Positions 1 to 64,000 of a DNA stretch of 64,000 nucleotides are shown piece after piece. Where the stretch lies: assembly GCA_951406725.2 (NCBI GenBank), contig OX597825.1, positions 11,842,001 to 11,906,000 of the forward strand, written 5' to 3'. Source of the stretch: Octopus vulgaris (taxonomy: Eukaryota). The notes below the pieces were generated by a model. It saw nothing but the letters and a program-made list of their open reading frames with translations, was not told where the DNA came from and ran no database searches. A program made the position numbers and the translations under genes. Numbering within the stretch: the stretch's first letter is position 1; each line of letters begins with the position of its first letter.

Positions 1-540
1 AGGCAAATATACCTAGGAAATTTGTGACGAAATCTAAATACTTTCCATCATTTTGTCATCAGCAATAATTAAATTTTGCCATGTCTCAAGAATAAATCAG
101 TTAAACTTGGTTCTAATAATATTAGGAGAAAATATTACACAAAAGCGTTTGTTGCTTATAAATTTACCGCCTAATCTAATGAAAATTTCTTTACTTTTCT
201 TTTCTTTGTTTTCTATCACATTGTCGTTAATTTAAATAGATGTTTAATTACTGTTAAATATACAGGTTAAATATGATTTTCCTATGGCCCTATAAACTGT
301 ATGCATATATTAATACGAAAAATAGGATATAATTAATGAATTAATTTTGATTTCCATATGGAAGCCATCATCATAGTACTGGAGGGAAAATTATATAATT
401 TAATTGAATGCTTCTATGAAGGCATACATCGATAATTCTTTCATAAATTCCCATCCATGAATTAAATTTGGATATATATTACTTAAATATATAGATTTAA
501 TTTGCGAAAATATGTACGTCACAACCATATTAATTTATGG
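1..540 (-). mobile_element. Highly decayed Penelope-like reverse transcriptase remnant
   Basis: Minus strand reads Q-Y-Y-D-D-G-F near 380-357 (cf. PLE RT RYxDDGF). Further downstream TATAAGCAACAAACGCTTTT resembles Y-K-P-T-N-A-F with a 1-nt loss. Many stops and frameshifts; recognised by eye only. Confidence 0.3.
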
Positions 541-1633
541 TTAATTAAATTTAAATTTAAAAGAGAAATTTTCTGGTAAGTAGTATATAAATTAGTGTGT
601 GTATATATATATATCTGTGCATATAACACAGTTATACTTATACTTGTGTACCTGTGTGTGTTTGTATATTTGTAGATATGGAACCAAGTCATGTTGTATG
701 GTAAATAAGTTCAATTCAGTGCCGTGTATTTGCGGGTCCAATTTCAGTGCGGAGTAAGTGATTGATGCGTCTCTGGTGACTAAACAAGGCACACGATTGC
801 CCAAACGGTATGATATTGAGCAGAGGATCTTTCGTCATACTTGCGTAAATAAATATACGAAAAAGCGGACACACAGCGGTTTAGCTTTTCACCTGTAGCA
901 TTCGGTCGTAGATCAGCTGAAAATAAGGTAAGATTAGGGGAAGTAAATCAAATTTTGTTTTATCTTGAGATATATATATTACTGCTAATTAAAACAAAAT
1001 TAAAGAAGTGAAACTTTAAGCCAGCGAATTGTCAACTAGCTGCGAAATAGTTAACTATTGAGTATGGCGGTGAGAGTATTGGGATCGCCGCGATGCATTA
1101 AATCATTGATGAGAGGGCAGTTCTTAAAACAAATAAACAGAGTCGAATACGCAGTTACTGTTTTCATCATTGCCTTGCTGTCCAATACACAACGCATAAT
1201 TTGATTTTACAGGTAGATTCTATCACGTACTTGCATTCAATATTCAGTCATCACTTAGTTTCTCTATGAAGTGTGCGGCATTTAAAACGTGTTACTCAGT
1301 TATTCAATAAAGAAATATGTACCACATATAATAAAAAATAACTAGATAATACAATATAAAACATAAAAGGATAATATAATACAATAAAAACTAGCTGCTA
1401 CGTAATAGGAATAGTAAGTGACCAGACACGGTATTGTGGGCCGTTACTTGACCACCGTCTGTATATAGTACAATGCGCACCTTTATCAATTAAATTTTGT
1501 ACTGAGTTAAATAACAGTGACATTCGTCCTAACAAGAACTCCCACTTTATGTTGGCAAATGATCTTTACTCTCATTCTTTCTCTCTCTACAGATATATGC
1601 ATATATAATACAAGTATATATATATGTGTGTAA

Positions 1634-1990
1634 GTGGAGGCGCAATGGCCCAGTGGTTAGGGCAGCGGACTCGCGGTCATAGGATCGCGGTTTCGATTCC
1701 CAGACCGGGCGTTGTGAGTGTTTATTGAGCGAAAACACCTAAAAGCTCCACGAGGCTCCGGCAGGGGATGGTGGTGATCCCTGCTGTACTCTTTCACCAC
1801 AACTTTCTCTCACTCTTACTTCCTGTTTCTGTAGTACCTGTATTTCAAGGGGCCGGACATGTCACTCTCTGTTAAGTGTGCACGTGTCTGTGGAGTGTTC
1901 AGCCACTTACACGTTAATTTCACGAGCAGGCTGTTCCGTTGATTCGGATCAACCGGAACCCTCATCGTCATAACCGACGGAGTGCTTCCA
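1634..1990 (+). mobile_element. tRNA-derived SINE (family A), near full length
   Basis: A-box-like TGGCCCAGTGG and B-box-like GGTTTCGATTCCC. Nearly identical to 37644-38028 apart from an internal deletion of about 29 bp. Candidate TSD ATATGTGTGTA at 1622-1632 and 1992-2002. Confidence 0.9.
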
Positions 1991-2012
1991 AATATGTGTG
2001 TAGGCACACACA

Positions 2013-2083
<71 letters not shown>

Positions 2084-2089
2084 CATATT

Positions 2090-2139
<50 letters not shown>

Positions 2140-2227
2140 TTATTAGAGACAAAACCACTATTTTGCAAAACAAACAAGGAAAGACTTAATCAATACATAA
2201 AATTTTAATAAATAGTCAAAAAAACCG

Positions 2228-2270
2228 CCACTACAATCGTTTCTTGTCTTGATCGACAATCTTCAGGTGG
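2228..2270 (-). ncRNA. Minimal type-I hammerhead ribozyme (mirror copy in left arm of the palindrome)
   Basis: Exact reverse complement of 2321-2363. Confidence 0.85.
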
Positions 2271-2320
2271 ACTTCAATAAGTCAGTTTCAAATTATAATT
2301 TGAAACTGACTTATTGAAGT

Positions 2321-2363
2321 CCACCTGAAGATTGTCGATCAAGACAAGAAACGATTGTAGTGG
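2321..2363 (+). ncRNA. Minimal type-I hammerhead ribozyme (intact core)
   Basis: Helix I CCAC(2321-24)/GTGG(2360-63); core CTGAAGA(2325-31); helix II TTGTC/GACAA with loop GATCAA; GAAA(2348-51); short helix III AC-GATT-GT; cleavage triplet GUA(2357-59). Confidence 0.85.
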
Positions 2364-2535
2364 CGGTTTTTTTGACTATTTATTAAAATTTTATGTATTG
2401 ATTAAGTCTTTCCTTGTTTGTTTTGCAAAATAGTGGTTTTGTCTCTAATAATATTTTATAATATTTTACTATAAAATTGGATTTAATCTTAAATCTGATT
2501 TTTTCCCTGTAAATTTGGATTTATTCCCTAATATT

Positions 2536-2591
<56 letters not shown>

Positions 2592-2837
2592 TCATATGTG
2601 TATGCGTAAATACAAATATATAATATGTAATATAATAATTATATAATTTATCATCTGCTTTGATTTCCACAAATCGACTTTTATTATAAATTTGATGACA
2701 TTTGTTCTTGAGACTTCCTGCCAGTAAAGTTCTGTGGTTATTCTTCAAATCAAGAACAATAAACTTAAGCAAACAAACTACGCGCACGCACACACACGTA
2801 CACACGCATTACCACACACACACATACACACACGCGA

Positions 2838-2896
<59 letters not shown>

Positions 2897-3902
2897 CATA
2901 TATATATACGTATATATATATATATATACATATAAATATATATATACATATATATACATACATACATATATATATCTGTGTGTGTGTGTTCGTATAAATG
3001 TATATATACATATGCATATGCGATCATATGATATACACATGTGAGGGATAGAGAGAGAGTGTGTGAGTCTGTGTGTATGTGGGTTTATTCAAATTTGAAA
3101 ACTATGAATGTGTTCTATTATAATTGAAAAATACTTTCGTTTGCAGACTCATAAATCAAGAGACTAACTCTTTGTTGTCAAGACATATATATATGTATTA
3201 TGAGAAATTGTTTTAAAATCTGTTTATCATTTACATTACTGCTTAATTGTTTGAAATCTGCGCAACATCTCAATTTTCGACTTACGTACGATATGAAAAT
3301 GCACAAGCAAATAGACAATTCTGTGATTTAGAATATGGTAGGTCTTGGCAAACCTTTACCAATATCACAGTCAATTGAATTCTGTGACTAAATCGTTAGA
3401 AATTGTTACGCAGCAATATTTTAATTCATGATAAACAATTGAATAATAAATATGTAATTTAAAATCTATAAGATATCTTGTAGCTTACGGAAAAGACGGT
3501 AACAATGCCTGATGGGATCCAGGAATAAATGTAAAATTATTAACTTTTCTTCCCTTTTTAATTAATTTTAAATTTCGCAAAATAACAGTTTAAAGGGTTT
3601 ATATTCCAGACATACGGGCGCGTGCGTATGTGTTTATGTGAGTGTGCTTGTGAATATACATGTACAAAAGTGTGTATTGTTTTGTAAAACTAATTAAAAC
3701 TAATATTTAGTAACATTTATTTACGAGGTAAGTTTTGAATAATCCATGAGCGTTTTTATTTTTCATATTTAAAAATGCCCGCAGAAATACAACGCATTGG
3801 CAAAGGGTTTTATGTTATTTAAAAGAGAATGTCTTGCTCTACGAGATAGCGTCTGCTGATTTTTTTATTTTATTGATGTTTCTGTATTTGCAGATCATTA
3901 AA

Positions 3903-4440
3903 ATGGAATGCCAAGTGGACAAAATTAGGCATTTTTGACATCACTCGCTTTTTGTATTTATTCGACGGGTTAAGGCCGCCGAAGGGGATTTGTATGAAGT
4001 AGGAGCAACGCCTCAAATTACAGCCCGCCGAATCAACTTCTTCACGAAAACCACAGTCAAACGACCAGAGTATTGGCAGAGGTGATGGACTGTGATAAAA
4101 AAACTGTGCTGAAACACCTTCAATCAATAGGCAATGTCCAGAAACTCGACGATTGGGTGCCACACATTTTGAGCGAAAACAACATAAATCAACGCTCCAC
4201 AATGTGATCAAAGCCGCGATTTAAGAACTTGAATGGGAAGTGCTGCCTTATCCTCCATACACTTCAGACTTGGCACGGTCGGATTTTGCTCTCTTTTGGC
4301 CGCTTTCGAACGATTTACGTGATATATCATTCAATAAGGACACGGAATTGAGGGCTTGGTTGGACGAATTCTTTGAGTCATACCGGGAAATTTCTATCTG
4401 GAAGTGTATGGGAACTTGAAAGGTAAATATCAAAGTTTTG
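3903..4440 (+). mobile_element. Internally deleted, decayed mariner (Tc1/mariner) transposase
   Basis: N-terminus MECQVDKIRHF from 3903; HTH-like VLAEVMDCDKKTVLKHLQSIG; WVPHILS at 4154 (WVPHEL motif); WEVLPYPPYTSDLARSDFALF around 4234-4296 (YSPDLAPSD motif). Most of the catalytic domain between the two motifs is missing. Confidence 0.85.
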
Positions 4441-5144
4441 TTGGTAATCTCACTTAACTGTGTTAGGTTAAGCCGTTAACTAAATGTTTAGGGAGACACC
4501 CACGATAAGGACAAATAAGACCCCAGCTTGAGTTGTCGGATAACCCGGCATTTATAAACCAAAACTTTTGGGGGAAATCCAAATATTTCATAATTGATTT
4601 TGTATTGGATTTCAAAGCTCAATTAATGCAACATTCTCTTCGTGCTTCATTTCTTCGTGTTGTAAAACTACCTCTGATTTTCAGTTATTTAGTAATTGTG
4701 CTGCTTGGGAGAAAAGGCGTTTCTTTAAAAGTATTATCTCTACTACAATATCTTTGAATGAGAAGATGAAGCTGTTCTCGTTAGGTATGTAACTGGAAAT
4801 TTTCTGCCCCGCTTCCCATTTGCTTTTGAAATAACTCACATTCTGGAGAGTACAATGACAATATGGGATTTCCATTGAGGCGTGGTTGCTAAATCTCTAT
4901 GTCAGTATGCCTACCAGTGCAAATACATCAACGTAGTATTCGCATTTCAAATTACCTCCATGGAATCAGAAATCGATCTGAACTTCCGCTTGAGGTACGC
5001 TTGGACTCGATTTCAAATTAGCCGCATACTGTCTACATTATTCTCTTTCAGATTTTGGTAAAATATTAGAGTCTAACGATTAAAACTCGCGATAAATTTG
5101 TAACATCATCATCCAACGTGTAACAGTAAAGATTATAAGATAAT

Positions 5145-5435
5145 ATTAATTTCAAATTTTGGCCCAAGGCCACACATTTCAGGGGAATAGATAAGTCGCC
5201 CCCAATGTTCAACATGTACTTATTTTATCGACCACGAAAAGATGAAAAGCAAAGTCTAACTCGGTGGATTGTAGGACAATATTATAATGCGAAAATAAAG
5301 AGTCATGTCGTCCGTCTTTACTGTCTGAGTTTAAATTCTACTGAGGTTGGGTTTGCCATTCATTCATTTCGGGGATATAATTGACTTACCACTCCTATGA
5401 GAGTGCTGGCCTTGTGCCAAAATTTGAAACCAATA
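5145..5435. mobile_element. Two decayed Nin-core SINE fragments in opposite orientation
   Basis: GTACTTATTTTATCGACCACGAAAAGATGAAAAGCAAAGTC (minus strand) is followed by CTGAGTTTAAATTCTACTGAGGTT...GGCCTTGTGCCAAAATTTGAAACC (plus strand); both resemble the 14504 family. Confidence 0.6.
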
Positions 5436-5994
5436 TTATGATCTGGAACTGAAAATATTTGATTTTAAAACATCCCTTATCGTTCTTTTATAATGCCTTT
5501 AATAACACTTTGAACATCAGAGGGTACGAGGCACAAAATTATCAAATGAAAACGTTTGTTTTTTTTTTGTTTATTTGAAACTTATTTGGATTAAATGATT
5601 TACTGCTGTAGTAACGTTTCCCTCGTTAATATTTTTCGTTTGTACTCGTCGTATGTAAATATATATTTTGTTGGAAATTGAAAGCATAAGTTTGTTTTAC
5701 ATCCTGATAATTTACAAATGATATTTTAGTTCGGATTTTATTAAAGATCAAATATAATTACAAATATATTTAAACATTTGAAGCGCGATCGAAATGTATT
5801 TTATACTAAACAAAATATTTTAATATACATTAAATTCAAACGAAATATATATACTATTCCCCTTAAAAGTGACTTCCAAGTAAGTGAAACCTCCGTTTCT
5901 CGGGAATTTACTCACGTGTACCTTAATGCATACACACAGAGAAAACAACTAAATATACATTAATCATTCTTCTTGGTAGTTATTATAGTAATAA

Positions 5995-6308
5995 GGTGCA
6001 GCATATTGCTTAGTTGTTAGAGCATCGGGATCTCAATCATGACGTAGTGAGTTCGATTCCCGGACCGGGCTGTGTGTTGTGTAATTCAGCTAGGCTCTTT
6101 TTCACATTGCTCCAGGACACTCAGTTGTAGAAATGAGTTGTGACTTCACTGGTGTCAAGCTGTATCTGCCTTTGCCTTCCCCTTGGATAACATCGGTGAC
6201 GTGGAGAGAGGACGCCGGCATGCATGGGCGACTGCTGGTCTTTCATAAAATTACCCTCGGAGACGAACTTTCTTGGTGCAAAGCCATGGTCATTCATGGG
6301 ATGAAACC
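5995..6308 (+). mobile_element. Diverged tRNA-derived SINE
   Basis: tRNA-like head with B box GAGTTCGATTCC; body similar to the 28912 copy up to AAATGAGTTG, then a different 3' part. Confidence 0.7.
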
Positions 6309-6359
6309 AAATAGCGGTTCTTAATGTTAGACGAAATACGTGCATTCATATACATATAT

Positions 6360-6532
6360 ATACCTACCTTCCTTCCTTCCTACCTACCTACCTACCTACC
6401 TACCTACCTACCTACCTACCTACCTACCTACCTACCTACCTACCTACCTACCTACCCATCTACATGCTTACCTACCCACCTACCTACCTACCTACCAACC
6501 TACCTACCTACCTACATACATACATACATACA

Positions 6533-6613
<81 letters not shown>

Positions 6614-6638
6614 TTATTTATTTATTTATTTATTTATT
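6360..6638. repeat. Compound microsatellite (CTAC)n-(CATA)n-(TA)n-(TTTA)n
   Basis: Directly visible. Confidence 0.95.
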
Positions 6639-6639
6639 C

Positions 6640-6838
6640 GTCATGATTGATCGCTAGCGACTAAACATTTAAAATATTTTCTCTCTCTCTCTGCTTATTT
6701 CTGTATTCCTTTCCGTTGAAGAGCGTAGGCTCAAAACGTAAAAGACTTTCCCACTTCCCGAGCGTTTAACTAATACAATATGTTTGTTGTTTACACACCC
6801 GTCTTCGTCTTCTGTTTTTTTTTTGTAAATTCCAATTA
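6640..6838 (+). mobile_element. Short Penelope pLTR-like repeat with degenerate hammerhead (6709-6744)
   Basis: CTTT-CCGTTGA-A-GAGC-GTAG-GCTC-AAAAC-GTA-AAAG: helices I and II intact, core mutated. Flanked by microsatellites. Confidence 0.55.
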
Positions 6839-7419
6839 CACACTCACACACACACACATACACACACACACATACACACACACACACACATACACACACA
6901 CACACACAGAGAAATATATATAATATATGAAGTGAAAACTTATTGAGGCATCTGAGATTGTTCATACTTAATTATACTCAATATTCCACTGATTGCTGTG
7001 AAATTATATTGTGCAGCAAAAATCCATTGATTGGCTGTAATTCATTTTCACTGATGTGAATACATACGCTTTCGAATTCCGTGTTTATGTTACAATCTAT
7101 TTAAGGAGCAACTAGTGAAACACAGTGCTTTGGCAATCGCAAAATAATTATGTACACCATTGTTATCTCGTTTTTATCATCCCATTCACTCGTTGTATTT
7201 ATTGCAAATACAACACAAATAAACAATACATTCCGCACAAAATAATTAACGCATGACTTCATTCAATTTTGTAGCAGCATTATAGAACATTTAATTAAAA
7301 TTGTTAGATTTGCAAGGCTTTCGCGAAATTTGTTTTAAATAATATACAATGCAATTTGGTTTATGTTTCTCTGTATATTACTAACATGTTAGATGCACAA
7401 TTAGATTTTTAAAACATCA

Positions 7420-7835
7420 AACAAAGGCTTGTACTGCGGTACATTTCTGTTACATATATTTCCGCAATTCTTTTGTATTCATAATCGTGGGCTTTATAAT
7501 GCAGATAGATTATTATATTAAAATCATAAACATTATTATATGCAAAAATTATGGGAAACGTAAACTCTATAAAACGTTAATTTCAAGGTAAAAATATCTG
7601 TAGAGCAATCATAAATTTAAATAACAAACATAAATGTGCAGAATATATAGCATAAACGAACATGCATAAATAACTATAAGCAGATATCTATGATCCTCAT
7701 CTATATTAGAATATCAACAAATGGAATTCATTTCCTTTTTATGAAGATTAAAAGTGCGAACAGAATCAAATGATAATTATCAAAGAGACCTGTTGCAACA
7801 GGACAATAACTCGTTTATCAATGTACTCTGATGAG
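7420..7835 (+). mobile_element. Possible very decayed Penelope GIY-YIG 3' end
   Basis: CGT-F, NIIICKNYG and FISFYE-like fragments in the expected order, followed by CTGATGAG at about 7828. Weak similarity, by eye. Confidence 0.2.
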
Positions 7836-7841
7836 TGTGTG

Positions 7842-7873
<32 letters not shown>

Positions 7874-8000
7874 TATATATATATGTGTGTATATATATAT
7901 ATAAATATAGATATAATATAAATAAATAAATGTTTATATATACATATTTCAAATGTATATAAGAAATATATATATATATATATTTATATACACATATATT

Positions 8001-8037
<37 letters not shown>

Positions 8038-8109
8038 GTATATATATTTACATATTTATATGTATGTAGGTATATATATATAAGTATATATATGTTTATA
8101 TATACGTCT

Positions 8110-8155
<46 letters not shown>

Positions 8156-8162
8156 GTATTTA

Positions 8163-8297
8163 AGAGATGAGGAATTATGTAGATTAGGTATACTTTTTAC
8201 CCGCCTGATATACCCTCCAGCCTTCATCGGCTGTCGTGGTGAAATTTGGAACCCGGATTCTTATTCCTAAGGTATATTTCGATGTTGTTGTTGCTGT

Positions 8298-8328
<31 letters not shown>

Positions 8329-8446
8329 ATTATTATTATTATTATTATTATCATTATTATTCAGGTCACTGCCTGGAATCGAACTCGGAATCTAGGAGTT
8401 TGTAGCCTGCGCTCTTAACCACTATACCATATGCCCATGGCATATT
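8163..8446 (-). mobile_element. tRNA-headed non-autonomous element with (AAT/AAC)n linker and hammerhead-like remnant at its 3' end
   Basis: Minus strand: A box TGGTATAGTGG and B box GAGTTCGATTCC (within 8435-8363), then a microsatellite, then CCGATGA-A-GGCTG-10 nt-CAGGC (8230-8203); the GAAAC half of the core is missing. 18-bp palindrome ATATGCCCATGGGCATAT at 8429-8446. Confidence 0.6.
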
Positions 8447-9349
8447 TTGGAGTATGTATGGAATGTGCACATACATATGTGTGTGTGTGTGTGCAGGCGC
8501 AGGTGTGGATGTGTATGAATCCAGTTCAGTGCCATTGCGTGAAACCTTGGGCAAGAAGCTTCTACTGTAACCTCGGGTAACCATAGTGTTGCGAGTGACT
8601 GTACATATAAAAATAAGTAGCAGAACGATAGATAGGTTCGTGAAATAACATCCACTTCTCTTCAACTAGGATAACTATTTGCCAGACACTTCTTAAACCA
8701 TCTCAACATCACTACGAAGGACGTTCTACCGTTATCTCAACGCAGATTATCTGGATGTCATTTTGCAATCAACGTCTTTGCAAAACAAGAGTAACCAAAA
8801 ATCAGAGAACAACCACTATTCCGATTTTATTTTTGCTTTTCTTTCTGGAAAATATTGTAAGAATAAAGCTGTAATAGAAAAAATTAAATTTTTGATTTAT
8901 GTATTTCTTACCATCACAACATTATTATACGTTTGCAAACATGTGCTCTTTACTGTGAAGGCATTAAAACCTGCGGTGTTTTCATGGGCGACATTGAGCA
9001 AATAGTAAATATAGAAAAGAGATTCTTTTATAGATATTATGTAATTAGATGAAAGTCTAGTTTATATCGCATTTTATAGCTAAATTTTTCAGTCGCGCTA
9101 CATCTATTTAACGAATCTTTGCAATAGTTTTGATATCGTGACATTTATAAAATAAAAGACAAAACAACTAAAACAAAAAATTACAACGTTTACAGCAACG
9201 TCATTCGTAAAAAAATATTGCATATACTGAAATTGTACTACTTAAGCAGGTGATCTACTCTGCAATTCATATCATATAATATAGGGCGATTTAAGTCAAA
9301 ATAGAATGATTCATAGAGAGTTTTTGGCTCTCACTATATAAAACTTTTC

Positions 9350-9770
9350 TCATGGCATCAACAGCCAAACTAGAAAGGGTATAGCCCCAGAGGATAGCGA
9401 AGGTGATGCGCTGGAACAGCCTCTCTGAATCACGGTGAGCAGGGATATGGTCCAAGGGCCAAGAAGACAGGATGTCGCAACTGCCACAGGCTCAACTATA
9501 AACCTGTCAGAGCGCGACAATGATATGCTTTTCTGAGTCTGACGAGCAGCGAAATTTGAGCTGATAACTGCCAATACAAAGATGCTGCTGAGGAAGGTGT
9601 CACAGATGAGGAGCCTACCGCCATGGAATGGAAAAATTGTCATACTGTCCGGACTTTTACCGTCCCCTCGATCTAGCAGCTCTGGGTCTATCATGCAGAG
9701 AAGCCTGTGGCTTGTAAACCATGCTTTATGATCTTGTTAAAATGGGTCTGCAGCGGAATTCATGAGGGTC
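9350..9770 (-). mobile_element. Decayed restriction-like endonuclease domain of an R2-group (CRE/Hero/NeSL-type) non-LTR retrotransposon
   Basis: NKIIKHGLQATGFSAMIDPELLDRGDGKSPDSMTIFPFHGGRLLICD ... FIVEPVAVATSCLLG resembles the REL pattern EPxGLxRxDGKRPDGxTxxPWxxGxxLxWD ... FxPxAxETxG. Confidence 0.7.
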
Positions 9771-9899
9771 ACAGTTCTGGAAACCAAGCCTCATGAAAAA
9801 GCCATGCACAAGCAGTCGCTATCAATCTGAGAGACGGTTGCGAGTGATGGCAGCGCATTGAGCCAAGCTCAGCTAAGAATCTTGAAGGCTGAGTTGAAA

Positions 9900-10510
9900 T
9901 TTGCCGGAACGTACTGTCCCATTCCTGCCCTTCAGCATCCTCTAAGCTGACGTCGTGCCTCTGGAGATTTTCCTTAATCGCGCCCATCCATCTGGGGCGT
10001 GGCCTGCCATAAGGTCTCTTCCAGTCTGCTGCTTGTTTAACGAATGAAAGCAAAATCCTGGTAGGATAACCTGGCGGGAGGTGGAAGACACGTTCGTACC
10101 AGCGCATGGTGCGTATAGCAATGAGTTTGGAGAGTGCTGGCTGATCTATGTTTGCACACAGTTCTTCGCTGGAAATGTGATTACTCACTGGTTCTCAGGG
10201 ATCTGCTATCGAAGCCATCGATCCTCTTTGCCAAGGTCTTCGAGGGGTGGGGCTAGATTAATGCTCCATAGAGAAGAACCTTGTAGATGCAGAACTTTGT
10301 CTTCTGGGAGATAGAGCCTGGCGCCAAAAGGGCTTCTATATGGAGTACATGACCCCGGCAGCGAGGCCATATCTGCGGTTGATCTCCTGAATCAGGTCCC
10401 CAGTGATGGAGCCCACGCGATAAAAGGGCTGAAAAACTCCCCGACTTTGGGGTCAATTCAGAGTGGTGAACGGTTCGGGCCATAGCTGACGAGCATAAGT
10501 TTTGCCTTCG
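9900..10510 (-). mobile_element. Decayed RTE-clade LINE, 3' part of ORF
   Basis: ISQKTKFCIYKVLLYGA (10253-10531 ORF) and MRWYERVFHLPPGYPTRILL...WKRPYGRPRPRWMGAIKENL (9769-10188 ORF) match the RTE C-terminal motifs TKxRIY...LLYG and RLRWxGHV...RPRGRPxxRW. Confidence 0.75.
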
Positions 10511-11179
10511 CTCAACTAAATTAAGACTCAATATTTGCTAATTCATTTTCGGTACTGCCACAATGATTAATAATGAAAAGACTAATAAGGCAAAGGACGT
10601 ATCTTGTTCCACTTACATGCATGTTGCGAAGGCTAATTCGAAGTAACCAATGTTTTCTGAATCGAGTACACTATATTATTGATAATCTACTGTTTGCATT
10701 TGGGGAATATATTATTTTAGCCTCTGTGAAACGTTATCAATATTTGCTTATATATATTTGGGGTTCTGACTTTCGGAATCTCCATTGAGATTTGAGGAAA
10801 AGCTGAAATTAGATATTAAAAATCGATTTAACTAGATCCCAATATCTAATTCTTTCAGAATCAGTAGAAATGCATTGTGATCACCTGGAATCTATTGACG
10901 AACAAATAAAAGAATTCTATTCTTAATCACCATCGTAAAGGTAGAAGTTTCTCTTCTATACTTTGACTAAGGTCGCATTGTGTATTCTCAAACTATATGA
11001 CTATCAAGTTACTGTATAGAATGTAACAAATTCTATATGTACATAGAACTTAACTGATATATATATATAAATTTACTTGGGGACTACAGCTTCAAGCGAA
11101 AAGGAGTTGTCAATCAAGAAAATTGAAAGAGACGAAGATAAAAATGGCAGAATTTTTATTACACTTAACTTTCAAAACT

Positions 11180-11227
11180 ATATTTGATAAGGTTCGTTTT
11201 TTTAAGAAGAACCGAAACATGTAAAAT
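11180..11227 (+). ncRNA. Degenerate hammerhead motif with U3/A8 core variant
   Basis: TTGATAA(11184-90); helix II GGTTC(11191-95)/GAACC(11209-13); GAAAC-AT-GTA(11214-23) with palindromic ACATGT helix III; weak helix I. Confidence 0.5.
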
Positions 11228-11318
11228 TTCTAAGAAAATTAAAATTTATCTTATATAGTGGCGTTTTCAAACTTCTTTGTTATAAATATATACCCACTCG
11301 TACACCACCTACACTTAT

Positions 11319-11467
<149 letters not shown>

Positions 11468-11940
11468 ATAATTCGTGATTGATTCTTCCTAGTTTCCGAG
11501 TATTTCTGTTGTCGCTGAAAAGATGCCCGTGGCATTGTTTTGATCAGAGTGGAGCCCGACCTTCCAGACACGACATACCCAGCGTGGAATCAGGACACCA
11601 TTCGCAAAGATATCTGAAATATGACTTTCAGGAAGAGGAGACGAAACCTCTCAGCCCAGGTTTTCCTTGAGCCGCTTCTTCTTCACCAGTCGATCTACCA
11701 TTACAGTCTTAGAAATCTTTCTGTAAAGAACTACAATTAGGTGATTCTGCACACGTTTTCTATATATGCATAACTCTGTCTATCCCATCATGCAATGAAA
11801 CTTGTTTAACATGGAATTTCAAATATGTAATTTTTTTCCCCAGTCATCTGTTCTCAAATATAATAACTCTGCAAATTGAATTCAAGAAAAAAATTCAATC
11901 GATATATATAAATATACATATAAGTGTATGTATATATATA

Positions 11941-12019
<79 letters not shown>

Positions 12020-12718
12020 GATATATATCTATATGTATATATATTACATTTGAAATGAGACATCTCCATAGAGATAATGGTTTAATGTGAACATGAAGAT
12101 GTGCTTCAAAAAGACACAACTTCGATTAAAATTACACACACACATATACACATGTATATATATATATATGCATGTATATATATGTGTGTGTGTGTGTGTA
12201 TATCTATATGTGCGTATGTGTTTATATATGCATAAGACACAACTTAAAATTCCATACACACAGGCATACATACATACATAAAATACATACATATATACAT
12301 ACGTACATACATACCTATATACATACATGACTTCATAGAATTTTCTCAGTACAAATGAAGTGGATGAAGAAAGAATTCTTCGTATTTGAGTACATCATTG
12401 AATTTAGGAGGAAAGTTGTAAATTATCGTCTAGAAACATTTTGTAAAGCAAACACTCTCGAAAAATATCCACAGCAGATTCCTTATCTTCGAAAATATTT
12501 GACGCTTTTACACGAACTTATTCAACCAGCACATATATATATACATATTAAAAGACTGTAATGCCATATATATATATATATATTTGTGTGTGTGTATGTG
12601 TGTGTGTGCGTGTGCGTGTATGCGTGTATGTGTGTTTGTGTATGTGTATGTGTCTGTGTATGTTCGCCTGCATGTAGGTATATAATTGCGTATATCTATA
12701 TATTTGTGTAAATATCCG

Positions 12719-12800
<82 letters not shown>

Positions 12801-12843
12801 TGTATTTATATATCTATCTATCTATCTATATATATATATATAC

Positions 12844-12889
<46 letters not shown>

Positions 12890-14050
12890 GCATCTGTGTG
12901 TGTTTGTATGTGTACTATGAGTTGTGCGTGGTGTGGTATATAGATATATATCTGTAATTCTCTGTTTGTAAATATATATGTATATAACTATATACTTATA
13001 CATATATGCATATGTATGTATATGTATATTTATATATGTATAAATGTATGTATGTATGTATATATATGTATATATATATATGAATATATGCATTTGTGTA
13101 TATATATATATATCTATGTGTGCTTATATAGTTGCATATATGCATATATTTGTGTAAATATCCGCTCACATACTTATATAAACATATATGTGTGTGAGTG
13201 CGTTTGTTTGTCTGTCTGTGTGTCTGTGTGTGCGTATTTGTGTTTGTGTGTGCATTGCTTCTCTATAAAACCTATTTCTTGCAGTTTACAAAGGTTTCAA
13301 GGGATGTGACAAAGCGATCCGTACACTATAGCAAGATAACGCTCAAATGGAAGGGACAATGGACATCTGTCCATTAAAAAGGAAACATTAATTCAGAAAT
13401 TTCTGTCAGATCATTCAGAGATTTTTGCATGCCATTCATTTAATGATGGAATTGAATTATTGGAGTTGAATCGGATAATCCCCGCTTGTTAATGAATGTA
13501 TTCAATACGAAATCGAATTCCTGGTTGTTTACCGCTCAGGTATAACATTTTGTCCTTTCTAAATCAAAGACATAAACACTGCCCTTTCGATTCTTTTCAA
13601 AAGCATTGAACGATCCCTTAGGCAGTTTTAATAACGTATCATCTGAGCATTCTATCATATTACGTATCGCGCTTGCACCACTGTAAATAACATAATGGAA
13701 AACTAATATACAAAGATTACATGAAGGCGAAATGAAGCAGAATCGTTAATGCTAACGTTACCTTAAAGAATAGAGAGCCTAACTTAATTTAATATGCACG
13801 GGATGTGATATAGAGAAATGCCCGAGATGTATATCGATAGAATTGCAACAAAGGGTATTACGCGAAAAGCTAAAGATATTTGAAACGTTCACACGCGTAC
13901 GCATAACTAGGCACACACGCACATACACATACACGCCTATGTATGTGTATATGTATGTGTATATGTATGTGTGTATGTACATACATACACACATACACGC
14001 CTATGTATTTATAACTATACATATATATATATATGTATGTATATGTATAC

Positions 14051-14113
<63 letters not shown>

Positions 14114-14209
14114 TGTATGCATGTATATATTGCACTTTTATACGACCATGCGCTTAGATGCGCAGATGTATACACCCACACACGTATATTCATATTCAAC
14201 GCACACAGT

Positions 14210-14285
<76 letters not shown>

Positions 14286-14503
14286 TCATATATGAGTATG
14301 TATAATTTAGGGACGAACAGACAGATATAGAAAATTATATGCATCAATCAGGACAGTTGAAATGCCTTCGAGATAGAGTGAAGTATGATACATTAGCAAC
14401 ACGGAGACTATATAGAGACAAAAGTGTGTCTAGGCAGATGCATATGAACACAGAAATCCCTTTAAATGGCGATATTATTATTATTATTATTAGAGAATGT
14501 AAA

Positions 14504-15081
14504 GGCGGCGAGCTGGCAGAAACGTTAGCACGCCGGGCGAAATGCGTAGCCGTATTTCATCTGCCGTTACGTTCTGAGTTCAAATTCCGCCGAGGTCGAC
14601 TTTGCCTTTCATCTTTTCGGGGTCGATTAAATAAGTACCAGTTACACACTGGGGTCGATGTAATTGACTTAATCCGCTTGTCAGTCATGGTTTGTCCACT
14701 CTATGTTTTGCCCCTTGTGGGTAGTAAAGAAATAGGTGTTTCGTCTGCCATTACGTTCTCAGTTCAGATTCCGCCGAGGTCGACTTTGCCTTTCATCCTT
14801 TCGGGGTCGATTAAATAAGTACTAGTTACACACTGGGGTCGATGTAATCGATTTAATCCGCTTGTCTGTCATGATTTGTCCCCTCTGTGCTTAGCCCCTT
14901 GTGGGTAATAAAGAAATAGGTATTTCGTCTGCCATTACGTTCTGAGTTCAAATTCCGCCGAGGTATACTTTGGCTTTCATTGTTTCGGAGTCGATAAATG
15001 AAGTACCAGTTGCGTACTGGGGTGGATGTAATTGACTGGCCTCCTCCCCCAAAATTTTCGGGCCTGTGCCTCGAGTAGAAA
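14504..15081 (+). mobile_element. tRNA-derived SINE with Nin/Deu-like core and three internal 184-bp tandem units (family N)
   Basis: Head GGCGGCGAGCTGGCAGAA, B box GAGTTCAAATTCC, core GACTTTGCCTTTCATCCTTTCGGGGTCGAT. Units start at 14552, 14736 and 14920. Candidate TSD TTATTAGAGA(T)ATGTAA at 14487-14502 and 15085-15101. Confidence 0.9.
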
Positions 15082-15692
15082 ATTTTATTAGAGATATGTA
15101 ACTATAAAGAATAGTTGTCAAAATGAATCTATGCGGTTGTACTCTCTCTCTCTCACTCTATCTTACCTTTCTTGTCTTATACCTTCCCCTTACTACCTGT
15201 CTCTCATTCTATCCTGCAGCCTCTCTCTCTCTTTCTCCTTTCATGGCATATGCTCCTGCTGATATTCAACATTTGTATCTATTAGACAAATATTCTATTT
15301 TCTAATCATTATATTCCATGTTCCTTTTACCTTTGATTATATTCCTTATTTGCTTGTCCTTGCTTTTCGTTGTCACTCTTATTTCTCGCCGTGTTTGCTC
15401 CTAAGACATGTCTTTGCTTGTGCGTGCCCTGTCGCATTCCTAATGACGGACATCAAATTTTCTGTTACAATCGTCGACATCTTAGTGACTTTAAATGAAA
15501 GCTGGATGATGAAATGGCTTGATCCGTGTTTGTATTTTTCCTCTCCGTTTGTACCCTCTGACACGCGTATAAATCTTTTAAAGATATAAACGCGCGTCAG
15601 TATATTATATTGTACGTACGCACACATTTACATACGCAAGTACACACAGGTATAAACAAACACAACCACACAAACACACAAACACACACACA

Positions 15693-15729
<37 letters not shown>

Positions 15730-16693
15730 ACAGAGAGAGAGAAGGACACAGAGAGATAGACAGACAAGAACACACACACACAAACACACTCAAACACACA
15801 CACACACACACAAATGGAAAATACAAAAGAATCAGAACATTTCCGACTTGTTTCATTTGCTCTGTTCCACAGAGCAAATGACTAACGCTGCAGTATTGTG
15901 AACTCAATAGAAATCAATCAATTAATTGTAGTTATTAAATTAATTTAGATGAATTTGATGTGGAAATAATTTCATCAGACTCATTTTGAAATATGAAAAT
16001 CAATTCACCGTTGATGTTTTAAATAAAACGTACAAAGGTAATATAAAAAGAAATACAAGTATAACAGAAAACATTATATGTACACCGTAAAAATTTACGG
16101 TTATAAAACAGTTACTGAACATTCACAGAAAAGATGTCTGCGAAAATATACATTACTGTATGAAAGAGAACGGGAAAAATTAAGGAGGGAGAGGGCGACG
16201 GACAAGAAATCTATGAAAGTAATGTTTAATTAATAACATAAAATATGCCTTTTATCAAATACAGTTTACTTGTTTCAGTCATTGCACTTCGACCATACTA
16301 AGGTACATTCGGCACATGCTGAGGAATCTTGAAAGGTCCCGTCGAAAAATTGTGTCCAGTAAATTTATCTTTTAAAAATCTGGTACTTATACTATCGGAC
16401 ATTTTTTTTTACAAACCGGCCATTTTTTTTACAAACCGCGAAATTAGGATACGTAAATAAATTAACTAACGACATAGAACATTCTAAAGGCTTCTTCTCT
16501 GCGTTAGGATGTTTATATCACAAGTCTGCAATTTAAGGTGCGACACATAACACGATAATCTGCTTCCGCTTCACGATGAGCCATAACATTTTCGCGTTAA
16601 CATATGTGATGTTCAGAACATGATTATATAAGTTTGTATGACTTTCGAAGCAAGTTTACTGATATTAACAGCCATGAAAGTGAAGATATGCTT

Positions 16694-16926
16694 TTAACTC
16701 TTTCGCATATGAGCATGCCATTTCCGGCCCCAATATTCTGCCAGTTTTATACTCAAAGCAGTCAAATCCTTAAATCTCACACAGCTCTGAAAATGTAATT
16801 GTAAAACTAAACAATCACAAAGCAATCAAAATATCTCGAAGTTATGAAATAATGTATGATTAATTCAAACAATGCGAATAAATAAACATGACATTTGACA
16901 GAGTAAGCTGAATGCTAACGGTTTAA
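16694..16926. mobile_element. Old piggyBac-like MITE
   Basis: Ends TTAACTCTTTCGCAT and ATGCTAACGGTTTAA form imperfect terminal inverted repeats (11/15) bounded by TTAA. Confidence 0.5.
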
Positions 16927-17087
16927 AATCTAACCAATGTACAATGACGAGGTCTCTGATACAACTAGGTGACTCGCTAGTTCTCTGTTTTGTTTAAAAG
17001 CAGAGTTGTTTTGATGAGTGTTATGAATACATTAATTAAGTCCAAATACCAGGCTATTCTTCTTATTATATATACAAACGAACATAA

Positions 17088-17311
17088 GGCGGCGTGCTGG
17101 CAGAAAGGTTAGCACGCCGGGCGAAATGCGTAGCCTTATTTCGTCTGCCGTTACGTTCTGAGTTCAAATTCCACCGAGGTCGACTTTGCTTTTCATCCTT
17201 TCGGGGTCGATAAATTAAGTACGAGTTACGCCCTGGGGTCGATATAATCGACTTAATCCGTTTGTCTGTCCTTGTTTGTCCCCTCTGTGTTTAGCCCCTT
17301 GTGGGTACTAA

Positions 17312-17313
<2 letters not shown>
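17088..17313 (+). mobile_element. Family N SINE with a single unit
   Basis: Closely matches 14504-14730. Candidate TSD AAACGAA(C/T)AT at 17076-17085 and 17352-17361, spanning a (TA)n tail. Confidence 0.9.
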
Positions 17314-17355
<42 letters not shown>

Positions 17356-17359
17356 GAAT

Positions 17360-17760
17360 ATGACTTGTAAATGACTTTTCTCAAGGAATCGAGTTCTATA
17401 AGTGCGAAATAACATACAAAACAAGCAAATACTTACGATACGACTGAAAAACAAAGCAAATATTATCTTTTAAATGAAGTCACTCAAAGAAACAAAAGTA
17501 TTTACACTTGTAACTGAATTTATATGATATTTAATGTAATATTTAAAAGGAAAATGAAATCGTCTGGAAGACATGGAAATGTTATGATGTTATAAGATTT
17601 ATTTATACAGAAATACATTTCTAAAAGAAGATTTCATGTATTCCGGGAAAGAATAGTAAATATTTGAAAGTCAAAGCTTATGTGTAAAAGAAAATGACCG
17701 AGTTAAACTATGAGACTTGTATACGAAAAACAAAGAAGAACATCACTGTAGAATACTTTA
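17360..17760 (+). mobile_element. Decayed Penelope-like GIY-YIG endonuclease remnant
   Basis: FYKCEIT at 17394 and NEIVWK at 17553, in the order expected for the PLE endonuclease (VYKCxV...IxWxI). Many stops. Confidence 0.35.
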
Positions 17761-18773
17761 CAGTGATCTATAGAAATCTGATCTTATCATAATTAATTAT
17801 AATATGTAAAACAACGCACTTACGGTCTGAAAAATGAAAATTTCGATGATGAAGAGATCTAGAAATATAAAGAAATAACAAAAAAGAGAAAAAACGAAGC
17901 GAAAGAAAATAATAGCCGTCCGGCAAATAAACAAATGCTGTAGTTCATGAATATTTTCCATCATAATTTCTAATACAGTCAAAGGTCAATAGTGTAAACC
18001 GCTGATAGCTATTTAATCTCGCACAGTGTGATGTAAAGTTGAGTTAAACCAGGTGGAGTTTGAACAAAATAGAACTGTGTGTATTATAAAAATGAATTCA
18101 CTGTATATGTTCTTTTTCTAAAAGTTGGTAAACGTGATTTCCTCTGTTGTGATTCAAATTGTTTTAAGCATAGAATTCAAATACTATTTACCGAATAATT
18201 GAAGAAGGATGTAGGTGTTAATTTTCTCAGCTATTCGTAAACAGCTAGCGAGATAACATTAGAATCTACAAATGTTAATGAAAGTATGAACCGAATAATA
18301 GAGGGTCTGATAAAATGTACTTCAAAATTGCTTTAGAATTGGTATACACCAGGATGAATTATATGTACAGCTCACAATGGCGGAGAAAACGATGAAGATT
18401 CTGTTATTTGACAAATACATTATCGTGCTGGCTAAGGAGAATGAATACTTCGCTAATTAATGAACACAAATATCCATAAATTAACTCAATGCATTTTATT
18501 CGACACTCTAATCATTTACTCATTCCATCAGTAATGTAAAACCTATGTCGGGCAACTCCCTATATACGTGTTTGTATATTCATATCCACATGTATTTGTA
18601 TATACATAATATACGTATAGCCCAGCAGTCATAAGATTGCTTGCTAATGAGTGATAGCCACCAGAGCTACATAAAACTAGGAACAATCAAGCAATTGACG
18701 GAACAACAGGCTTATCTCCAATGCATGGAATTGTTGGTAGCTTGTAACTGTATACTGGCTACATTAAATAATA

Positions 18774-18825
<52 letters not shown>

Positions 18826-18829
18826 CGTG

Positions 18830-18863
<34 letters not shown>

Positions 18864-18905
18864 CGTGTGTGTGTGTGAGAGTACGTGTGTGTGTGTGTGT
18901 GAGAT

Positions 18906-19015
18906 ATTTGGCTTAGTGGTTAGGGTATTGCATTCGTGATTGCGAGAATTCTGTTTCGATTCCCAGAAACGGCCTTGCATTCTTTCCTTCAGCAAAACAA
19001 CTCATTTCGTGTTGT
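18906..19015 (+). mobile_element. Truncated tRNA-derived SINE head
   Basis: TGGCTTAGTGG A box and GTTTCGATTCCC B box. Confidence 0.6.
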
Positions 19016-20468
19016 TGTGCGTCATCTAAGACATGGTATGTCGTAATATGAGTGAGTGAGCTTATGTGAATTTAAAAAAAATATTTCCATACAAGTAATT
19101 TATAAGTAAATTTATATAATGTCCGTAAAGTTTATCAGATTTTCCAAAATGTTTCGGTTTAGTCTTCGTCATGAAAAAATAGATGTGGCCTATTCTTCCT
19201 GTGCCAGGTAGTATGAAATCGATGATCAATGAAATAATATCCTAAGTGATAAAATTGCAGTTTACAGATTGAATATCCTGTAAAAATGAATGCGCCCCCC
19301 CCCGTAGTGTATCGCATATATTTCAGCCTTTTTATTTTGCCATCGATACCTCTTTCATATCTAAATTATTATGTGTATATTCTATATAGAATGGTAGGGT
19401 TAAAAATTAATGTTTTTCAATATAATTTGGTTTGAAGCACTGGTGTATACCGTGATGTATGTATGAGGATGCCTTGATATTAATGCATGGTTAACCAACG
19501 ATAAAGTGCCGTAGTAATGTATTAAATATAACTCATCGCATAATGTCATACAAAATTTCATCTTTATGGAGAAATGCGCACGGTACATTTATTTGCATTA
19601 TATTCTAAGCATTTACAATTTGGTTACGTGCTCATGATCAGGTTTATAATTCGGATGTGTTATAAATACCTCTAAATACACAGACACACAGTTCACACAT
19701 ACAGATGCACACAGACACACAAACACACAAATGCTCACGCGTGATATATGCATACATATGTATATATGTATGCCACACCCCAGAATTCTAGATATTCAGT
19801 AATTATTTATTGCCTCCTATCTCAATACTCTTTATTCTTTCTGTTCTTTAGAATTCTGACGAATTTCCAGCAAAGAAAACTCTCTGACTTTCTGAGTAGT
19901 ACCCTGAGCTATTGTCTACTTTACCTTTTCTAGTAAACGTTCTCTGAATTGAATTCTTTAGTGCTATTTTTATGTAAAAATAAAAAAGAAGCAGTGTGCT
20001 CTCACCTGGTCTTACAGAAACACAGTTTAGTTGACTCTTGTTCTGAGTGTGCATTTGCCTGCCGGTTATTTATCCCATACTTCTACTCCATCACGAGGAG
20101 AGGATATTTTACCGTCTAAATTAGATAAATACAACATACATATATTGTGTCGCAAACGACATATTCCAGGCAGGTGTAAAAAAATATTTATATGACCAAA
20201 AAACAGAATACATGTTAATTTAATAGGTTGTTTTAATTCATAACAAAACTTGACATCTCTCTACTACTTTCTATGGTAGGTGAAGGTAAATATAACAAAC
20301 AACCTTAATCATCAAAAGAATATTGTTAAAACAAAAGTGACTTAAATATCGATGTCAAGAAATATTGCACCCAAAACTATGTTATTCCGTCTTTTAGAGA
20401 CGTTGATGATGGCGTATGATTGTATACATACATAAATACATACGTACATAGACAAATATATGAATATG

Positions 20469-20564
<96 letters not shown>

Positions 20565-20567
<3 letters not shown>

Positions 20568-20637
20568 TACAGCCTCGGGCCGACCACAGTCTTGTGAGTG
20601 GATTTTGTAGACGTATGTATGTATGTATGTATGTATG

Positions 20638-20681
<44 letters not shown>

Positions 20682-20752
20682 CATACATACATACATACAT
20701 ACGTCATACATACGTCACAGTCTTGTGAGTGGATTTTGTAGACGTATGTATG

Positions 20753-20811
<59 letters not shown>

Positions 20812-20960
20812 CATACATACATACATACATACGTCTACAAAATCCACTCACATGACTGTGGTCGGCCCGAGGCTGTAGTAGAAGACACTTGCCCAAGGTG
20901 CCGCGCAGTCGGACTGAACCCGGAACCATGTGGTTGGTAAGCAAGCTACTTACCACACAG
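20565..20960 (-). mobile_element. 5' half of a family K SINE with a local inverted duplication
   Basis: 20831-20960 matches the family K head and core on the minus strand. 20565-20614 is the reverse complement of 20831-20880 (49/50). A third partial copy lies at 20716-20745. Confidence 0.85.
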
Positions 20961-21210
20961 TTGACTTATGAAAGTTATATTGCTACACACCTTTCTACAG
21001 CATGTATATATGTTTATGTTACAATGTTTATGTTACAAGATTGGCAAGCAGTATAAATATTATTTCCACATAAAATTGATTTGACCTCTCATGTCTACAT
21101 GGCTTCCTAAAATATAAAAAAGAAGTAGTTGCGCATGCGTCACTTTTAAGCTGCGGTGTGTGTGAATTTCTCTGAATTTTTACGAACTCTGTGTTTCACA
21201 GAGTTTTGTC

Positions 21211-21287
21211 CACTACTAGAACGCATAACCTTTGGGTGCACTACTAGAATGCGTAACCTTTGGGTGCACTACTAGAATGCGTAACCC
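21211..21287. repeat. 28-bp minisatellite, about 2.7 copies
   Basis: CACTACTAGAAYGCRTAACCTTTGGGTG units start at 21211, 21239 and 21267. Confidence 0.9.
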
Positions 21288-21754
21288 TTCAGCTTCTTAC
21301 AACTTTCACAGTCTCTGGGATCGTTTCCATGTACTGGATCTACGTCTATATGTAGGAGATGGGGCTATCCTCTGTATACTGTTTCAGCGATTATTCATCC
21401 ATTTTGACGTAGAAAAACAATCAAATTACCAATGGGTTGCGTAAAATCTATTCAATCTATTCGGGTTTAGTGAAATCCGGAGCTCGGGTGGCAGTGGTGT
21501 CTCGCTATGAATGGGGTTAAGAATACATACGAGGAGTAACGCACCAGAAGGATGTATACAAGGTTTTCATGCCATCACAATAATCGTTATTCTCGTAAGC
21601 ATTAATATCACATTCCTTATCAATCACATTAATCATCATCTGTGTTTTCCTCATCAAATCTATCAAAATGATGATCATCGTTATTGCCATGAGTGTCACC
21701 AACAAAATCAGCAAGGCCATTATTGTTGCCGTTGTCTTTCTCCTCTATCGTCTC

Positions 21755-22106
21755 GGCTCTCCTCCTCCTCCTCATCCTCCTCCTCCTCCTCCTCCTCCTC
21801 CTCCTCCTTCTCTTCCTCCTCCTTCCATTCTACCTCCTCCACCCCTCCTCCTCCTCCTCCATCATCCTCCTCATCATCATCATCCTCATCATCACATCGT
21901 CACCATCGTCGTCTTTGTCGTCAGATTCATCATCACCATCACAAACAACACCACCACCCTCACCACTACCATCATCACCACAACCAGCACCACCACCACC
22001 ACCGACTCCAGCATCACAAGCTCCATCAGCAGCAGCAGCAGCTGAACCACCACCACCATCATCATCATCCTCACTACCACCACCACCATCATCAACATTA
22101 TCAACG

Positions 22107-22148
<42 letters not shown>

Positions 22149-22539
22149 CCATCACCATCATCATCACCACCACAACCACCACTACTACCATCATCATCAT
22201 CATTATCATCACCACCACCACCACTACTACATCATCAACGTTATCCTCATCAGCATCATCATCATCATCATCATCACCACCACCACCACCATCATCATCA
22301 ACATTATAATCACCATCAACATCATCACCACCACAACCACCACTACCACCATCATCATCACCACCACCACCACTACCATCATCAACATTATCCTCATCAC
22401 CATCAACATCATCACTACCACCATCATCATCACCACCACCACCACTACCATCATCAACATTATCCTCATCAGCATCATCATCATCATCATCATCAACACC
22501 ACCATCATCAGCATGATCATCATCATCATCACCACCACC

Positions 22540-22571
<32 letters not shown>

Positions 22572-22590
22572 CAACACCATCACCATCATA
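21755..22590. repeat. Compound trinucleotide array (CCT)n/(CAT)n/(CAC)n/(CAA)n with higher-order units
   Basis: Directly visible. CATCATCAACATTATCCTCATCA recurs several times between 22230 and 22475. Confidence 0.95.
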
Positions 22591-22945
22591 ACAATCGGAT
22601 GAGATAAAATTGGTGAAATTGTTCTTCTTGCCAGCAATAGATGTGAATCGCAATGGAACTCCTTCTCGTCGGAAGAATTAAATGACATAATGCTGACAGA
22701 CGTTAAACGAATTGGTTAATATTATTGCATAACTAATTGTGGGTGTCGTTTATTATACAACTATTGATATTGAAATTCCTTCATTATCTCTTCATTTGTT
22801 TATCAATATAAACTGTCGTCAAACACTTATAGGAAGAGAGAGAAATCGACAGCTATCGAATTATCCGATATATATAGAAGTGTATGTGTGTGTTCTTGTG
22901 CGTGTGTGCATGTGAGGGTGCACATATATATGTGTGTATACGCAT

Positions 22946-22976
<31 letters not shown>

Positions 22977-23177
22977 CGCATACATACACTTGGAAATTGA
23001 TGAGTAGCGTTCAATCATATAATAAGTAATATGTATATATATATATATATGTATGTATATATCATATATATGTATATATATCTATACATATATGTACATA
23101 TATATATATATATACATATATGTACATATATATATATATGTATATATACATCATATATATGTATATATATCTATACA

Positions 23178-23230
<53 letters not shown>

Positions 23231-23234
<4 letters not shown>

Positions 23235-24270
23235 CATCATGATGACATCATGATGACATTAATGACATCATCAAGCACAGCAACATAAAAATCTTTGCAG
23301 ATGATTCCAAGCTACAGAAGGTCATAAATGAGGCGAGTGACCGGACATGCCTTCAGTCAGATCTACTGGCTGTTATCCAATGGGCAGAAAAAAACAATAT
23401 GCTGCTGAACGAGGATAAATTTGAGTTAATCCACTTTGGAAAAGAGGATGCCCTGAAACTCCCATACTCCCTTCCTTCAGGTGAAACTCTCGCGGCGTCC
23501 AACAACATCAGAGACTTGGGAGTAATTGTGGACAACAACATAAGCTGGGCCACTCATATAAACACCAAAGTTGACATGGCCCGCAGAATGTGTTCCTGGA
23601 TTCTCAGAACTTTCCAGTCGAGAGATATCTACACCATTATCCTTCTCTTCTCCACTTTTGCCCGACCCCACCTTGAATACTGTTGTCCACTGTGGTCTCC
23701 CCACACAATAAAAGGTATCATAAAAGTTGAAGCACCTCAAAGGGCAATCACAAAAAAGATAGATGGCATGACAGGCCTCGACTATTGGGGTCGACTAGAA
23801 AAGCTTAAACTTTATTCTCTCCAACGTCGTCGTGAGCGCTACATCATCTGCATGATGTGGAAAATATTCCATCAGCATTTCCCAAATGATGTTGGCATCA
23901 CCTTTAAGGTACATCCAAGGCTTGGGCCCCGTGCCATCCGCCCAAAACAAATATCGCACTCTCATCTCATAACAACAATACGGCACAATTATTTCACCTC
24001 AATTGGCCCCGCTCTCTTTAACATTACACCAAAACACATTAAAACAGAAACTGACCCTATAGGGTTCAAGAAGTCTCTGGACAGATTCCTTCAAGAAATC
24101 CCGGATAAACCCCCTACACCCGGATATGTCTCTGTAAACAATAACTCTCTACTTGAGTGGGCCATAGTGCCTAAATTCTGACTTGAAAGACTTCACCAGG
24201 TGGTGCTATTAAGTTAGACATGGCCTGGGCCAATAATGGCCGAAACCTATCAAAGTATCAAAGTATCAAA

Positions 24271-24271
<1 letters not shown>
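23231..24271 (+). mobile_element. 5'-truncated CR1/L2-group LINE inserted in (TA)n, with (TATCAAAG)3 tail
   Basis: RT C-terminal ORF, short 3' UTR with a hairpin, 8-bp tandem tail at 24248-24271, (TA)n on both sides. Confidence 0.9.
23252..24181 (+). CDS. Partial LINE ORF2 (RT catalytic FADD motif and C-terminal region), 310 uninterrupted codons including the stop
   Basis: DDINDIIKHSNIKIFADDSKL...LQSDLLAVIQWAEKNNMLLNEDKFELIHFG...RDLGVIVD...RPHLEYCCPLWSPH...LYSLQRRRERY. The frame extends upstream of the ATG called at 23399. Confidence 0.9.
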   Translation, partial: DDINDIIKHSNIKIFADDSKLQKVINEASDRTCLQSDLLAVIQWAEKNNMLLNEDKFELIHFGKEDALKLPYSLPSGETLAASNNIRDLGVIVDNNISWATHINTKVDMARRMCSWILRTFQSRDIYTIILLFSTFARPHLEYCCPLWSPHTIKGIIKVEAPQRAITKKIDGMTGLDYWGRLEKLKLYSLQRRRERYIICMMWKIFHQHFPNDVGITFKVHPRLGPRAIRPKQISHSHLITTIRHNYFTSIGPALFNITPKHIKTETDPIGFKKSLDRFLQEIPDKPPTPGYVSVNNNSLLEWAIVPKF

Positions 24272-24313
<42 letters not shown>

Positions 24314-24317
<4 letters not shown>

Positions 24318-24510
24318 TAATCCTAACATGAAAACACAACAACGCGAGGACGTGGAACAAATATAGTATTATTGGACGCACAGGAACGAAGGGAAGAAAG
24401 AGGGTATTACGTTTCCAGCGGAGCTCTTCGTCAGAAACATAGGAAAGGAAAAGATCCAGAGAAGGGAAGACGGAAGAAAAAAATCGCCAAGGGTACACAC
24501 GCTGTCACAT
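24314..24510 (-). mobile_element. Penelope pLTR-like repeat (family P) with hammerhead motif at 24438-24404
   Basis: Minus strand GTTT-CTGACGA-A-GAGC-TCC-GCTG-GAAAC-GTA-ATAC. Homologous to 52007-52212. Confidence 0.7.
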
Positions 24511-24539
24511 TTTGAATGACCGGAAGGAAATATATACAA

Positions 24540-24702
24540 AGACCACAGCTCTTTAACATCCTCCCTAAATGCCTGAGAGACTTACACGGTGTGGATGTGG
24601 GTTTCTTTAAAACTAAACTGGATCTCTTCTTGTAGCTCATTCAGTGGTGGTGCCCCAGCATGGCCGCGGCCTTCGGGCTAAAACATTTTTAAGGATTTAA
24701 GG

Positions 24703-24703
<1 letters not shown>
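24540..24703 (+). mobile_element. Short 3' fragment of a second CR1/L2-group LINE with (TTTAAGGA)2 tail
   Basis: RPQLFNILPKCLRDLHGVDVGFFKTKLDLFL* (24540-24635) aligns with GPALFNITPKHIKTETDPIGFKKSLDRFL of the upstream LINE, and the 3' UTRs are related. Confidence 0.8.
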
Positions 24704-24733
<30 letters not shown>

Positions 24734-24808
24734 TATATATATGTATATATATATATATAGATGTATATAAATATATATGCATAATATATATGTATATATA
24801 TATAGATG

Positions 24809-24841
<33 letters not shown>

Positions 24842-25839
24842 GCAGATATATATATAGAGAGTGATAGATAGATAGATACATATATACGAATATATATAAT
24901 ATATGTGTTTATATGTATATATATTTATGCATATGTACATATTCATATATACAAATATATACATAAGAGTGTGTGTGTATGTCTGTAAGTATAATGAGTA
25001 AATTATAAAGAGGAATGGAGACTTATATACCTTCCAAATTTCTTTATTATATTTTCATTCTCATTAAATTCCAATCGATCGCTTTTTTCTACTGGATATC
25101 TTTCCTAATGCCATTTAGTGTCGCAATGCTCGCACACACATACATAAATACATAACGGCGCACACACATACATAAAAAGATACGTACATATATATCATCC
25201 ACGTGCATATATATCATACAATGGAGAAGATGAGTAATGCATTTGTTCTAATTACAATCGTTTGGTAACACTCCGTCTCTCATGCCACTGCACATAAATG
25301 ATTTTATGTGAAAAGTGAAGTAACATTTGCAGTTGATTACATCGGAGCGGCACTTCATCAGACTGACGTCAAGACGGGCTCTCTCTCTACATTCTCTAAG
25401 AACAAAATAAAATATGCATGAGGGAAAGTAATTTTCCTTTGCTGAATTATATTAATTGTTACTCTACGGAATTATTTACACATCAATTTTACCGATGATG
25501 ATGTACCGAAAATTTTCTGTAGTAGCAAAATTTGTAATTTCATCAAATTTCCCATAGCAAAATGTCGATAGGCACCATGTCGAAAGCAACGGTACACTGG
25601 GAAAACCACACACACACAAAGACACACATACACACACAGAGGCATACACAAACAGAGGCATACACACATGCACACACAAACACGTGCACACACAGATACA
25701 CGCACGCACACACACACGCACAGACACACATACACGCGCACACACACACATGTATATATATATATATACACATACACGCGAACACATACATATTCACATA
25801 CATATTTGTATATACGCACTTTCAATTTTATAAATGTTG

Positions 25840-25891
<52 letters not shown>

Positions 25892-25908
25892 GACACATAT
25901 ATATATAG

Positions 25909-25941
<33 letters not shown>

Positions 25942-25953
25942 CATACATACATT

Positions 25954-26021
<68 letters not shown>

Positions 26022-26457
26022 CGTGTGTTTGTGTGTGTGTCTTCACGCATTTGTTCATTTTAGTAAAACTGTAACCGTGTTCTTTTTAGTAGATACTACT
26101 GTATGTTTCCATGGTTTGCGCAAACTTTACAAAATAAATTTGAAACATGTTTTCGATATGCTAATAATTTGTCGTATAATATACATTCTTTATAGAATTG
26201 GTTTTACATCAGTCATGCTTTGCTGGCCATCTTTTCGTATATCCTCCAGTTTTTAAAAGATCTTTGTTGCACACAAATAATATATGGATATCTATTGTTG
26301 AATCTCATAACATGTGCATAACATATTAAGAGAAAGTCGAATTATTGTACACAGTTACGATGATGTATGATGTATGTACGTGAGCAGATGGGTATCTATA
26401 TGTACATATCTACATAGCTGTTAGTAAATATGTATGTATGTATGTATGTATGTATGA

Positions 26458-26498
<41 letters not shown>

Positions 26499-26619
26499 CA
26501 ACGATAAGAGATTTATTGTTGATTGTTTACACGTTTTCGAAATTAGTGGCTTTTCGTCACTGGAAAAAGGATATGTATTTGCAAAGGGAACCCACTTTTC
26601 ATCGACAATCAGTGATTGT

Positions 26620-26664
26620 CACACACTGATGATGGGTCAATACCCAGAAACTCGAATCCGTGTG
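26620..26664 (+). ncRNA. Near-intact type-I hammerhead motif
   Basis: CACACA-CTGATGA(26626-32)-TGGGT-CAAT-ACCCA-GAAAC(26647-51)-TCGA-ATC-CGTGTG. Two substitutions, one in helix III and one in helix I, separate it from a canonical fold. It lies in a short unique segment next to (TA)n. Confidence 0.7.
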
Positions 26665-26841
26665 TATCATAAAAGTTGAAGATGGGAAGGATGGCTTCTT
26701 TTTGCAAATACTGAAAGGGCACAGAAAGTGTGCCAATAGCCAGCTGGATGATGTGTCCTCTTGGGGCTACAAGCTATAGTAGCATCCACCCTTAAGGGCT
26801 AGCCACATTTAAGTGACAAATATACTTCACGATATATATAA

Positions 26842-27048
26842 ACACACCAGCATCGGTTGTCAAGCGATGTCGGGGGGGACAAACACAGACACACAAACAC
26901 ACACACACACATATATATATATACATACATATATACGACGGGCTTCTTTCAGTTTCCGTCCACCAAATACACTCACAAGGCTTTGGTCGGTCCGAGGCTA
27001 TAGTAGAAGACACCTGCCGAAGGTGCCACGTAGTGGGACTGAACCCGA
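26842..27048 (-). mobile_element. Partial family K SINE
   Basis: Matches 33032-33245, including the internal (CA)n(TA)n tract. Confidence 0.85.
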
Positions 27049-27138
27049 ATTGTTATTATTATTGTAAGTAAATCGTCGAGTTGGCAGAATGTCAGAGCAA
27101 TGGCCAAAATGAACCAAGACCACTTGAATTAAGTCTCA

Positions 27139-27290
27139 TATAGAAGCGGTTGTTCAAGCTGAAGGCTGATTTATTGAATAAAATAGAAAAGCATTTTTTG
27201 ATAAAGAAATTTATTATTTGTTATTGTATATTTTTTCTTTTCTTTTATTGATAGACATAAATATGTCCTCAAATATCTTACGCGCCCTGT
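27139..27290 (+). mobile_element. Possible Tc1-like 3' end remnant
   Basis: IEAVVQAEG-like transposase C-terminus, then an AT-rich stretch ending CCCTGTA. Confidence 0.35.
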
Positions 27291-27878
27291 AGCTTCGAGG
27301 AATTTATAAAATACAGAAGCGAGTGTAAAAACAGGAAAGTAAGAGTTCATGGTAGTTCTTCACAGATAGGAATAAATCCTGGAAGTTCATACTCTAACAT
27401 CACAGATAAAAGAGAGAACCATCAGAGGAGTATTACGTAGTATGTGCTCATATTTAGGTAGGTTGGTAGTTAGGTATCTAGAGTTTTATATTCGAATTTT
27501 ACAACAGACAGATAAATTGTCCTTGCCGGCAATAACAGTCACAAGGTGCAATTGATGACTTTTTGTCTTCTGGTAAACGAGACCGTAATATTTGATTACC
27601 CTTAGAAGAAATAATCGCAGCTGCTCTTAGAAATATAAGAGTAATTAATATTTAAAACCTAAGTTATGATAAAACTTATTGCGCAACGACAAACGGAGGC
27701 GCCGTTCGAATCAGAACGCAGCAGCTGATTTTATTGTAAAGAAGGCTCTTCAACAATTTACATTTTCAGATATAGAGAAATTGATGCAAATTGACCGCAT
27801 GCTCTGGAAGAGTAAGCCGTTCTTCAGCAAGATTAATATTTCACTTTCAGAGTATGTTGTTCCTTCTCGAGCCACTCC

Positions 27879-28138
27879 TGGCTCATAAAGGCCGGTTACC
27901 CGATTTCCATAGCGTACAGATTCCCCACTGTCGCAGGTGAGCTGCAAGATGCAGGAAGAAAGATTGAGAGAAAGTTGTGGCGAAAGAGTCAGCAGAAGTT
28001 CGTCAATACCTTCTGCCGGAGCCACGTGGAGCTTAGGTGTTTCGCTCATAATCGCACACGTTGCCCGGTCTGAGATTCGAACCCGCGATCCCTCGACCGC
28101 GAGTCCGCTGCTTTAACCACTAGGCCATATGCCTCCAC
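27879..28138 (-). mobile_element. tRNA-derived SINE with family A head and an alternative 3' tail
   Basis: Head and body resemble 1634-1830 (GTGGAGGC...AAGCTCCACG.GGCTCCGGCAG...CCACAACTTTCTCTCA); the tail is unrelated. Confidence 0.85.
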
Positions 28139-28589
28139 TACTTTGAGAGTATGCATTTATTGTAAACACTTTGGACTGGAAACCTGAGATGTCAAATCGT
28201 TGTTGAACTACGCTATCTTTCTGTTCTGTAATTCTAAACCATCCAATAACTGTTAAAATAATTCTGTAAGTTTTCTTAAAGCTAATTCTACAGCAAGTTC
28301 TAATGAAAACAAATGGAATTAGATCTTGTGTCATTCTCCCCAAAGAACAGAGAATAGACAATAAGAACGAGCTTCGATTACTATGATTTATTCAGAAATC
28401 TTCAAATGACGTTAATCTCGGCAAAGCCCAATGTCACGGGTTTTAGATCACGTTTGGCCCTAATTGTTTCATACTTCAACTGCTGTGACAAGAAATGAAT
28501 ACAGACGCATAAATGAGTATATGCCTACTCATAAATATGTACGTACGTAAGGGCGCGTGTATGTGTGCTTCTGTATCTTCACAATATTG

Positions 28590-28625
<36 letters not shown>

Positions 28626-28911
28626 AGTAGTTCTCCTCATCTACGCAGGGGGTAGCTAGTCAGGATGATGATGATGTTGATGATGATGATGACAATGAGC
28701 ATGATGAGGATACACAAGTCCTCAAAAGTATACGCACGCACATATATACACATATATGTGCGTATATTTATGTGTATGTATTAAGCACACACACACATGT
28801 GTATGCGTGTGTGACTCAGTTTTTGTCTTTGTGTGTATATGTGAGTGTTGTTATATGTATATATACATATGCCTATACGTTTATATTGCGTAGTTATAGA
28901 AATACCTTGTG

Positions 28912-29232
28912 AAGGCGTGTGGCTTAGTGGTTAGGTCATTCGGCTCACGATTGTAAGGTCGTGAGATCGATTCCCGGCGACGCGTTGTGTGCTTGAGCAA
29001 GACACTTTATTTCAAAGTTGCTCCAGTCCACTCAGCTGGCAAAAATGAGTTGTACCTGTATTTCAAAGGGCCAGCCTTGTCACACTCTGCGTCACGTTGA
29101 ATCTCCCTCAGAACTACGTTAGGGGTAAACTTGTCTGTGGAGTGCTCAGTCACTTGCACGTTAATTTCACAAGAAGGCTGTTCCGTTGATCGTATCAGCT
29201 GGGACTCTCATCGTCGTAACCGACGGAGTTAT
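28912..29232 (+). mobile_element. tRNA-derived SINE with family A 3' tail and a different head
   Basis: A and B boxes present; tail GGCTGTTCCGTTGATCG...CGTCGTAACCGACGGAG is shared with 1634 and 37644. Candidate TSD TAGAAATAC at 28897-28905 and 29239-29247. Confidence 0.85.
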
Positions 29233-30882
29233 CTCCTTTAGAAATACGAAGTAGAAGTCTTTGAGGTTCTCGTGGCTTTAGTATTAGCAGAATTTATTAC
29301 AAAGAGTAACAAGTACAAATGTTAATGAGGTGTTTTCTTCTAAATTTCAATATTTCCATTGTTTATTAATTTTCATATTTGGTGTCCAGTGCAATTATAG
29401 GAACATTCTATCACAATTTTATAATTTAAATTGTTTTGTGCAGATATATATTCCTACGGAGTCTGTGCGTTGTTTGCGCAGTGCAGTTGTTATAGATCTG
29501 CCGTCTGTTTTTCAATAATACGGTTTCCTCTCACGGCGAGATCTAATTATCTTTTTTTTTTAAACGAAATATAGTTTTATATTTCACTACTTCAGTGAAA
29601 TTAAAATTCAAGTAAACAGAAAAAAAAAGTATTTAGTTAAAATATTATTAAGCAAAGTAACAGAATATGAGAAGAGGAAAAATAGTTTTGAGCATTCATA
29701 TTCTGTAATCAGAATTTCAATAGCTAAATATTTTTGCTTTTGTTTTCATTACAGTGTGTCACATTCAAACATGGTGTGATATTTGTAATATTAGTGTTTA
29801 AGTGCAAACATCAGCTGCTATAATATAATTATCTGATCTAACAATTTCAAAGTTTATCTAAGAGAATTGCGAAGTTAATAAATATAAACAAATGAATATA
29901 TCACTATATTATAACACATAAAATTTGGTAAATTACAATCACTTCCTTATTTTTCCAATTAATTCTATAAACCGTATCTCCAAATGATTCACAATAGAAA
30001 AAAACAAAAAAACGTTTGTTTATTTGTTGCGTTAATTTTTCTTATTTTGCATTCATTTTATTTCTTTAATTACAAATATTAATCCATCAGAAACATCATA
30101 ACTGTGAAATTAAACTATTTTCATTTTTAGTAATTTTCTAATTTCACAGATTTTGATCTATTTTTATTTATATTTATTTATTTATTTTTCATCTCGTCAT
30201 TTATTCCTTTAATACTTCGGAATATTTCTTATTTGTTTTCTGAGCAAAATAATTCTCGGTTTCTATTGATTAAACGCAACGTAGCGTACAGTCCAATTAT
30301 TTATGTCCTATTAAGTAATTCCTCAGAGATTAAGCAACCGTACATATACAAACACATTTAGACACGCCCACAAACACTCATATCTACATATACACATAGA
30401 TGCGTGTATGCAGATGCTCTCACAAATACACATATCCACGACAGCAATAAATAATTACAGTAAATCTCATTATTTTAATAAATATCATTGACTTTCAGGT
30501 TTACAGGTTTGGGAAGAACTCTCTAATGATAATGTAAAAAATATTGTAATATGTAAATTAATTGTAAAACATGTTAGTTTCCTAATGCTTGTATATATTA
30601 TCTCTTCCTTCTCTCTTTCCTGCCCTCTTTCTCTCTCTCTCGTTTGTCTTGTTTGCTTAAATTAGTAATTAAGTTTGTAGAAACAGTGATGTAAATTTAT
30701 AATATTCGCTTTCATGGCTTTGATAATTTTACACAGAAATGTATATACTTATCTACAGTCGAGAAGTGAGAGCTAGAGATGTGCAATATAGAAAACACGT
30801 ATATCTATATTTATATACATGTATACACACTTACGCATGCGCACACATGTGTGAGCATGCGTGTAGTCTACAGATGAATGAG

Positions 30883-30927
<45 letters not shown>

Positions 30928-30949
30928 AAAGTTGTAACATACACATAGA

Positions 30950-32460
30950 CACATACCTTCTCTCGCCCTTCTAAACACACTTTCTTCCCAAGCCTACGTC
31001 CCTTCCAAGAGAAACAACACACCTATTCCTTCCTCCTACACTTCACAGCTTGGAACCTCATCGCCAACCATTTATTTTCCCCTTGAATTTCACAAATCTC
31101 TCAAACCATGCCGACCCATTGTTTCCGCCTGTAAGTGTCACATTCAATTTATTTCTGCCTCTCTTTTATCATCCTTCCGTCCGTGGCATGTTCACGTCCC
31201 TCTCACATATGTTACACCAAACGTGTGTAATTCCTTCCATTGTCTTTCTACCTGACAATTTCAGCATTCTTTTCTCTATAGGCATCAACTCTTTGTATTC
31301 TGTCATCTCTCCTGAAGAAGGCTTCCACTCTGCTCGCCACTTCTATAACTCAACATAAGTCTTTATTTTGATAACTCCATCTTCCAATGTTTTGTTAACC
31401 TCGTCATCAAAATTTCATAGACCAAGTTTATTATGATATAATTTGAATAGCGAAACAGTTGCTTGCCTGTAAACTACGGAAGCCTAATCGTTAGTCACAT
31501 TACATTCAATATGTTTTCACAGTCCACTGTTGAAACCTTTGAACGATACAGTCACTTCTTTTAGAACCTCTTCTATGGAGAACTGAACCCCTTCACCTCC
31601 ATCCTCTGTCACGTTTCTCCCGTTTCTCCAATTAACCGCCCACCAGTTTAATTGACACTTTTTTCTCAGTTGATCATCATTCCATCACCGATGCCACCTG
31701 ATATATTTTAACTCTTACACTTCTCCCTTATATTTATTTTATCTCTCACGCCACTCACATCAACCACATTAATCCGTTTCTTCCACTTCTTCGATCTCCC
31801 TCTCCTCTCTATCTGTAAAACTAACTTAAGACTGAAGCTCCATGCTCCACCGACCTGTTTTCGTGAGACGTTTAACCACCTACTATTATACAAGCTCAAA
31901 TATTTCCGCATTCATTCTGTCACTAGTAATTAAGCCCTACCCTATGCACATCCTCTTTCCGTAATCTACCACCCTCCCACATTACAAATTCAATGGATCA
32001 TCCCCGATGTCTCCCGTGTCATTTGCTACCTCCAACCAGTCTCTGTTACCTCGTACATCTTTCAGCTACCATTCCTTCTCACATTTAAGCATCCTCACAA
32101 CATCTGTGGCCTCTGCATCCATTAGTATTCTCGTAATTCTGTTATCGACCCGGATCCATCATCTGGTATAATTTTCATTGTCCAACTTACTCTTCAATTT
32201 TCAAAAGCACCAACCTCACCTGGTACAACTGTCGAATGAATCATTCATCTTAGGAAATACATATTCAATTCTTCTTTCCACGGTTTCGTTTATATCAAGT
32301 AAAATGGCTTCCGACTGCTCCACGTTTCCACTCTGCTACCCAGCCTACACATCACATCTAAGTCTTCGTTTTGGTCTCCATTAACACGATTTTACAGCTA
32401 GATTCCAGTGGAAACAGGAACTCGTATTTTTCCACAATATTTTATCCACATACCGTTCAA
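30950..32460 (+). mobile_element. Possible decayed Penelope element (upstream pLTR plus GIY-YIG 3' region)
   Basis: HGFVYIK*NGFRL near 32280-32316 (cf. CGxLYIGQTGRRL); RFQWKQELVF at 32400 (cf. RxxREQxLIF); HSLEPH..PFIF near 31045-31080; CTGAAGAAGGC at 31312. Pyrimidine-rich strand bias. Confidence 0.35.
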
Positions 32461-32874
32461 CTTTCACTTTTAAAATTACGCACGTGTACATCTTTGCACC
32501 CCACACCGCTGCCATCTTCTTCACAGTAGATCAAAAGGAATCACGCTCGGAATTCCCGGACACTAATAACTCCTTGAAATATATGCACGCAGAAAATACT
32601 CACATTCGTATACAAACACACATTATGCCTTCTCGCTCACCAACTTTTATTTTCTTTTCAAACCTCCTCACACCCTCTCTTGTCCATACATGCAATTTAA
32701 TCGCAGCGTTCAATCACATGACTCTTCTTTCTTATCTTCTGTTGCTGCTCTATTACCGAACACTTTACGAGATTAACACTCTTAACATAATGTCACGCAT
32801 GCACACATTCATACCTCCTTCCTTCAACTATTTCCCCCCTTTTGTTTGAACTATTCTTTGATAAAAGACACCTC

Positions 32875-33089
32875 TCTCTTTACTCTCTTTTACTTGTTTC
32901 AGTCATTTGACTGCGGCCATGCTGGAGCACCGCCTTTAGTCGAGCAAATCGACTCCGGGACTTATTCTTTGTAAGCTCAGTACTTATTCTATCGGTCTCT
33001 TCTGCCGAACCGCTAAGTGACGGGGACGTCAACACACCAGCATCGGTTGTCAAGCCATGCTAGAGGGACACACACAGACACACAAACAT

Positions 33090-33124
<35 letters not shown>

Positions 33125-33295
33125 CATATATACGACAGGCTTCTTTCAGTTTCCGTCTACCAAATCCACTCACAAGGCTTTGGTCGGCCCGAGGCTATAG
33201 CAGAAGACACTTGCTCAAGGTGCCACGCAGTGGGACTGAACCCGGGACCATGTGGCTGGTTAGCAAGCTACTTACCACACAGCCACTCCTGCGCC
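32875..33295 (-). mobile_element. Full-length family K SINE
   Basis: Reverse complement of 58000-58427: tRNA-like head, core, internal (TA)(TG) tract, LINE-like tail with GTAAAAGA repeats. Confidence 0.92.
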
Positions 33296-33727
33296 TATGT
33301 TTAATCCCATTTCTGACGTCCATTTTCTATCACTGCAGTCTGCATATTTATTCAAAAACCAACACATACATTACATTTACTATTCTTGCGTTTTACCTTC
33401 TCGAATCTACGCTATCAGATTTGACTCACCCGAAATTAACGTTCCCGGTTTAATCTCGCCTCTGCTTTCTTCTTTTTTTTACATTCGACCCTTCACACAA
33501 ACATATTCATTGACATTACACAATGTTTTATTTACATATGCATACTCATAGCAAACAAATTCGCATGACTTCGGTCGAATTCTCCTGCTGTTCTTCCACT
33601 ACAACTGGCTTTTGGATCACGCATGCTTAAATACACAGTTCTGTCATTATTACACACAAGTTCTCACCCTCTCCACCCATCACAAACTATATTCTCCATA
33701 TCTATATTCATAGGCACACGTTCTCAT

Positions 33728-33945
33728 TCAGCTCCCAAGAACGATTTTGCAATACCTGTCTAACGCTTTCAAACACGCACCTATATGATGTCGACATCCA
33801 CCATAACTGACGACGCCCGATTTGCAACTTGGCAAACAATCACCACGCAAATCGGCTCCCAAGAGTGCAAACACTCCGACATGTGTGCACATGGCCACAC
33901 ACTCATTCTTGACATTGCTGTAAAGATTTTCCAATTCCTTCCATT
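33728..33945 (-). mobile_element. Possible decayed LINE RT fragment
   Basis: ENLY... followed by a frameshifted S-G-V-R-Q (TCGGGCGTCGTCAG), resembling the RT GVRQG motif. Confidence 0.3.
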
Positions 33946-33971
33946 CAATATGGATATACTTGTCTGATATA

Positions 33972-33976
<5 letters not shown>

Positions 33977-34007
<31 letters not shown>

Positions 34008-34088
34008 TGTATGTATGTATGTATGTATGTATGTATGTATGTATGTATGTATGTATGTATGTATGTATGTATGTATGTATGTATGTAT
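33977..34088. repeat. (TATG)n microsatellite
   Basis: Directly visible. Confidence 0.95.
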
Positions 34089-34233
34089 CTATCTATCTAT
34101 ATATATATATATGTACGCACACACATGTATAGATATATGTGTGTATGAATCTCTCTTTCTGTCTATCTTACTCTTTCTCCCCCTCTCTATGTATGCGTGT
34201 ATCTGTGTAAATATATGTATATGTGTATGTATG

Positions 34234-34292
<59 letters not shown>

Positions 34293-34348
34293 ATACAGAG
34301 ACACAGAGAGAAGGAAAGAGATATAGAGGGAAATAGATAGGTACATGT

Positions 34349-34426
<78 letters not shown>

Positions 34427-35099
34427 CTGCATTGCTTTTAGTGACGAACTAGTAATCATCAGAGTATTGAACACAATGTCTCTCGATATTTCTATGAAAT
34501 CTATGCTCTCTGGTTTCAGTTCCGCTCCCTCAATAAATAATCTCTTATCTTTGAGAATTTGCGACTGGCAGACGATATCAGCAATGTCAAACAACCAATT
34601 TCTCTGCTTCAGTCAAATCATTGACACCCACGCCACCATATTTCCTTTTCCATGCATCATTGTCCTGAAGAGTTACGTTTTCCTATAATGGCCTCCATCC
34701 TCAAATTGGTTGCATAGATAATATTCGGGGAAATCAGTTTTATCAACTAGCCGATAAACATTATATTAAAATTCCCCAGCTTCCTAATAAGTTGTTGTTT
34801 TAATAATGCTATTCATGGCGTATGTGTGAATGAATTATAGACGATTGAAAAGGATGGTATGAAAAACCAAACTTGGAGTATTGTTTAAAGAGCTATTCTT
34901 AACTTTTAAAAAGTTACTCTCATGTGAATTTGTTGTTTACGTCTCGGTATTTTCTCATGGTTTATATAAGAAACAGCAATTGCAATAGAAAAAACACGAA
35001 AAAACTAAATATATTTAGCGAGCTATTGAAGTCGCTTTTTCAAATATGAATTATTGCACAAACAAAAAAAAATGCTATGAATATAAGTAAAACAAAACA

Positions 35100-36130
<1,031 letters not shown>

Positions 36131-37508
36131 GATAAATATATAAATAAATAACGATAATAACATTCTTACAAAAATAGCAGTGATGCTGAGAATGATGCTG
36201 ATGATTTCGACTACGGTAGCCACATAATGATGCCCTGTGGTGAAGCAGATGTTTGTAATGAGTCTTGTATAAAGAATGGACAATAAACAGAACTGTATGG
36301 AAAGTATAGGAATTTCAGAGAAGCAGCGGATATTTATTTGTGTTCGACAAAGGAAAGATATTATTCTTATATATGAAGAGAACTGTTGACCATATTAGAC
36401 GGCAAAGGATATATTATTTTCGCGGAAGTCATAAAATAAATAACGAATAAACTATTCGAAAGCGAAGAAGAGAACATGATCCATTACGTGTAGTTTCACT
36501 TCATCCGTAAAAGCCATCTCGACAACGGAATAAAGTGAAGTGTTTCGACCTATATATTTCTCTTAATTATACACGCTACACTTGGACCGATTTCCAACGA
36601 CGCATCATTACTTCACACCGAATAAATGCAGTTTATATACCTATATACACAAGAGATACACCCTCCCCAATACACACACACATAAACACACATCTACACA
36701 CATATCTACACATACTCAAGCTTTCATACACACGCTTATACACATGCACACAGACAGACCTCAGACGCATAAAAATTGCAAGCATCTATACTTTCATATA
36801 TACATGCACACAGGCACTCGTGTAGATAGATACATATATGTGTGTGTGTGTTTGTATGTGTGTGTGAGGTGTTTGTGTACATACACACACACTTATATAT
36901 ATGTAAAAAAGCGTTCTTAAGTTATAGAAGGAAATGTTTTAAAGTACAGCGACAGAGAAATATAGCAAGACGCATACAATGGTTTGTTTACATTGTAATA
37001 TATTGGAACAAGTGAACACTAAATGTCTCAGCCGAGAAAATATTTATTTCATCTCTATGTTCAGGCAACATATTAAAACAGTTTCAAATGCTACTACATA
37101 TTCGGACTAGAACATATTTGTACAGGAGCTGACAACACATTGAAGTGTTAAGAAGTGAAACAGTGGAAAGACGCGAAATTGGAAATATGGAATGATAAAG
37201 TGTTTTTCAGAAATGTTCTTTCATAACATAAAATTCGATGAATTTTATTAAAATATCCAGAGAAATAAAGTATAAGTGATAAAGTTTTCTTTTCATAACT
37301 TGTATACACTTAATAGATCTGTGTGTTGAGTACATGTTTATAAGATTCGAATGTAAACGATTTGTTTAATAAATGTAGACACACGCATTGTCGAATATTA
37401 CTGGTATGTGAAAAAGTTTGGCGTTTTGTTGCATTTCAAAATAAAAAGTGCAAACATAACTGCGCATATTTAAGTGTGCTCTTCACCATAAACTTACAAA
37501 GAGCACGC

Positions 37509-38028
<520 letters not shown>

Positions 38029-38033
38029 TAATT

Positions 38034-38085
<52 letters not shown>

Positions 38086-38121
38086 ATCTACATAGATATG
38101 CGTGTGTCTGTTTGTGTGTGT

Positions 38122-38177
<56 letters not shown>

Positions 38178-38674
38178 CTATATATCTATATATATATACA
38201 TATCTATGTGTACGTGAGTCTTATACTCCTGGTGCTACTGTTGAATTAGACATGATCTGGTGTAACAACGGTCTGCTCCATGGCCAATAGCGAAGAATTC
38301 AGAAAAGGATTCATCAAATAATCACATCAAACTTTTCTTTATTCAGATCAGAAATATTCCAGTTTTGCTTTTGTTCGAAAAAAAAAATTCCAGATTTTCA
38401 TGTCAATAATTCTTGGATAGGATGGTATCCTTTCGCGTCTTTCATTGACATACTGTACCAGCTTATATGAAGGCAGATATCAGTCAGCTATGCAAAGTCC
38501 CCATAGGTGTTCTCGCATAGGCCTGCTAAGCTGTCATCTTCCAGCCGTAGATCCGTGGTAGCTATATTTTGAAAAAACTGTACTTTCATTCGGTTAAAAT
38601 TTTTGCAATATAATCGATGTAATTGACTTGATTTCTCTCCTCAAATTTCAGACCAAGTGCCTATAGTACAAAAG

Positions 38675-39369
<695 letters not shown>

Positions 39370-39665
39370 GGGGGCGCATAGCTCAGTGGTTAGAATCTTG
39401 CACTCATAGTCTAGCCTTCGTGGTTTCAATTCCTAGACTGGATGTTGCGGTGTGTTCTTGAGCAAAACACTTTATCTCACCTTGCTCTGCGATCACTTTG
39501 ACACCTGAGGCCGGGTACACCGTGCACCTGTTCAGACAACGTCGATTCGTTGGAGACAGTGAGTTAATGTGCTGCACGACCATTTGATCTCCATAAACAC
39601 ATCATTTGTGCCGGTTGTTCGGCAAAACATGAACGCTGATACGTCGTCTTCGACGGGTAAGACCT
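39370..39665 (+). mobile_element. Diverged tRNA-derived SINE
   Basis: TAGCTCAGTGG A box, GGTTTCAATTCC B box, and GTTCTTGAGCAAAACACTTTAT core as in the 28912 copy. Confidence 0.7.
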
Positions 39666-39891
39666 TCATAATTAAATTTTACTATTTGACAAAATCATTA
39701 GTTGTGATTATATTAGTTAATGAAATTACTACGGCTGAACTGCAGTCAACATTTTTTTAGAAAAAAGACAATTGTGTAGGTACGTCAAAAACACAAAAAA
39801 ACATGTTTGGAAACATGGTCTCCCTCCCCCTAGTTCCCTCACATTCTCTCCTTCTTTCTGTCTGTCTATCTGTCTGTCTGTCAGTCTGTCA

Positions 39892-39972
<81 letters not shown>

Positions 39973-39978
39973 ACCTTG

Positions 39979-40346
39979 GCGCTCCGTTAGTTACGACTAC
40001 AACGGTTCCAGCCGATCCAACCAGCCTGCCTGTGAAATTAACCTGCAAGTGGCAAAGCACTCCCTAGACACGTGTACCCTTATCGTAGCTCTCGGGAGAG
40101 GTTAATCGTGACACAGAGTTTTGACAAAGCTGGCTCTTTGAAATATAGGTACAACAGAAACAGGAAGAAAGAGTGTTAGGAAGTTGTGGCGAAAGAGCAC
40201 AGTAGGGCTCACCACAACCCACTGCTAGAGCCTCTCGGACCTTTAGACATTTACGGTCAATAAACACAACGCCCGCTCTGCGAATCGAAACTGCGATTCT
40301 ATGATCGCGACTCCACTGCCCTAACCGCTGGAGCATTGTGCCTCCA
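39979..40346 (-). mobile_element. Diverged family A SINE
   Basis: Reverse-complement similarity to 37644-38028 over its full length. Confidence 0.85.
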
Positions 40347-40377
40347 TATATGTACACACACAAACACACACACACAG

Positions 40378-40424
<47 letters not shown>

Positions 40425-40826
40425 ATTGCATAACTTTTAAATCATTCAAAAACAGACACTGTTCTTTCGGTGTCGGCACTTTAAATGGCGATAATAACGA
40501 TTCCTATTCTGGTTTTGCTTGTAAGTGTTTCATAATTTAAAGGATCTGTAATCGGAAATATCACCACCAGCATCATGTCGGTAAGCAGTCTCTCTATCTC
40601 TGCATTATTAAATGTGCTCCGCCATTTTAAATCTAGCGGGGCAATATTTGCAATTGTAATATGTATTATTGGGAAGATAATGGTGATGATATTCCCATAA
40701 TGCTTCAATACAGTTGAACAGATAATTACTGAGTTTTATGAGGAATTTTCATTAAAAAGAATCATTTAGAATGATCGTGTTCTGTTGTAAATAGATAAGA
40801 CATTATTAGCTATTTATTTCTAATTA

Positions 40827-42480
40827 AGGCGATGAGCTGGCAGAATCCTTTGCACTCTGGACAAAATGCTTACAAAGTATTTTTTCCGTCCTCATATTCT
40901 GAGTTCAAGCTCTGAGGAGGAAACATAAAATAAGTTCGAATTAAGTATTGTTTTCGATGCAATTCACTTATATCCTCCCGTGAAATTTCTGGCTTTGTAC
41001 TAGAATTTGAAATCAATATATTCTTCTAATAAAGGCGGCGAGCTGGCGCAATCTTTAGCACGCTGGAAGGAATGCTTAGCGGTATTCCACCCGTTGCTAC
41101 GTTCTGAGTTCAAATTCCGCCGAGGTCGACTTTACCTTTCATCCTTTTGGCGTCGATAAATTAAGTACCAGTGAAACACTGGGACCGATATAATCGATAA
41201 ATCCCATTCCTCGAAATTTTATGCCTTGTGCCTGTAGTAGAAAGGCGGCGAGCTGGCACAATCGTTAACATCCCAAAATGCTTAGGTGTATTTCGTCCGT
41301 CTTCATGTGCTGAGTTCGAATTCCGCCGAGGTTGAGTTGCGTTTTAACCTTGAGGCACCAGTTGAGCGGTGAGATCAATGTAATTGACTGGCTCCCCACT
41401 CCGATCTTCATGCCTAAATTTGAAATCTATATTTGTTTCCTAATGTGGACACAAGGCCAGCAATTTTGCAGGAAGCTGCTCCGTGGAAACATCGATTTAT
41501 TAAATGCGACCGGATGAAATACCAAACTCAGTTAGTTTTGTCGGATTTGATCACAGAACGTAAAGTTCTGGAAGAAATACGCAAGGCGTATTCCCTAACC
41601 CTCTAACGATTCTGTTAACTCACCGTCATTATAGGATTTATTTATATTTTCTGAGGCGGCGATCTGGCAGAACCATGATTGTTCCACGCTAAATGCTTTG
41701 TGGCACTTCATCTACCTTTAGGTTCTACGTTCAAATTTCACAGAGGTCGCATGTGCCTTGCGGGCTGTGTGAAAAAAATTGAAACCTTAGTAGTTTTTTC
41801 TTCTATAGGCCTGATATCGTGAGGTAAGATTGGTAAGTCGACTACATCGACCCCATTACTCAAATGGTAGTTATTTCATCGACCCCGAAGGTTTGAAAGT
41901 CATTCTCAGTGAAATTTGAACTCAGAATATAAAGACGGAAGAAATACGGCTAATCATTTTGTCCGGGATACTAACAACTCTGTCAGGCCGCCCCTTCATA
42001 GCATTCATTAGTAATGAGTTTAAAATTTTCGTACAAGGCCAGAAATTTGTGGGGAGGGCGTAAGACGATGACATCGATCCTAGTGCTTCACTAGTACTTA
42101 TCATATCGACCCTGAAATGATGAAATTCAAAGTTAACCTCGGTGAAATTTGAACTTGAACGTGAAGAAGGACGAAATACCTATTTCTTTACTACCCACGA
42201 AGGGCTAAACACAAAGAGGACAAACAAGGGCAGACAAACTGATTAAGTCGATTATATCGACCCCAGTGCGTAACTGGTACTTATTTAATCGACCCCGAAA
42301 GGATGAAAGGCAAAGTCGACCTCGGCAGAATTTGAACTCAGAACGTAGCGGCAGACGAAATACGGCTACGCATTTCGCCCGGCGTGCTAACGTTTCTGCC
42401 ATCTCGCAGAAATACCGAAGGACGAAATACCGCTAATCGTCTTGTTCAGCGTGTTAACGCCTCTGCAAGATCGTGTAGTA
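40827..42480. mobile_element. Cluster of at least 7 family N SINE copies or fragments (plus-strand group, then minus-strand group)
   Basis: Plus-strand heads near 40827, 41032, 41242 and 41654; minus-strand copies at about 41800-41995, 42015-42180, 42180-42405 and 42410-42475. Confidence 0.85.
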
Positions 42481-42954
42481 TTCATTAATAATGCAATATG
42501 TATGTCAAATATAATTTCATCAATCTCGCAATTTTCGCCAAAGACAATATAGGTTGGAGAAAGAGAGGAAATATGTTTCCTTGACGAGAATACCTATTTC
42601 CTACTTTAGCAAAACTGACATTGTTTTCATTATATCTAATGTCACAGTAGAAGAAATTGAAAATCAAACTCGTTTATATTATTCGATTCTCGGACACAGC
42701 AGCTATTTCATTTTCAATACTTGAAAATGAAATAATTGATTCTTCGTTCATTTCGTTGACTACCTTACGTTCGTCTAGAAAAAAGAAATCTTTCCACATT
42801 CTGTTGGTGTCAGTCATTGGATTGCAGCCATGAACGCCTTGAAGATTTTAAGTCGAGCAGATTAACCATAGAGTCACTTTTATCGAACGGCTAAGATGCG
42901 GGCACATAAACTAACATCGGTTGTAGAGATATTAACAAAGACAGTCACACAACG

Positions 42955-43000
<46 letters not shown>

Positions 43001-44617
43001 ACACACACACATACACTCACTCATGTATATATGGTATATATGATGGGCATCCACACAGTTCCCATATATTAAATGTAGTCACAATAAGTCGTCGCATAGC
43101 TTTAATAGAAGCTACCTGCCCAACGTTCCATTCGTTAGTAAAGTATTTAAACTTTTGGCAAAAGACCAGCTATCTCCGAGAGGACGTAAGCCGATGTCAT
43201 CGACCCTATTGCATCACTAGTAGTTATCCTCTCGACCCTGAAATGATGGAATGCAAAATCCACCGCAGTGAACTCGAACCCGAGAGCACCTGTTTTACAA
43301 GTTAGCTTCTTAACCACATAACCATATCTGCGCTTATCCCTGCTTTTATCCTATAAATTTAGAAAAATTATAATTAAATGATCTTGTATAGGTTGGTAGT
43401 CTAACCAATTAGTTTAACGCCATGTCTTTTTCTTGACTGACTTAAATGGTGCATACTGCTGAGAGCATTCTAGGCAGGACTCCTGTCTGGGTCTAACTAC
43501 CTCGGGTTTCAAAGAATTGTGGAGCAAGAACAGAGCAAAGGGATAATTTATCTATAACAAATTTCAGATATGTTTTGTTATTTAGTATACTTGTTTAGTT
43601 ATTCGAATATATCTGCGAATGTTGCAATGCTCAGTATTCTTGCAAAAGGTCATTTCTCAGTAAGAAGTAGCCGGAGATATACAAAATATGATATAAATCC
43701 CTGTTGGTATAACACAGAACAATCAATGTAATGAAATTGTCTTCTTAAATTCAATGGGAGTTTATTATACGTTATTTTGTATTTCCTCGGATATTTTACA
43801 CGGAGTTGCTCTCTTTCATGGTAATGGCGAACATAATAACATTTTGAAATTGCAATGGTCATTTCAATCATATTCAAGATAGTTTTATGATATTTACAAA
43901 CACTGTAGCATACAAGACAATTAGGTCGTGTTCAATAAACGATTGACGTGATCGAAATTGCTAAAAGGATTTTGATTATCGTAAACGAACACTGAAACGA
44001 GACGTTGATAACGACCAATCACATTGTAGCCGTTAATTACTTGGCAGCCTACGTGCATTCATATAATGCGATGTCAGCTTCATACTTTTGCATTTTTTAC
44101 TGAGGTGATTGGTGATTTAAACAATAAGAAAATAAAAGAGCGTCACAATAGCTGTCGGCAGGCTGTTCTTTTTTCATTTTAAAGTTTATTGGATGAGAAC
44201 TTACATATTTTTCCTAGCATATCAATAAATTTATCAGGGAATTCACAGTTTTAACAAATGAAATCGCTTATGAATATAATGTGAATGAATTATATATCTA
44301 TGTATATATATATATATATATATATTATATGTTTAGAACTCTTTTCAACATAAACATAACGATAACTCTTCTCAACATAAACATAACGACGTAAGAAATT
44401 TTAAAAGCTAAACGCGAAACCGGTCTTTCTTCTAAATTATGTCATTGTAAGAAAATAATTTATAATATTCTTCAGACATATTGACTTAAATATATATTCT
44501 TTAACCTTTTAAAACAAGCCTTCTGTAGTTTTTTCACTTTTTACTATTTTCTATATATATATATATATATATAAGAAAGTGATATAAAGATTGCAGACTA
44601 ATTGTTTAATTTGTAAG

Positions 44618-45055
44618 TACGCGGTCTGATCAATAAGTATTCGCACTGTTGCTATAGTAACTAAACTAAACCACTCAGAGTAAAGCCGCCGGAGAAAAAT
44701 TGACCTCGAATTCAGTTGTGCATGCGCGCTACGTTATAACATTGTAGGTCGCTTCTGCTGTTTACAGCAGTGCTTAGAAGGAAGGTGTGTAGCGTGTGAT
44801 CGATGCAGTGACCATGACAGAGAATGTCAGACAGAAAATTTGCATGAAATATTGCCAAGAGCTTGATGATACCTGTTTAGAATTCAACATAAAGTTTTCA
44901 AAACAGGTTTCATCGTTCTCGACATAATCAACTGAAACTCGGGTGTCTTTTTGGTCAGCTGGATGCAGTTTTGACAAAAACTTGGCAGGCATGCGTCACT
45001 AACCCAAATCCTCAGTGATTATGAACTGAACTGAACTCTAACTGATCTGCCCATC
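44618..45055. mobile_element. Rearranged mariner remnant: 5' end on plus strand joined to an inverted internal fragment
   Basis: TA plus TIR-like CGCGGTCTGATCAATAAGTAT at 44618; MTENVRQKICMKYCQELDDTCLE from 44814 (+); TEDLG..RMPAKFLSKL..DQKDTRV on the minus strand (cf. TEDLGMRRVSAKFVPKLL). Confidence 0.7.
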
Positions 45056-46319
45056 TTCTGATAACTGAGTAACTATGGGATTTTCTTCTGATAACTCGGT
45101 AACAATGGGATTTTCTCGGTACCTATGGGAGCTATGAAAAAATACAAACCGCATTCCAATCTATGCAGCCGTCTCCTCATGTGTGCCATTTTTCACGCGA
45201 ATCCACCAAGCCATTTGCCTGTGAACATGAAGGCAAGAAAAAATACAGCAATCGCCCATGTCCAATTTGTATTATAGATATACACGAGAGACATCCACGT
45301 AGTTTCTGTCTCCTAAATTCATTTCATGAAGCATTGGTCTCTTTCTATACTAGAAAACTGCAGCTCAAGTTACTGCCCAGGGAGATTGAAGCCTAAACCA
45401 CGTGACTGAAAGCGACTCTCTTAACTAGACAGCCATAACATTTTAAATCGAAATATTGCATAATATCATATCTAACAAGAAAGTGCTTTCAGAAGATACA
45501 TCACATACTTTTAATATAGAATATGAAAGTAGACCGTCTTTCACAATTTTTCAATAATTTTCTTTTTAATATTAAAGTAGTTAGCTTTAATTCTATAAAT
45601 ATGATAATATTTCTTTTGGAGTTGTGTCATAAAGAAAGCGTGAACGGAGAATGATTCACCGTAGTTTTGAATTGTGATAAGTTAGCACGTCAAGACATGT
45701 CTCGATCGAAATTCAGTTCAGGTTTTTCTCTGAAATAAATCCTCAGTATATATGAGTTCGAAAAATATGTTTTCATTAAAAAAAAACAAAATTTAGCCAT
45801 TTCAATTTTGCAATTATGTAGATGCTAGCTAAAGTTTCAGTAAATATGCATATTGGAGACATCCAAGATACCCAAGTAATACATCATCTTCATTTATTAT
45901 AAGCAGTATATTTAGACATAGGCTAGAAGCTGAGTGAAACAGGGAATCTGAGTGGTGCCTGACTGCTTCGTGGATGATCATTTAACCGATTATAGTGTAG
46001 GGTGTCGGGCAAGCTTCCTTAATGTCTTGTCAACACTTCTATCGTTCCTACTTCGTATCTAGATTGCTAAGGAGAAGCATGATATGATCCTATTTTATGC
46101 ATAATATCGATATAATTATATAAATATTTTTCCATTCACAGAGATATATCAGAGATACTAATACAGTATACTTGTCAACATGAAATGTGCGTTCATTCAA
46201 AAATCAAGTTTGGAATTGGTGATAGAGACTTATGTCTTGGAAACTAAATTCTTTTCTCTTGAAAATCAACTGTTTTTATGTTTTATTTTATTCTTGCTGA
46301 TAACACAGTTCGGAATATT

Positions 46320-46750
46320 TCTTTCGGTTATAGGCGTAAGGCCGGAAATTTTTGAGGTAGCGGGGATTAGTCGATTACATTGATTTCAGTGCCTGATAGG
46401 AACTTATTATAGGTACTAAGGATGAAAGGCAAAATCGACCGGAGCAGAAGTGAAGAATATGGAACGCTTTACGGATAATCTGTGTATCGTTCCAATTTGA
46501 GAAAATATATTGCCGACGTTTCTACTCACAGTTCAGAAATATTGGTTTCAAATTTTGGCACAAAGCCAGCAATTTCGGGGTAGGGGATAAGTCGATTACA
46601 ACGACCCTAGTTCTCATGTGGCACTTATTTTATTGACTCTAAAGAATGAATACAATCTCAGCCCCCGCGTTAATTTGAACTTATAACATACAGAGGGACG
46701 GAATGCTGCTAAACTTGCCAACGATTCTGCCCGCTCGCCACCACATCACT
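46320..46750 (-). mobile_element. Two diverged family N SINE copies
   Basis: GTCGATTACA and GGATGAAAGGCAAA core motifs. The second copy is bounded by TTCAGAAATATT at 46532-46543 and 46750-46761. Confidence 0.7.
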
Positions 46751-47807
46751 TCAGAAATATTAAATTAAGAAAAGTGATGTGGCTGAAATGATAAAAACTT
46801 ATGAGAAATTCTTTCCTGCAGCGATTCAGGATAAAATTCTTGTTAACTCAACTCGTTAGTCGTGAATTTTGTTTTGGCTGCAGGAGTGTAATTGAATTTA
46901 AATGTTTACACTTTACTGTATTATAGCATATTATCCTTATTATCAGAATCTAAATTGCTTATATATAGCAGCAGAGTGAATGAGAGTGAGATAGGATTAC
47001 GAGTCAGCAAAACGATAACGAGTTTTGCTTTTCTAAATAACAAATTGATAACAATATTGAAGTTGCTATCGTAATATCAATATTTCCTGTAATTAAACCT
47101 GAAACCAAATTAATTTTCTAGCAAGGTAAAATAGTTTAAATGCCTTAGTGAGATTGACAGATTATCTGAATACTAATCTGAAGGTGTAACATTTTTAAAT
47201 GAAATTACATTCTCTCATAAATCATTATTGTCTTTTAGAGACGAACTTTGCGTAACGTACTGAGAAATGAACGATTTGTTAATGAAGAATATCGTCTACA
47301 AGAAATTGTGTGAAAATAAAATAAAGATGTGCTGTTGCGTCTCATGCATAATACTTATAAAAAATATTCACTCCAAAATGAATTCTGCCAATGCTATTTT
47401 TAGTAATAAGTTTCAATTTCGTATATTTCTCCAAAATTCTTTCAAATAGGTAACTGAGTACAATAATGTATAGGCCCAATATATTCATCTTTAAAATGCA
47501 CTATCTCTATATTACTCTATCAGTCTACCGACCAAATTACTGGCTGTGGTTATATAACGTTGATCACAATTTGCTTCCGCGCGTTGTTGTGGATTTCAAA
47601 TGATGACACGCAGTTGTGTAGGCGGGCAGGACAAATTTTCTATAAATATTTTCTATAAACATTTCTCTTGTTACACATTTTACATAAACTTCTACGCGAA
47701 GTAACTGTAGTATTAATATTAATAAAAGAAGGAATATTAACTATGGCCCCTACATGGCCTTGCTCCCCCTACATGGCCTTGCTTTTTTGCTTTTTGAGCC
47801 AAAAAAT

Positions 47808-47846
<39 letters not shown>

Positions 47847-48129
47847 GAGCACGTGTTTCGGTATTTTGGTAATATGCAAGGAAAATTCTTTTAAATGATT
47901 TGTGTCTCGTCTATTTAAAATTCTGCCCCATCCCGTCAAAAACTATAAACTTTAAAATAATTTAAGTACTGATTGAAACAAAAAAACTCATAAGAGCTGT
48001 GAAGAGAGTTCAGGTTAAATCTGAAGTTTTGCTTGAGGAACCGAAAAAAATGAATCTATTTAGACAAAGGCAAAATGAAAGCGTTGCTATACAGGTTAAA
48101 AGAAAGCTTAATATTTTAGTGTAACTTCA

Positions 48130-48335
48130 ATGCTGCTTCGAAATCTTGGAAAAACCCAGTGATTTCAGGTAAAGATTTAATTTGATTATACCGATCCCAG
48201 TATAATTTATCGATACTGAAATGACGAAAGGTAAAGTCGACGTGGGCGGAATTTGAACCCAAAACGCACAGACGGGACGAATTGCCGCTAAGCATTTTGT
48301 TCTGCGCGCTAAATATTCCATCAGCACAGTGCCTT
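48130..48335 (-). mobile_element. Diverged family N SINE
   Basis: GAAAGGTAAAGTCGACGTGGGCGGAATTTGAACC...GCCGCTAAGCATTTTG. Confidence 0.7.
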
Positions 48336-49344
48336 TAATTTACCTCCAATATTGAAAAACAGAACAAAAAAACCAAAAGTGTCTGGTTGCCAATTTGATG
48401 TCTCTTACGTGGATAATCGATTATCAATTATGACTGTTTTTTTCTGAAGCCGTAAATATGGAAATAGAAAACAAGAAACGATAATAAAAAATCAGTCTCA
48501 ACGTTTGTCCTAATCAGGATGAGCAACCATTTAGAATCACCCTTATTAGATCGTTATAAAAAATTAATATCATTTAGTGCTTCTCAAAGATATTCCATCC
48601 AAAGCTGTTTAACGATGCTTACCGAAACACACCTTTGCGCACCTGACCTAAATAATGGACTACATAAATTCAGGTATTAAATGAAGCATAAAATATAGAA
48701 AATAGGATGACACGTTATCACTTTGTGCAATTATGTATTGATAGAAACCTTTAATGTTAACAGCATGTTCTTTCTGAATATGTGTGCGCGTACAATTACT
48801 TCATTTATGAATATGTTTAATATATTCTCGTATACGAAATGTAAAATGTACAAAATCATTGGACATATTATTTTTAAAGAAATTCTAATTCATATTCAAA
48901 ACTATATGAATAATTTGTTAACAAGTTCTTGAAATTAATTTCAGTTTTAATTGACTTAGCGTGATGCATATTAACATTCATTAGATCTGTTTTAGAACTG
49001 GAAATTACAGGTTGAACAGATACTGTCCAAAAACAATTACTTGTACGATAGATTTTAAAGCTGAACTGCCCCGAAGTGTTTCTGGATTAAAATTAAGTAA
49101 ACACCACAGTGCAATTAGCAAATGTCTTAAAACATGGACAACAAAATATAATTTAATATAGAGCAAAAAGGATGTATGTTGTTCACGTCTGAGCACGGAA
49201 TAAATATTAAACTTAACGGATAAAACATAAACCACGTCATTTTTAACAGCAAAAATCATACTTACAACGTATGAATTCTTATGATGGCGCCAACATTTTA
49301 TCTCACGACGTGCATGCATTTCCCAGGATTTGAAAATACACAAG

Positions 49345-49444
<100 letters not shown>

Positions 49445-49459
49445 GTATATATATATGTG

Positions 49460-49544
<85 letters not shown>

Positions 49545-49749
49545 TTATATATTCATGCATGTATGTATGTATAGATAGTTAGATAGATAGATATATAACA
49601 TTTACCGCTTCGTTGACCAGTCTGTCAGATATCGTTATACAGATAAGACGAATTAAGGTTATTTCTTCGAAAATCAGTATGGAAATCTAGAAAGAAGTTT
49701 GGGTCTCCTTACTTTGATGTTTTATATAAACCCACGCATAAAGAGGGGA

Positions 49750-50900
49750 AATATCAGTAATTCCAATCCTATGTATGTATTCTCTGATAAAGCACGTAGT
49801 TTTTTTAACAATTTTATTATATAGACAAAAACAGCAATAGAAAACATCGAAACAAAGACGTATCACTGTTTGGTCTTCTAAGCCTTAAACAAAGATAACA
49901 AAATGGCTTACTTCAGGATACTTAATATGATTTGCCATTAAATCATGAAAACTGCAATTGAAGCTGAAATACGTGGCAGCAATTACTTCTACTAAACGAA
50001 CTTAGTATTATCCGAAAGGCCACAATCTCTCTTTAATTGAATCGTTTCTATTCATCTAATGCACATCTCTAAAATTGATGTTGGCCATCTTAGCAACATC
50101 ATTCTTCATAGAACCTTTTTCTTTAGCAGTCATATACAACGTAATCACTGGAAAAAACATTCCGGGTCTTATCAACTGAGTAAAAATCTATTCCTCAGAA
50201 ACAACTCACTAAAAGGAATTCAAACTGATTCTGCTATTACTATTTTTCAATTAATTCTCGAGTATTTCACAAAGTTATTGTGTCTCCCAACTCAGTCATC
50301 GTGACCAGTTCAGTATGAAATAATCTTAGTATAAAAAATAAATATTTTAACTTTGGACTGTTCTCTCTGCATTACAAACACTTCTCAAACATCTGTCAGC
50401 ACAAAAGTACCAGTGACTCTGCAGAGATAACATCCTTTGTCACATTACCTACTTAAACTAATATTACTTACGGTTATAGGCGGAATATGCTATGACAACA
50501 GTTATTTCACATTATCTAAGCAAAAATAAACTCGGTGAATAGGAACAAGATATTTGTTTAGAAAATACAGTACTTCAATGGGCGTCGAAGCTTACAGATA
50601 TATTGTTAATTTCTTGGATGCTACATTGAAATCTCATATATATTTTCCATTTCATAAGTTATGAAGTTCCTCAAATTTTCAATTATCTAATATTTCTGCT
50701 AATACAGACATTTTTAGAGATCTTCCACAGTATTTTAATAAGAGCATAACTGGTTGTACGTTTCCAAAAAGGGAGAAATAGAAAAATGGAAAACCATATA
50801 AATAATTTTATAATCTTTCATTGGATTAAACAGCGTCACTCTCTAGCGAAATAATGTTCTCTCCAGGACCAGAACTAATATGTCTGAAATAGAATCTCTG
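49750..50900 (+). mobile_element. Decayed Penelope-like reverse transcriptase
   Basis: In order: SKIDVGHLSNIILHR...RNHWKK (cf. KSEIGxISKxILDxIN...NQWKN), DSAEIT at 50415 (cf. DGAEI), GGICYDN (cf. GLYRDD), VNFLDATLKSHIYFPFHK at 50605 (cf. VNFLDVTLxLxxxxYxPYxK). Confidence 0.55.
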
Positions 50901-51962
50901 TAACTTTTAATTACAGCAGCCATTGCAGATAATATTGTAATTTGTAATATTTGCCAATTAAAAGGGAAAAAAAAAATGAACTTATCTTTTAGCAATGAAA
51001 TACCCGTATTCAATGTCAGCCTCATTCTAATTATTTAACCATATATATCAGTCATATTACCACAGCTAAGACATCCATAACACACACAGACACACACACA
51101 GCACAAACACAAACAGACGCTACGCACACACCACACACATGCACACGCACATACAAACAGACACACACATAATTCTCTCATCGAATTCATTCCAAGCAGG
51201 ATTTTTTCTTTACAACAATTCTTTAAAAATCTCAATACAGCTTTCTATTCCAATTAACTAGTATTACGTAAACATGCTTCCCCTCATGCCTTGTAATGCC
51301 TTGATAGAATGCATTACAAATTACATACCGAGGAAAACAAAACGGACGTATTTTTCTAAAGTGTCTTTATTAAATAAAGACTGACGAAACTGCTACACTA
51401 TACAATGGTTTTCTCTATTCTTTAATTAGGTTCCTTATTCTTACGCCATTGATTTGATATGATTAATGGGGTGCCTTTGAATGGGCCTATCTACCCGCAT
51501 CTCTCATTACTTAACTTTATAGCCATCGTTAATGAAATTTGTGGGAGTGTGGACAAATTACACGATTCACCTCAACCTTTGCAGCCTGTTGTTGTTACTT
51601 CTGTTGTTTCTCTTGGAGTTGTATCTGCTGTTGTTGTCGGTGTTGTTGTTGTTGCTAACCTTTGTGAGTTTGTTAACTCCTCGTGATTTTCTAATTTTTT
51701 GTGAGTTGTTAAAATCTTCGTCGAGTTTATTTATTTCTCCTGAGTTGTTTAAATTCTCATCGCCTCTGTTAAAATTATTATTAATGTTGAATTGTTATAA
51801 AGCCCACTTCGGTATACAGTACACTTAGTAAAACCAGTAACGATACGACAATCTCTGACCGCTTAGTAAGTACTCTGTTACTTCACGTACTTATGTTTAA
51901 TTATAGTGAATAGGTTATTCCATTCCTCACGTGGGAGGGATGTACTATTATTAATAATTCCC

Positions 51963-52006
<44 letters not shown>

Positions 52007-52011
<5 letters not shown>

Positions 52012-52212
52012 TCCAAAACATGAAAACACAAAGGGAAAACACAACAACGTGAGGAGGTGGAACAAATATAGTATTATTGGACGCTCAGGAAGGAAGGCAA
52101 GAAGGAGGGTTTAACGTTTCGAGCGGGGCTCTTCGTCGGAAATATAGGAGAAGGAAAGATCCAGAGAAGAGAAGACAGAGGAAAATAATCGCCAAAGGTA
52201 CACACGCGGTCA
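52007..52212 (-). mobile_element. Family P pLTR-like repeat with hammerhead motif at 52143-52109
   Basis: Minus strand TTT-CCGACGA-A-GAGC-CCC-GCTC-GAAAC-GTT-AAA. Homologous to 24314-24510 and adjacent to (TA)n. Confidence 0.7.
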
Positions 52213-52847
52213 ATGTTAAGAATTATCTCTCCTACAATGTATCTCTCAATGTTGGATTATACGATTACTGGTAGTCACGTTTAATTGATGGAGAGAAAAT
52301 TATCATACAGATAAGTCAACATTTTTTTTACTAACATTTCTTATTCCTACTTTTATTCCACGTTTCTGTTCATTATTTTCTAAAGTAAAATTATTCCAAC
52401 AACTTTTAGTTATATAATTTTAGTTTGTCATGTCTTTATATAGGATGTAAATAACAAAATAAGTTCATATAAGATAGACCTGAAGATTGGCAATATAATC
52501 GTTTTAATAGGCTATTGTATAGAGGCATTCTATTTCAGCAATATCGAAGAATAAGTTGTAATGAAACGCGTGTAGTTTAGATAATGTAAAGTATATGATT
52601 TGTAATAAGAATTGAAGGTATTAATTTTGATAATTTGGAATAAGACTTGTAGGTATTAATTTTGATAATTTTAATATTTAGTCCTATATGCACATATTGT
52701 GGATAATGTATTTCAATGATGATCGAGTTGCTGGAGGGTGATTCTGTCTCTTAAACTTATCCATTTATATGTATGTATATATACATATATGTGTGGGTGT
52801 GGGTGTATGGAAATGGACGCATCGCGTTCAATTAAATAATAATCATA

Positions 52848-52970
52848 GTAAACACAGAGAAAGGGTCTTTCATCAGTTGTCGGCTGAGTACCTACTCCGA
52901 ATTTGAATGCTCCTAATGAGGAGTAGACAAAGAGAAGACAACTGAAGAAGGATCCTTTCTCTGTGTTTAC
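52848..52970. repeat. Imperfect inverted repeat (34-bp arms, 31/34), probable inverted pLTR junction
   Basis: 52848-52881 versus 52937-52970, with an inner CTACTCC/GGAGTAG pair. The arms carry CTGA(T/A)GA. Confidence 0.75.
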
Positions 52971-53614
52971 TTGTCCCGTTTTCCTTTTTTCTTTCGTTTT
53001 TTGACGTATTTAACTCGTTTGTTTACGCACTTCATGGTGTTTGCATCATTGGTGACGTCCTCTACCTATATATATATATACCTGATGTGCGTGTATACAC
53101 AAAGAATATACGCTAATGTACATAAATATATATGCGTTCCCAAGATGTATAGTTTTATGTACACTTGTATATTAATACATATCTACATATTTTTACACTG
53201 CCACATATATGTTTGCATGTATGTTTTTTGTATATCCTTTAATATTTCATTGTGTATGCATGTTTATGTCTCTCTCTGTATTTCACAATACGCTTACGTG
53301 AGAATATATGAGTGTGTGCGTAAGTTGAATGGTATGTGAGATGTTTTGAATTAAAAAGTTAATTTCATATATCAGTTTCAAAAATTTCTTAAAAGCCTTC
53401 TCACGATTTTCACATCAATTCTCTCCCCAAATCCCCTAATCCTTTTAATCATCTCCTTCCTTTTATTTGTTAAAGATTTCTAGAAACTTCCGTTGTTCAA
53501 CATGAATATGAGGTCCAATGTCTTTCATAATTTTCTAATTAATTATTTACATTAAAATACCTACTTTATTTTAATTTATTCCATTATTACATATCCATAA
53601 TCTCTCTCTATATG

Positions 53615-53691
<77 letters not shown>

Positions 53692-53697
53692 GATACG

Positions 53698-53736
<39 letters not shown>

Positions 53737-54052
53737 TGCATATATATATATATACATATACATGCATATATATGTATATATATATATAGATATAGATACA
53801 TACATATACATTCATACATATATATATATAAGTATATACATATGTGTGTACGTGTAAATATATGTATATATATACATATGTTTGTGTATATGTAAATGTA
53901 TGCCCATATATAAATATATAAATATATAGATATATTCATATTTATATATTCATATTCATACATGTTTATATATATAATGTACATATATGAAGAGTGTATG
54001 TATATACAGTAACGGAATATATTAAAATAAAATAGGCATTTTAGGCATATAC

Positions 54053-54107
<55 letters not shown>

Positions 54108-56686
54108 CATGTATACAGTGATATCTATCCCTATTCCTATATAAACACACATATACATATGTGCGTGTGTGTGTGAGAGTTTGTGTATATGTATAAATAT
54201 AATTATTTGCAAAACCATTTCAGAGAACTGTTCTTTTATAACATCAACTCTTCTTCCTCTATTTCTATGAGAATCCATTGAGACGAAGAGCGATGCATTT
54301 TCAAAACAATAACGGTTTCCGAAATCAGCATATTAATTTGCGCTCCTTTCAGAAAGGAGATCAATATTAAGGAAAAATCCCTTTGAAATTAAGAGATATT
54401 TACTTTTATATTCATATATAAAATGCACGAAATATCTATGAATGTTGTATCGCCTATTAAATAAAATATTCGAATTTTTTCCCCTCCTTTCTATGTTCTA
54501 TTATGAATTGAAATGCGGAATGGTGTAATCGATTATAAGTTTCTAGTAATTTATGTCAAATATTTTTTCATGCGAAATGATTAGCATGCTTATTGAGTAT
54601 GTTTGAAATTCGGAAGTAAACCTTTAGAAAGATCCTACTCTACCAAAAATAAACTGAGTAAGGAATTATAAATATTTTATAATATCGTGCTTTAACAAAT
54701 ATAACTTACAAAAGATTTCAAAACATATTTCCGATATGGTAAACACAATTTTCCAAATTTATATTTATATTTTACATTTATATTTTATTTTTAGGCTTAA
54801 GTTATATTATATAGGATTATTTCTGAATCTCATATTTTCTATTAATGAAGAATATTCTAAGGCAGATTCACTGAACTACTTTGTGAATTGCCAGCTTGAT
54901 ATATTTTAATTATATCTTTCTATTGTTACGTAAGTCGGCCATCTGGCGTAGATATGGTTGCTATGTCTGTTGCATTATTGAGTTGCAGCAACTCGTGGTG
55001 AGTAAGCAATGCACGGACAACAAGCATAATGCATCCTGGTCTGTGTTGCTAATTCGAGATATCTGAATGTCAATCGGTTGAAATAGTTTAAAAGTACATA
55101 ACTTCTATGAAACCAATATCAAATATCAGACCTGTATAGGGTCGATCTCTGTGTATATGTATTCGGTGATGAGAGTGTATATTCGCTATTCCTCGATAAA
55201 GATTCAATATACGATCAACTGAAAAAGGTGCTCATGAACGTGGGAGTTGCTGAAAGCCCACAACCCCAACACAAACCTCACACAATCAGCGTCGTGTAGT
55301 GTGTGGCGAATATCTATTTGTTGATTTATGGATAAAATCCACCCGACTTGTATCTATAGATTTTCTACCTGGCTAGTTCCACTCAAAATTCATTGGTCAA
55401 ACTGTGGTGACAGAAAAATTACATTTTCCCAGGTTGCCATCGGTTTCCAGAATGGAGCGAACCCAGCGCCTTGCAGTTGCGATAGAAAATTCTTAACTAT
55501 TCAGACATGCTGCGGCTTTTATTCTTACACACCCACACATACATGAATAGATTGCAAGATGATTATACATACACGGACACACAAACATGTATATATAATG
55601 TGTGTAAGTATGTATATATACTATATAATACATATATGTATGTGTGTATGCATATTTAAGCAAATTTCCACGAAATTATATTATGTAAGTTATTTTCGAC
55701 ATCTGATCCAATTTATTTATAATTATGCACAAATCATTACTTATTAAAAAGAACATTTATCTATGTAGCATAGTGCAAACTGGAGATTAAAAAAAAATCA
55801 CCCACAATTATATATATTTAGAACATCATCTACATAATAATTACATATGAAAGTTCTTTAATGCATACTTCGTTTATATGTTTTTCCTGTAATCTAGTTA
55901 ATGTTTTTATATAAAATATACTTAGTGCGTATACATTAAATTGGTTATAATTACTATGTGAATAAACAGTTCGTTTTCGTTCCATGTTTGCGCTAATTTG
56001 AATGTTGATCAAATGCTTACATATTCCGAAGTATGATCTTTAATCAAGTCAGCCATTTTAATTCATTTATATTCCGTCCTAATCTACCCATAAATGCAAA
56101 GAAAGTAGAAATCATTATATATTTCAGTAGTGTATCCATCCGTTCATCGGAAATATGTTATCCAACGTTGATGAACATGCTTACATGTTCTTAAGCATAA
56201 TTGCAAGCCGACTTAATAATCATTTATATACAAAATCATTCAACATTTCTGTTATCACGTTTCTCTGAAAAAACATATTTTCCCTCCTCCTCTCTCATTT
56301 TCAAGTGGTCATTTTAATATCCTCAGATTCCATTAAATTTCTTAAAATGCATCTACTTTTCTTGCAGGTCATCAACGACAAATCTAACGTTGCCATATTC
56401 TTTGCTGTTTTCTGCAAGTATAACAATCATTCCTATCTGTATAAGATATGAAGAAAGAAACTTCAACAACCACAGAAGAAGAAGAAGAAGAAGAACAACA
56501 ACAACAACAATGACATGGATTAGATTACTTATTTAAGTATTTAAGTACCAGTCAAGCACTGAGTAACAGTGCAAGTTACAAATTTCTATATGTTGCTAGA
56601 AGTACTACAAATATGGCTCTGCAATTCTGAATATACGTATTTGTACACGCTTATATATTCGTATCGATCAAACTCTCTCTCCCCGA

Positions 56687-56735
<49 letters not shown>

Positions 56736-56763
56736 TATGAGTTATATATATATATATATATGA

Positions 56764-56815
<52 letters not shown>

Positions 56816-56902
56816 ACACATTCTCTTTCTTTCTCGCTCTCTCTATCTATCTCTATCTATCTATCTCTCTCTCTCTTATATATATATATATGTATATCTC
56901 TC

Positions 56903-56971
<69 letters not shown>

Positions 56972-57340
56972 ATATATATATATATACGTATATATTGATC
57001 ATTGAAATCCCACTTGTCTTCTCTTGTTCTTTGAATCATTATCGTTAAAATATTTTTATTTTCAATATGATGGTCATTATTAAATAAATTGCACCAAATA
57101 ATGACGAATTTTCTACTAATTAATCTCAGCGGTGATAATCACCTCGAATATTTACATTATTTTCAATTAGATTTCAAGTATTTACATTTGGTCGGAATTT
57201 CTTTTCGTTTCATTTACGATTTTAATCAAAGTTTGTTCATACCAGCTGGTAGAATTGTAACAAGAAAGACTTTTTTTTGTAAGTGCAATAAAGGTGTAAA
57301 CCTGACATTCTGTCGGTTACAACGACGGCTGTTCGTGAAA

Positions 57341-57871
57341 TTAACCCCTTGGCGCAGGTATTACCCGAAGCATGCGAGACACTGCTCCGATCTTTTTTAT
57401 CTAATGAGGCCACACAAATACACAAGTGCCAACGAGCTCGCATCTATTTACGTTCACCGTTGCAATAACATAGCGTCGTACATTTACGTCTCTCGATTCA
57501 TGAAAACGAACAATGTGAAGCTGTTTATCAGAATATGATAGGCACGAGTTATTCTGCTCAAGTTCATAATATAGCTTGCGTGTGGTACAACTCAAAACAC
57601 GGTATTTATGCATGTAAGTATCCGCATGTCTTTGGTCTACTTCTAGTCTCATGACTTGTACGTAACCTAAAATAGCTAAGATAATGCACGGAACGGCGAG
57701 CGCTCGCACCTCAAGAGATAAAGTCACGATAGCAAACGTAAACATACGTCAGCCGCTAAAAGGTCCGTGATAAATGTAGGGCAGCTCTACATCGTATATT
57801 TACGTTAACCGCGGGTAGGCAAGCAAAAGTGTGATCGTATATTTGCGTCAACCGTTGTCAATGGGTTTTAA
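57341..57871. mobile_element. Possible piggyBac-like MITE with internal repeated motif
   Basis: Starts TTAACCCCTT and ends AATGGGTTTTAA. An ATCGTATATTTRCGT-like motif recurs near 57442, 57465, 57791 and 57835. Confidence 0.35.
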
Positions 57872-58161
57872 CGTGTAAGTGGCTGAGCACTCCGGAGATA
57901 CTGTTACCCTTAACGTAGCTTTCAGGAAAATTTAGCGTGGTACAGAGTAGGACATGGATGGTCCTTTGGAAATACAGCTATAACTCACACATGCCCATAG
58001 GCGCAGGAGTGGCTGTGTGGTAAGTAGCATGCTAACCAACCACATGGTTCTGGGTTCAATCCCACTGCGTGGCATCTTGGGCACGTGTCTTCTGCTATAG
58101 CCCCGGGCCGACCAATGCCTTGTGAGTGGATTTGGTAGGCGGAAACTGAAAGGAGCCTGTC

Positions 58162-58205
<44 letters not shown>

Positions 58206-58556
58206 TTGTGTGTCTGTGTTTGTCCCCCTAGCATTGCTTGACAACCGATGCTGGTGTGTGGTTACGTCCCCGTCACTTAGCGGTTCGGCAAAAGAGACCG
58301 ATAGAATAAGTACTGGGCTTACAAAAGAATAAGTCCCGGGGTCGATTTGCTCGACTAAAGGCGGTGCTCCAGCATGGCCGCAGTCAAATGACTGAAACAA
58401 GTAAAAGAGTAAAGGAGTAAAAGAGTATGCCCGTTGTGTGAACTGGAACAACGGGAAATAAAGGCTTTTGCTTCATGACACAATGCATTGCCGGGAATCG
58501 TACATACGAACTGACGAGCGTGAGCTGGAAAAGCTAACCACCAAGCCAAGCGCCGC
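57865..58556 (-). mobile_element. Old SINE with family A tail, interrupted by a family K SINE
   Basis: Tail part at 57865-57990 and head part at 58435-58556 flank the inserted element. Confidence 0.7.
58000..58427 (+). mobile_element. Full-length family K SINE, nested insertion
   Basis: A box TGGCTGTGTGG, B box GGTTCAATCCC, internal (TA)(TG) tract, tail GGCGGTGCTCCAGCATGGCCGCAGTCAAATGACTGAAAC plus (GTAAAAGA)n. TSD ATGCCC(A/G)T at 57991-57998 and 58427-58434. Confidence 0.92.
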
Positions 58557-60191
58557 CTTCAAACAACGAAAACCGTTAACTCATAACTCATGAAAAATGT
58601 CCTTGATTATTTGTCTTATTCTGTGAGTAGTAAAAATACATTTCGCCTCTGATCAGATAAGTTGAATGCTGTAAATCTTTATCTGTCCTTTATAGTTAAA
58701 TATTTTGCAATTCATACTGTCTGGTGTTATATTTGAAAAAAAAAAAAAACGTATTTCAAGGAATTTTATGTCGTAGTGTTCTCCAAAGTTGGATATATTT
58801 CAACTATAACCCGTATATTTCCCAGTCTTATTCAAGCACCTAATCCTGCTGTGTTGCTCTGATTCTTCATTACCAAAGGTTCATTCGCAATACATCGGAT
58901 GATTCCAGATAAAACAGTTCCATAAAGCTTTGTCTGCAGGGTTATGAATTGCGTCCGTTTGCACAAATATCGACTTCTCTAAGAAGAGAAAATCGACGAA
59001 TAATGTTGAGCAGCGACATCTTAGACGCCATCCAACTGCTGCCACCAGTTGCGGCAAAATGAAATAAAACCATTTATCAGTTTTTCTTCCAGAGAAGCTA
59101 TAAATTTGAGAATACGATATACAGCAATTCACTTATGTAACGTTGCGTGAGTTTACATTTTAATTATCCCGCCGTTGGCGTTGGAATATGGACTGAGCAG
59201 ATTTCATTTCACAAACAATTAGTATATATTCTAATGATATATGTATAGAAATAATGCTATTATTGTAATCTATCGATCGTAGGTCAATTTATATAGACGA
59301 TTTTAAGTTCATTATGAATAACATTATGCCGATATAATTTTACGTAAATGTTCTTAATCCAATCTCTGTTCTTAATGTAATTTCGCATGATAAAACAATC
59401 GAACTCAACTCCGAGTTGATATCCATTCAATATTATTTCGGGTAAATGAGTTCGTGTTCTGATTTCTCTGTCACGTATAAAGTAGTATACACAAAGCTCC
59501 AATATGGTGTTAAAATATGTGTATATGTGTGTATATACATATATGAATACACACACGTGTATATGTACTCACACACACGTACACATATACTCACACACAC
59601 ATGTATATAGGTCTAAATTTGACAGTTTGCTTACAGGGTAAAAGGTACACACTTTACCATCCAAACATAGAAGTACTTTTAAAAGCGAAGGAGTATTGAT
59701 TCGATTATGGTCGAGACTGTAATCACAGTCAGTTTCTCCTGCGACGTCAAGGCAGGGGCGACGATGATGATGGTAGTGGTAGCCATAGGGATCAGGGATG
59801 ACGGAGATAGTAAACAATGTGAAAGACAATAGTGATGGTGGTGGAGAGAAGGGCGGTGAACTCAAAGGTATTGATGGTAGTGGCGTCAGAAATCTGAAAG
59901 GTGTGTCACTTGTGGTGGCGATGGAAGTGGTACTGGTGATCGTGATGTCTGAAAACAATCAGCAGAAAAAGAGAAAGAAAAAGAAAGAGGTTAGATATAT
60001 AAGAAATTGTACTGGCCCCCGAATGGGAAGATAAAGTCTGTTGTTTATCATGCAGCTTTGCAATAAGTTCTAAGTGGACAAATCATATTATTCTTTTGAG
60101 GAAAATATTCATTGCTTGAACAATATTGGTCAAGTTTAATAAAATTTAATAGGTACTCAATGCATGAAGTGTCATTGTAGGGCCCAATGAA

Positions 60192-60240
<49 letters not shown>

Positions 60241-60317
60241 CATATATAGATAGATAGATATATGGATTGGGTGTGTAGTGAGAAGCTTCCTTCCTTACTA
60301 CATGGTTCCAGGTTCAA

Positions 60318-60356
<39 letters not shown>

Positions 60357-60611
60357 TCTTTTACCATATATTTATTTATGTCAAATAAAGGCACAACATC
60401 GAAGATTTTAGTAGATAGTCGAACCCATAGACTATAACATTTACTATTGCAATTTAGAAAAACTGGTCTCTTCTGTCGAACCGTCAAGTTAAACAGAAGT
60501 ACAGGTAAATACTCTCAAGAAGTAAGCACATTAACACACAGATACAGGTACACATAGAGAGATACACGAGCGTGCACACACGAACGAGCAGACACAGACA
60601 TATAAAATAAT

Positions 60612-61042
60612 CTTTCCTCCTCTAGGTACAAGGCCCGAAATTTTGGGGGAAGGGGTCAGTCGATTAGATCGAGCCCATTACACAACTGGTACTTAATTTA
60701 TCGACCCCGAAAGGATGAAAGACAATGTCGGCCTCGGCGGAATTTGAACTCATAACGTAAAGAGAGGCGAAATGCCGCTAAGCATTTTGGCCGACGTGAT
60801 AACGTTTCTTGTGTCCTTATTGCCCACAAGGGGCCAATTATATAGGGGACAAACAAGCACAGACAAAGGGATTAAGTCGATTACATCGACCCCTGTGCCT
60901 AACTGGTACTTAATTTATCGACCCCGAAAGTATGAAAGGCAAAGTCGATCTCGGCAGAATTTGAACTCGGAACGTAAAGACAGATGAAATGCCGCTAAGC
61001 ATTTTGCCCGACGTGCTAACGTTTCTGCCAGCTCACCGCCTT
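60612..61042 (-). mobile_element. Family N SINE, two-unit form, with a perfect 16-bp TSD
   Basis: TSD AGACATATAAAATAAT at 60596-60611 and 61043-61058; two copies of the core. Confidence 0.9.
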
Positions 61043-62050
61043 AGACATATAAAATAATAAAATATCCTTAACGGGTCATAGGCTCATGAGGCCTGTTCTC
61101 CGGATGCTGCATCGCACATAAAACCATGTGAAATGCGTAAATTCACTAAGTACGAACGTTAGATTTTGATACATTAGTGTAACACCAAGATTCACTTAAA
61201 GATGAAAGCCCAATACTAATTTAACGTAACAATACACCTTGTCCTCATCAGAAACGGTTTACTTCAAATATGACTGAATTTGTCATTAGATTATGAGTCA
61301 ATAGAGACAGTTGTATGGATAACGTGATAATATTTGCATTTGATGCTAAAGGCAGTTGTTATATTAATGCTCATCTATAATAGAGTAATTAGTGATCGGC
61401 ATGTAAATTGCTTTCTGTTGCATTGCTACAAAACGATAACGGTGTGTAGTTAGTGCCAAGGTTAGGCAGTGGACAATATAGGGACTACGAAATAAAGGAA
61501 TGTAAGGGAATCTCATGTTCTTTGTTGAATAATCAGGTTGAATGGTAGAAATTGTAGAAACCAAAGCTGAATATTTTATAATTCTTCAGTTTCTACGTGT
61601 TCAGATCAAATAAAATGACTTTATTTTTCATCTCTCCCGGGAATACGTGGTAAAATTTAATGAACGTGCTGGGCTTCGTTGGATTGGCTGTAGTGTCTTT
61701 TTCGCATTTCTTTCTGTAAAGAGATCGATCATTAATGTTTTTGAATACCTTATTCAGTCAAACACGGAAACTTGAGACTCCTTCAAATAATTAACCACCC
61801 ACACGATATTACAGGATAAATGTATAATTCTATAAAACATTTAATATTTTGAATGTCCAATATTAAAATTCCATTTTGAATATTAGAAAGATATTAACTA
61901 TAAAAAAACTGGTGATAAGCCAATTTTATCATGATTTTGTATATAGTATATATTTTTCCGCAATAATGATACTTAACGATCATATGCAGTTCCAATTATT
62001 AATGGAAAGAATTATATCCAGCCATTACACGAAAAATCAGCCATTACACG

Positions 62051-62099
<49 letters not shown>

Positions 62100-62256
62100 T
62101 CCCACAACTAAATTTATGCTAATTTAAAAGAAAAATCAAATATTTATTCTCCTCACGCACTCGCACACACACCCACTCTCACAAACACTTGCACACATCC
62201 ACACGCACACATACCCTCATATATACAAAGACGTGTATATATATATATACACACAT

Positions 62257-62289
<33 letters not shown>

Positions 62290-63074
62290 GATATATATAC
62301 ATATGTATATGTATATATATATATATATATACATACAGATATAAAAACTCATGTATGTGTGTATTTGTATATATTCTTTCATTGTTCAACTTTTTCAGTC
62401 ATTTGAATGCGGTCATGTTGGAGCATGTATACATATATATTTGTATTTATATACATGTGTGTGGTTGTGTGTGTATATATGTAATACTATACGAATGTCC
62501 GCAGAAGTCGCCACTGCATAGTACCAATGGTACCATCGACTTCATCTCCCATAAAAACAAGGCATTGCAACAGCCTCGGTTTCAGAGGTCTCAGCTCTAG
62601 AAAGCCCTGCCAAAACAACTGAGAAATCTGAAAGACATAATATAAAGTAAAAATAGAAGAGAGCTATGCTGCTTAGACCTTAAATATTGAAGCTGGACAT
62701 ATATCAAGTCAGTCAGGAATCGGTGGAATTTACTATTTCTTCGAAGTATATTTATACATATGTATGTAACCACTGAAAGTCCCTGACCTGGAGTTCAATA
62801 GAGACATAGGGATCTTAGATCTGAATAGGATCTGCGCTCTTCCAGCCAAACAAAGACTATATTTAATCTATTCATTCACAGAAGGTATGGATTTCTCGAT
62901 TACTTTGCACTTAATCACATGCGGCGTTTCGTTATCTTTCAAAATTCATACGTAGCTAGGCTATTTAATAGCTTTACTTTTGTCCTTACGTCGGAAAGAG
63001 GCTACGTTATTGACGTACCAATTTTTAAATTCGCCTTCACATAATGCAGTATAGGTTTTCTTATCTGTTGTATT

Positions 63075-64000
63075 ATTATTAGGGTTGCAGTATAAATCCT
63101 AAATTGGATTATGTGAAGGTGAATCTAAAAATCGTTTATCATTTTTCGTTTTCCGTTGTTTACTGTGTTTTCTCTATGCTACCTTCTCATTTTTTTTACC
63201 TGTTTCTTCTATTATTCAATTTCTTTAGTTCGTTATGATATGTGGTTTGCTCCAGAAGATTATGTTTGAATTTTCGCAACACATGAAACTATTTCTAGCG
63301 CTTTGTGACCTTTAAATAAATAATATTTATCTCTCACCAGATGGCGTGACTTTTTTGTTGAGATTTTTTATCACAGATCAGTACATTACACACACACACA
63401 CACACACGTGCGCGTATTTACTTGCAAAAATCTTTTTCAGGTTAGGTTTTACATCCTCTTTGGTGTTGACCTCCGGAATTTCAAGAAACAGAAGTAGGTG
63501 GAAATCTACCAGCGCCGGCTCGGAGGAATACAGAGAATGCTGCAAAAAGTCCCAGCCAAGCCCCATAACTTCGACTATGTCTTCTAAGAAGTGTGCAGTC
63601 TGGTATTGCCGTGATGGAAGACAATGCTCTTAGGATTAGCGAGTGGTAGACGCTTTTGATGGATCACAGCTGTTCTTAATACACATATGAATTAATGGCC
63701 CTGTCCGTGGGGTAACTCGTAGAAGAGAACACCATTCCAGCCTCACCAAATTGATACCATTGCCTTCTTCTGGTGAAATCCTGTTTTGAAGTTTGCTTGT
63801 GGTTTTTCACAGTGCATGCCACACGATCATTTGTTGCGCTGCACTAAGTTTGATGCTAAATATTGAGTTTGAAAAAAGCATAAGCTGTTGGTAATATTCG
63901 TTTTTTTTTTATGAACCCACGCCCAACTATACAAATTGCAAGTTCGTATCCAATTACGTAGTAGTGTCGAGTATCTAAAGAGCTCGCAGTCACAACGAAC
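63075..64000 (-). mobile_element. Decayed mariner transposase
   Basis: Minus strand, in order: WVHK (cf. WVPHEL), HQKKAMVSIW*GWNGVLFYE, IVFHHGNTR (cf. HDNARPH), LGWDFLQHSLYSSEPALVDFHL (cf. YSPDLAPSDFHL), KIFASK. Confidence 0.8.

What the first reader, a model, noticed from the sequence alone, without database searches (positions are those of the whole stretch)
2134..2457. Two head-to-head hammerhead ribozymes inside a perfect 324-bp spacerless palindrome
Seen: a perfect palindrome with 162-bp arms and no loop. Each arm holds a complete minimal type-I hammerhead (CCAC-CUGAAGA-UUGUC[GAUCAA]GACAA-GAAAC-GAUU-GUA|GUGG). Known: Penelope-like elements carry minimal HHRs in their pseudo-LTRs, these often have near-palindromic helix III and work as dimers, and PLE insertions often have an inverted pLTR. 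Inference: this is a very recent non-autonomous PLE or retrozyme insertion in (TA)n. A read-through transcript could either fold the ribozyme or form a 162-bp perfect dsRNA that blocks it (an ADAR/Dicer substrate), and the DNA could extrude a cruciform. The U10.1-A11.1 pair closing helix II is atypical.
Basis: partly seen in the sequence, partly recalled or inferred. Interest (0 to 1): 0.85.

Follow-up and report, generated by a model that had tools for sequence, protein, structure and literature searches.

The report
Spliced Penelope leader copied head-to-head
This 324-bp palindrome is one of hundreds of short insertions of a Penelope-like retrotransposon in which the element's intron is precisely missing, likely made by copying the spliced front end of its messenger RNA twice, which makes it testable why these elements normally keep their introns when they jump.

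Summary
Observation confirmed: a perfect spacerless palindrome (2134-2457) with one minimal type-I hammerhead per strand; the right arm runs on through a tail to about 2540. It is not unique and not an assembly artefact: 36 of the 40 best genomic copies have an inverted arm, with copy-specific junctions. The parent is an intact Hydra-clade Penelope-like element (838-aa RT/GIY-YIG ORF). Each arm is the parent's 5' leader with a 1,816-nt GT-AG intron precisely removed. There are 455 exact spliced junctions against 522 unspliced acceptors. Spliced arms stop at a fixed point 23 nt before the splice junction (likely the cap), whereas 30 of 30 unspliced copies run further upstream. Inverted pairs are spliced/spliced (15) or unspliced/unspliced (25), never mixed, and 61 of 62 short inverted insertions join one tailed arm to one short arm. 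Best reading: two cDNAs primed at two internal sites on one spliced, hammerhead-uncleaved mRNA, joined at their 3' ends; likely dead on arrival. Inverted pLTRs, tails and hammerheads are known PLE features; I found no paper describing an abundant spliced class. It argues against the antisense-template explanation of intron retention. No cleavage or expression was shown.

The parts
2134..2295 (-). Inverted (short) arm: copy of the spliced 5' leader ending at the proximal 3' end (about 162-169 nt from the centre), running into (TA)n
   Evidence: Exact reverse complement of 2296-2457; 94 of 175 distinct arm ends in the fetched loci stop here
2296..2540 (+). Forward (tailed) arm: spliced leader from exon 1 to the distal 3' end
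   Evidence: Aligns to exon 1 + exon 2 of parent L091 with 1 mismatch and 2 one-base gaps
2293..2298 (.). Junction TTATAA, a self-complementary 6-mer; present in exon 1 of some intron-bearing copies, likely the overlap by which the two cDNA ends were joined
   Evidence: Same junction in 3 of 30 spliced pairs; exon 1 variant with TTATAA in intron-bearing loci
2312..2313 (+). Exon 1 / exon 2 junction (1,816-nt GT-AG intron of the parent absent); mirrored at 2279/2278 on the minus strand
   Evidence: Parent donor GACTT|GTAAGT and acceptor TTTTAG|ATTG; 455 exact spliced junctions genome-wide
2321..2363 (+). Minimal type-I hammerhead; predicted cut after A2359; helix III self-complementary (dimer type)
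   Evidence: Motif and folds; core and helix I kept across subfamilies while helix II varies
2228..2270 (-). Mirror copy of the hammerhead; predicted cut 3' of position 2232 on the minus strand
2458..2540 (+). PLE 'tail': sequence between the two 3' ends, on one arm only; in the parent it continues to the ORF start about 60 nt further
   Evidence: 77 of 175 arm ends; 61 of 62 short inverted insertions have one tailed and one short arm; parent sequence
2092..2133 (.). (TA)n target, left flank
   Evidence: no target duplication can be read in the repeat
2541..2586 (.). (TA)n target, right flank

Best explanation
The palindrome is a short insertion of a Hydra-clade Penelope-like retrotransposon made of two head-to-head copies of the element's 5' leader without its intron, likely reverse-transcribed from one spliced, capped mRNA whose hammerhead had not cut. 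Shown: the parent reads exon 1 (23 nt) - 1,816-nt GT-AG intron - hammerhead - 5' UTR - 838-aa RT/endonuclease ORF - 1.36-kb 3' region - exon 1 - intron - hammerhead - tail; the window arms equal the spliced leader; arms end at two fixed 3' points and one fixed 5' limit. Inferred: the protein nicks both strands of a (TA)n target and primes one cDNA at each of two sites in the 5' UTR (about 165 and 240 nt from the centre); both run to or near the cap and are joined by a few complementary bases (here TTATAA), which gives a spacerless palindrome with a tail on one arm. Inferred: such copies lack the ORF, the intron and all sequence upstream of the start site and are dead ends. Intron-bearing copies come from RNA that reaches upstream of the start site (the downstream repeat of a read-through or ribozyme-processed RNA), where the intron is almost never spliced; this would be how the element keeps its intron. 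The hammerhead is inherited from the parent, where it is likely functional as a dimer; at this locus it has no evident role.
For: Parent ORF with YRDD, DKT, CxCX5C, CxxC, CxH, YIG, matching the Hydra definition in PMC8557442 section 11. Intron with GTAAGT donor and TTTTAG acceptor; spliced and unspliced forms also in older subfamilies with shifted donors (L042 vs L054/L057; L049/L089 vs L043/L219; acceptor side only for L050 vs L062/L065). 455 spliced-junction matches; 385 + 137 unspliced acceptors. Fixed 5' limit: 0 of 83 spliced arms in loci not chosen for their 5' end pass 23 nt; of 63 arms that reach it, 6 go on with the genomic C, 35 have a G, as expected from cap copying; 30 of 30 unspliced exon-1 loci run on upstream, 38-1223 nt from the donor. 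Inverted pairs on contigs C1+C2: 15 spliced/spliced, 25 unspliced/unspliced, 0 mixed. 61 of 62 short inverted insertions: one tailed + one short arm; in 9 the short arm reaches further 5' than the tailed arm, which one cDNA folding back cannot give. In vitro an Anolis PLE cleaves and extends both strands and starts at two internal sites that bound the tail, using uncleaved RNA (PMC11167929).
Against: No RNA data show the start site, the cap or splicing directly (contigs only). In 12 of 17 G cases among 30 loci examined the G could also be the last base of the opposite arm. In 33 of 62 insertions, this one included, the arms reach equally far, so fold-back of one cDNA is not excluded for them. 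Loci were gathered by patterns, not at random. 5 matches (4 insertions) are spliced and yet run upstream of the limit. Rfam and Pfam do not recognise the ribozyme or the ORF; clade placement is by motifs, with no tree.
Confidence: 0.82

Rival explanations
1. Same spliced template, but the second arm was made by one cDNA folding back at its 3' end and copying itself (snap-back), then being joined to the target near the proximal end.
For: Arms always share splice state and subfamily variants, and some share rare variants (L007, L116, L124, L052); junctions are often palindromic (6 of 30); one junction with a 2-nt spacer recurs (8 of 30 loci).
Against: 9 of 62 insertions have the short arm reaching further 5' than the tailed arm; long copies L087 and L090 carry the ORF on the tail-less arm; in L004, L009, L011 both arms reach the last 1-2 bases of the 5' limit, leaving no room for a loop; lone arms ending at the proximal site exist (L131, L133, L134, L137).
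Confidence: 0.15
2. The short form is a non-autonomous element (retrozyme/SINE-like) that amplifies from its own spliced master copies.
For: Hundreds of near-identical copies; PLE pLTRs are proposed to give rise to non-LTR retrozymes (bioRxiv 10.64898/2026.07.22.740005); D. virilis Penelope has an internal promoter (PMC2377424 passages).
Against: Junctions differ between insertions, so the palindrome is rebuilt, not inherited; the variants checked (one G or two after the acceptor, C or T in exon 1) also occur in intron-bearing copies; no tandem arrays seen in the fetched loci; spliced forms recur separately in several subfamilies.
Confidence: 0.07
3. The palindrome is a selected regulatory device: read-through RNA switches between ribozyme and 162-bp dsRNA (ADAR/Dicer substrate), or the DNA extrudes a cruciform.
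For: Perfect hairpin of -260 kcal/mol against -6.5 for the ribozyme region.
Against: Arms identical to each other and 99% identical to an intact parent, so too young to show selection; the inverted form is the routine insertion product; no host exon or transcript was identified here.
Confidence: 0.03
4. Head-to-head palindromes arise by self-priming on an antisense RNA template, the model proposed to explain intron retention (PMC3846280, Discussion).
For: Predicts head-to-head palindromes at inverted junctions, as seen.
Against: An antisense template would not be spliced at sense-strand GT-AG sites, yet 455 junctions are precisely spliced and end at a fixed sense-strand 5' limit.
Confidence: 0.02
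5. Assembly or fold-back read artefact.
For: Perfect spacerless palindrome; no public contig spans the locus.
Against: 36 of 40 best copies show the same asymmetric design at independent loci with their own junctions; the symmetry stops exactly at a family-wide end point; different flanks on the two sides.
Confidence: 0.02

Closest known systems
Hydra-clade Penelope-like elements (Craig et al. 2021, PMC8557442), including Hydra-1_Obim from Octopus bimaculoides
   Same: C-terminal GIY-YIG ORF with DKT, CxCX5C linker, CxxC and CxH, no CCHH; (TA)n targets; hammerhead; inverted 5'-truncated copy and one-sided tail.
   Different: Hydra-1_Obim is listed as 2,507 bp with 'no pLTR' (supplement row); this family has a unit of about 6 kb with a 1.8-kb 5'-UTR intron, a tail of about 75 nt (30-40 bp is the quoted norm), KWK for RWK and an Asn-rich linker. 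I did not compare sequences with Hydra-1_Obim.
Penelope of Drosophila virilis (PMC2377424; PMC4209133 Fig. 2C)
   Same: Start site in the pLTR, short exon 1, 5'-UTR intron ending just before the hammerhead, partial tandems with inverted repeats.
   Different: Genomic Penelope copies are described as intron-retaining; here spliced arms (455) are about as common as unspliced ones (522).
Poseidon PAc of Anolis carolinensis (PMC11167929)
   Same: Two internal reverse-transcription starts bounding the tail, AT-rich target, both strands extended, uncleaved RNA used.
   Different: In PAc the starts lie inside the ORF and no intron or spliced copies are mentioned in the parts read; here the two ends lie in the 5' UTR.
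Non-LTR retrozymes of animals (bioRxiv 10.64898/2026.07.22.740005)
   Same: Short, non-coding, type-I hammerhead, PLE pLTR origin.
   Different: Retrozymes are defined by head-to-tail tandems with a ribozyme in each unit; this is head-to-head, one ribozyme per strand, and rebuilt from the autonomous mRNA.
L1 twin priming and processed pseudogenes (recalled, not from a call)
   Same: Inversion from priming on both target strands; intron loss and cap-derived G.
   Different: In L1 twin priming the two parts cover different stretches of the RNA; here both arms cover the same stretch.

Membership tests
EN+ Penelope-like element | Single ORF with RT and C-terminal GIY-YIG endonuclease | tested here: met
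   838-aa ORF in L091 with DIDNYY, GAPDS, YRDD and YIG motifs; no Pfam hit, so by motif; 42 relatives at E<=1e-10, many with PF26215
EN+ Penelope-like element | pLTRs from partial tandems, inverted 5'-truncated copy, one-sided tail | tested here: met
   L090/L091 inverted + tandem arrangement; 61 of 62 short inverted insertions with one tail
EN+ Penelope-like element | Hammerhead motif in the pLTR | tested here: met
Hydra clade | DKT instead of DKG; CxCX5C linker; CxxC and CxH; no CCHH | tested here: met
   DKT 128, CTCRDKSNC 689, CYLC 795, CRH 824 against PMC8557442 section 11; absence of CCHH judged by eye from the translation
Hydra clade | N-terminal RWK motif | tested here: inconclusive
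   RIKWK at 41-45: KWK, a conservative change
Hydra clade | Insertion into (TA)n | tested here: met
   Window flanks and the 3' flanks of the 30 loci
Hydra clade | RT phylogeny groups with Hydra | not tested
Minimal type-I hammerhead (dimer type) | CUGANGA / GAAA / UH core with helices I and II | tested here: met
   core kept while helix II varies in length across subfamilies
Minimal type-I hammerhead (dimer type) | Self-complementary helix III allowing a double hammerhead | tested here: met
   Variants ACGAUCGU, ACAAUUGU (perfect) and ACGAUUGU (G.U, this copy); cofold MFE is the double hammerhead
Minimal type-I hammerhead (dimer type) | G10.1-C11.1 pair (PMC4209133) | tested here: not met
   U-A here; A-U, A.C, A.A, U.U in relatives
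Minimal type-I hammerhead (dimer type) | Self-cleavage | not testable with these tools
   Indirect only: rough hand tally of 17 arms starting within 2 nt of the predicted cut against 35 at 12 neighbouring positions, p about 0.02 uncorrected
Non-LTR retrozyme | Head-to-tail tandem with a hammerhead in each unit | tested here: not met
   Head-to-head pair; no short tandem arrays in the loci
Spliceosomal intron / processed copy | GT-AG ends and exact removal | tested here: met
   exact removal with different donors in other subfamilies
Spliceosomal intron / processed copy | Spliced RNA seen in transcript data | tested here: inconclusive
   Only contigs of runs guessed to be RNA; genomic spliced copies confound

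The most novel reading that the evidence does not exclude
These palindromes are the genomic record of a 'strong-stop' step in Penelope transposition. The protein primes twice near the 5' end of its own mRNA. If the mRNA still carries its spliced, capped leader, both cDNAs run off the cap and can only be joined to each other: a dead-end palindrome. If the hammerhead has removed the leader, the cDNA end matches the downstream repeat (or the RNA is circular), synthesis continues into the unspliced downstream intron, and a full element with promoter, intron and ribozyme is rebuilt. Hammerhead cleavage would be the switch between the two fates and would explain intron retention, pLTR formation and the ribozyme's role in one step. 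Pointers: a modest excess of 5' ends at the cut site; L092, a unit that begins at the cut site and runs into the ORF; L215, where an unspliced copy ending in 20 A is joined to a copy starting at the cut site (one locus only).
Probability: 0.3. Interest if true: 0.85.

Novelty: new variant of a known kind. Interest (0 to 1): 0.6.

Why it matters
How Penelope-like elements keep spliceosomal introns through an RNA stage, why they make head-to-head repeats with a one-sided tail, and what their hammerhead does are stated as open in the papers read (PMC8557442, PMC3846280, PMC11167929). This family supplies hundreds of very young insertions in two clean classes, spliced and unspliced, plus an intact ORF. 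The spliced class shows that sense, spliced mRNA is used as template, which contradicts the antisense-template proposal for these copies; its fixed 5' limit maps the likely start site without RNA data; the never-mixed pairs point to two primings on one RNA. The single locus is probably inert, though hundreds of perfect 160-bp hairpins could feed A-to-I editing or small-RNA pathways if transcribed (untested).

Tried and rejected
Rfam scan of 1-6000: no hammerhead family among 19 hits. Pfam and PDB sequence searches with the parent ORF: one sub-threshold unrelated hit and none. Sequencing runs: no RNA holder listed on record; four runs laid are contigs, none spans the locus, so neither the locus, an empty site nor expression could be tested. 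A fixed poly(A) site 40 nt after the cut site: the pattern hit one locus only (8 overlapping matches), so not established. A sharp peak of 5' ends at the hammerhead cut: only a modest excess; of 71 rows I dropped 19 by hand (10 indel or deletion copies, 6 non-family, 3 duplicates), the reversed-pattern control gave 17 chance matches, and a few kept rows are internal deletions or jumps. A second start site 18 nt before the donor: rejected, the pile-up there fits self-complementary bases. Target-site duplication: unreadable in (TA)n. Host gene: 61 stop-to-stop ORFs of 110 aa or more in the window look like repeats or transposon remnants; no real gene search was made. Earlier scan notes: none by sequence, two loosely related by words. 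[quoted passage not shown]

Full report
Observation. The window holds a perfect spacerless palindrome at 2134-2457 with 162-bp arms; the next 14 longest listed are one (TA)n run. Each arm carries a minimal type-I hammerhead (2321-2363 on plus, 2228-2270 on minus; predicted cut after A2359). Rfam did not report it. The right arm continues about 75-80 nt beyond the palindrome before (TA)n resumes. The two ribozymes are on opposite strands, so one transcript contains one ribozyme and its full antisense.

It is a repeat family. A search of the own genome with 2296-2530 gave 1,475 candidates, 40 scored, all at least 98% identical over nearly the whole query; 36 of the 40 have an adjacent inverted arm. 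In the 30 loci fetched, flanks differ, 3' ends run into (TA)n and the central junction differs from copy to copy. Arm ends fall at two points: of 175 distinct 3' contexts, 94 stop about 165 nt from the centre, 77 at about 240, 2 run into an ORF and 2 are other. This excludes an assembly fold-back as a general cause, although public contigs did not span this locus. The nearest named protein relatives are from Argonauta and Octopus, so the host is likely an octopod.

The parent. Loci taken by the tail alone showed longer copies with an AT-rich stretch ending in TTTTAG just before the hammerhead, and short copies with a different 5' piece joined at that AG. In L042 and L049 that piece lies about 1.1-1.2 kb upstream followed by a GT donor. 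For the window's subfamily, L091 reads: pLTR, 838-aa ORF, 1,361 nt, exon 1, a 1,816-nt intron (GTAAGT...TTTTAG), hammerhead, tail, (TA)n. The ORF has DIDNYY, GAPDS, YRDD, DKT, CxCX5C, YIG, CxxC and CxH, which fits the Hydra clade as defined in PMC8557442 (section 11 read; other passages); RWK is KWK here and no tree was built. A Hydra family from Octopus bimaculoides is already listed there (supplement row). The window arm equals exon 1 + exon 2 of L091 with 1 mismatch and 2 one-base gaps in 247 aligned bases; the one-G variant exists in intron-bearing copies too (137 matches).

Two classes of copy. Exact spliced junctions: 455. Unspliced acceptor plus hammerhead: 385 and 137. Exon 1 plus donor: 131; in 30 of 30 loci examined the copy runs 38-1,223 nt upstream of the donor, past the 23-nt exon. 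Spliced arms do not: 0 of 83 in loci not selected for their 5' end pass 23 nt; a pattern for spliced plus upstream gave 5 matches in 4 insertions. Of 63 spliced arms reaching the limit, the next base is G in 35, A in 14, T in 8 and the genomic C in 6 (my count). A G is what copying a cap gives (established for retroelements; recalled). Against over-reading: among 30 loci examined 17 had G, and in 12 it could be the last base of the opposite arm; in 5 it cannot. So the short class likely copies a capped, spliced mRNA to its 5' end, across an uncut hammerhead.

How the palindrome forms. On contigs C1 and C2, where the lists are complete (59 spliced and 100 unspliced arms), inverted pairs are 15 spliced/spliced, 25 unspliced/unspliced and 0 mixed; independent RNAs drawn from one pool would give about 19 mixed. 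In 30 spliced pairs the subfamily variants agree between arms. Of 62 short inverted insertions 61 join a tailed arm to a short arm; 33 reach equally far 5', in 19 the tailed arm reaches further, in 9 the short arm does (pattern-gathered sample). The last group, and lone arms ending at the proximal point, need two separate primings. This agrees with PMC11167929 (parts 1-2 of 4 read): an Anolis PLE protein cleaves and extends both strands, starts at two internal sites that bound the tail, and uses uncleaved RNA. I infer two cDNAs from one RNA, joined at their 3' ends by short complementarity. The window's junction TTATAA is a self-complementary 6-mer in exon 1 of some intron-bearing copies and recurs in 3 of 30 pairs. 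For this very copy a snap-back of one cDNA cannot be excluded.

The ribozyme. Across subfamilies CUGANGA, GAAA, GUA and CCAC/GUGG are kept while helix II changes length; helix III alternates between ACGAUCGU, ACAAUUGU and this copy's ACGAUUGU, all self-complementary, and cofolding gives a double hammerhead at -21.4 kcal/mol. That fits the dimer-type minimal hammerheads of PMC4209133 (parts 1-2 of 4 read), which also noted pairs on opposite strands 100-700 bp apart and an intron ending at helix I in D. virilis. The G10.1-C11.1 pair stressed there is absent in this family. Evidence for cleavage in vivo is indirect and weak: a rough tally gives 17 arms starting within 2 nt of the cut against 35 at 12 neighbouring positions (p about 0.02 uncorrected; 19 of 71 rows dropped by hand); L092 starts at the cut and runs into the ORF; L215 joins an unspliced copy ending in 20 A to a copy starting at the cut, a single locus. 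Most templates were uncut.

Comparison with what is known. Inverted 5'-truncated copies, one-sided tails, (TA)n targets, pLTR hammerheads and a 5'-UTR intron are described PLE features (PMC8557442; PMC2377424 passages). PMC3846280 (passages and Discussion) explains head-to-head palindromes and intron retention by self-priming on an antisense template, leaving an unspliced sense template open. Hundreds of exactly spliced head-to-head copies contradict the antisense model for this class. Non-LTR retrozymes are head-to-tail tandems (bioRxiv 10.64898/2026.07.22.740005, parts 1-3 of 5); this is not one. PMC13282606 (passages) counts recently active Penelope-like families in an octopus but does not mention hammerheads. 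Nine searches found no description of an abundant spliced class; several older subscription papers were not read.

Verdict. What is new is the class it belongs to: processed, cap-terminated leader copies as common as intron-bearing ones. They make the PLE intron-retention and hammerhead questions testable with an intact, young family. New variant of a known kind; interest 0.6.

Noticed in passing
window 26619-26664 (+): A second minimal type-I hammerhead of a different family (CACAC, CUGAUGA, helix II UGGGU/ACCCA, GAAAC, predicted cut after AUC), next to a (TA)n run; probably another PLE pLTR fragment.
   Followed up: partly
L215 (G000:C8:73217600-73219200): Unspliced pLTR ending in 20 A joined directly to a copy that starts at the predicted hammerhead cut; looks like a template jump from a cleaved 5' end to a poly(A) tail. 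Only such locus.
   Followed up: partly
L091:1212-3725: The parent ORF has an Asn-rich linker (36% N over residues 481-620), recalling the N-rich inserts of rotifer Penelopes in PMC3846280.
   Followed up: no
L037-L066, e.g. L040, L041, L046, L048, L058: Older subfamilies share the 3' end and tail but differ in exon 1, donor position and helix II; several short palindromes there are cut off before or inside the hammerhead.
   Followed up: partly
L032, right flank: A fragment of another PLE-like RT coding sequence directly beyond the (TA)n flank, read by eye.
   Followed up: no
L180-L184: Four rare insertions that are spliced yet extend upstream of the 5' limit; L184 seems to pair this exon 1 with another subfamily's hammerhead.
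   Followed up: partly
window 1630-1990: SINE-like repeat with a tRNA-like head just left of the finding; very high depth in all four runs.
   Followed up: no
window 3840-4420 and 23246-24181: A mariner-like transposase remnant and a 311-aa LINE-like RT fragment, judged by eye.
   Followed up: no
window 35000-36140 and 38530-39430: Large trinucleotide microsatellite arrays in inverted orientation about 3 kb apart.
   Followed up: no
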